Shown piece by piece: positions 1 to 48,308 of a stretch of 48,308 nt of DNA (position 1 is the first letter of the stretch; each line of letters opens with the position of its first letter). This DNA comes from Colwellia polaris (GTDB taxonomy: Archaea > Nanohalarchaeota > Nanosalinia > Nanosalinales > Nanosalinaceae). The translations under genes were made by a program, and so were the position numbers. The stretch lies in assembly GCA_047617785.1 (NCBI GenBank), contig JBLGBK010000005.1, positions 1 through 48,308 on the forward strand. Direction: 5' to 3'. The notes under the pieces were generated by a model. That model did no database searches. It was not told where the DNA came from and saw only the letters and a program-made list of their open reading frames with translations.

Positions 1-1
1 C

Positions 2-1186
2 CACCCAGTTCTTTATGTATGCGGGATCATCTGTAAACATTGTGCCATAAGTGGAGCAGTCACCAGTAAAGGTTTCGTACTGCGCTACTATTGCATCACT
101 TACAGCTACTCCTCCGGTTGGGTTGTATTCGCTGTAGAGATCTTTTTTGACTACTCCTAGTTCACATGAAAATGATACCCATTCGTTTGTACCTGTGTCA
201 CATACTTGCGCTTGTCCTAATGTATCGTCTATTCTACTGTACCTGAATGCAGATTCTGGATGGCACATGTACCACTCGCCGTTTCCATCTGCATCTGCGT
301 CTCCACATATAAGGTCTCCGCGCATTTCAAATATCTCGCTGCCACCTGATACTTTCAGAATCTCACTTGAGTCACCGTTTTCAGTAGTTGATACTACGTT
401 AGTATTACTATAGCCAGATCCGGAAATGTCATCGTAAACGTCTTCTGGAGTACCCTCTCCTAATGGATTATTACCGTCTTCGAAGTACGAGTAAGCTATG
501 TCCGCAGAGTCTTTTCCAGGCCAGCTACCCTCCTGTTGTATAACAACACCTTGATCTACGTGAGCATATCCTGTTTCAGATGAGGACTCATCGTGATCAA
601 ATATTCCAACGGTACATTTTTCTGCGTATTTAGAGGCTCTGTATACTGCAAAATCCCCTGCATCATCATACATATTGACTGTAAGCGCTCCACTATTGCT
701 GTAATCATGTAAATTAAAAGATCCTCTAGAGGCTGCATCAATACCTTCAGTTTCAAGAATATGATTAAAATGTCCTATATGAGGGTAATCTGTTTCTGCA
801 TCACTTACGAAGATCAATGCATCACCATACATTTTGATGTCGTTCGAGCTGACATCCAAAGATCCTGTAGCACCACTTACATCCATTGTATGTGTTCCTG
901 TATCGCATGCTGCATCTGAAGGCACATGGAATTCAAAGGTGACTGGATAGCTCCTGTGAGCAAATCTTGGGTCTGTATGTGTATCCGCAACTTGGCCACA
1001 TACTTCTAGCTTTAATTCATGACGATTGACATTTGATCCTGGACAATTCTCATCACTCCCCTGACAGTCAACCTCGACCGAGGCATAATTTGAGTATTGT
1101 ACTGATGTATCTTCTACTTGAAGTTGAGCGCTTGCTGATATGGTTAGTGATAATAGAAAAAGTGTCAGAAGGATTAATTTCCTCAT
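2..1186 (-). CDS. Secreted/surface protein, Cys-containing and acidic; N-terminal part only (runs off the window edge)
   Basis: Hand translation from ATG at 1186: MRKLILLTLFLLSLTISASAQLQVEDT... (Sec-type signal peptide). Frame stays open to the window start. Absent from the ORF track because no stop lies in the window. Confidence 0.85.
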   Translation of the reverse strand, partial: MRKLILLTLFLLSLTISASAQLQVEDTSVQYSNYASVEVDCQGSDENCPGSNVNRHELKLEVCGQVADTHTDPRFAHRSYPVTFEFHVPSDAACDTGTHTMDVSGATGSLDVSSNDIKMYGDALIFVSDAETDYPHIGHFNHILETEGIDAASRGSFNLHDYSNSGALTVNMYDDAGDFAVYRASKYAEKCTVGIFDHDESSSETGYAHVDQGVVIQQEGSWPGKDSADIAYSYFEDGNNPLGEGTPEDVYDDISGSGYSNTNVVSTTENGDSSEILKVSGGSEIFEMRGDLICGDADADGNGEWYMCHPESAFRYSRIDDTLGQAQVCDTGTNEWVSFSCELGVVKKDLYSEYNPTGGVAVSDAIVAQYETFTGDCSTYGTMFTDDPAYIKNWV

Positions 1187-1219
1187 AGAAAATATAGTAT
1201 GAAGAGGGGAATAAAAACT

Positions 1220-2482
1220 TTACCGGGCCAGAGCCCATAGGACCTGATCTTTCAAGTTGCTGATTCTGTCAGCTTGCTGGTCACTGCCCGGCATGATTCC
1301 CATGATACCCATGTAACTAACTTCCTCTTCATCTTGTTCTTCGTATTCTTTCCAGTACTTGTGAAGACTGTTGTGTACGGTGCTTGTTTCTTTCCTTGTG
1401 TTCGGTATTCCTACCGTGTTTCCGACTCCGACTATTGCTACAGGTCCGTCGAATTCTGAAGCAAGTTCTTTGGCTTTCATCTCTGCTTCTTCGTGTGATT
1501 CGTAGATTTCTTTCTTCATTGCTTTACTTGCTTCTGGTGCGGACTGCTTGATTACTACTCCTTCTAGCGGCACATCGTGTTCTGTTGCTACTTCTTCGAT
1601 CTTGGTTTTTTCAACTCCAGGACCGCCCATCATGACGCCGACTCCTTCTGCTACTTCTCCTGTTGTTTCTCCTTCAAACTTGGATGCTGCGTCTACTGTT
1701 ACGATTGCTTCTAGTTCGTTTTCTTCTGTAAGTGTGTTGATTGCGTCACCGTACTTTCCTAGTCGTGCGCCAGGTCCTTTGCTTTTCAGTACGTGGACTT
1801 CTTGTCCTTCAATTTCTTCTTCGCTGTGTATGATGTCTTCGCTGATTTCTTCTGGTTCTCCTTCGATGAGTCGTGCTGCTACCATCGGTCCGATACTGTC
1901 TCCTATTGGTGCTTCATCTGCGAAGGCTCTTGATGCTTCTTTCTGGCTTTCTGCCAGTTCTTTGTAGATTGGGAGAGTCATCTGGACCATGCTGATGATC
2001 TGGATGTTGCCTGTCTTGTTGACTAGTTCTTTGAAGTGTCTTACAACTTTGTAGATTTGGTTGGTGCCCATGACTCCTTTGAATGTCATGTTCAGGTTGG
2101 CTAGTTCATCTTCGTCTTCTGTATCTGCGTATTTCTTGACGAAACGGTTGAATTTATCTTCTGATGTGTCAAGTACATGTTCAAGTCGTTCTACTGCTCC
2201 TGCTGGGTCGATGTTGCTTGGAGCTGATACCTTGAAGTCTTTCATGCTGTTGAACTTATGTTTCAATGCATCTGTCTTGTTATCTGTTAGTTTGTTGAGG
2301 AATAGTTCTTCTGTGGTTTCTCTATAATTCTCTATATCTATCATTGTGTCTCTCAACTTACGATTTGCCTGCCATATCATTATACGTGGGAAGAACAGGA
2401 ACATTCCGATGAATAGCAGGAACGAGAGTACTTGTAGTATTACATAGATGTTTCCGAACTCTGGTATCAGTTGGTCTAACAT
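1220..2482 (-). CDS. DUF1512 family protein
   Basis: N-terminal TM segment; motifs IGDSIGPMVA, GPGARLGK, VDAASKFEGE, AEGVGVMMGGPG, VGVGNTVG. Confidence 0.8.
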   Translation of the reverse strand: MLDQLIPEFGNIYVILQVLSFLLFIGMFLFFPRIMIWQANRKLRDTMIDIENYRETTEELFLNKLTDNKTDALKHKFNSMKDFKVSAPSNIDPAGAVERLEHVLDTSEDKFNRFVKKYADTEDEDELANLNMTFKGVMGTNQIYKVVRHFKELVNKTGNIQIISMVQMTLPIYKELAESQKEASRAFADEAPIGDSIGPMVAARLIEGEPEEISEDIIHSEEEIEGQEVHVLKSKGPGARLGKYGDAINTLTEENELEAIVTVDAASKFEGETTGEVAEGVGVMMGGPGVEKTKIEEVATEHDVPLEGVVIKQSAPEASKAMKKEIYESHEEAEMKAKELASEFDGPVAIVGVGNTVGIPNTRKETSTVHNSLHKYWKEYEEQDEEEVSYMGIMGIMPGSDQQADRISNLKDQVLWALAR

Positions 2483-2514
2483 AGAAAGTCTAAAGTCTCT
2501 CCAGTTTTTTAACC

Positions 2515-3162
2515 CTAATTGATTACAAACGAACCGGATTGCAGGCGATCTACCTTGCCGTTCATCTCAATATTCTGGTTCTCTAGATCAATAATCAGGT
2601 TTCCAGTGAAAGAGTTAAATTGTACTGTCTCCGCCGTATCTGAACTTTGGCCTTTTGGATTTTCAAGGTGGCCATCTGTATGGTTGAAAGTATGCTGGAA
2701 TTTGACAGTCTGTAGGTCAATGCTGTTGGTTGTATGTGATTCGTTAATCGAGAATGAGTCTCCACTAGTCACACCTGATGTTGTGTAGCCTTCTGCATCA
2801 CCGATAAGCCTCACCTCATTTCCGTTCTGAAGATGAATTGTACCTGTAAAGTGCTGTATACTGATTACGCTATCAGAGTTAATTCCTTCGGATTCTATCT
2901 CGGTTAAGCCTTCAGAGGTAATATTCGTGTTGTACAGTTCAAGAGTTTCCTTTTTCAGGTCCGCATTGAATTCTGCTTCTACAGTGTTGTTTGGTTCGGG
3001 ACGGTTTTCGAAAGAGGTGGCTTCTCCAGAGGGAAGAATATTTCCTAGGTCAAAGCTTGCATTACCGAGATCATTCGGAGTGCTTAACTGTTGTCCCGAA
3101 GTTAGAACTGCGATAACCGCAAGCGATACAAATACTGCTGTAACTGTTTTTCCATCGAACAC
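2515..3162 (-). CDS. Hypothetical exported or membrane-anchored protein
   Basis: GTG start, hydrophobic N-terminus, S/T/N/G-rich beta-type body. Confidence 0.7.
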   Translation of the reverse strand: MFDGKTVTAVFVSLAVIAVLTSGQQLSTPNDLGNASFDLGNILPSGEATSFENRPEPNNTVEAEFNADLKKETLELYNTNITSEGLTEIESEGINSDSVISIQHFTGTIHLQNGNEVRLIGDAEGYTTSGVTSGDSFSINESHTTNSIDLQTVKFQHTFNHTDGHLENPKGQSSDTAETVQFNSFTGNLIIDLENQNIEMNGKVDRLQSGSFVIN

Positions 3163-3206
3163 TGTAAAACAGTTTATATCTTAACATGGTTTTATAGGTT
3201 GGTTAT

Positions 3207-3782
3207 ATGACTAAAGCGGTTGTACTTATAGAACCTCAAATACCTGAAAATACAGGTTTTATAGCACGTTTATGCAGCAATTACGAATATGAGTTGCGGC
3301 TGGTCAATCCAGAATTCAATCTTTCAGAGTGCCGTGATACCGCAGTGAACGCACAGAAAGTTCTAGAGGATGCAACAATATTTGAAAGTCTTGATAAGGG
3401 TATTGAGGATCTAGATTTTGTCGTAGGTACAAAACCAGGTAGAGGTACCTCGGTCGACGAGTTTCAGCCAAGAGAGAATACGTCAATAGTTTTCGGCAGA
3501 GAGGATTCAGGTCTTTCGAATGAAGAGCTTGAGAAGTGTGATGCAGTAATTCATCTAAATGTACCTGGTTATAGTTCTCTGAATCTAAGTCATGCTGCAG
3601 GTATTATGATGTACAGCTTTACATTCAGAGAGGAGGGAAAAAACCTTGATTCTGGTCAGATAGGTTTTCTGAAGAAACTTGTTGGAGATAATCTGATATC
3701 TGATCTGATTCTTAGAGGTTCTCCTACGAAAGAAGAGTTTGAAAGAGTTGTAGGCGAGATAAAGAAATTAAAGAACAGTTAG
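3207..3782 (+). CDS. trmJ: SPOUT RNA 2'-O-methyltransferase, TrmJ/TrmH family
   Basis: EPQIPENTGFIAR, VFGREDSGLSNEEL, SLNLSHA motifs. Confidence 0.85.
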   Translation: MTKAVVLIEPQIPENTGFIARLCSNYEYELRLVNPEFNLSECRDTAVNAQKVLEDATIFESLDKGIEDLDFVVGTKPGRGTSVDEFQPRENTSIVFGREDSGLSNEELEKCDAVIHLNVPGYSSLNLSHAAGIMMYSFTFREEGKNLDSGQIGFLKKLVGDNLISDLILRGSPTKEEFERVVGEIKKLKNS

Positions 3783-4264
3783 TCATCTTCGTCTTCCTGA
3801 TTTACCTTATCGATCACTACCTCTTTCGTTCCTTTATTCTCATTATCCGATTTATTGCCTGAGGAACTTTCTTGCTGGTCTTCACTGTTTTTCTGCTTGC
3901 TTTTCTCTAACTCCTTCTTTAAGGCGTTGTACAATTTTTTTGCTGGGTACAGCACGATTTCGATTACGGCCACCGGTATCTTAACTAAGTGCTTGGATAC
4001 CGTATATGCTGATTCGAGCAGTGTGAATACTATGTAGAGCACCGAACCTAGAAGTGCAAAGAAAAGTATATCCATAAGACTTGGTAATCCTCCTAGGAAT
4101 AGGTAGGAGAATGCTGCGTAGAATCCTCCAGACATAATTGAAATAGTTATTGTCTGGAAGACCATTTCCATGAGTTTGTAGGCGATGTAGAATACCGCTA
4201 CCAGTCCGACTAGTAGTGCCAGTGTCGTTATTTCTTGTGGTAGCGGTAGTGTCTCGTGAATCAT
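3779..4264 (-). CDS. Hypothetical membrane protein (about 3 TM)
   Basis: Hydrophobic segments, charged tail; ATGA overlap with the upstream gene. Confidence 0.75.
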   Translation of the reverse strand: MIHETLPLPQEITTLALLVGLVAVFYIAYKLMEMVFQTITISIMSGGFYAAFSYLFLGGLPSLMDILFFALLGSVLYIVFTLLESAYTVSKHLVKIPVAVIEIVLYPAKKLYNALKKELEKSKQKNSEDQQESSSGNKSDNENKGTKEVVIDKVNQEDEDD

Positions 4265-6996
4265 TGTCCTAGTACATCGTAGAGTGGGTCTCCTTCTTCA
4301 GGGATGTAGCTTTCAAAGAATACAAAGCCTCCTCCGATCAGCAGGACAACTGCTACTATAATCGGTATAATTGGCAATCCTCCTTCATCCCTAGGCTGTT
4401 CCGAACCAGGTTCTTCTGAACCAGGATCTGTGCCTCCGTTTTGTTCATCTTGTTGCTGTGATTCAACTGTGCTTTGCGCTGAGGAATAAATTTCATCAGC
4501 TTCTTCATAGCTGTCAGCTGCCTCTTGGTAATCTCCATTCTGCCAGCTTACCTCTGCGCTGTCCAGTTGTCTCTCTGCCTCGTCAAGAGTTGATAATGCT
4601 TCTTGTGAAGAGGTTTCATCCCTCAGAGATCTGATATCTTCGAAAAGATTATCTATGCGGGTGCTGTAGTCCGAGTAAATATCTGCTGATACGCTTATTG
4701 TCTCTGTTGATTCTTCCAGTGCCTCTAAAGATACAGTTAAGGATCCTGATTCAGTATCTACGTTGTTGAATGAAATTGATACTGTATTTGAATTTCCAGG
4801 AGTGATTGTCATTCCTTCTGTATCTGATTCTACGTCATAATCTGTTGAGGAAATTGAGATGTTGGTTAGCTCGGTCTCACCTACGTTTTCGATACTTATC
4901 TCTTCTTCTGTGGAATCGCCTTCCACCATTGCTCCTAGGTCTACTTCAGAAGTTATGTCGGCATCAGGTGAGCCTGAAGGAACTTCGGAGTTAAGTATAA
5001 TATCGTATTCAAGTGTTCCGTCATCGGAGTCCATAGTTAGTGTTCCTGTAAATTGGCCTTGTTCTTCCGGTGTAAAGTTGAGTGCTACATTCTGTGTGTC
5101 TTGGAAGATTAATTCTTCTGGAGCACCCATGTAGTCAGATATGTTTCCTGAAACAGAGGTGGATATGTCGATGGTTGAACCTTGTGGTCCAATATTTCTA
5201 ATTTCGATTTGGGTTTCTTCCGTGGTTCTCTCATCCATCGTATATTCTATTTCTCTATCTGTAATGGAGCAAAGATCTCCGTCCTGAAATGCACAATCTG
5301 GAGACTGCGTTTCTACGTCTACAGTAGTGTTATAGTTGGAGTCTTCATCCGTAAATTCTATATTGCCAGTGTAAGACTGTAGATCCGAGATATTCCATTC
5401 GAGTGTTAGTTCTCTTTCCTCATTTGGATCCATCTGGAAATTATCCGGTATTTCCACTATATCCTCTAGTTCGCTAGAGACCTCTGTGGATACATTTAAT
5501 CCTGTACCGGATATATCAGTTATAGTGAGGGTTGATTCGTATTGTCCTACTCGATCAAATTGAGGTTCCAGCATTGAATCGCTTAGTTCGAAAGTCTGTG
5601 TGTTTTCTCTTACTGAAAAATCTCGTAAAACGGTGTGATTAGCTCTGTATATATCTTCAACGAAGATTTCTACTGTATAATCTCCAACAGGAGCATCACC
5701 GGGAATATTAATCGTTTCTGTGTACTGTTCATCAGTACCTAGAGAAACATTGCTTAGGTTGTAAGTGGCAAATTGTTCGCCGTTTGAATCTGTTATATTT
5801 GCCTCTAACCGATTTATCTCCTCTTCAGGTAACGTGTTAAGACTGAAGTACCTTTCCAAGGTTATAGGGATACTGAACTGATCATTCTGATAGGCATAAC
5901 CTCTTTCAAAGTCTATATTTGCCCTGAAAGATTCATATCCTATAGTGTAATTCTCTACATACTCTCTATCATCTGTAGATGCGTTATACATCAGCTTTAC
6001 GTGATCCTGGTTCTCGCTCTGGTTTATGTATGGGAATTCCAAACTTCCAGTGTAATAACCTGGTTCGGTCTCGCTGATTGAATTGTTTCTATCTAGAGAT
6101 ATTTCATCATAAACAAACTCGTCACCTTCAGTACTGTTCTTAAATAATGTGACATTCACACTTTGAGCAGGTACATTAGTAACATTGAATCCGGTCTCAA
6201 GTTCAGCACCACCCTCACATTGTTCAGGCATTTGAGCCGAGTCACATCCTCCATTAACCGCATCTATACGATCGATATGTCCTTCAACAGCAGGCTTGGT
6301 CTTTATTTCAAATGAATAACTAGTCTCGTAACTTCCTTTTTCCGCAGTTATTTGCCCGATAAATGTTTGGTTGGTGAAGTCAGGAGTGTCTAATGAGGTC
6401 CTGTAAAGGTTGTCTCCATCGTTATACCCAATATTCACTAGTTCAGTCGCGTAGGTTCCATTAACAAATCGTATTTCTACATCAGCGTCACTTATCTGAT
6501 CTCCAGATGTCGTGTTTAGAAGATCTACACGGAATGTCACCTCTTTATTGGCTTTAATAGGGCTCTCAAGATCGGTTACAGGCTCAATATTCATCTCTGA
6601 TATATCAATAGCACCCTGCTCCTCAACCCAGATCCGCTGTGAATCCTCAGAGGCATTCTTTAACGTATAATTTATGAGTTCAGAAGAATCTTCAGTTTCT
6701 ATTGAGGTATACCAGATACCTTCATTGAAGTGCTCCATACTTTCATTGAAAGTGCCACTCAAAGGATATTCGTAGAAAAACTCGCCATTATCTGTTTCAA
6801 GATTCTCGGCATCAACAGGATCTCCGTTATAGGTTAAATTGACAAATTGATAAGTCGTACTATTTGGCGACACTGAAGTATAGCTTTGAGGAGGAGTTAG
6901 AATCTCTACATTATAGTCTGTATGAGATGTTGCTTGCACTCCTGTTGAAAGTAGAAATATTGCAGCCAAGAATATAATCGCTCTTTTGGTATTCAT
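4261..6996 (-). CDS. Large acidic cell-surface protein with Ig-like beta domains and C-terminal TM anchor
   Basis: Signal peptide, many N-x-S/T sequons, repeated I-x-N-x-G motifs, helical stalk, low-complexity linker, C-terminal TM. Confidence 0.8.
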   Translation of the reverse strand: MNTKRAIIFLAAIFLLSTGVQATSHTDYNVEILTPPQSYTSVSPNSTTYQFVNLTYNGDPVDAENLETDNGEFFYEYPLSGTFNESMEHFNEGIWYTSIETEDSSELINYTLKNASEDSQRIWVEEQGAIDISEMNIEPVTDLESPIKANKEVTFRVDLLNTTSGDQISDADVEIRFVNGTYATELVNIGYNDGDNLYRTSLDTPDFTNQTFIGQITAEKGSYETSYSFEIKTKPAVEGHIDRIDAVNGGCDSAQMPEQCEGGAELETGFNVTNVPAQSVNVTLFKNSTEGDEFVYDEISLDRNNSISETEPGYYTGSLEFPYINQSENQDHVKLMYNASTDDREYVENYTIGYESFRANIDFERGYAYQNDQFSIPITLERYFSLNTLPEEEINRLEANITDSNGEQFATYNLSNVSLGTDEQYTETINIPGDAPVGDYTVEIFVEDIYRANHTVLRDFSVRENTQTFELSDSMLEPQFDRVGQYESTLTITDISGTGLNVSTEVSSELEDIVEIPDNFQMDPNEERELTLEWNISDLQSYTGNIEFTDEDSNYNTTVDVETQSPDCAFQDGDLCSITDREIEYTMDERTTEETQIEIRNIGPQGSTIDISTSVSGNISDYMGAPEELIFQDTQNVALNFTPEEQGQFTGTLTMDSDDGTLEYDIILNSEVPSGSPDADITSEVDLGAMVEGDSTEEEISIENVGETELTNISISSTDYDVESDTEGMTITPGNSNTVSISFNNVDTESGSLTVSLEALEESTETISVSADIYSDYSTRIDNLFEDIRSLRDETSSQEALSTLDEAERQLDSAEVSWQNGDYQEAADSYEEADEIYSSAQSTVESQQQDEQNGGTDPGSEEPGSEQPRDEGGLPIIPIIVAVVLLIGGGFVFFESYIPEEGDPLYDVLGQ

Positions 6997-7029
6997 TGAT
7001 GTATACTTACCTCTGGGGGTATAAAAATT

Positions 7030-7554
7030 CTATTTATAGCGAACAACATAAAGCTTTTCGAACCAGAGCTTCTCTTCTCTAATTTCCTCAAGTTCAAAAG
7101 TCCCTACAAGTTCATCAAGTTCTGGGGTTCTATCGCTTAGCACCATGAAAAGCTCGCCTTCATCGTTAAGATATTCGTCAACCTGCTCTAGAACCTTTCT
7201 AACGATATTATCATCACCAGCATACCATTTCTCTTCATCGCCTACACCCGGCTCATCGGACAGATATGGTGGATTGAAGAATAGGTAATCAAAGCTACCC
7301 TCTATGTTTTCAAACAAATCTGAGTTTTTCAAAACGTGTTTCTCAGGATTCTGAAGCTGTTCGCGTGTCTGATCCAATGCGTTTTCATTAATGTCAACAG
7401 CTGTTATTTCAGCACCCCCTGCTTCCATAGCTGAGGTTACAACCCCATTCCCACATCCGATTTCCAGTACTTTCTTGCCTTCAAGATCAAGTTCCTCAAC
7501 TACGTGTTTCAACAGGAATGTGTCTTCTCTAGGCGGGTAAACTGTTGATCTCAT
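7030..7554 (-). CDS. HemK2/PrmC-family SAM methyltransferase
   Basis: VYPPREDTFLL, LEIGCGNG, FNPPY motifs; position downstream of rsmA. Confidence 0.9.
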   Translation of the reverse strand: MRSTVYPPREDTFLLKHVVEELDLEGKKVLEIGCGNGVVTSAMEAGGAEITAVDINENALDQTREQLQNPEKHVLKNSDLFENIEGSFDYLFFNPPYLSDEPGVGDEEKWYAGDDNIVRKVLEQVDEYLNDEGELFMVLSDRTPELDELVGTFELEEIREEKLWFEKLYVVRYK

Positions 7555-7557
7555 CTT

Positions 7558-9117
7558 CTATATGCAATTCTGGATGAACGCAAGGTATAGCGGATTCGGG
7601 TTTTCTAGTGTAGAGTTGAATTCAGGATGTGCCTGTGTTCCTATATAGAAGTTGTTCTCTGGCAATTCGATGTATTCAGCTAGTCTGCCGTTGTGAGATT
7701 TTCCGCTGATTCTTAGTCCGTTAGATTCCAGCTGTTCGTGATACTCCGGATTTAATTCATAACGGTGTCTGTGTCTTTCATCAGATTCATTTGACCCGTA
7801 GATCTTTTTGACCTGTCCTTCTAGCTGGGCGGTATAGTTTCCAAGCCGCATTGTACCGCCTTTTTCCTCTATGTTTTTCTGGTCTGGTAATTCGGCTACG
7901 ACTTCGTGGTCTTCACCGTCTGCAAATTCCTGTGATGCTGCGTCAAGTCCGAGAACGTTTCGCGCGTATTCTACAACCATCAGCTGTAGTCCATAGCATA
8001 GACCCAGAAGCGGAACATCGTTTTCACGGCAGTATTGCGCAGTCTTAATCTTGCCTTCTACGCCGCGTGAGCCGAAGCCGCCTGGTATTATTACGCCGTC
8101 AAATCCCTCCAATGTTTTTGGTTCGAAGTCTTCTGTGTCGACGTATTCTATGTTTACTGACCCTCCTTCTTCTGCAGCTGCGTGCTTCAGTGCTTCTTCT
8201 ACTGATGCATAGCTATCATCCATTTCGGTGTATTTTCCGCAGATTGCAATGTCTGCTACAGAGCCAGATTTGACTGCTTCTACTTTCTTTTTCCAGTCAT
8301 CTAAGTTGTGCTGTCTTTCCGGAAGCCCAAGTTTTTCGGCTACTAGGCCGTCTACGTTCTGTTCGTCGAATATGAGAGGTAGGTCATAGATTGTTTCGAG
8401 GTTCGGGTCACTGATAACCTCTCTTTCTTCAACATCACAGAAGAGAGATATCTTTTCTCTTGCATCTTCGGCCAGTTCTTCTTCTGTTCTTGTTACTATT
8501 ATGTCGGGTTCAAGACCCATTTCCCGGAGTTCCTTAACTGAATGCTGCGTTGGCTTGGTTTTCTGTTCGCCGGTTGTTTCCAGGTAAGGAACAAGTGTAG
8601 TGTGTACTAGTATTCCATTTTCTTCGCTGAGTATTTGTCTTGCTGTTTCAAGGTATAATCTGTTCTCCATATCCCCGACCGTGCCGCCGATTTCTACGGC
8701 TATTACCTCTTCTCCATCAGCTGCGTTTTTGAGAGATTGTTTGATATGATCAGTGACGTGCGGAACCATCTGTACTGTTTTGCCGAGGAAGTCTCCTCTG
8801 CGTTCCTTGTCAATCACTTCCTTGAATATTTTTCCAGAAGTAAGGTTCTGTTTGCCGCTAGTTTCGATATCTAGAAATCTTTCATAATGTCCAAAGTCCA
8901 TGTCAACTTCTGTTCCATCTTCCAGTACGAATACCTCACCGTGTTCATGCGGATTCATCGTGCCTGGATCGACGTTTAGGTAGCCATCACATTTGATCGG
9001 TGCTACTTCCACGTTTCGTAGTTGTAGAAGTTTTGATATGCTTGCGGAGACTATTCCTTTACCTAATCCTGAGAGAACTCCGCCGGAAACGAATATCCAT
9101 TTTGTGTCGCTCGGCAT
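7558..9117 (-). CDS. pyrG: CTP synthase
   Basis: SGGVLSGLGKG, YLNVDPGTM, KTKPTQHSV, GLCYG, ERHRHRYE, HPE. Confidence 0.98.
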   Translation of the reverse strand: MPSDTKWIFVSGGVLSGLGKGIVSASISKLLQLRNVEVAPIKCDGYLNVDPGTMNPHEHGEVFVLEDGTEVDMDFGHYERFLDIETSGKQNLTSGKIFKEVIDKERRGDFLGKTVQMVPHVTDHIKQSLKNAADGEEVIAVEIGGTVGDMENRLYLETARQILSEENGILVHTTLVPYLETTGEQKTKPTQHSVKELREMGLEPDIIVTRTEEELAEDAREKISLFCDVEEREVISDPNLETIYDLPLIFDEQNVDGLVAEKLGLPERQHNLDDWKKKVEAVKSGSVADIAICGKYTEMDDSYASVEEALKHAAAEEGGSVNIEYVDTEDFEPKTLEGFDGVIIPGGFGSRGVEGKIKTAQYCRENDVPLLGLCYGLQLMVVEYARNVLGLDAASQEFADGEDHEVVAELPDQKNIEEKGGTMRLGNYTAQLEGQVKKIYGSNESDERHRHRYELNPEYHEQLESNGLRISGKSHNGRLAEYIELPENNFYIGTQAHPEFNSTLENPNPLYLAFIQNCI

Positions 9118-9197
9118 AACTAAAACGATCCAACTGATGTTAAATATCTAACCTTGTTAACATGTTTTGAACTAGGTAATAATATGTAGTAAAAGGT

Positions 9198-10025
9198 TTA
9201 CAGCTTGTTTTGAAGGGCTTCGCTGATTTCTTTTAGCTGCTTGATGTTGAGTCTTACTACCCGGGTTTCACTGTGAGGAAGTTCGTCCCGTACCTCTTTG
9301 AGATCATCTTTGTCTTCTTCTAGAATGTGTCGGCTGTCAACTACCGCGTTCCGTGCTTTCTTCATCTTGTTTGTAAATAGGGCGTTTACTACGGTGAAGA
9401 ACCATTCCTCATCCTCAACCGCATGACGGTCCTTGTTCGGATAAAGTTTGATTATTGCGGTATCGACTTCTGGTTCTGGATGATAGTTTCTCTTTGGAAC
9501 GGTCTGTAGTTTGACAGGTATAAAGTAGTACTGTGCTCTAACTGTTGCAGGTCCATATCCTGTTTCTCCTGGATCTGCTGTTATCTTGTCAGCTAGATCG
9601 TCTTGTACGATAAGTGCGGACTGAAGTTGATTCTTCCCAAGTTTTTCCAGCACATCACTGGTTATTTGAAAAGGCAGGTTTCCGACGGCACGCGTGTAGT
9701 CGGATATATCAGTTTCAAGTATGTCTTCGTTAACAATTGAAAGATCTCTATTCTTTATTTCGTCATTAAATTTTTCTTGAAGGTGTTCATAGAGTACTGT
9801 GTCTTTTTCTACTGCTGTTACTGTTCCTTTTTCACCTTTGCTTTCTAGGAGTTTTTCTGTGATGTTTCCAGTCCCTGCTCCGATTTCCAGCACGTTTTCG
9901 TTTTCTATTTCGCCTGCTTCAACTAGTGCTGTGGTTATAGCTTTGTTTATGAGAAAATTCTGTCCTTTAACCGGTTGGAGACCAATATCTGCTATTTCCT
10001 GCAGTGTTTCTTCTTTAAGCGTCAA
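9198..10025 (-). CDS. rsmA: 16S rRNA m6,2A dimethyltransferase RsmA/KsgA
   Basis: GQNFLI, LEIGAGTG, NLPFQIT, PEPEVDT; TTG start. Confidence 0.95.
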   Translation of the reverse strand: MTLKEETLQEIADIGLQPVKGQNFLINKAITTALVEAGEIENENVLEIGAGTGNITEKLLESKGEKGTVTAVEKDTVLYEHLQEKFNDEIKNRDLSIVNEDILETDISDYTRAVGNLPFQITSDVLEKLGKNQLQSALIVQDDLADKITADPGETGYGPATVRAQYYFIPVKLQTVPKRNYHPEPEVDTAIIKLYPNKDRHAVEDEEWFFTVVNALFTNKMKKARNAVVDSRHILEEDKDDLKEVRDELPHSETRVVRLNIKQLKEISEALQNKL

Positions 10026-10082
10026 TTTTGGATCAACTCTGTAGAAAGTATAGATAAGAGAATGAAAGAATATGAACGGTTT

Positions 10083-10625
10083 TTACCGTGTGAAGAGCTT
10101 CTTTTTGGTTTCTCCTTCAAGTTCTTGCCGGATTCTCTTGGTTATCGTCTTTTCGGGATCCGGAATTGAAGGTACGCGTTCTCTGATATCCTCGAAGCTT
10201 TCGAAATCTTCCTTTCTTCTTTCATCCAGAAGTTTCTGCATATGTTTGTTTCCTATGCCTGGTAGAAGCTCAAATGCGTGTCTGCGCGGTGTGACCGGTG
10301 TTGCTTCGTTGAAGAATTCGACGAATTCATCTTCTTTATCTTTGATTAGTGCTTTCAGGACATATTTCAGTTCTGCTTTGGAGTTGCCGGTCAGGTCGTC
10401 GTAGCTGATTCTGTCTTTGATGTATTTTACTTTTTCGCGGTCTCCTTCCCCGATATATAGTTCTTCTCCTCCTTTTGGATGCTCGTCGTCACGCATTACT
10501 ACCTCTAGAAGAGAGTAGTTTTCCGTTCCTATTCCCTGTACTGTGGGTTCTCCGCTTCCGCCTTGTCCTCCTCTTTCAAGGAAGTCAAGTACTTTGATGT
10601 ATTCGTCTTTTTCTTGTTCTGCCAT
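10083..10625 (-). CDS. DUF655 family putative RNA-binding protein
   Basis: VLDFL, LYIGEGDREKV, FFNEA, HhH-like ELLPGIG; conserved position between rpo4 and rsmA. Confidence 0.9.
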   Translation of the reverse strand: MAEQEKDEYIKVLDFLERGGQGGSGEPTVQGIGTENYSLLEVVMRDDEHPKGGEELYIGEGDREKVKYIKDRISYDDLTGNSKAELKYVLKALIKDKEDEFVEFFNEATPVTPRRHAFELLPGIGNKHMQKLLDERRKEDFESFEDIRERVPSIPDPEKTITKRIRQELEGETKKKLFTR

Positions 10626-10810
10626 TTTTTGTGTTCAACTCCGTTTTAAAGTGTTATAGTGAAAGATTTAGCTCTTCTAAGCTTCTAATCTAGAATCTTG
10701 GTTACTTAGCAAGTTTTTCTTATCTAGTTGGAGAGTTATCGCTGTCTAACCTGTATTAGTTTACAGGCTTTAACTGTTTTTTGGGAAAGACCAAGGTCTT
10801 CCTCTGCAGC

Positions 10811-11149
10811 TTACTCTGTTGAAACGCTGCTACAGATGTCCAGTATCTCTTCTACGTCTTTATCTTCCAGCTTAACTCGTTCTTTTGAAAACATTGTGTT
10901 TACTGTGGAAGGTTGTTCTGGCATTACTTCTAGGATCTTGTAGATGTGTTTTTGCTTTAAAGCATCTACCTCTGCCAGTTCATCGTTCAGTTCCTTTAGA
11001 GTATCAACATCTTCTATTTCGATGTTACGTGTCAGATTCTCTAGAGCAATCTTCTGCTCGTGAGTCAGTTCTTCATCTGCTTCTTCCTTTTCTTTTAGTT
11101 CATCTAGGATTTCTGCAGGGTAGACGTATTCTTCGTCTGTTATCTCCAC
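10811..11149 (-). CDS. rpo4: RNA polymerase subunit Rpo4 (F)
   Basis: Size, ELTHEQKIALE, KILEVMP; follows rpl21e; GTG start with AGGTGA SD. Confidence 0.88.
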   Translation of the reverse strand: MEITDEEYVYPAEILDELKEKEEADEELTHEQKIALENLTRNIEIEDVDTLKELNDELAEVDALKQKHIYKILEVMPEQPSTVNTMFSKERVKLEDKDVEEILDICSSVSTE

Positions 11150-11152
11150 TTT

Positions 11153-11443
11153 TTATTCACCTGTTTCCTTTAGGTGTACTGCTGGGATGTATAGTTTCTT
11201 GGACTGTTTTCCGTCCTGGATTGTTACTTCGTAGCTTTCTCCTTGCATTCCTGTTACTTCTCCTGTCTGTCCGTGGAATCTCATGTGTGGTCGGGATTCT
11301 TGGACCGAAGGATTGACTTTGATAAGTACTCTTTCGCCTTCTTCAAAGTCTTTAAGCTGTTCGTTTACTGTTGTTTTCGCTCTGTTCTCTTTGGAGAGCT
11401 TGCTACGTGCTCCGTGTTGTGGACCTCTAGATTTCTCTGCCAT
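11153..11443 (-). CDS. rpl21e: 50S ribosomal protein L21e
   Basis: PSVQESRPHMRFHGQTG, PAVHLK. Confidence 0.97.
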   Translation of the reverse strand: MAEKSRGPQHGARSKLSKENRAKTTVNEQLKDFEEGERVLIKVNPSVQESRPHMRFHGQTGEVTGMQGESYEVTIQDGKQSKKLYIPAVHLKETGE

Positions 11444-11517
11444 TTTTCAATTGACGCCTCGTTATATAAGCAGATTGTAAAGTTGAATCTTTTAAACACT
11501 TACCAACTAACCGGGTC

Positions 11518-12390
11518 TCACCGGTATTCCTCCGTCAGAGCCTCAAGTCGTTTAAGCACATTATAGTCAAGCTTCACCTTTCCAATGTTAAACTTATCAG
11601 ATTCAGATCCGTGACAGTCGCTTCCTCCTGTCGGTATCAAATCGTACATTTCTGCTATCTTGTTTGCGTATACTTCTGTGAAAAACACCTTATAGCTAGG
11701 TAGCTGTATCTTCTGTCGATAGGAATACTCTACCTCTATACCGTCAAGATCATCCTTTACAAGTTTCCCAATCTTCTCAACCGCTTCCTCTTTCTTCAGG
11801 CTTCTACCTGGATGCGCAAGTACCGCCACACCGCCGCTTTCATGCACTGCCTTTATAGCATCATGAGCAGGGATTTTCTCAACTTCAACATAAGCATCTG
11901 AATCAGAGCCTATCAACTCATTGAACGCCTGCTCCATATCCTCGGCAATGTTGTTTTCTACAAGAACCTGTGCTAGATGTGGGCGGCCAGGAATAGTTTC
12001 CTCTTTACTGAGAACATTTTCAATCTGTATGTTTTCCTCGAGCTCTCCGTTCAGGTTCCGAACCATTTCTTTCATCCGGCTAATTCTTTTTTCTGAAAGC
12101 GTGTCGAAAAGCTGGTTTATCGCTGAGCTCTTGGGATCGACAAAGTATCCTAGTATCTCTATCTTGATCCCATCAATTTCACATTTGATTTCTGCACCAG
12201 TTATGACTTCTATGTCATTTTCTGCCGTAAATTTTCGTTCATCAAGTTCTTCGCTTATGTTGTCGTGATCTGTTATAGCTATCGCGTTCAGGCCATGTTC
12301 TTCTGCCTGCCTTATTCTTTGTTGTACCGTATCCGTTCCATCGCTTGCGACCGTGTGGATGTGAAGGTCTGTAGATTTGCTAGAAGTCAT
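11518..12390 (-). CDS. PHP-domain phosphoesterase (TrpH/YciV-like)
   Basis: DLHIHTVASDG, AITDHD, GRPHLA, LAHP, GGSDCHG. Confidence 0.93.
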   Translation of the reverse strand: MTSSKSTDLHIHTVASDGTDTVQQRIRQAEEHGLNAIAITDHDNISEELDERKFTAENDIEVITGAEIKCEIDGIKIEILGYFVDPKSSAINQLFDTLSEKRISRMKEMVRNLNGELEENIQIENVLSKEETIPGRPHLAQVLVENNIAEDMEQAFNELIGSDSDAYVEVEKIPAHDAIKAVHESGGVAVLAHPGRSLKKEEAVEKIGKLVKDDLDGIEVEYSYRQKIQLPSYKVFFTEVYANKIAEMYDLIPTGGSDCHGSESDKFNIGKVKLDYNVLKRLEALTEEYR

Positions 12391-12429
12391 AGAAAGTAAA
12401 TTAGTAAGAAATGTTGAAATAGGTCTGCT

Positions 12430-13686
12430 TTATTCGTTTCCAACCTTCTCAACCCAGGTGATATCCAGTTCCAAGCATTCACAATTCGTACCGAGGGTTT
12501 CGGAAACATTCGGCTGCGTGCGGCCATCGTCACCATGAATTAGTTCTTTGATGTATGTGCCTGCTTCAGCTCTAACGTAGAGATATAATGTATTCTCATC
12601 TATAACTTCATAGTCTATTTTGTGTACTTTACGTTCTCTTATCTTGTCTGCTCTACGGTGCTTGACTCTTTCAGGCGTCTCCTGTTCGATAACCTGTTCA
12701 AGGTCCTTAAGCTTCTCTAGATCTTCTTCAGCGACAGGTTCTTCAGTCCGAACCTTTGCACGGTACTCTTTCTTAGTTCGTGTCTCCTTGATTTCCTCGA
12801 CTTTATCCTTGTAGGTTTCCTCTAGTTCGAAGATCTCCACTTTGTCGCTGGACTCATTAACCTCTTTCTGAAGTTCTTCTACATCTAGGTCTCTGTTCAG
12901 TGGTTCGATCAGTTCAAGTACGAACTCTCTTTTACCAAGACATTTTGCATCAACGTCTTCTCTTCCGTTTCCGTGGAACTTTGCCTCTATAGCGTTTGAT
13001 TCGCGGATAAACGGATCTTGAATCTCTTCCTGAACACTGGTTGGGTACTGTTTTCCTGTCCAGTCACATTCATCGCATCCTGAGCCTCTACATTTTCTGC
13101 AGTGCCATTCTGTCTGGGGTATCTCACGACTGTATTTGTTGTATTGTGCGTAGAAGAGAATAGAGTTAACCTGTAGTTCGACTCTTTCTTTGCCTTCACG
13201 CATGTCGATAACGGCCATTATGTCGGCACGTTCGAAGTCAACCAAGATATCCAGCCTATCTTCAATTTTCTTTCCGATCAGTCGGGAAAGTTCGGTCTTA
13301 ATAGGTTCTGTGAACTGGATTCCGTAGTCCTCCCAAAGATCCTCTTCCGATCGTACAACGTCTTCTGGAGGCCGGATGCCGACTAAGAATGTTTCGAGCT
13401 GGTAACGGTCAAATGAGTCGATCACCATGCCGGTGTAATGGTCAAGTTCGTTGAACACTCCCTGACAGATCTGACATTCTCCACCTTCACTGGCTTCTTC
13501 AGGAACCTTCTCTGGATCGAAGCTTTCTTCACTGAGTTCTTCTAGAGCGGTTTTTCGGATGATTGCTGCTCTTTCGTAATTTTCGAGTCCGTGGCCGAGC
13601 TGTGCGAACTGTCTTCCAAGACAATGATTGCATAGGTCTTTCTGTAGAAGTGCTTCGGCTTTCTCCCGGATTTCTTGCTGTTTCAT
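12430..13686 (-). CDS. pus10: tRNA pseudouridine(54/55) synthase Pus10
   Basis: CNHCLGR, YNKYSREIPQT, GREDVDA, QETPERV, GTYIKELIHGDDGRT. Confidence 0.96.
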   Translation of the reverse strand: MKQQEIREKAEALLQKDLCNHCLGRQFAQLGHGLENYERAAIIRKTALEELSEESFDPEKVPEEASEGGECQICQGVFNELDHYTGMVIDSFDRYQLETFLVGIRPPEDVVRSEEDLWEDYGIQFTEPIKTELSRLIGKKIEDRLDILVDFERADIMAVIDMREGKERVELQVNSILFYAQYNKYSREIPQTEWHCRKCRGSGCDECDWTGKQYPTSVQEEIQDPFIRESNAIEAKFHGNGREDVDAKCLGKREFVLELIEPLNRDLDVEELQKEVNESSDKVEIFELEETYKDKVEEIKETRTKKEYRAKVRTEEPVAEEDLEKLKDLEQVIEQETPERVKHRRADKIRERKVHKIDYEVIDENTLYLYVRAEAGTYIKELIHGDDGRTQPNVSETLGTNCECLELDITWVEKVGNE

Positions 13687-13730
13687 AACGTCTTTCGGTT
13701 AGACGAATTTTAAAAAGGGGAGAGAAAAGT

Positions 13731-15167
13731 TTATTTCTGAAGCGATTCAATGAACCGTTTGTATATCTCGCTACGCAGTTCTTCCGCTTCCTGAGTATCC
13801 ATGTCCGGTACGTGTGGGTAGCTGATGACCGAACCTGCAGTGTCAAGCAGCAGCGTAGATTGATTCCAACGCTTCTGCAGGATTGTCTGATTCTGCATCA
13901 GATTCTGTACGCGGAAGTATGGTACTACGTATGTTTGGCGTTTCCAGAAGCCTTTGCGTGTGAAGAAATGATCTTCTGCCAAGTGATAGCCGATATTCTT
14001 CCATTTAAGGTTTGCTGCTTTCCTTGAGGATACTAGCACTATTGCTGCAGGGATGTAGACTTGCCATGAGAGCTGTGTAAATTGTGTTGCAATAAATCCT
14101 GCTACTGCAAGTGCGCCGCCCACAAGGAGGTATCTATGGAAGTAACGCTGTTCAGCCTTTTGATTTATGCTCTGTAATTGTGGTTCTGTGTATCCTCCAA
14201 TCTCGCGAGCGAATTTCTCGATTTCTGGTCTCTTGGCTAATGGTATTACTGTTTCTTTTCCTGTATCTATTTCTCTCTGATCGCCGGATGCTGCGTAGCC
14301 TGCGGTTTCTACCTGTAGGGAGGCGTAGTTGAAGTAGCGCTGGATGAAGTTCTCTTCTATTATGACATCCTGAATTTTTTCCTCTGGTATTGTACCTGAG
14401 GCGCGGTTGAAGAGGCCGCGTTCGTATTCCAGTGCATTATCGTGGAAGTAGAGCTTGAAGTCGAAGAACTTTGCGAATGTTGAGAAAGTGCTTGCTGCCC
14501 AGAAAGCTACTAGCACGAAAGCTGCTATAATCATGCCGATAGCTAGCTGAACTGTGCTTCCTCCATCGATCTGTAGACCAGCTGATCCTGCAACTATTGA
14601 TACAACGGCTATCAGCCCTCCTGCAATTCGCTGATCTATGGATGCAAGGCTGAGAATACCGAGATCTTTATTTGATAATGCGAAGTCTTCGCGCTTTTCT
14701 CCTTCTTTCTCGGGTTCTGTGGTTTTCCTCCTGTTTTTGAGTTCTCTTACCTGCTTCTGCATTTCCTTGGCTTTTTCATAAGTCATATATTTGAGAGCAG
14801 CTTCTGTTTTGCTGCCTCCTGCTGTTTCCACGTTTACTTCAGCTATTCCGATTACTCTCTGCAGTATGTTGCGGTTTACGTCGACGTTCTGTATTCTTTT
14901 AAGCGGGATATCTCTGTCGTTCTTCGTTATAACTCCTGAAAGAATCTTCAAGCCGTCTTCCTCTATACTGTATTCAAAGTTTCTCCAGTAGAGGTATTCA
15001 TAGGCCATGAGAAGGAAAACAGATAGTGATACAAGCAGTAGAAAGCCTACGATTATGATTGGTTCTGCGGTTGTCAAGCTCTGAAGAGAGGTAAATACTA
15101 GGAATACTAGTATTGTAAAGACCTTTTTCAGGGCTCTATAAGGAATGGATAGCTTGGATAGTTTCAT
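13731..15167 (-). CDS. YdbT-like membrane protein with bacterial PH (bPH_2) domains
   Basis: Three TM-pair plus bPH_2 units (IPLKRIQNV..ETAG; IPEEKIQDV..ETAG; VPYFRVQN..DTAG). Confidence 0.88.
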   Translation of the reverse strand: MKLSKLSIPYRALKKVFTILVFLVFTSLQSLTTAEPIIIVGFLLLVSLSVFLLMAYEYLYWRNFEYSIEEDGLKILSGVITKNDRDIPLKRIQNVDVNRNILQRVIGIAEVNVETAGGSKTEAALKYMTYEKAKEMQKQVRELKNRRKTTEPEKEGEKREDFALSNKDLGILSLASIDQRIAGGLIAVVSIVAGSAGLQIDGGSTVQLAIGMIIAAFVLVAFWAASTFSTFAKFFDFKLYFHDNALEYERGLFNRASGTIPEEKIQDVIIEENFIQRYFNYASLQVETAGYAASGDQREIDTGKETVIPLAKRPEIEKFAREIGGYTEPQLQSINQKAEQRYFHRYLLVGGALAVAGFIATQFTQLSWQVYIPAAIVLVSSRKAANLKWKNIGYHLAEDHFFTRKGFWKRQTYVVPYFRVQNLMQNQTILQKRWNQSTLLLDTAGSVISYPHVPDMDTQEAEELRSEIYKRFIESLQK

Positions 15168-15628
15168 ACTGCGTCGAAACCTTTCTCGGAGTTGATTGCT
15201 GAGTCACGTAGTTTTTTCTGAAGCTGTGATGCTTCCTCTCTTTCAAGTCCTGGAACCTTGATGTCGGCTCCTTTGGATCCAGCGGTGTAGACGCGGAGCG
15301 TTGAAAGTCCGAGTAAGCGGTCGATTGGTCCTCTGTCGGTGTCGATGTGCTGCACCCTTACGTATGGCACCATAGAGTAAACTTTCTTGATGACGCCGTG
15401 TTCGATGTATAGGTGATCATCTCTGACTTCAAATCCCCAGTTGCCGTATCTTTTGATTCCGTACCATGCACCTATTATAGTTAGAACAGGGATCATTGCT
15501 AGAACTATTATACCGTTTCTGAATGTGTATAGAGCACCTGAAAGTATTACTCCTGCAAATGTGGAGATTACTACTGCCTGGAGAACCCAGAACCATTTTA
15601 TCTTGTTATTAAGTTTATTCAAGGACAT
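15164..15628 (-). CDS. YdbS-like membrane protein (single bPH_2 domain)
   Basis: 2 TM, VPYVRVQHIDTDRGPIDRLLGL..TAG; ATGA overlap with the ydbT-like gene. Confidence 0.88.
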   Translation of the reverse strand: MSLNKLNNKIKWFWVLQAVVISTFAGVILSGALYTFRNGIIVLAMIPVLTIIGAWYGIKRYGNWGFEVRDDHLYIEHGVIKKVYSMVPYVRVQHIDTDRGPIDRLLGLSTLRVYTAGSKGADIKVPGLEREEASQLQKKLRDSAINSEKGFDAV

Positions 15629-15643
15629 TATACTGAATTAAGT

Positions 15644-16213
15644 TTATCCACTGTTTTTAATCTGTTCGGCATCAAAAATCCGTTCTTCAATCGTTCTCAG
15701 CTCATTCTCTTCCAGTTCGAGTATTTTAACTGCTATTCCTCCTTCTTCTACCTTTACAATCATCATCGTAGGATTAGATTCACGTGCTGTACCTCCACCA
15801 GCGCCAGTACAACTTCCGGGATTCAATAGTAGTTTTCCTTCTTCAAGTTCGATATCTCCTTGATGCGAGTGGCCATGAATTAGTATCTGCGCGTCAAGAT
15901 CTTCTTCAACTATTTTAACTAGAGTAGGCGTATGTGCTCGTGGCGTAATACCTGTGCCATGATATACTCCGAAACTAAATCCCTCATAACCGAATGTTTT
16001 CGATTGTTCTAATTCATCAGCTTCGAAGAAGTCACAGTTACCCTTTACCCCATAAAAATCGTTTGCATAGGTCTGTAAGGCGTTGAATGTTTCTTCACGA
16101 TCATAATCGCCGGCGTGTACAGTTATATCGGCTTCCTCTATTTTTTCCCAGAATTTTTCTGGTATCTCATCTGCGCGCGTAGGAATATGTGAGTCAGATA
16201 CTACTGCTATCAT
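15644..16213 (-). CDS. YfcE/MJ0936/Vps29-like metallophosphoesterase
   Basis: SDSH, HAGD, GNCD, HG, GHSH, NPGS. Confidence 0.92.
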   Translation of the reverse strand: MIAVVSDSHIPTRADEIPEKFWEKIEEADITVHAGDYDREETFNALQTYANDFYGVKGNCDFFEADELEQSKTFGYEGFSFGVYHGTGITPRAHTPTLVKIVEEDLDAQILIHGHSHQGDIELEEGKLLLNPGSCTGAGGGTARESNPTMMIVKVEEGGIAVKILELEENELRTIEERIFDAEQIKNSG

Positions 16214-16227
16214 TTTTGTTCAACCCT

Positions 16228-17526
16228 CTATAGACCAAGGTTTTGCATCATGCTTTGCATGTTGCCTCCTCCTCTCTTCATATCTCCCTTATCGAACTTG
16301 TCCATCATGTTCTTGGTCTGACGGTAGTGCTTGATCAGTTCCTGCACCTCTTCAACAGATGTTCCACTACCTTCTGCTATCCTGTCTTTATTTGATCGCT
16401 TCATGATCGATGGGTCTTTCTTTTCTTCCGGAGTCATAGAGTTCATTATCACCTGATAGGTCTCTGCTTTACCTTCAGTCATATCTGAGAGGTTATCAGG
16501 CATCTGTCCTCCGCCGATCGGCAGTTGTTTCATCAAGTCTTCCATCATACCTGTTTCTGTAACCTGTGCAATCTGCTGCTGAAAGTCCTCAAGAGTGAAA
16601 TCTCCTTCAAGTAGCTCCTCTGGATCTGTATCCATCTGCTCGACTTTCTCAAGAAGAGACTCCAGATCAGGTTGTCCAATTATCTCTGATACGTATTTGA
16701 CTGGGTCGTAGACTTCCAGATCGCTCATTTCTTCTCCATTTCCGATAAACTTAACCTGTGCTCCTGTCTGTCTACATGCTACAAGTGCTCCCCCTCCTTT
16801 TGCTGAGGAGTCGAGCTTTGTCATTATTACTCCAGTGATGTCGACTGCTTCGTCAAAGTTCTGTGCCTGATCTTTTGCTGATTGTCCGATGTCGCCAGGC
16901 ATTACAAGATATTTTTCTTCTGGCTGTAAAACGTCCTTTACGCGTGCCAGCTCAACCTTCAAATCTTGGTTGAGTGAGTCTCGTCCCGCTGAGTCAACTA
17001 TGATTACGTCGGCCTCCATCTGTTCTAGGCCGTTTTCTACAATTTCACTTGGATCCTCTGTTTCTTTTTCTCCGTAGAATTCTGCTTCGACGTCTTCTGC
17101 GATCTGTCTGAGCTGTTCGTGTGCTGCAGGTCTGTCTGTGTCTGCTGCGATTACTCCTGTTTTAAGGCCGCGTTTTCTGTAGTAATCTGCTAGTTTTCCT
17201 GCTGTAGTGGTTTTTCCTGCTCCGTATAGTCCGCAGAGAAGTATTTTCTGCGGTTCAACTTCGATCTCTGGTTTTTCTCCCAGCAGGTCTTCCAGTTTGT
17301 TATATATTATTTCGAGTACGTGTTCCTTTCGTGTTAGACCGCTTGGTTTTTCTTCATTAAGTGCTTCTTCTCGTATGTCATCGCTGAGTTCGGATACAAG
17401 TTCTATGTCTACGTCTGCCTGTATGAGGTCTCTCTGTATGTCTTTGACTAGTTCTTCTACTGCTTCCTTGTCTGCTACATCTTTCCGGGAGAATTTCTGT
17501 ATAGAGTCTTTTATACGGTCGAACAT
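16228..17526 (-). CDS. srp54: Signal recognition particle protein SRP54
   Basis: GLYGAGKTT, DSAGR, TKLDSSAKGGG, Met-rich M domain with RIAEGSG. Confidence 0.97.
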   Translation of the reverse strand: MFDRIKDSIQKFSRKDVADKEAVEELVKDIQRDLIQADVDIELVSELSDDIREEALNEEKPSGLTRKEHVLEIIYNKLEDLLGEKPEIEVEPQKILLCGLYGAGKTTTAGKLADYYRKRGLKTGVIAADTDRPAAHEQLRQIAEDVEAEFYGEKETEDPSEIVENGLEQMEADVIIVDSAGRDSLNQDLKVELARVKDVLQPEEKYLVMPGDIGQSAKDQAQNFDEAVDITGVIMTKLDSSAKGGGALVACRQTGAQVKFIGNGEEMSDLEVYDPVKYVSEIIGQPDLESLLEKVEQMDTDPEELLEGDFTLEDFQQQIAQVTETGMMEDLMKQLPIGGGQMPDNLSDMTEGKAETYQVIMNSMTPEEKKDPSIMKRSNKDRIAEGSGTSVEEVQELIKHYRQTKNMMDKFDKGDMKRGGGNMQSMMQNLGL

Positions 17527-17578
17527 CGGCCTAAGAATTTATTTGGTGGGTGAAAGTTTTTATGGTAACCCTGATAGC

Positions 17579-17920
17579 TTATGCTGCGCTCCAGTATCTC
17601 AGGAATATGAAACCAAAAACCATTGAGATAAGTGAGAGGCCTAGTGCCTGCCATTTTGCAGCTCCAAAAGCTGTTCCCGTGTAGTTGAGATAGATCAGAG
17701 CTGTTACGAATGTTCCTATGCTTATTGCAAAAGGGTTTATGAATAAGGATAGATTTTCCCATGCTCTTACCGGATTTATTAGAAACCGGTCTACGATAAA
17801 TATTGCGAGTAAAAAAGCTAGTGCTGCCGAGATCAGGTTTCCTGTTTTTCTGTAAACCTGTAAAGCCAGCGGTAGCCCGGCGAGAAGGGCTTCTAGTATG
17901 ATTTCGTAGAGTCTTTTCAT
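17579..17920 (-). CDS. Small hypothetical membrane protein (about 4 TM)
   Basis: Almost entirely hydrophobic 113-aa ORF. Confidence 0.7.
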   Translation of the reverse strand: MKRLYEIILEALLAGLPLALQVYRKTGNLISAALAFLLAIFIVDRFLINPVRAWENLSLFINPFAISIGTFVTALIYLNYTGTAFGAAKWQALGLSLISMVFGFIFLRYWSAA

Positions 17921-17995
17921 GACCAGTTTTTCTGTTTTACCTAGTTAGAAGTGGTTAAAGTGTTTTAAGACTTTGTAGTCATACTCTGTCTTGTT

Positions 17996-18826
17996 ATGGA
18001 TTTCTCAGTTAGGAGAATCGGAGAGGAGAACATGCATTTTTTCGAGTCAGAGAAACAGTCCTCTGTCCAGCTAGTATTCCTTCCAGGAGGGTTAAATCCT
18101 GAGATATGGAGGAATCAGTATAGATACTTCTCAAGAGAGTTCAGAACAGTTTGTTTCCAGCCAACTGAAAGCTTCAGAGATTATGAAGGCGAAAAATCTG
18201 CTCTGAAGAATGTTTTAGATCTTGAAAGACTTGATAACATAGTAATTGTTTCAAACCTGTTTGGAAACAGTTTAGCACTTGAATTTGAAGATCATGAATC
18301 AGTTGAAGCGCTTGTAATGACTTCTGCCTTCAAAGGAGTAGATTCTCTTCCACCTAGACTGATATATAACCAAGGATGGCGTACGTTTACCAATCATCCA
18401 AAGCTTCTGAAGAAGTACTTTTTCTCAGACAATACTGATTTTAAGGTGGTTAAAGAGTTTGCAGAGATCTTAGAGAAGCCAGAATACCTAGATGCGCATA
18501 GTTTCGTGGAAAACTATCGGTTCAGTCGACCGGTTAAGAAGTCTTTGGTAGTACATTCTGATGAAGATCGTTTTTCATCTATCGACTTCGCTAGAGAGCT
18601 TGATCGTCCGAATATAAGCCGACTTAGCTCTGCAGGAGGTTTTCCTTTCTTTGAAAAGCCTGAGGAATACAACAAGGTGCTTCATGATTTCCTACGTAGC
18701 TTGAGACAGGATAAGAAGAGAGAGGAGTTGGAGAAGGTTAAACAGAATAACTCTTCGCTAACAGATTTTACAAGAAAAAAGCGTAAAACGAGAAAAATGG
18801 AGAAGAAGGTGAAGAAAACAGTATGA
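17996..18826 (+). CDS. Alpha/beta-hydrolase-fold protein, apparently catalytically degenerate
   Basis: LVFLPGG, W..Q, VVHSDED, AGGFPFFEKPEEYN layout; no GxSxG and no catalytic His. Confidence 0.72.
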   Translation: MDFSVRRIGEENMHFFESEKQSSVQLVFLPGGLNPEIWRNQYRYFSREFRTVCFQPTESFRDYEGEKSALKNVLDLERLDNIVIVSNLFGNSLALEFEDHESVEALVMTSAFKGVDSLPPRLIYNQGWRTFTNHPKLLKKYFFSDNTDFKVVKEFAEILEKPEYLDAHSFVENYRFSRPVKKSLVVHSDEDRFSSIDFARELDRPNISRLSSAGGFPFFEKPEEYNKVLHDFLRSLRQDKKREELEKVKQNNSSLTDFTRKKRKTRKMEKKVKKTV

Positions 18827-19392
18827 AATTCGCAGGTTTAATACTAAAGGACAATATCGAAGAGGACAGCATACTGGTCGTTGCAGGACCGGAAGAGACC
18901 AAGAAATGGCGTCTTAAAACCAATCAAGAGATAGTTGAAGCTCTTGAAGATGAAGATGTTGAAATCCTTGCCGCAAATGTTGGAATGAAGCAAGGACGTG
19001 AGGAGTTCACGAAAAAGGAGGAGGAGCTGAAAGATGAGGGATACAGTTTCATACCTTCTGGCCACCAGGTAAAGAAGATGAAGAGGCTTGAAAGCCTTGG
19101 AGCACACCTGGAAAAAGAAATAGGGGTTACTGCGCCAGATATTATCCGATTCAACAGGTTTATCAGCGCAGAGGAACTTGCAATCCATGATGATGAGGCG
19201 CTGGAGAGTCTTGGTTTTGATACCTCAGAAATTGAAAGCAGTGATGAGTTTGACGCTATGCTTGGAGCAGTTACCGCTCGTTACTATGAACAGGGAGATT
19301 TCCGAGATCTGGGGATCATCGTCCCTGGCGAGGAGTCAGAGCAGAAAGAAGAAGACACTCCGAAGGACCCTAGAGAGGAGCCGAAAAGTTAA
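18823..19392 (+). CDS. Divergent DUF429-like (RNase H-fold) protein
   Basis: C-terminal DEFDAMLGAVTARYY..G..IIVP resembles DUF429; ATGA overlap. Confidence 0.55.
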   Translation: MKFAGLILKDNIEEDSILVVAGPEETKKWRLKTNQEIVEALEDEDVEILAANVGMKQGREEFTKKEEELKDEGYSFIPSGHQVKKMKRLESLGAHLEKEIGVTAPDIIRFNRFISAEELAIHDDEALESLGFDTSEIESSDEFDAMLGAVTARYYEQGDFRDLGIIVPGEESEQKEEDTPKDPREEPKS

Positions 19393-19440
19393 AAAGAGTT
19401 TTATGATTAATTGGTAAGTACAGAGGTTTAAAATTGAATT

Positions 19441-19773
19441 ATGGGGATGGAAAAATTCTATTCAACGGTAAGAGGCAAACTAGGCCTGGAAAAAGAGCAA
19501 CTCAAGGACGAAATGAAAGAAGAAGTAACTGAAGAACTCAGACAGGAGTTCGGTGAGGAGATTTCCTACATCGAAGCACAGATGAAGGAATACGAACAGC
19601 TAGTAGCTGAGGTAAATCACCTTCTGGCAAAGATGAGAAAACAACGTGTTCAGTCAGGGGACAACAGAGTAAAGATGAGCGAAGATGAAGACCTTGAACC
19701 GCTCAAGTCCAAGCTGCAGAAACTAGAGAAGTCTATGCAGAAACGACTTGACGAACAGAAAGCCTATAGCTAG
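19441..19773 (+). CDS. Hypothetical coiled-coil protein
   Basis: E/K-rich helical 110-aa ORF; TTTAAA box just upstream. Confidence 0.7.
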   Translation: MGMEKFYSTVRGKLGLEKEQLKDEMKEEVTEELRQEFGEEISYIEAQMKEYEQLVAEVNHLLAKMRKQRVQSGDNRVKMSEDEDLEPLKSKLQKLEKSMQKRLDEQKAYS

Positions 19774-19785
19774 CATATTTACATC

Positions 19786-19831
19786 TTTCCAGTGGCAGGT
19801 TCAAGCCGCTCGCTCGTCCTGTCGCTGGAAA
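19786..19831 (+). other. 14-bp stem-loop downstream of the 19441-19773 gene
   Basis: TTTCCAGTGGCAGG (19786-19799) pairs with CCTGTCGCTGGAAA (19818-19831), with two G-U pairs on the + strand. Confidence 0.6.
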
Positions 19832-19935
19832 AGAATAGATTTTTATTACAGAAGTTTACTGCATAAACGAATACGAGATTCTTATACCTGATGAAGCAAC
19901 AGCATTTTTAATCAAATAAAAAGTCAGACCGCTTA

Positions 19936-20823
19936 TTAGTGCAATATATCTTCAACAAAGCTTTCCTTATCGAACCCTTCTAGATCTCCATACTGCTGTC
20001 CTGTACCGATATACGCAACAGGTTTACCTGTTTTCTGAGCTATGGAAAGTAGTGCTCCACCGTTCTCATCCACATCCATCTTAGTAACAATGATAGCATC
20101 GAACATTCCTTCGTATGCCTCTGCTTGCTCATTAACATCGTTGCCGCTAAGTGCGTCAACTACAAGGAATGTCACATCTGGATTGTTGACGTCAACCATT
20201 TTCTCAAGTTCCTGCATCAGGTTGGTATCTGCGTGCGAACGACCTGCCGTATCAACCAGTGCGATTTTCTCTGTTTTCTCTGCGTGTTCTACAGCATCGT
20301 ATGCTACTGCTGCCGGATCTGATTCATATTCGTGGCTGATAACTTTAGTATCGAGTTTTCTGCCGTGTTCTTCTAGTTGTTCGATTGAGGCAGCTCTGAA
20401 AGTATCTCCAGCACCCATGACAACTTCTTCTCCTTGTTCTTGGAACATGTTTGCTATTTTTGCTGTAGTTGTTGTTTTACCAGAGCCGTTAAATCCCACA
20501 AAGAATACTACAGGATTTTCTATACCTTCGATCTCTGATTTGAAGTTGAAGCTATCGTCTAGTATGTCTAGAAGTGCTTCTTCAAGTGCTTCGTTGATTT
20601 TTTCCTCAGCTTTGTTTCTCTGGACTTGTTCGCCTAGTAGTTGTTCTCTAAGGTCTTCTTCTATTTTTTCAGATGCTTCAAGCGAAACGTTGTTTTGAAG
20701 CAGCTTCATACGCATTTTTTCCAGTAGTGGATCTAAAGTATCTTCATCTAGTTCTTTTTCTGCTACTGCACTTTTTACACTGTCAGAAAAGTCTTTTACT
20801 GTATCTTTGAATTTATCTAGCAT
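19936..20823 (-). CDS. ftsY: SRP receptor FtsY
   Basis: GFNGSGKTT, DTFRAAS, DPAAVAYDA, DTAGR, TKMD..GG, GTGQ. Confidence 0.97.
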   Translation of the reverse strand: MLDKFKDTVKDFSDSVKSAVAEKELDEDTLDPLLEKMRMKLLQNNVSLEASEKIEEDLREQLLGEQVQRNKAEEKINEALEEALLDILDDSFNFKSEIEGIENPVVFFVGFNGSGKTTTTAKIANMFQEQGEEVVMGAGDTFRAASIEQLEEHGRKLDTKVISHEYESDPAAVAYDAVEHAEKTEKIALVDTAGRSHADTNLMQELEKMVDVNNPDVTFLVVDALSGNDVNEQAEAYEGMFDAIIVTKMDVDENGGALLSIAQKTGKPVAYIGTGQQYGDLEGFDKESFVEDILH

Positions 20824-20870
20824 CTTTAATCACCGGTTAGAATAAATAGGGAGAAAAAAGTAGAGAGGAT

Positions 20871-21290
20871 TTATTCTTCAGCTTGTTCCTGTCGCTGTTG
20901 CTGAAGATCTTGCTGTAGTTCCTGAAGCTGTCCTTGGATCTCTTCTGTCTGGCCTTCTAGTTCCTCCTTAGTGGAGTTAAGGAGATCTATCTGTTCCTGA
21001 AGGCTTTCGATTGCGCCTTCTCTGTCCTGTTCCTGCATGGTGTCGCCGCCGATGTTGGTTGTGACCTTAGATGAATCTTTGATCTCTGCTTTGACGAATG
21101 CTCCATCGCCGATTGGCGCCATTATTTCGCTTCCATCTTCGACATCTTCCAGTTTCTGGACAGCATCTTGTGCATCTTCTATTCTCTTTATCTGGTTTTC
21201 GACTTGGTCAATGTAGTCATTGACCTGTTCTAGCTGTTGCTGCATTTGCTGATATTGCTGTACTGCTTGCTGGTTCATTTGTTGTTCCAT
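20871..21290 (-). CDS. pfdA: Prefoldin alpha subunit
   Basis: Coil-hairpin-coil, EIMAPIGDGAFV..NIGG; synteny with ftsY. Confidence 0.93.
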   Translation of the reverse strand: MEQQMNQQAVQQYQQMQQQLEQVNDYIDQVENQIKRIEDAQDAVQKLEDVEDGSEIMAPIGDGAFVKAEIKDSSKVTTNIGGDTMQEQDREGAIESLQEQIDLLNSTKEELEGQTEEIQGQLQELQQDLQQQRQEQAEE

Positions 21291-21469
21291 TATTCTATCT
21301 CCTCTAGATTGTCAATAGTAATTTTTCCACGTGTAACGCCGTGCTTACTGCCGATCTCTGCGTAAATTTTGCTTTCTGCGTGTTTGCGAGATTCTGCTTC
21401 TACTGTTTTTTCCAAGCTGGTTTCTTTCTTTCCGTAATCTACTTCGCCTGTTGCTTTGAATTCTGGCAT
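21290..21469 (-). CDS. rpl18a: 50S ribosomal protein LX / L18Ae (eL20); below the ORF-track size cutoff
   Basis: Hand translation MPEFKATGEVDYGKKETSLEKTVEAESRKHAESKIYAEIGSKHGVTRGKITIDNLEEIE (59 aa); GSKH motif; TAATG overlap with pfdA. Confidence 0.92.
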   Translation of the reverse strand: MPEFKATGEVDYGKKETSLEKTVEAESRKHAESKIYAEIGSKHGVTRGKITIDNLEEIE

Positions 21470-21510
21470 AATGAAGAAAGAAGTTGTTCAATCTTAAATG
21501 GGTTTACACT

Positions 21511-23052
21511 TCAGTTGCTCTCATACTTCTTCAGTATCTCATAAGGATCTCCGTTGTTCCGTGCCAGCTCCACAACTTCTTCTGGTTCAGAGTAGTATTC
21601 TGCGATAATTTTACCTACGGGAACAATATCTGTTACCTCGTTGTCAACCATCCACTGGAGCACGTCTTCTTTACCGTCAAGATTCTCCGTAATCTCTCCA
21701 CGAGTTAAACCCGTGTGCAGTTTCAAGGTCTCGAAGATGTTCTGAGAGTCACGTTCCTTCCTGATTTCGTCGTCCTCGCTGTCCCATTTGTAGATAGAGT
21801 TAGCTCCTAGCTGTGTACCCTCATCTCCACGCCGGTAACCAGACTCTGTAACTTCAGCTACCTCGAGTACACGTCGGAAGTTTCTACGCCGGTCTCGATA
21901 ACATACAACGTTGACGTCGACGGATTTAACCATCTCTTCAGGTACATCAATTGGAGGATTGTTCAAACGCTGTACCGTCTGCTCCGCTGTATCTGCGTGT
22001 AGTGTAGCATAAACTGAGTGTCCTGTGTGCATAGCTTCAAACAGAACTTCTGCCTGGCGTTTCCTACGGATTTCTCCGACCAGTATACGGTCTGGACGCA
22101 TACGTAGTGCGTTGACCAGTAGGTCAAGCATTGATACCTCTCCCTGGCCTTCTGGGTTTGCTTCACGCGTGGTTGTCGGCACCCAATGAAGGAACTCTGG
22201 TAGCTGGATTTCTCTCGTGTCCTCGATACTGATAATCCTCTGGTTTGGAGGCATGAAGGGCATCAGTACGTTTAGAAGTGATGTTTTCCCTGATCCTGTC
22301 CCTCCTGATACTAGTATACTTAGTTCATACTGCATGCAGAGCCATAGAAATGCTGCTACCTCTTTGTTAATTGTTCCGTTCTTGATGAAGTCTGTTACAG
22401 TCCATGGATCTCGTGCGAACTTTCGTATTGTTATAGTGTTTCCTTGTGTGGAGATAGGCTGTAGTGTTGCGTTCGTTCGATCTCCTGTCGGTAGCTGTGC
22501 ATCGAGAAGTGGGTCGAGGCTAGATATGTTCTTTCCTACTCTTCTTGCGATATCTGAGGAGTAGTTCTTGATCTCTTGTTCGTCCGTGAAGGTGATGTTG
22601 GTTTTTAGCCATCCATGGTCTTGGTGGTACACCCATGCCGGTTCTTCGCTGCTGTTGACTACTAGTTCCTCTAGACGCGGGTCGTTGAGCAGGAGCTCTA
22701 TTTCGCCGAGCCCAACCATGTCGTGTAGAATTGTTCCTACTATATGCTCTTTTTCATCGCCGCTGAGTTCAGGGAACTGATCCTCTACTCTTTCTTCTAC
22801 TTCGCTACGATATTTCTGTTTTACTTGTTCAAGTTCATCAGCGTCAGTGAACTCTTCCCTTGAGAGCTGTACTGAGTCAATAACCTTTTCACGGAGCTCA
22901 TCCAGATACTGTTCTGTTCCTTCGCTTATTTCCGCTCTTATTAACCGGTACTGTAGTACGTATTCGTCTTCTTTATCTCCTACATATACATGTGCCTGTA
23001 TGCCATCGGATTCGATTTCATAGTCGTCTTCAACAGTATTTAAGTCATGCAC
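21511..23052 (-). CDS. Type II/IV secretion (pilus assembly) ATPase, FlaI/PilB/TadA family
   Basis: TIRKF, Walker A GGTGSGKT, Asp box SIEDTRE, ALRMRPDRILVGEIR, TGH..TLHA. Confidence 0.95.
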   Translation of the reverse strand: MHDLNTVEDDYEIESDGIQAHVYVGDKEDEYVLQYRLIRAEISEGTEQYLDELREKVIDSVQLSREEFTDADELEQVKQKYRSEVEERVEDQFPELSGDEKEHIVGTILHDMVGLGEIELLLNDPRLEELVVNSSEEPAWVYHQDHGWLKTNITFTDEQEIKNYSSDIARRVGKNISSLDPLLDAQLPTGDRTNATLQPISTQGNTITIRKFARDPWTVTDFIKNGTINKEVAAFLWLCMQYELSILVSGGTGSGKTSLLNVLMPFMPPNQRIISIEDTREIQLPEFLHWVPTTTREANPEGQGEVSMLDLLVNALRMRPDRILVGEIRRKRQAEVLFEAMHTGHSVYATLHADTAEQTVQRLNNPPIDVPEEMVKSVDVNVVCYRDRRRNFRRVLEVAEVTESGYRRGDEGTQLGANSIYKWDSEDDEIRKERDSQNIFETLKLHTGLTRGEITENLDGKEDVLQWMVDNEVTDIVPVGKIIAEYYSEPEEVVELARNNGDPYEILKKYESN

Positions 23053-24101
23053 TAATTATCAATCCTCTTTTCTAGCCAACTTTTCAGTGTTTTCCGGTCT
23101 TTCGCCTTCTCCTCAAGCTCCAGAAGCTTTTCGTAATCAGGGTTTTCAATCATTTGAATCATTTCCTTCGCTTGATCCACGTTCGAGTTGTTAAGCATGT
23201 GGATAAAGCCGTCTGAGTTTTCTATGTGATCGACTGTGATCGGATGTTTTCCTACATCGCCAGAGTCCTCTTGATTTGGTTCATCGACTTCTTCTATCTC
23301 AGTATCATCATTGATTTCCGGAGTCTTCTCAACTTCCGAACTTGTTTCGTCTTCTGAATCTTGTTCAGACGTTTCTTCGCTTTCCTCAGAGCCTTCCTTT
23401 TTCGCGGTCGAACTGGAGCTGCCGAAGGGCAGATGCGATTTAATTTTGCCTATTATACCTGAAGGTTGATCTTCAACGTTTTTCTCGTAGTTCTCCAAAT
23501 GTTCCTGAAGTTTGCCGAGCGCTTTGATCTTGGAACGGACTTCATCTCTGCTATGATTGAAATCTGTTGTCTCAATCTCCTCTATGTTTTGAAGAGTCTT
23601 CTCTACATCGGCTAGAACCTTTACGTCCTCTTCTTCTAGGTCGTCAAGGTCTTCTACTTGTTCCTGAAGTTTTTCCTCCATTTCTTCTACTTCATCAATT
23701 TTCTGCTTGATTTCGTCTTCGTCATCTTGCTGTTCTTCAAGATCGACTGCTATAGTCCGTAGCTCGGATTTTGCATTTCTCAAATTGTCAAGCCTTTCCT
23801 GCATTTCGTCTGATAATTTATCAGAGTGTTCTTCTAGATCTTCTTCCAGTTCTTCTTTTCTTTCCTCTGTTTCCTGTTTGTTCTCTTCATTGTATTCTAG
23901 AACGATACCGTTCCGATAAGTATAGTTTTTCTGAAGCAGGTTTTCCTGCTCTAGAGAGTCAGCCCAGTTCTTGAGTCTTTGCTGTGAAATACCAGTATCG
24001 CTGGATACAGTTGCCAGTGACGCTTTTCCGTGTTGGGAAAGATACGTCATCAAGGTGTCGATACCTGTTTCAATTACTATATTCTCCCATTCTTCCGTCA
24101 T
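23052..24101 (-). CDS. Acidic coiled-coil protein with putative N-terminal winged-helix domain
   Basis: IETGIDTL..ASLATVSSDTGISQQRLKNWADSLE, long heptad region; TAGTG overlap with the ATPase gene. Confidence 0.7.
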   Translation of the reverse strand: MTEEWENIVIETGIDTLMTYLSQHGKASLATVSSDTGISQQRLKNWADSLEQENLLQKNYTYRNGIVLEYNEENKQETEERKEELEEDLEEHSDKLSDEMQERLDNLRNAKSELRTIAVDLEEQQDDEDEIKQKIDEVEEMEEKLQEQVEDLDDLEEEDVKVLADVEKTLQNIEEIETTDFNHSRDEVRSKIKALGKLQEHLENYEKNVEDQPSGIIGKIKSHLPFGSSSSTAKKEGSEESEETSEQDSEDETSSEVEKTPEINDDTEIEEVDEPNQEDSGDVGKHPITVDHIENSDGFIHMLNNSNVDQAKEMIQMIENPDYEKLLELEEKAKDRKTLKSWLEKRIDN

Positions 24102-24146
24102 AAGAAACAGTATAAGTTATAACTTCAACTGGTTTTAAAGACTGTT

Positions 24147-24980
24147 ATGCTGGTACTTCTCTCCCATGCAGCTGGTTTTGCAAGCCTGTTAATGGCTTCA
24201 GCGTACGACTTGAAATCGGGAGAAGTACCGGACTATGTAAGCTTAATAGGTATAGCTGCTGGAATCCTATTACATGCAGCAGCATCCTTCCAGACTGGAA
24301 GCATTCAGCCTCTTCTATGGAGTCTTGGAGCAGGAATAGGTTTCTCTATCTTGGGCTGGGGTGCTTACTTCGCCGGTGGATGGGGCGGGGCAGATGCACT
24401 GGCGCTCGGTGTGCTCGGATTTACAGCTCCTTACAGCCTCTCGGGAATTGGGATCGGATACAGTATAGATCTTATAATGAATCTGTTACTGGCTGGTTTA
24501 GGATTGACGCTTTTATGGAGTATAGTTTTAGCTTTGAAGCAGCCTCGAAACGTATTTCAAACCAGTATTAAAAACCTGAAGGAGGATAAACTGAGGTTAA
24601 CAGGCGAGATTTCGTTAAGCCTAGCTTTTTCATATCTTGCAGGGCGCGCAGGTCTAAACGGATATACTTACGGCCTGTTCTTTGTCTCAATGATTATTCT
24701 GCTGCGATTTATGCGAGCTATTGAGTCCGAGATATTCAGACAGGAAAAGGATTTGAAAGATGTAGAAGCCGGCGAGATCGTTGAAACAGAAGATATGGAT
24801 GGCCTTATCCGTGGAATCGAGGAGGAGGAGCTAGAAGAATTGCGTAACAAAGATATTGAAACTGTTCATGTTAAGTCAGGTATTCGTTTTGTACCTGTAT
24901 TCCCTATCGCGCTTTTTTTAACTGATTTCACTACTCTGGGGATCAGTGCTTTGATTAATTTCTTTGCTTTCGGAGTCTAG
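24147..24980 (+). CDS. Prepilin/prearchaellin peptidase (A24, FlaK/PibD-like)
   Basis: SAYDLKSGEVPD, WGGAD (GxGD type), C-terminal IRFVPVF. Confidence 0.9.
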   Translation: MLVLLSHAAGFASLLMASAYDLKSGEVPDYVSLIGIAAGILLHAAASFQTGSIQPLLWSLGAGIGFSILGWGAYFAGGWGGADALALGVLGFTAPYSLSGIGIGYSIDLIMNLLLAGLGLTLLWSIVLALKQPRNVFQTSIKNLKEDKLRLTGEISLSLAFSYLAGRAGLNGYTYGLFFVSMIILLRFMRAIESEIFRQEKDLKDVEAGEIVETEDMDGLIRGIEEEELEELRNKDIETVHVKSGIRFVPVFPIALFLTDFTTLGISALINFFAFGV

Positions 24981-25487
24981 AATTTTTGCGTACCAGTAAA
25001 GCCAGATTAGGAAGACTATGACTGTAAGACCCCATCTCCAGAGAAAGGTATGTATTAGATCAAAGCTGATCAGACCTATTTCGGACAGATAGATTGTAGA
25101 AGCTACACGTATTATATTCGCTACAAATATAGCTACTATGCCTAGTAACAGGTATCTTGCTTGCTGAATATATTTTCGTGTTGAGGCCAGAAATAAACCT
25201 GTGAATATGGCCATAGACTTCCATCCAAGACAGTCTTGTACAATCATGTATGAGCTATTCAATGTGTGGATGTAGATTCCGTTTACATCGATCGGTATAA
25301 ATGGTGAGAGTATTAAACCCATTAAAGAAGCAAACCATTCCTGGATGCCGGTTGTATCCGGGTATATTACAAGCACCATCTGGAAAACCAGACCTACTGC
25401 TAGTAGCTTAAACAGAAATAGCATTGTGTGGTATAGCTTGTGTTGCCTCTCTGTCTCAAGGTATTCTTCTACATATTTAGTTGCCAT
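24918..25487 (-). CDS. Archaeosortase/exosortase family protein
   Basis: Cys-Arg-His triad pattern: IVQDCLGWKSM, ANIIRV, FDLIH; start moved to ATG 25487, which follows GGGTGA. Confidence 0.85.
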   Translation of the reverse strand: MATKYVEEYLETERQHKLYHTMLFLFKLLAVGLVFQMVLVIYPDTTGIQEWFASLMGLILSPFIPIDVNGIYIHTLNSSYMIVQDCLGWKSMAIFTGLFLASTRKYIQQARYLLLGIVAIFVANIIRVASTIYLSEIGLISFDLIHTFLWRWGLTVIVFLIWLYWYAKILDSESKEINQSTDPQSSEIS

Positions 25488-26451
25488 CTTCGCTATCACC
25501 CTCTCCCGTAAATTCTTCTATAACCTGTTTCATATCAGGCTCTGGTTTTTCGGTTAAAAGGAAATATTTGGATAGCTGTACTCCTTCAAGTTCGTCTACA
25601 TTGTATCTATCGCCTTTGTAGATAACTTCAACTTCATCTTTCGGAAGGATATCGATAAATTCGTTGTGGAATATCCTGGTTAACGCTTTGCGGTACTGTC
25701 TCTCTCGTAAGTGCGAACTTTCGAGTTCTTTTTCCAGTTGCCGTATTTTATCCTTCTTTTCTGATATAACTGCATCTCTTTTCGATATCTCCTGATCCTT
25801 AACTGCTTCAAAACGATTATTTTCTCTCTGCTGATCTAGTTTATTCTCCAGATCTATCTTTTCATCTTCCAAGTTTTCAAGTTGTTCCTCAAGATCCTTG
25901 TTCTGTTCCTCAAGGTTCTCTATCCGAGACTTCATCCTTTCTTTCTCAGGATCCTTACGTCGCTCTCCTCCAGTATCTAACCGCGGAGTTTCCTTTTCTT
26001 CATTCTCTTCCGTATCTTCGCTTTTGAGAGGTTTATCTAAGAAGTAGTTCTGTGCGGCTTTATCTCGAGAAACATTCTGCTCCTCTGCAATTTTCCCAAC
26101 CTTGCGGAGTTCACGTTGAAGATGGTTGTATGCATTTAATGCAGCTGCTGAAGCGTCTTTTTCATGCGCGTTATCACCTTTACCTAGCTGCTTTTTTGTT
26201 TCTGAATCAAGATCTTCGTCAGGTTCAAAGGTTTCAGATCCTAGAGATGAGGCAATCTTCTCTACTGTTGAAGGTGTCTTTTCTTTGTCGGAGGCAACTA
26301 TTACAGGTTTGCCTTCATCGATTATCTCTCTGATTAACTTAGATTGTGATCCATGTCTCCAACTGTTGAGAAAGGTTATATTGCCGTCAAGATCGACTGT
26401 GGCTACGGCTGATGTTGTTCCGGGATCGATTCCGACGATTAGGGATTGCAG
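25477..26451 (-). CDS. DUF460 domain protein with C-terminal coiled coil; probable CTG start
   Basis: Frame is open from 26460 to 25477; encodes LIVGIDPGTTSAVATVDLDG, GKPVIVASD, NAHEKDASAAALNAY. No in-frame ATG/GTG/TTG before 25935, so the ORF track shows only the C-terminal half. Confidence 0.85.
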   Translation of the reverse strand: MQSLIVGIDPGTTSAVATVDLDGNITFLNSWRHGSQSKLIREIIDEGKPVIVASDKEKTPSTVEKIASSLGSETFEPDEDLDSETKKQLGKGDNAHEKDASAAALNAYNHLQRELRKVGKIAEEQNVSRDKAAQNYFLDKPLKSEDTEENEEKETPRLDTGGERRKDPEKERMKSRIENLEEQNKDLEEQLENLEDEKIDLENKLDQQRENNRFEAVKDQEISKRDAVISEKKDKIRQLEKELESSHLRERQYRKALTRIFHNEFIDILPKDEVEVIYKGDRYNVDELEGVQLSKYFLLTEKPEPDMKQVIEEFTGEGDSEDGN

Positions 26452-26460
26452 TGCTGTGAG

Positions 26461-28626
26461 TCACCTGTATTTGGATGTTATCATAGAACGTATCTTCTCG
26501 GCTTTTTTCTCGCCTATACCTTCTACATTTCTAAGTTCTTCTTCTGAAGCCGTAAATACTTTCTCCAAAGTATCGAACTCTTCAAGCAGGCGCTCAGCAA
26601 TCTTGGTATTGACTCCTGGCAGACCGGCTGCGATAAACTCCTGCATTTCGGACTGTGTCTTACCTTCGCTTGTTCCCCTAACTGCTACGTCTTTGTCACG
26701 TTCTTCCTGTTCTCTTTTTGCCATGGAAAGCAGAAGTTCGACAGTTTCTTCTTCGTCATTACTCCAGAGAATTGGCATATCGTAATCCAGTATTATGGAG
26801 GTTAGTGCGCCTTGAATCGCTTTAGGTGATATATCTCTATGCGTGTAAAGGTTCTCTCCTTCCAAAAGTAGTACAGGGTTCGGGAACTGCGTTATATCTC
26901 GTATCTGATCAAACAAACGGTTATCGACAATAGAATCGACAAAGTCGTCAGTTCTCTTCCTTTCAACAACTGTATCATCAGACACCATAAAGTCGGCTAC
27001 ATCCAAACGGGTTTTATCCACACCTATTTCTCTGCGCGATATCTCTTTTGCAACAGAGTTCTCACGGTCGTCTACTACTATTGTGACTTCGTCCTCATCT
27101 TCTTCCTCATCTGCTTCTTCACTATCGTAGTTCTGTTCTAGTGTCTGCTGTTTCGAGGATTCGAGGTCTTCTTGTTTCAGTTCTTGGAGCACCTTGTTCA
27201 TTTTCTTCTTTTTGTGGTATGCGCTCCAGTAATTTCCTTCGTCTCTGGTGTTCTCTGCTATAAGAACTATTACTGTTCCTTCTTCCTGTCTCCCCGTTCG
27301 TCCCGCTCTCTGGATATCCCGTATTCCGGACGCTACAGGTTCGTAGAATATTACATAGTCAACTGCAGGTATATCCAGACCTTCCTCTCCGATACTTGTA
27401 GATACTAGGACATCGTATTTTCCGTTCTCAAATTCGTCTAGTGTTTCTATCTGTTCGCTCTGACTCATTCCTTCTTCTCCTTGCTGTCCGATGAAGTTGG
27501 TAGCGGAGAGTCCAGTAGTTTCAATTTCCTCAACTATTTTACTGGCCGATGCACGGTATTCTGTGAAAACAATAGCGTTCTCGTCCTCTACATCTCCGAG
27601 GATATCAACTAGCTCCTCCATTTTCGGGTGCTCAACGCCTTTCTTCTTAAGGTGGGTGATTAATCGTTTGGCTCTTTGTACGTCTTCGTCTTCTAGTGCA
27701 CGTGCTGCGGCTTTGGATTCATCTGTCTCCAGTCCTTGGATGTAGTCGTATGCCTGTGTTACGCCCTGCGTTTCCAGCAGCTCTATTGCCTGAGATATCT
27801 TAAGGCCTGTAGCGACTTTGGATATAGCGGAGTAAAGTTTTGAGTCGTCGCTAGTGGAGAGTTTGCTGCTGATTTCTCCGCGCAACTTCAGTAATTCTCC
27901 CTTGTGTACGTCTGATGTTGAGTCGAGCATACCCATGGACTTCAGATCTTTTAGTTGACTGCGGTATCCTTTCTGCAAGTGTTCACGTGCTTTCTCAAAG
28001 GTGTCGTCGAGCGAGACATGCCTCCAGTCAACTTCCTTATCCTCTATGAACGGTTCTACATCTGGATCGTCTTCTGTTCTGACCTCGAAGTTTTCGATAT
28101 TCAGGTTGTCCGCAACCTCCATGATCTTCTCCTTACTCCCTCCCGGAGAAGCAGTAAGAGCTAGTTTCTGCGCATTCATTTTCTCATTGATGAAGACATA
28201 GCTGTACTCGCCTGTGGCTCTGTGTGCTTCATCGAATATTACGAGCGAGAAATCTTCTGTGGGAACTTCTCCAGATATAAGATCGTTTTCTACCACTTGA
28301 GGTGTTCCAAAGAATATTTTGCCTTCCTGCCATTTTTCGTATCTTTTAGCTGGTCGTGTGCTTCCGGTCATGATATGCATGACGCTGCTGTCGACGTGAA
28401 GGAATTCATTAAATGTTTTAAGGTGCTGCTGAACTAATGGCTTGGTTGGTGCCATGAAGAGCACTTTTCCTTCCTCTAGTTTCTTGGCTGCCACCATAGC
28501 GGCGATAACTGTTTTCCCCAGCCCTGTAGGTAATACTACCAATGTGTTTTTGTCCATTGCGGAAGCAGCGATCACTCCCTGATATGTTCTCTGTTCTATG
28601 TTTTCTGTCTTCAGAAGATCTGACAT
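26461..28626 (-). CDS. hef: Hef helicase/nuclease (FANCM-like SF2 helicase + ERCC4 + HhH)
   Basis: LPTGLGKT, DEAH, LTASPG, QRAGRTGR, VDDRE, VERK, LPGV/VEGIG. Confidence 0.96.
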   Translation of the reverse strand: MSDLLKTENIEQRTYQGVIAASAMDKNTLVVLPTGLGKTVIAAMVAAKKLEEGKVLFMAPTKPLVQQHLKTFNEFLHVDSSVMHIMTGSTRPAKRYEKWQEGKIFFGTPQVVENDLISGEVPTEDFSLVIFDEAHRATGEYSYVFINEKMNAQKLALTASPGGSKEKIMEVADNLNIENFEVRTEDDPDVEPFIEDKEVDWRHVSLDDTFEKAREHLQKGYRSQLKDLKSMGMLDSTSDVHKGELLKLRGEISSKLSTSDDSKLYSAISKVATGLKISQAIELLETQGVTQAYDYIQGLETDESKAAARALEDEDVQRAKRLITHLKKKGVEHPKMEELVDILGDVEDENAIVFTEYRASASKIVEEIETTGLSATNFIGQQGEEGMSQSEQIETLDEFENGKYDVLVSTSIGEEGLDIPAVDYVIFYEPVASGIRDIQRAGRTGRQEEGTVIVLIAENTRDEGNYWSAYHKKKKMNKVLQELKQEDLESSKQQTLEQNYDSEEADEEEDEDEVTIVVDDRENSVAKEISRREIGVDKTRLDVADFMVSDDTVVERKRTDDFVDSIVDNRLFDQIRDITQFPNPVLLLEGENLYTHRDISPKAIQGALTSIILDYDMPILWSNDEEETVELLLSMAKREQEERDKDVAVRGTSEGKTQSEMQEFIAAGLPGVNTKIAERLLEEFDTLEKVFTASEEELRNVEGIGEKKAEKIRSMITSKYR

Positions 28627-28683
28627 TTACAGTATGAGATTAGAGGTTAACTGATAAAACCGTTTTTACACATTTCTCCACAT

Positions 28684-29214
28684 TCAGATGCTGAAGTCGT
28701 CACGTGGCTGCTCGATTAACTTGAGGAACAGAAATGCTACCTGTATTAGTGCTATAAATACTCCGGCTCCTAGAAGTGTTGCGTTGTTAATTTCGATGCT
28801 TGTCTTGATCATAACCACTATTGTATAGGCTATAGTGTATACTAATCCGGATGAGGATATAAGGAACGCTATTTGTTCCGGCCACACGTGGAAAAAGTCC
28901 ATAAATCCGACAAATAGGCCTAGAAATATCAGGAAGAATGTTGCATGGGCCTCCAATCCTTCAAGCGATTCTGTTACTAGAAGAGACACCCCTGTTGCGA
29001 ACCATACTACTGCGTTCCCAACTGCAGTGTTCCATCCTAGATCTTCTCTTTTGTACTTTCCTAAATACAGTTCTACAATCAGTCCTGCAAGTATAAGCGG
29101 TAGAACAGTTGGAACTATTTCCGAATGGTTTACAGGCGCTGTAAAAATAGAAATAGCTGTATTTAAGACCTCCTCCTCCAGAACTTGCTCTGTAAGACTA
29201 GTCTTCGAATGCAT
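28684..29214 (-). CDS. Hypothetical multi-pass membrane protein
   Basis: About 5 TM, EDLGWNTAVGN motif; probable start ATG 29214 after GGAGG, overlapping the end of the HerA-like gene. Confidence 0.72.
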   Translation of the reverse strand: MHSKTSLTEQVLEEEVLNTAISIFTAPVNHSEIVPTVLPLILAGLIVELYLGKYKREDLGWNTAVGNAVVWFATGVSLLVTESLEGLEAHATFFLIFLGLFVGFMDFFHVWPEQIAFLISSSGLVYTIAYTIVVMIKTSIEINNATLLGAGVFIALIQVAFLFLKLIEQPRDDFSI

Positions 29215-30460
29215 CCGGCGTTCCTCCTGCATGCCATGATTTACGTGGTCTCATCTGTACAGGGTAAACTCTTTCGGAGTTGTCATCTAGCACAATTCCC
29301 GTTCCCGGACGGTCAGGTAGTGCATCAATGTAATGCGCGAGGTCGTGACGCATGTAGCTCTGCATGATCTCTCCTAATGCTTCAATATCTTGTTTAGCAG
29401 TTAATCTGTGTGAAAGGATTATATCACACTGAGATAATGCGTTTGGATGCAGCTTTGCTGGCTGCTGCGTACATAGTGCGAGCGATACACCGGGTTCTCG
29501 TCCAATTTTGACCCATCGAAGCAATGGTTTAGATGCCGGTGTCACCCCATTTGCGGGCAGGAACTGGTGTGCCTCATCGATAAGCATCCAGACGATAGGC
29601 ATCTCATTCTTGCTGATACCCTGCATCTCATCCAGCTCCTCCATCCTTCTTGCTGCCATTCTGTCAGCCAGTAGTTTTCGTGCGAGTAATCCGACTACTA
29701 GGCCTCTTACCGACCATCCCGAGCTTATGTCGCCGAAGACCGATAAGTCAATTACTGATAGTTCTCCTCTATTGGTGAATTCGTCAAGCGATGATTCTTC
29801 ACCGAATACGCCCCAGTCTTTTGCAGACATAAAACGATTTTCAAGGGATTTGACTGTGGCTTCGTCGAATTCGAAGTTATCAAGAGCCTTTATTATGTGA
29901 TCAAGCGTATATTCGTTATCGAATTTGTCGCCTAGTTTAGATATAACTCTTTCAAGTAGTATTCCTTCTTTTTCGTTTGCATCTATATCGAATGCCATAC
30001 GCCACTCTGATGAGGAGAGATCTCCGGGCTTCATAGTGAATGTTTTATCGTATGGCATCTCTTTTTCTTCAAATTCTTTTTGCTTTCCTTTTGGTATAAA
30101 TACCTGTACATCCATTGCTTCAGGTTTTATATCCCATTTGTCGAGTTCACTAGCCATTCGGTCGTTTGGACGTTTCATGGACCAGTAGATCCCCATAGGA
30201 TCAACTATGATGGTAGAAAGATTATCGGATATGTCGGTGTCCTGTATTTCTTCTGCTATTGTTCCAAGAGAGTATGATTTACCTGTTCCTCTTTTTCCGA
30301 AGACTCCCATGACGTGTGGTTTGGCGACATCGAAGAAAATTGGGTTAGCCATATGTGCTTCTTCGTTTTCTCCTACCAGGTGGCGGCCGATTACACCTGT
30401 ACCATCAAGTCCGTGTTCTTCCCTGTCCGATTCTCCTCTTCCAACACTGATCTTTGGCAT
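29198..30460 (-). CDS. HerA/FtsK-superfamily ATPase (DUF87)
   Basis: GKRGTGKS, IVDPMG, IDEAH, GREPG, TQQP. Confidence 0.9.
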   Translation of the reverse strand: MPKISVGRGESDREEHGLDGTGVIGRHLVGENEEAHMANPIFFDVAKPHVMGVFGKRGTGKSYSLGTIAEEIQDTDISDNLSTIIVDPMGIYWSMKRPNDRMASELDKWDIKPEAMDVQVFIPKGKQKEFEEKEMPYDKTFTMKPGDLSSSEWRMAFDIDANEKEGILLERVISKLGDKFDNEYTLDHIIKALDNFEFDEATVKSLENRFMSAKDWGVFGEESSLDEFTNRGELSVIDLSVFGDISSGWSVRGLVVGLLARKLLADRMAARRMEELDEMQGISKNEMPIVWMLIDEAHQFLPANGVTPASKPLLRWVKIGREPGVSLALCTQQPAKLHPNALSQCDIILSHRLTAKQDIEALGEIMQSYMRHDLAHYIDALPDRPGTGIVLDDNSERVYPVQMRPRKSWHAGGTPDAFED

Positions 30461-30503
30461 TACATGTCACGCTTTTGGTTGCTGGAATATTAAAGTGAAC
30501 GAT

Positions 30504-31124
30504 TTATACTAGAGTTAGTCCAAGGAAGAACAGATTGAGCCCCATCAGTATAAGCCAGGTGAAACCGCTCCAGCGAAGTATGTAGGCTCCGTCAAGCTCT
30601 CCTGTTGGTATGCCCCAAAAGTCGAAGGGCAGCATTTGCATGATTGCAAAGTAGGATGTCATTTGTGCTATCTGAGTGAATCCTAAAATAGCCGATAGCA
30701 AGTAGAATATCATTAAACCTGTTATTCCTCCAGTTACAAGCCAGTATTGTCTTTTAGCCCAAATTGCATCGATAGATTTACCCCAATGTTCGTATTTCCG
30801 ACCTGAAAACTCGGATTGAAGCGGGAACAGAAGGAGAAGCGGTATACTGGTTAGTGCAGTTATTATTACTCCGAAAAATGTTATTACTGCTCCTTCTTCG
30901 GATATTTCCAGCTCAACGTAGGCATCCATCCACTGTGCTACCGACCTCTGACCTACTTCACGGGCTAGGAGAATCAGTATGGAACCAGTCACAGTAATTG
31001 CCGCAGTTCCAAGAGCATAGTTTTTGTAGAACGCTATGAAAGCTGCGGATATCAGAACCGCTGATAGTATAAATGCGTATATATCGTCTACAGACGGGCG
31101 GAAGCTGGATTTTATCTCTGTCAC
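30504..31124 (-). CDS. Membrane protein, degenerate site-2 protease (M50)-like
   Basis: REVGQ in place of HExxH; QMLP...LDG resembles NLLP...LDG; GTGA overlap with the upstream gene. Confidence 0.6.
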   Translation of the reverse strand: MTEIKSSFRPSVDDIYAFILSAVLISAAFIAFYKNYALGTAAITVTGSILILLAREVGQRSVAQWMDAYVELEISEEGAVITFFGVIITALTSIPLLLLFPLQSEFSGRKYEHWGKSIDAIWAKRQYWLVTGGITGLMIFYLLSAILGFTQIAQMTSYFAIMQMLPFDFWGIPTGELDGAYILRWSGFTWLILMGLNLFFLGLTLV

Positions 31125-31633
31125 TGTTCCACTGTTTCGGTATTATACGTTTTTTCTATAAATATCTCCGCTATGTTCTCGCCCAGATCGTATCTAGCTG
31201 AATCCCGGAAAATCTCCGGGAATTTCCTGATGTCATCTATGTGGAGTCCTGCTTCATCACTCTCATAAACTTCTAGAAGATAACTCCAGGGGACCATGTA
31301 TGCTTGACGCGACTTTCCTCGGCCTCTTTTGATTTCTACAGCTAGGAAGCCTGTACGTCCGGAACGGTTCAGAAAGTCTGTGATTCTTTCGACCTGATGA
31401 CCTCCATCGGATACAGAGAAGTGCTGGCTGAAGTAAAGCTTGTTTGTAGAAGACTCCTTGATCGACTTATTCTCTATCGCCAGATAGAAAGTTTCATGAG
31501 GTGAATCAACCAGTACATCGCACAATTGACTGGAGAAACGATGCTGCTTCTTTCTATGTGCTATACCTTCTAGCTCTTCATCTTCAAAGTAGTCATTGAA
31601 GGAGTTTACCAGCGCTCTCTCAAAATCAGTCAT
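31121..31633 (-). CDS. PD-(D/E)xK nuclease, Holliday-junction-resolvase-like
   Basis: FER...DVLVDS...AIENKS, HQV, GFLAVE. Confidence 0.7.
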   Translation of the reverse strand: MTDFERALVNSFNDYFEDEELEGIAHRKKQHRFSSQLCDVLVDSPHETFYLAIENKSIKESSTNKLYFSQHFSVSDGGHQVERITDFLNRSGRTGFLAVEIKRGRGKSRQAYMVPWSYLLEVYESDEAGLHIDDIRKFPEIFRDSARYDLGENIAEIFIEKTYNTETVEQ

Positions 31634-31676
31634 GGCACAGTAAAGAATAGCTCGTAGTGAAATAATAAAGTATTGT

Positions 31677-32426
31677 CTAGAAACTGGTGACGTCTGTTTG
31701 AAGCGGTCTATCCATAGTTTTTCCTTCCGTCATAGCCATTGCTATTCTCTCTGTAAAGATAACTTGGCCTTTCACCGACTTGATCTCGCCTCGAAGAACG
31801 CCTGAACGATGCAGACGCGGCATTGAAATATCCGGATAAACTGTTAAATTCTGAACGTCAACCACCTTTCCTTGATAATTCAATTCCTCTAACTTGTTTT
31901 CAAGTTGAGGAGAGGTTTTCGAGTTTATCTTTTTCTCTTTCCTGATCCTTTGCGAGATACCGTTTTGGTCAGTTATTCTCTGCTCCTCTTCAAGCGCTTC
32001 CTTCGAGCTTAAACCAGAGCAGATCTCTACTCCGTAGTCTGCTCCTTGTTCTACCCATCTCTTTGGAATGTTTTCGCTTCGGGTAACTCCTACTTTTATC
32101 TTAGAACCAATCTGTGCTAGGTAAACTGAGAACTCTCCTTCCAGATCGGTTCCTGTATCCCCTCTTACGTAGCCAGCGTAGATATCTTTTCCACGGCATT
32201 CGGGGCATTGGCTGCCGGACTTTATTCTCCGGAATTCTGTACATACTGCTCTTTCCCCTGGTTCTGGTGCGTAACCCGTACATCGCCTTTCATCCGTTAT
32301 TTCGTAGTTGAGTTCTCTACCTGGTTCAAGTCCTTGTAGATCGAAGTCTGTTCCATCAGTTGTTTTGAGAAAGGCTTTCCAGCCGTTATTTGTGTTCTTC
32401 CAGACTACTTTGACGATCGCTCTCAT
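31677..32426 (-). CDS. DUF2797 family protein
   Basis: C..C..QCPEC cluster, VYLA..IKVGVT..RWVEQGA. Confidence 0.85.
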   Translation of the reverse strand: MRAIVKVVWKNTNNGWKAFLKTTDGTDFDLQGLEPGRELNYEITDERRCTGYAPEPGERAVCTEFRRIKSGSQCPECRGKDIYAGYVRGDTGTDLEGEFSVYLAQIGSKIKVGVTRSENIPKRWVEQGADYGVEICSGLSSKEALEEEQRITDQNGISQRIRKEKKINSKTSPQLENKLEELNYQGKVVDVQNLTVYPDISMPRLHRSGVLRGEIKSVKGQVIFTERIAMAMTEGKTMDRPLQTDVTSF

Positions 32427-33030
32427 TTAGCATCTCCTCCAGTGCTTTCCTGTGTCCTGCGCCTACAAAGGCTGCGATATCTTTCTCAGGGTTATTTTCC
32501 TGTAACTGTTTCAAGGCGTTGTACATGTATTCGTTTCTTTCTTCAATTAATACCTGGTGTAGGCCCGGGAAGGATTCTTCAAGCTGCTCTGTCATTTCGT
32601 CGATCATTTCTTCTTCCGGTATCTTGCTGACATCGAACTTTTCTCCAAATATTAGGCCGCCAACCATTGAGAAACCAGCTTTGACCTTTTCCTTCCGGCT
32701 AAGGCTGCTCAGTCTGTGGAAAGTTACACGTATATCCTGATCAATCAGTGCTACATCGCGATTGGTTTCCATAGCCTTGTTGTAGGCATGTATCATTTCT
32801 TCTCCGGGCATTACTCCTGTACGTCGGCCGATATAGCGCTGGAAGTATCTGAGAAGTCTTAGAAATATAGGTGCTCCGCTTGAATCTGTCTGGCCTTGTT
32901 GCTGAAGTGCGTGAAGTCTCTGCGAGTCAAGTTCTAGAGCAACTATCTCAAATCGGTCGTCTTCAAGAACCTTGTCTATCTTATCGATGCTTTCCTGCGA
33001 AACATGTGACGTACCGTATAATTCAATCAT
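32386..33030 (-). CDS. TraB/PrgY/GumN family protein
   Basis: GTSHVS, VALELD..R, PGEEM, LIDQD, LIEERN, VGAGH. Confidence 0.92.
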   Translation of the reverse strand: MIELYGTSHVSQESIDKIDKVLEDDRFEIVALELDSQRLHALQQQGQTDSSGAPIFLRLLRYFQRYIGRRTGVMPGEEMIHAYNKAMETNRDVALIDQDIRVTFHRLSSLSRKEKVKAGFSMVGGLIFGEKFDVSKIPEEEMIDEMTEQLEESFPGLHQVLIEERNEYMYNALKQLQENNPEKDIAAFVGAGHRKALEEMLNESDRQSSLEEHK

Positions 33031-33054
33031 ATTTTCCTCTTAGGTTAAACAATA

Positions 33055-33323
33055 GCGGGTTCTCAGGGATGGGCACGGAACTTCGCGCCGGTGACTCCCC
33101 GGATATATCTCGGATCCGCCACCCTCCGAACATACTACCTGATGCTTAAGGCTGCTCCCGTCAAGGCCTGACCTGGTTCACACCAGGCAGCACCCCGGAG
33201 GACGGATCGTCAGTAATATATCCAAGGACCGACAGCGAAATACCGATGCCGCTCCCTGATTTTTGGCTCCCGTATAGAGGATTTCCGGATTACAGGCGAC
33301 CCCGAACCGCCCAGCCTACCCAC
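33055..33323 (-). ncRNA. ffs: Signal recognition particle (7S) RNA
   Basis: Helix-8 SRP54 site GUCAGG-CCU-UGAC-GGG-AGCAG (33151-33172); Alu-like 5' domain containing CUGUAA; terminal helix GUGGGU/ACCCGC; TTTTAA box upstream. Confidence 0.93.
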
Positions 33324-33382
33324 ACAGAACAAAGACACTGGAAATGTTAAAAGTCGAAGGGATAGAATAATAGGGACGAAAA

Positions 33383-33763
33383 TTACGAGTTAAATTTCTC
33401 TTCTATCTCTGATTTTACATTCTCAGGGAGCAAGCCCATAACAAGGCTGACTCCGATTATCAGGTAAAGAGGAACCTTCAAGTTGAAAAACTCAGTAAGA
33501 GCCATACCTGAGAAGAGGTCTGAAAGATACAGAACGTATGATATTGAGATGAAAACTGCAGATAAAAACAGGCAGTAACCGTTCGTCCTATCTTTGCTTA
33601 TTATAACGTAATAGAAGAGCGAAGAAGCCAGAAATATCAGATAGTAAAGGCTATTGCCAAAAAGATTGTGAGAGCTCGCTAACAACGTAAAAATTATAGC
33701 AATTAGAGCTAAAAACAGTAGCTTGGCGCTTCTTTCTTCCTTCTTGACCCATATCTTATCCAT
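33383..33763 (-). CDS. Hypothetical membrane protein (about 4 TM)
   Basis: Hydrophobic 126-aa ORF. Confidence 0.65.
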   Translation of the reverse strand: MDKIWVKKEERSAKLLFLALIAIIFTLLASSHNLFGNSLYYLIFLASSLFYYVIISKDRTNGYCLFLSAVFISISYVLYLSDLFSGMALTEFFNLKVPLYLIIGVSLVMGLLPENVKSEIEEKFNS

Positions 33764-33841
33764 AAAACAATCTTACAGAGACATTTGAAAAGTAAGATTA
33801 AAAGACCAGTGGTCTATAAACCAAGATATAATTTTCTTCAA

Positions 33842-34648
33842 TCAAAGTTCTATTTCTGTGCCTTTTTCTGCCACATGGAATCCACGCTCTTCTAGCTCCT
33901 CCCGTTCTTCTGTGTCCTCTCTGAGCGCAGGATTGGTGTGGTTGAGGTGTGTGAAGTAGATTTCTGTGTCCCAGTCTTCTGTTTTGTGCATTGTTTCTTT
34001 CATTACCGGGTGCGTTACTTCTTCGAAGCGGTCTATTTCTCCTTCGTTCCAGAACGTGCCATCTACTATTGCTATATCTGCTTCTTTGACACTTTCAAGC
34101 GTTTCTTCTGTCCATGCGTGGATGTCTGACATGTAGAAGAGCTTTTTATTAGGTCCCTTAATCATAAAGCTGGTTGTATCTGTGTTTAGACGGCTGTGAT
34201 CGGCTTCTCTTGCCTCTATTTCGGCACCCTGAAGCTTCAGGTTATCTCCGTCGTTGAAGTCTTTCAGATCTATATTGTTTTTGTCTATTAGAAGTCTGTA
34301 AGGGTCGTTCCTTTCTATGAAGTTCCGGGTTTTGTCTGTAACGTAGACTGGCAGACCGTTTTTATCGCAGCCTTCTTCACCAAATTCCAGTAGCCCGGTG
34401 ATGTGACCAAGCTGGCCGTGGCTGACAAATATTCCGTCAATATAGTCTCCTTTAATCTGGTATCTGATATCTGTGGTCGCATCGATTAGATAGCGGATAG
34501 AGTCCTCATCAGAACTCTCTTTCAGAAGAACAGATGCTATATACTTCTGATTCCTTTGATCTTCTCTTGCAGCTTCACAGACGTCGCACCCACACCCAAG
34601 ATGCGGTACGCCTCCATCCTGTACGTTTCCTAGTATTTCTACTTTCAT
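33842..34648 (-). CDS. Metallo-beta-lactamase-fold hydrolase, PqqB/PhnP-like
   Basis: QDGGVPHLGCGCDVC, LIDAT, SHGQLGH, DGTFW, THLNHTNP. Confidence 0.85.
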   Translation of the reverse strand: MKVEILGNVQDGGVPHLGCGCDVCEAAREDQRNQKYIASVLLKESSDEDSIRYLIDATTDIRYQIKGDYIDGIFVSHGQLGHITGLLEFGEEGCDKNGLPVYVTDKTRNFIERNDPYRLLIDKNNIDLKDFNDGDNLKLQGAEIEAREADHSRLNTDTTSFMIKGPNKKLFYMSDIHAWTEETLESVKEADIAIVDGTFWNEGEIDRFEEVTHPVMKETMHKTEDWDTEIYFTHLNHTNPALREDTEEREELEERGFHVAEKGTEIEL

Positions 34649-34783
34649 ATTGGTTATAACCTTATTCAGGTGTATGAATTACTGAACCCAAAAGTTAAAA
34701 ATACGAACTCAACTCAAGGACAGTCTATCTAAACCCTACTTGTGCTTATTAAAAACTTCCAACACACCTGTTAAACATAGAAT

Positions 34784-34854
34784 GCCGGGATGGCAGAGGA
34801 GTTATGCAGCGGCCTGCAAAGCCGCCTACCAGGGTGCAAATCCCTGTCCCGGCT
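34784..34854 (+). tRNA. tRNA-Cys (GCA), intronless, CCA not encoded
   Basis: Acceptor GCCGGGA/TCCCGGC, anticodon arm GCGGC-CTGCAAA-GCCGC, T arm CAGGG-TGCAAAT-CCCTG, U73 discriminator. Confidence 0.95.
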
Positions 34855-34902
34855 TATTGGAGACATATTGCTTTTTTAACCAGCTTCCCGGTTTTTCTTT
34901 TA

Positions 34903-35376
34903 ATGAATATCAAAGAGGCAGACGTGTCCGATGCCGAAAATCTGGTTGATGAACTCTGGATTCCTCTAGCAAAGGAAATGGAAGAAGTCTCTGAGTTCAA
35001 CACGCTTGCGGAAAGCGGCGTACGGTCAGATGCCGTAAAATACTTCACTGACCGCTTGAGAAAGGACAAGCATAACTTCCTGATTGCAGAAGTAGACGGA
35101 GAGTACGCGGGTTTTGTGAGTGTTGAGGAACGGACTGCTAGGCCTGTTTTTGAGCGTGATAAATACGGTCATATCCACGAACTGTATGTATCGAAACATT
35201 ATCGGCGTCAAGGGATTGCAACAGAACTTTTGAAGGCTGCTGAAGATATGTGCCGCGAAAAAGGGTTTGATATGATTCGCCTCTCAGTTAACGTCCGAAA
35301 TGATTCTGCGCAGGAGCTTTACAGAGAGAACAATTTCTACGCTGAAAGAACTATGATGGTTAAGGACTTAGACTAA
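34903..35376 (+). CDS. GNAT N-acetyltransferase
   Basis: LYVSKHYRRQGIATELL, N..A.ELY; start moved to ATG 34903 because the longer ORF overlaps the tRNA. Confidence 0.9.
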   Translation: MNIKEADVSDAENLVDELWIPLAKEMEEVSEFNTLAESGVRSDAVKYFTDRLRKDKHNFLIAEVDGEYAGFVSVEERTARPVFERDKYGHIHELYVSKHYRRQGIATELLKAAEDMCREKGFDMIRLSVNVRNDSAQELYRENNFYAERTMMVKDLD

Positions 35377-35448
35377 AAGAAACTTTATCTAAGAATAAGC
35401 GAGTATAGCCAGAAATAACTTGAATCTGCTTCTACATAAACAGGTTTT

Positions 35449-36249
35449 ATGGAAGTCCGCGAAAGACAGCAGGTTGTCCAGTGCATAGTGATGGAGCAAG
35501 GAAGAGAAGACCAAGTTTTAATGGGTAAACGTAAACGCGACGACTACTGGGAGTTCCTTGGCGGAAAACTTGAGAAAGGAGAAGATGTTATCGAGGCAGG
35601 TATACGCGAACTTTCAGAAGAAACAGGTCTAGATCTTAGCATGGACAATGTAGTGGAGCACAGAGATGGAGAAAGCTACAGAAGCAAAGATGACGGACAG
35701 TACGTTCTGAATCCTCTCAAACTTGTATTCAGAAAAGATACTTTTGAAGAGATTAAGGTATCTGAGATGCCCGACCATTCAAAGTATGAATGGGTTGACC
35801 TTAAGGAGTTCTACAGCTACGATACACTTGGACAGTATCAGGCTCTGGAAAATCTTGGAATAGTGAATGGAGACGTTGCAATAGCAGTACCTTTCAACGG
35901 CGAGAAATATCTGTTGATGAAGAGAGGTCCTTCAAACACCAGTTCTGGATTCTGGGCATTTCCAGGCGGAAAAATAGAAGATGTTGAAGAAGGTAAAGGC
36001 GCGGTACTGCGCGAATTAGAGGAAGAAACTCAGTTAAACGGTACTATAGAGTATTCAGGAAAGCCTTACATTGATGAAGGTCAGTTAGGTTTCTGGCGGA
36101 TATTTCCTTATCTTGTAAAAGTATCCCAGGATGCAAAAGCTGTGCCTGACGCCGATCATTCTGCACATGAATGGGTTGACCTTGAAGACCTAGAAGAAAA
36201 AGAGACGCTAGGCGAGAAAAAATCGATAGAAAACCTAGACCTGAAATAG
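35449..36249 (+). CDS. Tandem two-domain NUDIX hydrolase
   Basis: Two Nudix boxes: GGKLE..RELSEETG and GGKIE..RELEEET. Confidence 0.92.
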   Translation: MEVRERQQVVQCIVMEQGREDQVLMGKRKRDDYWEFLGGKLEKGEDVIEAGIRELSEETGLDLSMDNVVEHRDGESYRSKDDGQYVLNPLKLVFRKDTFEEIKVSEMPDHSKYEWVDLKEFYSYDTLGQYQALENLGIVNGDVAIAVPFNGEKYLLMKRGPSNTSSGFWAFPGGKIEDVEEGKGAVLRELEEETQLNGTIEYSGKPYIDEGQLGFWRIFPYLVKVSQDAKAVPDADHSAHEWVDLEDLEEKETLGEKKSIENLDLK

Positions 36250-36253
36250 AACC

Positions 36254-36649
36254 ATGCCCGACCACATAGCAGCCAAAACAGCAGTATACAACCCTGAAAA
36301 GGGCGATTTTCTACTTGTGAAGATAGCTGATTCAAAGGAACATGGCGGTAAATGGGAATTTCCTGGCGGCGGAGTAAAGAAAGGGGAAACGCCTGAACAG
36401 GCAGCTTTACGCGAACTTGAAGAAGAAACCGGTTTGAAAGGAGAGATAATCAAAACTGGAGAAGCCGGTACCGTGGATCTGGATGGAAAAGTACTCGAGA
36501 TACACCCCTTCCTTGTAGTCGTTAAAGATTCTAAAGTGGAACTAAGTCGAGAACACAACAACTACAAGTGGTTGAAAAAGGAGGATTTCACCGAACTAGA
36601 TACCGTTGAAGGTGTACAGAAAGAACTGGAGGTTCTAGGTATAGAATAA
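36254..36649 (+). CDS. NUDIX hydrolase
   Basis: PGGGVKKGETPEQAALRELEEETGL, LSREH. Confidence 0.94.
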   Translation: MPDHIAAKTAVYNPEKGDFLLVKIADSKEHGGKWEFPGGGVKKGETPEQAALRELEEETGLKGEIIKTGEAGTVDLDGKVLEIHPFLVVVKDSKVELSREHNNYKWLKKEDFTELDTVEGVQKELEVLGIE

Positions 36650-36749
36650 TAGTTGTATAGATAACAAAGATAGATCGGTCTGAGGCAACGGACCGTTAAA
36701 TACTGTTAAAGGTTTAAAGACAGTTCTGGGAAAATGTTGATATAACGCT

Positions 36750-37193
36750 ATGAGCAAGGAAGAATTCAGAACCGTGGTTAAAGGCCTGATAACATATAAA
36801 GGCGAATTTTTGATAGGAAAGAAAGAAAAGACCTCTGGACACCCGATCAGTGAAGAATGGCACCTTCTAGGAGGTCATCTTGAGCACGGAGAACAGGTTG
36901 AAGACGCAATCGAACGAGAAGTAAAAGAAGAAACCGGGCTCGAAGTCGATGTACACCAGACTGTCGATGTTATGACCTTTGCATGGGATGGAGAAGAAAA
37001 AGATGCACTACAGATAGTATTTCACTGTGAAGCCGAAAACAAGAATGCAGAAGCCCTAGATGACCTATCAGAAGTAAAATGGGTTAGCCCGGAAAAGGTC
37101 AAGGACTATGTACACAGCGGAGAGGCACAGAGACTTCGAGATAGGGAAAGTCAAGCCCAGTTCCTCGAAAAAGTGAAGAAAGCACCGTTCTAA
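36750..37193 (+). CDS. NUDIX hydrolase
   Basis: GGHLEHGE..AIEREVKEETGL. Confidence 0.93.
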   Translation: MSKEEFRTVVKGLITYKGEFLIGKKEKTSGHPISEEWHLLGGHLEHGEQVEDAIEREVKEETGLEVDVHQTVDVMTFAWDGEEKDALQIVFHCEAENKNAEALDDLSEVKWVSPEKVKDYVHSGEAQRLRDRESQAQFLEKVKKAPF

Positions 37194-37196
37194 AGT

Positions 37197-37691
37197 ATGA
37201 AATTTCTTCGTCACTTCCAGACAGAAATCGAACCGGAAACACCCTCTTCAGAGTGGAATTTATCAGAAGAAGGACAAAAGGAAAGCCGAGATTTTGTGGA
37301 AGAAAACAGCTTTGACGTGAAAAAAGTTTATACTAGTACAGAGCCGAAAGCTGTTGAAACAGCTGAAAAGATAGCAGAGAAAGCCAATGCAGAACTTGTG
37401 AAAACCGATCTTCTATGTGAAGTAGATCGCAGCGAAGAAGGCTTCGTCGAAGATCATGACAGGTACATTGAACTGGTAGAAGATTATCTCTCTGGCGGTT
37501 CAGAAGCCGACTGGAGGAGTCAAGAATATGTGAAGCAGCGATTCCAAAAATTCATTGAGAAATCTGAGGAAAACAGTATCGCCGTTACTCACGGACTTTT
37601 TCTATCGCTGAACATTCCTGATAAAGACAAAATTGAGTACTGGAAAAACCTGGAATTTGGCGAAACAATCAACTATAGAATTGATAGTTAG
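37197..37691 (+). CDS. Histidine phosphatase superfamily protein
   Basis: LRH, LSEEG, STEPKAVETA, VTHG. Confidence 0.85.
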   Translation: MKFLRHFQTEIEPETPSSEWNLSEEGQKESRDFVEENSFDVKKVYTSTEPKAVETAEKIAEKANAELVKTDLLCEVDRSEEGFVEDHDRYIELVEDYLSGGSEADWRSQEYVKQRFQKFIEKSEENSIAVTHGLFLSLNIPDKDKIEYWKNLEFGETINYRIDS

Positions 37692-37709
37692 CTAGGTAGT
37701 GCAGAATTT

Positions 37710-38690
37710 CTATTTTTCACGATTGGCCCATGACTCCGGAATATCTTTTTCTTCCTCCCATGCCTCGTCTATAATCTGATCTCGCCGGAAACGGCTTTGA
37801 AGAGGCAGATAACCCGAGTTGTGGTTATGTCCTCTAGGAGTCTGGAAATCGAACATTTCTACTTCTTTTCCGGTTTGATCAAATATCTCATGCTCGAATA
37901 TCTCATCGTATTCCGCATCGAAATGCATTGAGTGTATCTTATCCTCGTCAAAGCTTGTGATATGAAGACTATTCTCAGGCATGCTATCCGCCTTAGACTG
38001 GTAATTGAATCTGCGTGCACCTAAACCGAGCAGAATCTTGTCGCCTATAGTTCTCGGGTAAGGCATGTGAACGTGATCATAAATTGCTATATCTGTGTTT
38101 GAAAGACTTGGCGGAGTTCTCCTTGTTGACTGTTCATTAGTGTAACGCTTTACTGAAAACAGGTCTTCCAGCAGCTCATCGCTTCTTCTATCAGGGTGAT
38201 TTAGAGTGTTTTCCCTCTTGATTTTATGCGGGTGATGTGCTGCCTGTACTTTATTGCCTTTTATGTCTGTCTCGAACCCTTCATCAAATATCTCGTAATC
38301 CACTTCTACATCAAAAGGGTCCAAAGAGTTAATCTGAGTCATAAAACCAGTGAACTCATCGGCATCATCAGGATCATCCGGATCAGCATCCTTCTTATCT
38401 TCGTCTCCTGCCACCATCTTTACCTCAGGCCCAGGCTCAAGAGCGTCCAGAAATGTGTATACATCGTCATAGGTTCCTGTATCTCCCATAACATGTATCT
38501 CATCTATATCGTAATGTGCAACGTAGTCGTTTACCTGTCTGCCTACACCTTGAACATAGTCCTCTCTTATACTGGAATCATATTCTTCAAATGCATGTAT
38601 TTCAGAAACGTGTAGAACGTTGTAGTTATCAGGGATATCAAACTCATCAGGCAGGTAATTAGGACCACTCCTTGTTCTCAGAGAGCCCAC
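37710..38690 (-). CDS. Divergent calcineurin-like metallophosphoesterase
   Basis: Motif order HVSEIH / MGD / AGDED / HH / DHVH matches the metallophosphoesterase fold; GTG start uncertain. Confidence 0.6.
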   Translation of the reverse strand: MGSLRTRSGPNYLPDEFDIPDNYNVLHVSEIHAFEEYDSSIREDYVQGVGRQVNDYVAHYDIDEIHVMGDTGTYDDVYTFLDALEPGPEVKMVAGDEDKKDADPDDPDDADEFTGFMTQINSLDPFDVEVDYEIFDEGFETDIKGNKVQAAHHPHKIKRENTLNHPDRRSDELLEDLFSVKRYTNEQSTRRTPPSLSNTDIAIYDHVHMPYPRTIGDKILLGLGARRFNYQSKADSMPENSLHITSFDEDKIHSMHFDAEYDEIFEHEIFDQTGKEVEMFDFQTPRGHNHNSGYLPLQSRFRRDQIIDEAWEEEKDIPESWANREK

Positions 38691-38810
38691 CCTGTCAACA
38701 AGAATAAATTTTTATACCGGCACAGAGTAGAGTTTCTGCCCATTTAAGAGCATGTTAGGGATAAGGAATCAAAAATGTATCGGTAGTAGAATTCAGAGAA
38801 TATACAGGAT

Positions 38811-38818
38811 TTTTAATA
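38811..38818 (+). promoter_or_regulatory. TATA-like box for the cysS leader
   Basis: TTTTAATA centred about 26 nt upstream of ATG 38841, matching the spacing before other apparently leaderless genes in this window. Confidence 0.55.
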
Positions 38819-38840
38819 CTGGCAGTTAGTAGTTTGAGTT

Positions 38841-38912
38841 ATGAGCAGCACTAATTCCGGTGGTCGTTTTTGTCGACAGAGAAACCGTGTTTCGACAGAT
38901 GTTTTATTCTAA
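38841..38912 (+). promoter_or_regulatory. Putative leader peptide uORF upstream of cysS (MSSTNSGGRFCRQRNRVSTDVLF)
   Basis: ATG..TAA, 23 codons, Cys codon 11 lies inside a hairpin; region folds back on 38922-38940 next to the cysS SD-like sequence. Confidence 0.45.
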
Positions 38913-38954
38913 AGTTCTAAAACCAATTACAGAGCTGCTTGGAGCTGAAACTGT

Positions 38955-40394
38955 ATGACACTTAAGCTATTCAATACGCTGACACGTGAAAAAGAAGAAT
39001 TCAAACCAATAGAAGAAGAAAAGGTAAAGTTCTACAGCTGCGGGCAGACAATCTACGACGATCTGCACATCGGAAATGCCAAAGCCTACACCGCATGGGA
39101 CACACTAACACGCTACCTACGATGGAAAGGTTACAATGTCCGACACGTACAGAACATCACCGACGTCGGACATCTAACCGATGACGGAGATCAAGGAGAA
39201 GATAAAGTCGAGAAAAGGGCAAAAGAGCTTGGAATTGAACCTATGGAGCTGGTAGAAGACCAAATTGAACGTTATTTTGAAGATACTAAAGCAGTAAACG
39301 TGAAGCGGCAGGACATCATGCCTCGGGCGACCGGCCACATAAACGAAATGATAGAGTACGTTCAGAAGATCTACGACAATGGCTACGCGTATGAAGTTGA
39401 CGGCAACATCTACTTCGACGTTGAAGCATTCGCTAAAGAATATCCGTACGGCGAGATGGCGAACAAAGATATAGAACAGTTGAAAGAAGAGGCCAAGAGC
39501 CGTGTCGAACCCGACGATAAAAAGAAGAACCAGTTCGACTTCGCTCTATGGCTGAACTCCGAAGGAAGCGGGCACCTAATGAAGTGGACAGCGAAGTTCG
39601 AAATAGACGGCAAGCTAGTCAAGTCAGTAGGTTATCCTGGATGGCATATCGAATGTTCTATCATGAGCCAGAAGTACCTAGGCGATGAGTTTGATATCCA
39701 CGCTGGTGGGAAGGATCATATCTTCCCACACCATCCAAACGAACGTGCCCAGGCATTCGCAGCGTCTGGAGAAGGACAGGCTCGTTACTGGATTCACAAT
39801 GAATTCATCCAAGTTGAAGGAGAAAAGATGAGCAAGTCAGAAGGCAACTTTTATACAGTAAGAGAGTTGCTGGAGAAAGGATTCAGCGGCGATATTATCC
39901 GGCTCTATCTGATCAGCACCCATTACCGCACAGAATCTGATTTCAGTATTGAAGGACTTGAGAAGGCGGAGAAGGAGCTTTCAAGAGTAAGAAGCGTTGT
40001 GCAGAAGATTAGAAAGAATCCTGGAGATGTAGACTTAGATAACGATATCGAATCCCGGTTTAAGGAAGAGATGGATGATGACCTGAATACAGCTCGTGCT
40101 AAGCAGGAGTTAATGAGCTACGTCAGCAGGGTTAACTCGGAGATCGAGAAAGGAGCAGAACCTTCTGAAGAAATTGCTGACACAATCGAAGAGTTATTCG
40201 GAATTCTTGGTGTAAACATCGATCCCGATGTTTCAGAGATAGAGGCTAGTTTAGCTGATACCCTTCTGGAGCTACGTGATGACGCTCGTGAGAATGAGGA
40301 CTGGGATACTTCAGATTTAATCCGTGATCGTTTACAGGATCTTGGTTTCCAGATTGAAGACCGTGATGACAGCTCTACCTGGTTGAAGATATGA
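38955..40394 (+). CDS. cysS: Cysteine--tRNA ligase
   Basis: YSCG, HIGN, NITDVGH, PGWHIEC, FPHH, KMSKS, DDLNT. Confidence 0.98.
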   Translation: MTLKLFNTLTREKEEFKPIEEEKVKFYSCGQTIYDDLHIGNAKAYTAWDTLTRYLRWKGYNVRHVQNITDVGHLTDDGDQGEDKVEKRAKELGIEPMELVEDQIERYFEDTKAVNVKRQDIMPRATGHINEMIEYVQKIYDNGYAYEVDGNIYFDVEAFAKEYPYGEMANKDIEQLKEEAKSRVEPDDKKKNQFDFALWLNSEGSGHLMKWTAKFEIDGKLVKSVGYPGWHIECSIMSQKYLGDEFDIHAGGKDHIFPHHPNERAQAFAASGEGQARYWIHNEFIQVEGEKMSKSEGNFYTVRELLEKGFSGDIIRLYLISTHYRTESDFSIEGLEKAEKELSRVRSVVQKIRKNPGDVDLDNDIESRFKEEMDDDLNTARAKQELMSYVSRVNSEIEKGAEPSEEIADTIEELFGILGVNIDPDVSEIEASLADTLLELRDDARENEDWDTSDLIRDRLQDLGFQIEDRDDSSTWLKI

Positions 40395-40747
40395 AAAAGA
40401 TGGAAGAAAACGCTTTAATCGAATATCTGGAAGAAAACTCCGGTTACAGTTACGATACTGTTATTCCAGAAGAGATTTACGAAGAATGTAAGGATTTATT
40501 GGAGGAGACTAGTCGCACAACAGTCATCAAGCACTTTCCAGATGCAAAAAGCTACAGAGATGATAATGCCCGGAAAAGCGTTCATCTTACTGATTACCGC
40601 GGCTTAGAAAGAGAGGAACTAGAATCGGATGTTATAGTCGCTCATCTAGAGAGGTTTAACCCAGAACACCACCCTGTTCTTCATGCATTAATCGACTTCC
40701 CTATCTGGTATTACAAGAATAGAATAAGAGAGAAGAACAACCTGTAG
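40391..40747 (+). CDS. Hypothetical protein
   Basis: 118-aa ORF with ATGA overlap to cysS; acidic composition. Confidence 0.65.
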   Translation: MKKMEENALIEYLEENSGYSYDTVIPEEIYEECKDLLEETSRTTVIKHFPDAKSYRDDNARKSVHLTDYRGLEREELESDVIVAHLERFNPEHHPVLHALIDFPIWYYKNRIREKNNL

Positions 40748-40802
40748 AAATAAAATTAAGTGTGAAGATAAAGCAGCAAGGCCGGTAAAAAGAAAATTCA
40801 GT

Positions 40803-40943
40803 TTACTTGTCTTCTAGTTCCTGTTTCTTCTGCTGTTTTCTGTCTGCCTGTTCTTCGAAAATTTCCTCTGCTCGATCGTCACTGATTCCAAGCATTTCTT
40901 TCGCTTTCTCTTTCTGTTTTTCAGCTGCCTGTTCCTTGTTCAT
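40803..40943 (-). CDS. Small charged protein (46 aa), not in the ORF track
   Basis: MNKEQAAEKQKEKAKEMLGISDDRAEEIFEEQADRKQQKKQELEDK; TTTAAA box about 27 nt upstream; coding-like purine bias. Confidence 0.7.
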   Translation of the reverse strand: MNKEQAAEKQKEKAKEMLGISDDRAEEIFEEQADRKQQKKQELEDK

Positions 40944-40998
40944 AGTACCTAAAAATTATCTCTCCTGTTTTAAATAGGTTGCAACCGCTGAGCAGGGT

Positions 40999-42096
40999 CT
41001 AATCCACTAACTGCTTGAAATTTTTCTTAAATTCATCTAGATACTGTATATCCATAGATGCTCCTGCCGCTTTCGCATGTCCTCCCGCCTCTGCACCTTT
41101 TTCAACTGCTTCTTCAGGAAGAGCATCATGCATCAGCTTTCCAAGATCAACACGTCCAGACTGACAGCGAGCACTGATATTAGCCTCGTCATCCTTCTGA
41201 ATTACTAAGTGAATCCAGTCAGGAGTCTTAGTCGACATGTTAGTGGATATAGAGGAAGTAATATGGAAATCAGACTCTAGTTCAAAGAATATTATCATCT
41301 TATCTCTATCAATCTCTCTTTCCTCCTCATAGTTCTCCATAACCTCGTTGAACTCATCCTGCATCTCCAGATAGACTTCATAGACCTGTCTGTATTCCTC
41401 CTGAGCTTCAATTTCAAGAAGGCCGTCAGATTTCATCAGTGCCTCGTAAGCAAGCTTTGCAAAATGCTGAGAATCTCTGTAAGGCTTGATGTTAAGCACA
41501 GAAGCATAGCGTCCGTACTCACAGTTTTTAGCCAGCTCCTCCTGTGTCAAGTCTTCAGGCAGATATTGATCGTAGTCTTCTTCAAGCTGTTCAAAGACTT
41601 CCATGCACTGTTCAACACCGAAATCTTGAATTATCCCCATCCCTGCGATCCAGCGTACTTCATCTTCGAGACCGTAAAGATCTGATATATCAAGGCAGAT
41701 CTTACTACATGGGATGTATACATCTGCATCGTCTTCACGTGGATTAACGAAGCTAACATCAGGCACACGGTCAAAGCTGTGATGGTCTACTACTAGAACA
41801 TCTGTTCCACCTTCATTGATTTCTTCTAATTCATCTGCCTGAAGGTTGAAGTCGAGAACAATTAGTCGATCTGCTTCGTCAGCTCTTTCGAGATCGCTGT
41901 CTTCTAGATGGTATGCTCGTTCATCCGGGATTTTTACTGTGTCGGCCGGTCTTCCTCGTTCCTGTTCCAGTATTTTGGAGATGATTACTGAGGAGGATAT
42001 GCCGTCCATATCCCAGTGGTGTAGTATTACAACGTCTTCTGATTTTTCTATGTCGTCGATAAACTGCTTTGCAGGTGTGAGTTTTTCAGGTTCCAT
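40999..42096 (-). CDS. DHH/DHHA1 phosphoesterase (RecJ-like)
   Basis: HWDMDG, VLD, DHH, IQD, GGHAKAAG; start moved to ATG 42096 to avoid overlap with ileS. Confidence 0.9.
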   Translation of the reverse strand: MEPEKLTPAKQFIDDIEKSEDVVILHHWDMDGISSSVIISKILEQERGRPADTVKIPDERAYHLEDSDLERADEADRLIVLDFNLQADELEEINEGGTDVLVVDHHSFDRVPDVSFVNPREDDADVYIPCSKICLDISDLYGLEDEVRWIAGMGIIQDFGVEQCMEVFEQLEEDYDQYLPEDLTQEELAKNCEYGRYASVLNIKPYRDSQHFAKLAYEALMKSDGLLEIEAQEEYRQVYEVYLEMQDEFNEVMENYEEEREIDRDKMIIFFELESDFHITSSISTNMSTKTPDWIHLVIQKDDEANISARCQSGRVDLGKLMHDALPEEAVEKGAEAGGHAKAAGASMDIQYLDEFKKNFKQLVD

Positions 42097-42127
42097 TATA
42101 ACAAAGAAAGGAGAAGGTAGAGTCTTT

Positions 42128-45100
42128 TTAATTAACCGGCTCCGAGAAACTGAACCGAGTTTCAAGACTGCGGTGCTCAACCTCGCCGCTGTACTCTAGA
42201 CTTTCTCCAAAGACGATTTCATCAACTTTCATCCGGTCCTTCACGTCTTCAAGATAATCCTGAAGAATTTCTTTCTCTCCTTCAAATGAAAGCTTGATCT
42301 CGTCATGAACCTCAAGACCTGCTTCTTTACGCTTCTCCTGAATCGCACGGATAACCTCGTTCACAAATGCTTCTTCTACAAGTTCGTCGGTCTCCTCTAG
42401 GTCCAAGAATACCTCACCTGCCTCGAAGGTTTTACTGTGTGCATCACCCCGAGTCTGACTATGGATCTCTACATCATCCAGAGTTACATCGTAGCTGTCA
42501 ATCTCTATCTCTCCTAGTTTTCGGAGCTGCTCTACTTGATCGTGTTCTAGAACCTCAATCTTGTTCGCGACTTCATCTGCTGAGCTACCGAACTTCGGAC
42601 CAAGACTTGAATAATCAGGTTTGGCGGAGAGTTTGGAAGCAACTTCTCCAAACTCTATACCCTTAACATTCACCATATCCTCGATCAGGCTCAAAAGCGG
42701 CTGAAGACCTTCTTCTGTTTCCTCATCTGTGGAAATAACCAGTCGCTTGGCCGGCCATCGCAGGTTGTACTCTTCTTCATCCCGCAGCTTGTTTGCTTTC
42801 TCTACTATCTCACGTGAAAGCTGCATGTACCATTCCAAGTCTTCGTCAATAAACTGTTCTTCCGGCTCCGGATACTGTTCGCTGTGAACAGATACGCCGT
42901 CTTCCAAGTCCTGATAGACCTTTTCTGTTATATATGGTGCGAAAGGCGCCATCAAGCGGTTGAGTTGCTCAAGCACTGTTCCAAGAGTCCACTGAGCTTT
43001 CTCATCTCCATTTTTGATACGTCCTCTAACCTTTTTGACATACCAACGCGAGAGATCGTTTAGAATAAAGTCTTCTAGTTCTCGCGCTACTTCGTGGAAT
43101 CTACCATTATCGATTCTTTCTGGCGCGGAGTCTGTTATAGAGTTAATCCGTGATAGCACCCATTCGTCCTCGATATTGAGTTCTTCTGGTTTTTCAGGTT
43201 TTTCATCTACATAGGTGGTGTAGAATTCCTTAGTGTTCCAGAATACCGACATCAGCCGGTAAATTTCTTCTTCAATTTCTGATTCGTCATACTGGGTCTG
43301 CTCCCATGGCGCCGCTACTCTGAGAGAGTAGAATCTTGGGAGATCAGCGCCGTAGTCTTCTAACTGTTCGACAGGATCAACTACGTTTCCAACCGATTTG
43401 GACATTTTCTCTCCTTCCGCGTCAAGTACGTAGCTCTGGAAAAGAACCTTTTCATAAGGTGCTTCATCGAATCCAAGGATTCCTGTGAACATCAGGCTGT
43501 AGAACCATCCACGGATCTGATCTGAACCTTCTGTAATGAAGTCCATTGGCCACATCTTCTCGAAAGGCTGCTCCTCGAACGGATAGTGCAGGGATGCGAA
43601 CGGCGCAATACCTGAGTCGAACCAGACGTCGAAAATGTCAGGTATCCGTTCAAAATCTCCACCGCAGTCACAGCTCCATGTTATATCATCGACTACGTGT
43701 TTGTGAGGATCAAAGTCTTCGGGCAGTTCGCCGATCTTTTCTTCAAGCTGATCAAAGCTTCCAACTATTTCTTTTTCCCCGCAATCGTTGCAGATCCATA
43801 TTGGAATTGGGATACCCCAGTAGTTCTGTCTTGATATACACCAGTCAGGACTGTCTGAGACAAAGTTATGAAAACGCTTCTGTGCGGAATCGGGTATCCA
43901 GTCAACATCCTCGTTTTCTTCAAGCATCCGGTTTTTGACTTCTTCATTTTCGATGAACCACTGGTCGGCTGCTCTGTAGATGAGCTCTGTTTTGCATCTC
44001 CAGCAGTGTGGGTATTCGTGCTGGTAAGGCTCGCTGTGAAGCAGCAGATCTTTGTTCTCAAGTCTTTCTACAATCTCTGGGTCGACTTCGAGAACGTTTT
44101 CTCCTTCAAGGTCTCCTGCTTCTTCTGTGTAGTATCCTTCGCTGTCGAGCGGCGAGAAGACAGGTAGTCCTAGTGGTCTTGTTTCTTCGTAGTCTTCTGG
44201 TCCGTGCCCGGTTGCTGCGTGGACTAATCCGGTTCCTTCTTCTAGTGTTACAAGTTCTTCTGAGTTATGTATTCTGTGAACTCCGTCTTCTTCGTCCATT
44301 TCCTGCTGTTTTGGCACATCATCGAGGAATGGCGTCTCGTATTTGATTCCTTTGAGGTCACTGCCGGAGAGCGTTCTCTCGATTTTATAGTCTTCTACTC
44401 CTGCTTTCTCCATTACTGTGTCGACAAGCTGCTCTGCTACGATCAGTTTTTCTTCTCCAGTGTCGACGACTGCGTATACGTAGTCTGGATGAGTGAATAC
44501 TGCCATGTTGCTTGGGATTGTCCAGGGAGTCGTGGTCCAAATCACCACTTTTTCTTCACGGTCTTCAAGCGGGAATTTAACAAATACGGCTATATCCTCT
44601 ACTTGTTGGTACTCATCGGTTACTTCATAACCAGATAATGAGGTCTGGCATCTTGGACACCAGTGGATTGGCTTTGTTCCTTCGTAAAGTAGATCTTGTT
44701 CATCTGTTTTCTGTAGAAGCCACCATGCTGTTTCAATATAGTCGGAGTCAAAGGTCATGTATGGATTCTCAAAGTCTTGCCAGATTGCTAGGTCTTCCAT
44801 GACTGTCTGCCAGTCGTCTTTCGCAGAGGTTGCTCTTTTTCTACATTCGTTTATGAATTTTTCCGCAGAAATACTTCGTCCAATCTCATTCTTATTTTCA
44901 ATTCCTAGGTGTTCCTCAGTTGCTAGTTCATTTGGCAGCCCGTGTGTGTCGAACCCTGCCTGGTCGTGGACATCGTAGCCTTGCATCTGTTTGAAGCGGA
45001 GCATCGTGTCCTTGATAACTTTCCCCTGCATATGTCCTACGTGAGGGCTTCCGTTCAGGTATGGCGGTCCATCAATTAAGAAGAAAGGCTCGTTACCTTC

Positions 45101-45187
45101 CGTTGAGTCACGGACTTTTTGCTTTACATTATTCTCTTTCCAGTAGTCTTTGATGTCCTGCTCGATTTCCTGCGGATTATACGACAT
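42128..45187 (-). CDS. ileS: Isoleucine--tRNA ligase (archaeal/eukaryotic type)
   Basis: DGPPY, HVGH, WTTTPWT, DWCISRQ.YWG, EGSDQIRGWF, KMSKS. Confidence 0.98.
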   Translation of the reverse strand: MSYNPQEIEQDIKDYWKENNVKQKVRDSTEGNEPFFLIDGPPYLNGSPHVGHMQGKVIKDTMLRFKQMQGYDVHDQAGFDTHGLPNELATEEHLGIENKNEIGRSISAEKFINECRKRATSAKDDWQTVMEDLAIWQDFENPYMTFDSDYIETAWWLLQKTDEQDLLYEGTKPIHWCPRCQTSLSGYEVTDEYQQVEDIAVFVKFPLEDREEKVVIWTTTPWTIPSNMAVFTHPDYVYAVVDTGEEKLIVAEQLVDTVMEKAGVEDYKIERTLSGSDLKGIKYETPFLDDVPKQQEMDEEDGVHRIHNSEELVTLEEGTGLVHAATGHGPEDYEETRPLGLPVFSPLDSEGYYTEEAGDLEGENVLEVDPEIVERLENKDLLLHSEPYQHEYPHCWRCKTELIYRAADQWFIENEEVKNRMLEENEDVDWIPDSAQKRFHNFVSDSPDWCISRQNYWGIPIPIWICNDCGEKEIVGSFDQLEEKIGELPEDFDPHKHVVDDITWSCDCGGDFERIPDIFDVWFDSGIAPFASLHYPFEEQPFEKMWPMDFITEGSDQIRGWFYSLMFTGILGFDEAPYEKVLFQSYVLDAEGEKMSKSVGNVVDPVEQLEDYGADLPRFYSLRVAAPWEQTQYDESEIEEEIYRLMSVFWNTKEFYTTYVDEKPEKPEELNIEDEWVLSRINSITDSAPERIDNGRFHEVARELEDFILNDLSRWYVKKVRGRIKNGDEKAQWTLGTVLEQLNRLMAPFAPYITEKVYQDLEDGVSVHSEQYPEPEEQFIDEDLEWYMQLSREIVEKANKLRDEEEYNLRWPAKRLVISTDEETEEGLQPLLSLIEDMVNVKGIEFGEVASKLSAKPDYSSLGPKFGSSADEVANKIEVLEHDQVEQLRKLGEIEIDSYDVTLDDVEIHSQTRGDAHSKTFEAGEVFLDLEETDELVEEAFVNEVIRAIQEKRKEAGLEVHDEIKLSFEGEKEILQDYLEDVKDRMKVDEIVFGESLEYSGEVEHRSLETRFSFSEPVN

Positions 45188-45427
45188 AACACGGGTTCAA
45201 GTTCTGAAAGTTAAAAACATTTTTAATCTTCCAACAGATCGTCATCTCCTTCGGAATTAAACCTGAAGCTTTCAAGATACTTAGAGGACGCTATATACGG
45301 TAAATGCAGCCACTGAATAGAACTCTTTATTCTGAGATACGTAATTAGATGTTGTATGCGCTAAAGCGTGCATTTCCACCTCTATATCATCTGTTAAAGT
45401 ATAGTACGCTTCATTTTAACTGGATAA

Positions 45428-46099
45428 TTACTTCCACTCTATACTTTTGCCGTTCAGTTCTCCGTCTGTGAGATCTTCCTCATCGTCGTCTTCTTCTTTT
45501 GTAGAATGATGGTTGACATTCTGTGTTAGAGGTTGAGGCGTATTCTGTCGGCTGATGGATTCCTCAGATTCCTGTCCAGACTCATCACTGCCGCTGTTAT
45601 TATCTTCTTGGAACCTCTGGCTTTCCGGATGCTTTTCCTTTTTGCTTTCTTCAAAGCTGACATCTACACTACTCATTGTTTCACTGAGTTCGCCAAGCTG
45701 GTTCTGCAATTCTTGTTTCTGTGGGAAAATCGCTCCTGTTGGCGTCCCTGCGTTTTCTTCTTCAGCGAAACGCGGGAATACCTGTATGTATGCGTGTGGC
45801 ATCATCTGTCCGCCAGCCTCCTTGATGTTAACTGTTATTGATGCGCCGTCTGCACCCAGTCCCTTCTCTGCTTTTTCTACTACTTCACGCGCCAGTTTCA
45901 TTCCCTCATGGTATTCGCTGGGTGAGAGATCCATTACCGATTCTGTGTGTTCCTTGGGTACGACCATTGTGTGGCCTTTGGCTCTAGGGTTGACTTCGAG
46001 CCATGCATAGAAGTTTTCTGTTTCTCCAACCAGTTTCAATTGGTCAGGGTTATCGATTAACTGGCAGAAAACGCATTGGTCTCCTTGCTGTGGAGGCAT
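45428..46099 (-). CDS. HIT-family protein with altered triad and acidic tail
   Basis: CVFC, NPRAKGHTMVVPKEH, GQMMPHAYIQVFPR. Confidence 0.88.
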   Translation of the reverse strand: MPPQQGDQCVFCQLIDNPDQLKLVGETENFYAWLEVNPRAKGHTMVVPKEHTESVMDLSPSEYHEGMKLAREVVEKAEKGLGADGASITVNIKEAGGQMMPHAYIQVFPRFAEEENAGTPTGAIFPQKQELQNQLGELSETMSSVDVSFEESKKEKHPESQRFQEDNNSGSDESGQESEESISRQNTPQPLTQNVNHHSTKEEDDDEEDLTDGELNGKSIEWK

Positions 46100-46219
46100 A
46101 ACTGTTTGTTCTTCTGCACCGTTATTAAATGATGGAGACCTGTATACAGAAGGTTTTTATAAAGTTTCCAGTGCAGTTTTGTGTTTACTAGCATACATTT
46201 CACAGGTGTTTACAGATTT

Positions 46220-46570
46220 ATGTCAGAAGATTCTGAACGCGAAGAACAAGTTGAAGAAGTTGAAAATCAGGAAGAAAATACTGAAGAGCAGGTAGAGGAA
46301 CCTGTCGAAGAAGAACAGGTTGAAGAACCTGAAGAAGTAGAAGAAACAGAAGATCAGGAAGAAGGCGAAGAAGAGGAAGATTTCGACAAACCTGTTTCTG
46401 AAGGCGAAATTGTCGAAGTAGATATCGAAGATCTAGGAAGCAAAGGAGACGGAATCGCACGTAAAGAAGGATTCGTAATCTTTGTACCTGGCGGAGAAGT
46501 CGGCGAAACATATGACGTAGAAGTTACATCCGTCGGAAGAAAGTTCGCGTTCGCAGAGATCGACGAATAA
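46220..46570 (+). CDS. TRAM-domain RNA-binding protein with acidic N-terminal extension
   Basis: [34 protein letters not shown]; probable start ATG 46220 after AGGTG. Confidence 0.92.
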
Positions 46571-46621
46571 AAACAAAACGGGCGCAAGCCCTAACTAATT
46601 ACTCTTTACCTTTTCTATACC

Positions 46622-47758
46622 ATGAAAACTGTAATAGCGCGTTACTCCGAAATAGGAAGCAAGTCTGGCCAGGTCCGGAGCAAGATGCACCAAGTACTGA
46701 GAGAACGCGTAAACAACCGTCTGAAACACGAAGGAATTGATTTTGAGAAAGTAAGTACAAGCCGCGGACGAATAATAGTGGAAAATACCAAAGCGAAGAA
46801 AGCAGCAGAACACGTAGCTGATACCCCCGGAATCGCATCAGCCTCCCCTTGTCTCAAAACCTGTTCAGATATAGATAATATAAGTGAAACAGCAGGTAAA
46901 CTTGAAGTAGGAGACACCTTCGGAGTTGAAACTAATAGAGCAGGCGAACACAGCTTTGATAGCCACGAAGTGAACGTGGAAGTTGGAAGCCATATAGAAG
47001 AGGAAACAGGATCCTCAGTTGACCTGGATAACCCTGATACCTGGCTGAGAATTGATATTCGACAGGATACAACTTATGTATTCAATCAGCGCATTGAAGG
47101 GGTTGGCGGACTTCCTACAGGAGTCAATTCCGATATGGCTGCCTTAATAAGCGGCGGAATCGATTCTCCGGTAGCGGCTTTCGAAGTTATGCGACGCGGA
47201 TCAAGCATTACACCAATTTATTTCTACAACAAACCTATAGCTGCTGAAGACCATATAATGCGTTTTGAAGCCGCAGTAAGAGAGCTAAAGAGATATCACC
47301 CTAGCAAGAAATGGTTTTACATCCGAGTTGACTTCGAAGAAGTTAACCAGATTTTAATGAATAAGGTTGAGCGAGGCAGAATGGTTTTACATCGCGCATT
47401 AATGTTCAGAGTTGCCGAAGAACTAGCTGAGGAGTATGGTCTGAAAGGTATTGTTTCCGGAGAGGCACTCGGACAGAAGTCTTCTCAAACAGCCAGCAAT
47501 CTAAAGTTGACTTCCAGAAGTCTAGATACTCCAATCCATCGACCATTACTGACCTCTGACAAGAACAAGATTGTGGAGAGATCTAAGCGCTTAGATACTT
47601 TTGAGTTGTCGAAGATCGATTCTGCGTGCAGAAGTATTTCTCCAGATAACCCTGCCACTAATTTAAGTAGAGATGACTTTGAAAGCTTGAAAAAGCGCGT
47701 AGGTTTCGAAGATCTGGTGGATAATGCGATTTCAAGTTCTGAAAAAGTAAGGATTTAA
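46622..47758 (+). CDS. thiI: tRNA 4-thiouridine synthase ThiI (THUMP + PP-loop, no rhodanese domain)
   Basis: RYSEIGSK, GVGGLP, SGGIDSPVA, GEALGQKSSQT, RPL. Confidence 0.95.
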   Translation: MKTVIARYSEIGSKSGQVRSKMHQVLRERVNNRLKHEGIDFEKVSTSRGRIIVENTKAKKAAEHVADTPGIASASPCLKTCSDIDNISETAGKLEVGDTFGVETNRAGEHSFDSHEVNVEVGSHIEEETGSSVDLDNPDTWLRIDIRQDTTYVFNQRIEGVGGLPTGVNSDMAALISGGIDSPVAAFEVMRRGSSITPIYFYNKPIAAEDHIMRFEAAVRELKRYHPSKKWFYIRVDFEEVNQILMNKVERGRMVLHRALMFRVAEELAEEYGLKGIVSGEALGQKSSQTASNLKLTSRSLDTPIHRPLLTSDKNKIVERSKRLDTFELSKIDSACRSISPDNPATNLSRDDFESLKKRVGFEDLVDNAISSSEKVRI

Positions 47759-47838
47759 AAAGAATTTCCATTCAGTTGGTTGCACAGGGAAGTGTAGAAA
47801 ATCCCTTTACCACACTACAAAACCAGGTGAAATACAAT

Positions 47839-48129
47839 ATGAGCTTAGCAGATACAAAAGAAGAGGCCGAAGCCGTACTGGACTCCGCAGAAATGGTTAT
47901 CGAAACCATGCCGCGTTCCGATACAACGCGCGAACTGGAGAGAAAGATTTCCGAGCTAGAATCCGAGATCCAGGATCCTGACTCTGAGAGAGCTTTAAAG
48001 AAGCTTATCGACGATATAAGAGAATTAATGGACCAGATTCAAGAAGAACCTATGGATGAACCTATGGGCGGTCCTGATCAGGGTATGGGCGAAGGTATGC
48101 CTCCTGACGACGATGTACCTCCTATCTAA
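47839..48129 (+). CDS. Hypothetical acidic helical protein with Pro/Met-rich tail
   Basis: ATG 47839 preceded by AGGTGA. Confidence 0.7.
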   Translation: MSLADTKEEAEAVLDSAEMVIETMPRSDTTRELERKISELESEIQDPDSERALKKLIDDIRELMDQIQEEPMDEPMGGPDQGMGEGMPPDDDVPPI

Positions 48130-48174
48130 GGGTTATTACAACCCCTAGCTTTATCTTCTATTCTATTTTTAGAT

Positions 48175-48190
48175 AAAAAATAAAAAAAAA
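48175..48190 (-). terminator. Oligo-T archaeal-type terminator
   Basis: Long A run on + (T run on -) just after the stop at 48196. Confidence 0.55.
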
Positions 48191-48195
48191 GGAAT

Positions 48196-48306
48196 TTATT
48201 GCGAAGCGGAAGGTGTTTCCGGCCTTTGTGAGGAACTATTCGTAGAGTTACCTCTTTCTACCTCTTCAACTTCAACATCTTTCCCTGCTACCCCACTTTC
48301 GGAGAT
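48196..48306 (-). CDS. C-terminal fragment of a gene entering from the window edge
   Basis: Open frame ...ISESGVAGKDVEVEEVERGNSTNSSSQRPETPSASQ*, followed by an oligo-T tract. Confidence 0.5.
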   Translation of the reverse strand: MSESGVAGKDVEVEEVERGNSTNSSSQRPETPSASQ

Positions 48307-48308
48307 AA

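Follow-up and report, generated by a model that had tools for sequence, protein, structure and literature searches.

In the attenuators of the bacterial trp, his, leu and pheM leaders, an upstream ORF contains runs of codons cognate to the gene under control, the dwell time of the ribosome on them is the signal, and the output is provided by terminator and antiterminator hairpins with a U-tract; attenuation of pheST regulates in this way an aminoacyl-tRNA synthetase. The T-box regulon of Firmicutes comprises many synthetase and biosynthesis genes, its leaders differ essentially in one cognate codon, and this specifier-like codon is the defining feature of T-boxes, which are untranslated, share a conserved fold and bind uncharged tRNA directly. 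Full-text literature searches retrieved neither T-boxes or leader-peptide attenuators described in archaea nor a published account of a leader family such as the one considered here. In mycobacteria, the leaderless Cys sORF Ms5788A, lying upstream of its target, senses charged tRNA(Cys) and acts at the level of translation; in the portion of that report which deals with the mechanism (bioRxiv 10.1101/834739), it is the Cys tract that forms a very stable duplex with the SD of the following gene, and the targets belong to Cys biosynthesis. As to programmed frameshifting, the autoregulation of RF2 in prfB uses the site CUU_U (UUU_U in some species) together with a stimulatory internal SD, and scarcity of the factor raises the +1 shift and restores its synthesis (see the passages on prfB in PMC5009743). 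The same 2016 review, where it treats hungry codons, states that a hungry A-site codon favours +1 slips, as in the shift of Gallant and at the Ty1 site CUU_AGG_C, where a vacant A site lets the P-site tRNA slip, and knows of no natural hungry-codon frameshift making a starvation-specific product (PMC5009743). Only one archaeal frameshift, a -1 case, had been established by 2021, according to the relevant part of PMC8211752.

The locus discussed here lies in a window of 48,308 nucleotides (the whole stretch of nanohaloarchaeal DNA that was analysed), upstream of cysS, whose product has an N-terminus typical of CysRS and which we therefore take to be this enzyme; cysS orthologues are present in 39 of 41 relatives. 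The cysS spacer is 264 nt long, the divergent neighbour gene ending at 38690. Every feature that the earlier note had described in this spacer was found where it had been placed, and its uORF of 23 codons, opened by ATG 38841 and holding one Cys codon (TGT 38871-38873), was confirmed in the ORF list (Table 1). We consider it fairly probable that the segment 38811-38957 acts in cis as a sensor of Cys-tRNA(Cys) supply, through a +1 frameshift of the prfB kind at a hungry codon, with termination and then reinitiation on cysS.

Table 1. Features of the leader and start region of cysS (window coordinates).
Feature	Position	Strand	Remark
TATA-like box TTTTAATA	38811-38818	+	leader promoter, at leaderless distance to ATG 38841
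Frame-0 leader ORF, 23 codons + TAA, product MSSTNSGGRFCRQRNRVSTDVLF	38841..38912	+	from the ORF list
Helix P1, 5' strand GAGCAGC	38843..38849	+	overlaps uORF codons 1-3
Internal SD-like element GGTGGTC	38859..38865	+	ends 2 nt 5' of the slip codon
Candidate slippery P-site codon TTT (Phe)	38868..38870	+	codon preceding the sensor
Candidate sensor ("hungry") codon TGT (Cys), cognate to cysS	38871..38873	+	sole Cys codon in the uORF
Local 8-bp hairpin, 38869-76 with 38892-99	38869..38899	+	in the minimum-energy fold
+1 frame, from the sensor codon to TGA 38956-38958, overlapping the cysS ATG (ATGA)	38872..38958	+	
Conserved block TTCTAAAACC	38915..38924	+	TAA 38918-20 shuts the -1 frame, +1 stays open
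Helix P1, 3' strand GCTGCTT	38934..38940	+	directly abuts the cysS SD
cysS Shine-Dalgarno GGAGCTGA	38941-48	+	complementary to the 16S 3' end
cysS, cysteinyl-tRNA synthetase, 479 aa	38955..40394	+	presumed regulated gene; ATG at 38955

The short ORF in front of cysS is real. A homologous Cys uORF precedes cysS in 19 of 44 distinct loci, leaderless Cys or poly-Cys uORFs precede tRNA-Cys in 11/28 and 4/19 further loci, and by our own tally 32 of the 70 nanohaloarchaeal genomes possess a homologous leaderless uORF with a Cys codon directly 5' of cysS or tRNA-Cys, the Cys leader not being seen in about half of the 70. When these 70 genomes were searched with a covariance model, the best 18 matches all adjoined cysS or tRNA-Cys; a second match in this genome, C2:59846, lies inside a coding sequence, lacks a promoter box and was set aside as chance. 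Indels between the ATG and the Cys codon of related leaders are multiples of three. The alignment of relatives, a check that had been proposed beforehand, thus found the uORF, the promoter-box distance and the Cys codon to be kept across the class, and the SD of cysS is kept as GGAGCTGA or GGAGCCGA in the leaders L002, L003, L006, L016, L032 and L076. Three degenerate or odd Cys leaders were left aside: L031 starts with GTG, the Cys codon of L078 is out of frame with its ATG, and L088 has no Cys codon.

The earlier note had placed the promoter box at leaderless distance from ATG 38841, and this agrees with the genome as a whole: AT-rich 8-mers before 662 predicted starts have their peak of window starts at -34 to -30, and the leader box starts at -30. 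A homologous AT-rich box occurs at equal distance in all related leaders. With the box so placed, transcription should start at or beside ATG 38841; the mRNA probably lacks a 5' UTR, and the uORF is presumably translated from its own ATG as a leaderless frame. A promoter and terminator scan of 38500-39200 revealed no terminator-like site, the models being bacterial and the host archaeal. Blocks like AAAACC..TTCTA[A/G]A are found in Cys, Ser, Thr, Gly, Val, His and Lys leaders, and T-rich plus AGAT-like blocks are also present in leaders. Two readings of the block AAAACC..TTCTAGATAAA were also considered. As an internal promoter it is disfavoured, since its box is 3-6 nt too near the main ATG for leaderless geometry and this reading would, moreover, leave out the conserved SD. 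As a site of transcription termination (a T-stretch with an AGAT-like motif, cf. the motif as presented in the corresponding part of PMC7237163) it would give regulation of the wrong sign.

The Cys leader belongs to a family. Its members share a cassette in which an SD-like element and a short spacer are followed by UUU and a single codon, designated here X. In this genome cassette uORFs precede serS, thrS, valS, glyS, lysS, the hisS operon, trpB and cysS, and X is cognate each time; the downstream gene identities were checked by Pfam and NCBIfam. A scan of this genome allowing at most one mismatch gave seven matches, all seven in front of hisS (as third gene), serS, valS, thrS, lysS, cysS or trpB, while the two-mismatch matches include glyS and a second trpB leader, X being cognate in eight further leader-gene pairs besides that of cysS. 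A survey across relatives covered cysS, tRNA-Cys, serS, thrS, glyS, valS and lysS, plus one whole genome; detection of a leader needed an in-frame ATG and an AT-rich box, and neither X nor the +1 frame was selected on. With the reservation that the counts pool related genomes and hence are not independent samples, X is Ser (TCT or TCC) in 21 of 27 assessed serS loci, Thr (ACC or ACT) in 18/29 thrS loci, Gly in 26/28 glyS loci, Val in 25/30 valS loci and Lys in all seven lysS loci. Among the confident matches (at most three mismatches) X is always cognate (Ser, Thr, Gly, Val, Lys); two serS loci have doubtful four-mismatch calls with a non-Ser codon, and the remaining assessed loci without a cognate X have no detectable leader. 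Extensions at the N-terminus, 1-13 codons long, vary freely in sequence, and the box-proximal ATG is always in frame with X.

Some candidates were not accepted as cognate members, as they break this rule: a doubtful one at argS has TGA as X and no Arg codon, and of two leaders with CTA (Leu) as X neither stands before leuS, their downstream genes being one of the GATase family and one unknown. No clear cassette was found at the ileS gene of the window. At the level of sequence, the analysis shows for at least nine gene families a putative sensor codon that matches the gene downstream. The earlier note had regarded a single Cys codon as weak evidence; this worry is answered, because one codon at a fixed position after UUU recurs throughout the family. 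Its proposal that the Cys codon of the uORF reports the supply of Cys-tRNA to cysS is likewise supported by the sister Ser, Thr, Val, Gly, Lys, His and Trp leaders.

The SD-like GGTGGTC of the Cys leader is complementary to the 3' end of this genome's own 16S rRNA, ...GGATCACCTCC, and GGTGGA or GTGATC stand at the equivalent place in other members of the family; its distance to the slip codon is close to the SD spacing of prfB, about 3 nt. Immediately 5' of the sensor, 100 of 112 leaders have TTT, seven have GTT and five have CCT or CCC. For Cys, Ser and Trp, UUU_U re-pairs perfectly in the +1 frame, as does UUU_C for His; with the other X codons the P-site tRNA re-pairs in +1 at the first two positions, and most of the 12/112 leaders with GTT or CCT/CCC in the P site would re-pair poorly.

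The +1 frame points to a frameshift. Counted from X, 106 of 109 leaders, with three exceptions, have a stop in this frame within -17 to +12 of the main ATG (the first ATG in frame, assigned automatically), against 24.4 expected from shuffling; the corresponding numbers are 6/109 for the -1 frame and 1/109 for frame 0. The frame is open over 60-190 nt from X across the leaders. The +1 stop of most valS leaders comes 5-17 nt ahead of the ATG and does not overlap it, and in seven Cys leaders the -1 frame stops at -37. In the leaders linked to tRNA genes the +1 frame covers 130-349 nt, passing over the tRNA gene, and in five of seven ends on or next to the start of the following gene.

We infer from these sequences a leaderless start, a slip, a response to starvation and reinitiation, which could be connected as follows. 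Ten codons into the leader, a ribosome would hold peptidyl-tRNA(Phe) on UUU in its P site and the single Cys codon in its A site, the SD-like element just 5' of the slip site pairing with the 3' end of the 16S rRNA. With ample Cys-tRNA, the Cys codon would be read and translation would stop at TAA 38910, leaving 45 nt before cysS, which would then be poorly translated; in the Cys subfamily, helix P1 (38843-49 with 38934-40) would reinforce this off state. Under a shortage of Cys-tRNA, the A site would stay empty and tRNA(Phe) would slip by +1, from UUU to UUU. The shifted ribosome would read the +1 frame through the remainder of the leader, melting P1 on its way, terminate at TGA 38956-58 over the cysS ATG and reinitiate on cysS. 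Probably, the whole leader family turns its genes on by such a +1 slip of a starved ribosome. We know of no demonstration of SD-stimulated +1 slipping on archaeal ribosomes.

The likeness to prfB lies in the short frame-0 ORF that ends early, in the internal SD-like element just 5' of a P-site codon which re-pairs in +1, and, presumably, in the slowly decoded A-site codon that reports the supply of the factor reading it (cf. the passages on prfB in PMC5009743). In contrast to prfB, where this codon is the UGA stop and the factor a release factor, the A-site codon of the leaders is a sense codon, which would report aminoacyl-tRNA; the +1 frame does not code for the product and would carry the ribosome to the start of a separate gene; and the leaders are archaeal, probably leaderless, and used in parallel for many genes by the swap of one codon. 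With the trp, his, leu and pheM leaders they share an upstream ORF with a codon cognate to the regulated gene and, presumably, the dwell of the ribosome as the signal; unlike those, they have one sensor codon, no hairpin-plus-U terminator and, in the Ser leaders tested, no conserved alternative hairpins.

The earlier note had suggested another output: a ribosome stalled at the Cys codon would melt a nested fold and so free the initiation of cysS. In this version of classical attenuation the stalled ribosome prevents P1 or nested folding and uncovers the cysS SD, without any frameshift. We regard it as unlikely, although part of the structure it invokes proved to be real. The outer helix between GAGCAGC and GCTGCTT, abutting the SD, is a covarying helix (with one G.U here), confined to one Cys subfamily. 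Evaluated by anchor-based pairing, which was used because MAFFT misplaced the 5' ends of the leaders and the 3' strand, and by covariance-model alignments, P1 was found in 18 of 25 MSS-type Cys leaders at a shuffle p <= 0.07; of the 176 cells of its alignment 90.3% are paired, three pairs are changed on both sides, and the many U.G pairs fit RNA of the + strand only. In forms with GGAGCTGA, the 3' strand of P1 runs directly up to the SD. In short-form Cys leaders a proximal pairing competes with P1, which is no terminator; there, going by the usual footprint sizes, a ribosome would shield the 5' strand of P1 when it stalls at codon 7. The logic itself has been proven for the leaderless poly-Cys sORFs of mycobacteria, in the experiments on them given in bioRxiv 10.1101/834739.

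The inner elements of the fold fared worse. The 8-bp stem holding the Cys codon is present as drawn (seven Watson-Crick pairs and one G.U), yet it is not conserved in L003, L006, L032 and the short forms, and this hairpin is probably lineage-specific and incidental; TAATT 38852-56 and AATTA 38925-29 are complementary, as had been noted, but this pairing is not conserved in relatives either. The 123-nt fold (38838-38960) has a z of -0.23, with 76 of 200 shuffles folding at least as well, and the outer pairing is missing from its minimum-energy form. The fold of the single sequence is thus unconvincing, and the uORF, the Cys codon and the outer helix are significant because of the comparative data. 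In the window the Cys codon occupies nt 31-33, too far from the 5' strand of P1 (nt 3-9) for a stalled ribosome to cover the latter, and when a ribosome footprint masked the Cys site the modelled accessibility of the RBS rose from 0.44 to 0.49 only. Leaders for other amino acids have the same sensor-codon design without such structure: RNAalifold on 16 serS leaders gave no conserved structure (-1.7 kcal/mol), and for 24 Ser and Thr leaders, duplexes of the 5' end with the RBS region had a mean z of 0.13; therefore pairing of the P1 type is not a feature of the family. The small gain in accessibility and the unconserved stem leave the proposed melting of the fold unsupported. The conserved +1 frame, for which a structure switch does not account, points instead to reinitiation coupled to a frameshift.

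Another possibility, which we hold to be quite improbable, is that there are two overlapping uORFs and no frameshift, the +1 ORF starting independently at a conserved GUG within the SD-like element and being constitutively coupled to the main gene, while the frame-0 ORF modulates it by ribosome occupancy. In leaders of the GGUGGA and AGUGAU types alike, the +1 frame does contain this GUG, always 11 nt 5' of X; the listed ORF that covers the +1 frame in the window, 38860..38958, would be its counterpart, and the ending of the +1 frame on the main start is explained equally well. However, the GUG of minimal leaders lies 7 nt into the mRNA and lacks a preceding SD, and a ribosome stalled at X would block it, giving less synthetase under starvation, i.e. 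a runaway feedback. Besides, Val, Gly and Trp leaders in their extended form would hold frame 0 open from a distant ATG to X needlessly, and the conserved UUU before X would be unexplained.

That the uORFs are genes of functional micro-proteins (e.g. metal-binding, Cys-rich ones), or that a T-box-like RNA binds tRNA here without translation, is highly improbable: poly-Cys variants do carry CGCG..CGC motifs, one of eight peptides matched Metallothionein family 11 below threshold (E 0.007, 17 bits vs a cut-off of 27) and the leaders do have a specifier-like codon, but many Cys leaders have a single Cys and only 9-12 residues, the peptide tails after X are unconserved, the other seven peptides had no Pfam match and none of the eight an NCBIfam match, the elements are always attached to the cognate gene, a scan of 38300-39300 with Rfam 15 at E up to 10 matched no family, T-box included, apart from two chance-level hits (group I intron, 14.6 bits; NEAT1_2), and the in-frame ATG at promoter distance together with indels of 3n favours translation.

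The remaining comparisons concern the scope of the system. Like Ms5788A, the Cys leader would be a leaderless Cys sORF, situated upstream, that senses charged tRNA(Cys) with an effect on translation, and the poly-Cys variants before tRNA-Cys resemble the mycobacterial poly-Cys sORFs as these are characterized in bioRxiv 10.1101/834739. Here, in contrast, the Cys codon is not paired with the SD, P1 joining codons 1-3 to a segment 5' of it, cysS and the tRNA-Cys operon stand as targets, and the family takes in at least eight other amino acids. In composition the family is similar to the T-box regulon, with synthetase genes and trpB as targets and one cognate codon per leader; unlike in T-boxes, this codon is in frame with a start codon.

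On balance, we are inclined to think that Nanohaloarchaea possess a modular, genome-wide amino-acid-sensing regulon based on +1 frameshifting at a single hungry sense codon, an equivalent, in Archaea, of the T-box regulon. A single cassette, composed of a leaderless AUG, an SD-like element, a short spacer, UUU and X, would be reused before most synthetase genes, trpB and the tRNA-Cys operon, the identity of X alone would set the specificity, and the output would be given by termination and reinitiation at the main start, even across an embedded tRNA gene. If this is true, it would be the first regulatory +1 frameshift in Archaea and, unlike the hungry-codon precedents, the first natural regulatory use of starvation-induced frameshifting of this kind. 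Since the specificity appears to sit in one codon, the cassette may serve as a reprogrammable sensor for any aminoacyl-tRNA pool, and it offers a sequence signature by which regulated genes still unannotated in DPANN genomes may be located. Next to nothing is known of the way in which archaea adjust their synthetases to the supply of amino acids, and the leader family, if it works as proposed, would give a concrete and testable answer.

The elements that the earlier note had described in the 264-nt divergent spacer ahead of cysS (38691-38954) were all found: the TATA-like box, the short upstream ORF (uORF) with one Cys codon, the 8-pair stem and the Shine-Dalgarno-like (SD-like) element, together with the complementarities of GAGCAGC to GCTGCTT and of TAATT to AATTA. 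Taken alone, without its relatives, this leader is unremarkable: its 123-nt single-sequence fold has a z of -0.23, with 76 of 200 shuffles equally stable, the outer pairing is missing from the minimum-energy fold, and an Rfam scan of the region gave no relevant match and no T-box fold. Judged from the sequences of its relatives, the leader very probably belongs, as the Cys representative, to an amino-acid-sensing leader family that had not been described before.

Features of the window discussed in the text
Feature	Position	Strand	Remark
tRNA-Cys	34784-34854		own box, no uORF
tRNA-Cys neighbourhood	34784-37691		
Gene upstream of cysS	37710..38690	-	opposite to cysS
TATA-like box TTTTAATA	38811-38818	+	
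uORF	ATG at 38841	+	23 codons
Outer helix (P1)	38843-38849 with 38934-38940		GAGCAGC with GCTGCTT
+1-frame ORF	38860..38958	+	TGA overlaps cysS ATG
8-pair stem	38869-38876 with 38892-38899	+	
Cys codon TGT	38871-38873	+	single in uORF
SD-like GGAGCTGA	38941-38948	+	SD of cysS
cysS	38955..40394	+	
ileS	42128..45187	-	no clear cassette
ileS upstream region	45187-45400 (minus strand)		

The box begins at -30 from the uORF ATG and fits the genome-wide peak of AT-rich 8-mers starting at -34 to -30 (from 662 gene starts predicted in the same genome), in agreement with its proposed assignment to this ATG and not to that of cysS. As the cysS ATG is without a comparable box and the cysS SD is complementary to the 16S 3' end of the same genome (...GGATCACCTCC), a leadered cysS transcript is argued for.

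The uORF and its Cys codon are kept in relatives. Among 48 distinct cysS loci, 44 of which had usable upstream sequence, 19 possess a homologous uORF, defined by an ATG 22-25 nt past an AT-rich box and an in-frame Phe/Val-Cys within the first 12 codons (e.g., MSSGRFCPCH, MSSDRFCPRHI, MKGGRFCPARCN); the distance from ATG to Cys codon differs between relatives by multiples of three only. A covariance model of the short leader forms was searched against all 70 genomes of the class, and its best 18 matches all adjoin cysS or a tRNA-Cys(GCA) gene. Leaderless Cys or poly-Cys uORFs precede tRNA-Cys at 11 of 28 and at 4 of 19 further loci with usable sequence, some having 4-7 Cys within 22-30 codons. 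Cys makes up only 0.55% of the proteome. The tally of Cys leaders is 32 of the 70 genomes, about half being without one; in two genomes (G019, G045) tRNA-Cys and cysS each have a leader of their own, and several leaders (L031, L078 and L088 among them) look decayed. Twelve poly-Cys leaders (L139, L140, L142, L143, L150, L158, L165, L167, L172, L181, L079, L120) have in common an acidic stretch followed by C-G-C-G-x-x-C-G-C, which may reflect either an expansion of TGC-GGC repeats or a function of the peptide; one poly-Cys peptide matched Metallothionein family 11, below the threshold.

A weak model match in one relative proved to be a comparable uORF ahead of lysS, in which Lys takes the position of the Cys in Cys leaders. 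The genome of the window was then scanned with 12 nt of the serS leader, cut out by coordinate, as the motif; all that was required besides was a short ORF with its ATG in frame and an AT-rich box. Each of the seven matches with at most one mismatch stands before a gene that serves the amino acid whose codon (X) follows Phe, and those with two mismatches include glyS and a second Trp leader before trpB. The gene identities are backed by Pfam/NCBIfam (SerRS, ThrRS, HisRS and ArgRS domains; valS, lysS, trpB and glyS equivalog models above cut-off). The proposal that the uORF Cys codon senses Cys-tRNA supply is supported by family leaders with the cognate X at the equivalent position.

Leaders of the family and occurrence of the cassette (leaderless in-frame ATG, SD-like element, short spacer, UUU, X) across the class
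Downstream gene	Leader peptide up to X	X	Loci with cassette
serS	MKGGRF-S	Ser (TCT or TCC)	21/27
thrS	MKGGCF-T	Thr (ACC or ACT)	18/29
glyS		Gly (GGA 25, GGG 1)	26/28
valS	..KGGRF-V	Val (GTA)	25/30
lysS	M(PM)TGERF-K	Lys (AAG 6, AAA 1)	7/7
hisS (last gene of operon)	MKGGRF-H	His	
trpB	..KGGCF-W	Trp	
cysS	..SGGRF-C	Cys	

The remaining serS loci comprise two doubtful calls at four mismatches and four without a leader; at 11 of the 29 thrS loci assessed no leader was found. Unrelated N-terminal extensions of 1 to 13 codons precede the motif, the box-proximal ATG being always in frame with X, and the peptide tails past X are unconserved. GGT GGA and TTT are near-invariant as nucleotides despite the available synonymous codons, which points to constraint on the RNA and the reading frame and not on the peptide.

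The leaders also share a +1 frame which, from one base past the start of X, has no stops over 60-190 nt and ends at or beside the main start codon, usually as an ATGA overlap or at +4/+5/+7/+8/+10; in valS leaders the stops lie mostly 5-17 nt upstream of the main ATG, without overlap. In relatives that are not independent samples, and with automatically assigned main starts, a +1 stop falls within -17 to +12 of the main start in 106 of 109 leaders against 24.4 expected from shuffling the intervening sequence, and in the same range -1 and frame 0 stops occur in 6 and 1 of the 109. The conserved AAAACC..TTCTA[A/G]A block holds stops in frames 0 and -1 and none in +1, and in the second Trp leader the +1 frame is open for about 370 nt, as far as the trpB SD. 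TTT precedes X in 100 of 112 leaders, and GTT or CCT/CCC, which would mostly be poorer +1 slippery codons, in the other 12; tRNA(Phe) on UUU can re-pair one base forward, perfectly if X starts with U or C. The element 2-3 nt upstream of TTT, which reads GGTGGA, GGTGGT or GTGATC, complements the 16S 3' end.

This layout matches that of the RF2 (prfB) frameshift site, where a slippery codon lies between an internal SD and a slow A-site codon according to the available part of a 2016 review (PMC5009743), except that the cassette has a sense codon in place of UGA and that its +1 frame does not encode the regulated product. Given this likeness and the shared stop-free +1 frame, +1 frameshift-coupled reinitiation seems to us the likeliest output of the family, and a fairly probable one. 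Points against it are the 12 leaders with GTT or CCT/CCC, the valS stops that do not overlap the main ATG, the argS and Leu cassettes described below, the ileS region with no clear cassette, and the genomes, about half of the total, that show no Cys leader. Alternatively, translation of this frame could begin independently, without slipping, at a +1-frame GUG within the SD-like element; however, the sign of the feedback would then be wrong and long leaders would not need an open frame 0, so we rank this explanation below frameshifting.

The nested fold stood in part. Anchoring on the invariant GAGCAG and CTGCTC, we found leader nucleotides 2-12 paired with the stretch immediately 5' of the SD in 13 of 15 cysS-linked leaders of the MSS type (the Cys subfamily bearing P1), and a duplex with shuffle p <=0.07 in 18 of 25 leaders, tRNA-linked ones included. 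On an alignment fitted to the structure itself and including a few poor rows, 90.3% of 176 P1 cells are paired (18-50% with the partner slid), three pairs have two-sided changes (C-G to U-A, A-U to G-C), and the observed measures are reached by 5 to 21 of 500 shuffles; many U.G pairs are compatible solely with plus-strand RNA. These comparisons indicate that P1 is real and limited to one Cys subfamily, the inner 8-bp stem and TAATT/AATTA being restricted to the lineage of the window. The suggestion that a ribosome stalled at the Cys codon melts the fold and frees cysS initiation was not supported: no secondary structure is conserved among Ser leaders (RNAalifold -1.7 kcal/mol), Ser and Thr leaders lack 5'-to-RBS pairing (mean z 0.13), and masking the stalled ribosome in Cys leaders hardly alters modelled RBS accessibility, so the leaders do not share a hairpin switch as their mechanism.

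In tRNA-linked Cys leaders the +1 frame crosses the tRNA gene uninterrupted for 130-349 nt and, in 5 of 7 cases, ends on or beside the start of the protein gene that follows. At L114, L118, L119, L121 and L124 it is open across the whole tRNA-Cys gene, introns included, which implies a tRNA gene embedded in a translated frame, and the +1 stop lies at the start codon of what we take to be a NUDIX gene. Such introns, 48-84 nt long and placed after anticodon-loop position 35-37, occur in many relatives (L025, L119, L120, L121 and others); ARAGORN miscalled the L120 tRNA-Cys as tRNA-Gly. Many genomes also have a conserved tRNA-like fragment 40-110 nt upstream of the real tRNA-Cys (L118/L159 in G051, L025 in G032, L141 in G003, L149 in G007, L157 in G020, L166 in G058, L170 in G035, L181 in G034, L185 in G059, L186 in G005). 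It copies the 5' acceptor and D-arm, behind which come a small hairpin and a tail resembling GATCTGCGCACC, and could be a leader element, a remnant of a split/permuted tRNA or a processing signal. A neighbourhood of tRNA-Cys, several presumed NUDIX hydrolase genes, a presumed histidine-phosphatase-like gene (both recognised from translations by eye) and cysS is conserved in the window, L023, L024, L119, L120 and L124, interrupted in the window by the minus-strand gene upstream of cysS. The closest CysRS outside Nanohaloarchaea in a pattern search (L043-L074) are bacterial (Clostridia, Spirochaetota, Patescibacteria; 33-47% identity).

Upstream of ileS a promoter box is spaced as for a leaderless gene from an ORF of two codons, ATG-ATA-TAG (Met-Ile-stop), directly followed by AGGTGGA and a 30-codon ORF, and a further frame has no stop between -103 and +8 relative to the ileS ATG. 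The cassette may exist here in a divergent Ile form, although no clear UUU-X site was found. Two good Leu cassettes (GGTGGACGCGTT-CTA; G000, minus strand, C19 with the uORF at oriented 7006 and C8 at 11239; L196, L197) precede not leuS but a class-I glutamine amidotransferase (GATase-family) gene, whose start the +1 stop overlaps, and a 626-aa ORF without assigned role. An argS candidate, MILEAKPNLRGNRF (G000 C1:10420, plus strand; L198), has TGA precisely in the place of the sensor codon (CGT TTT TGA), resembling prfB, with two Arg codons just ahead; it is either a member with a different logic or a chance match.

Like leader-peptide attenuators, the cassette would sense charged tRNA at cognate codons, but it is without terminator/antiterminator hairpins. 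The same likeness holds for mycobacterial poly-Cys leaderless sORFs, as described in the accessible part of bioRxiv 10.1101/834739, although the Cys leader has no Cys tract paired to the SD; the targets resemble a T-box regulon, without the T-box fold (Rfam). In the texts that a full-text search made available, no account was found of archaeal synthetase genes controlled by a leader peptide or by frameshifting, and none of cysS in Nanohaloarchaea. The available part of the 2016 review knows of no natural starvation-specific use of hungry-codon frameshifting (PMC5009743), and that of a 2021 review of archaeal recoding lists a single frameshift, a -1 case (PMC8211752). SD-stimulated +1 shifting is unproven in archaea, and the start of transcription, translation of the uORF, the slip and reinitiation are each deduced from sequence. 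In the frameshift reading, scarcity of aminoacyl-tRNA X would leave the A site empty and the ribosome would slip +1, read on to the main start, terminate and reinitiate on the main gene, opening on its way, in MSS-type Cys leaders, P1 as an added lock on the SD. Ample aminoacyl-tRNA X would lead to early termination and keep the main gene low, so that the control would be homeostatic, as expected for a synthetase gene.
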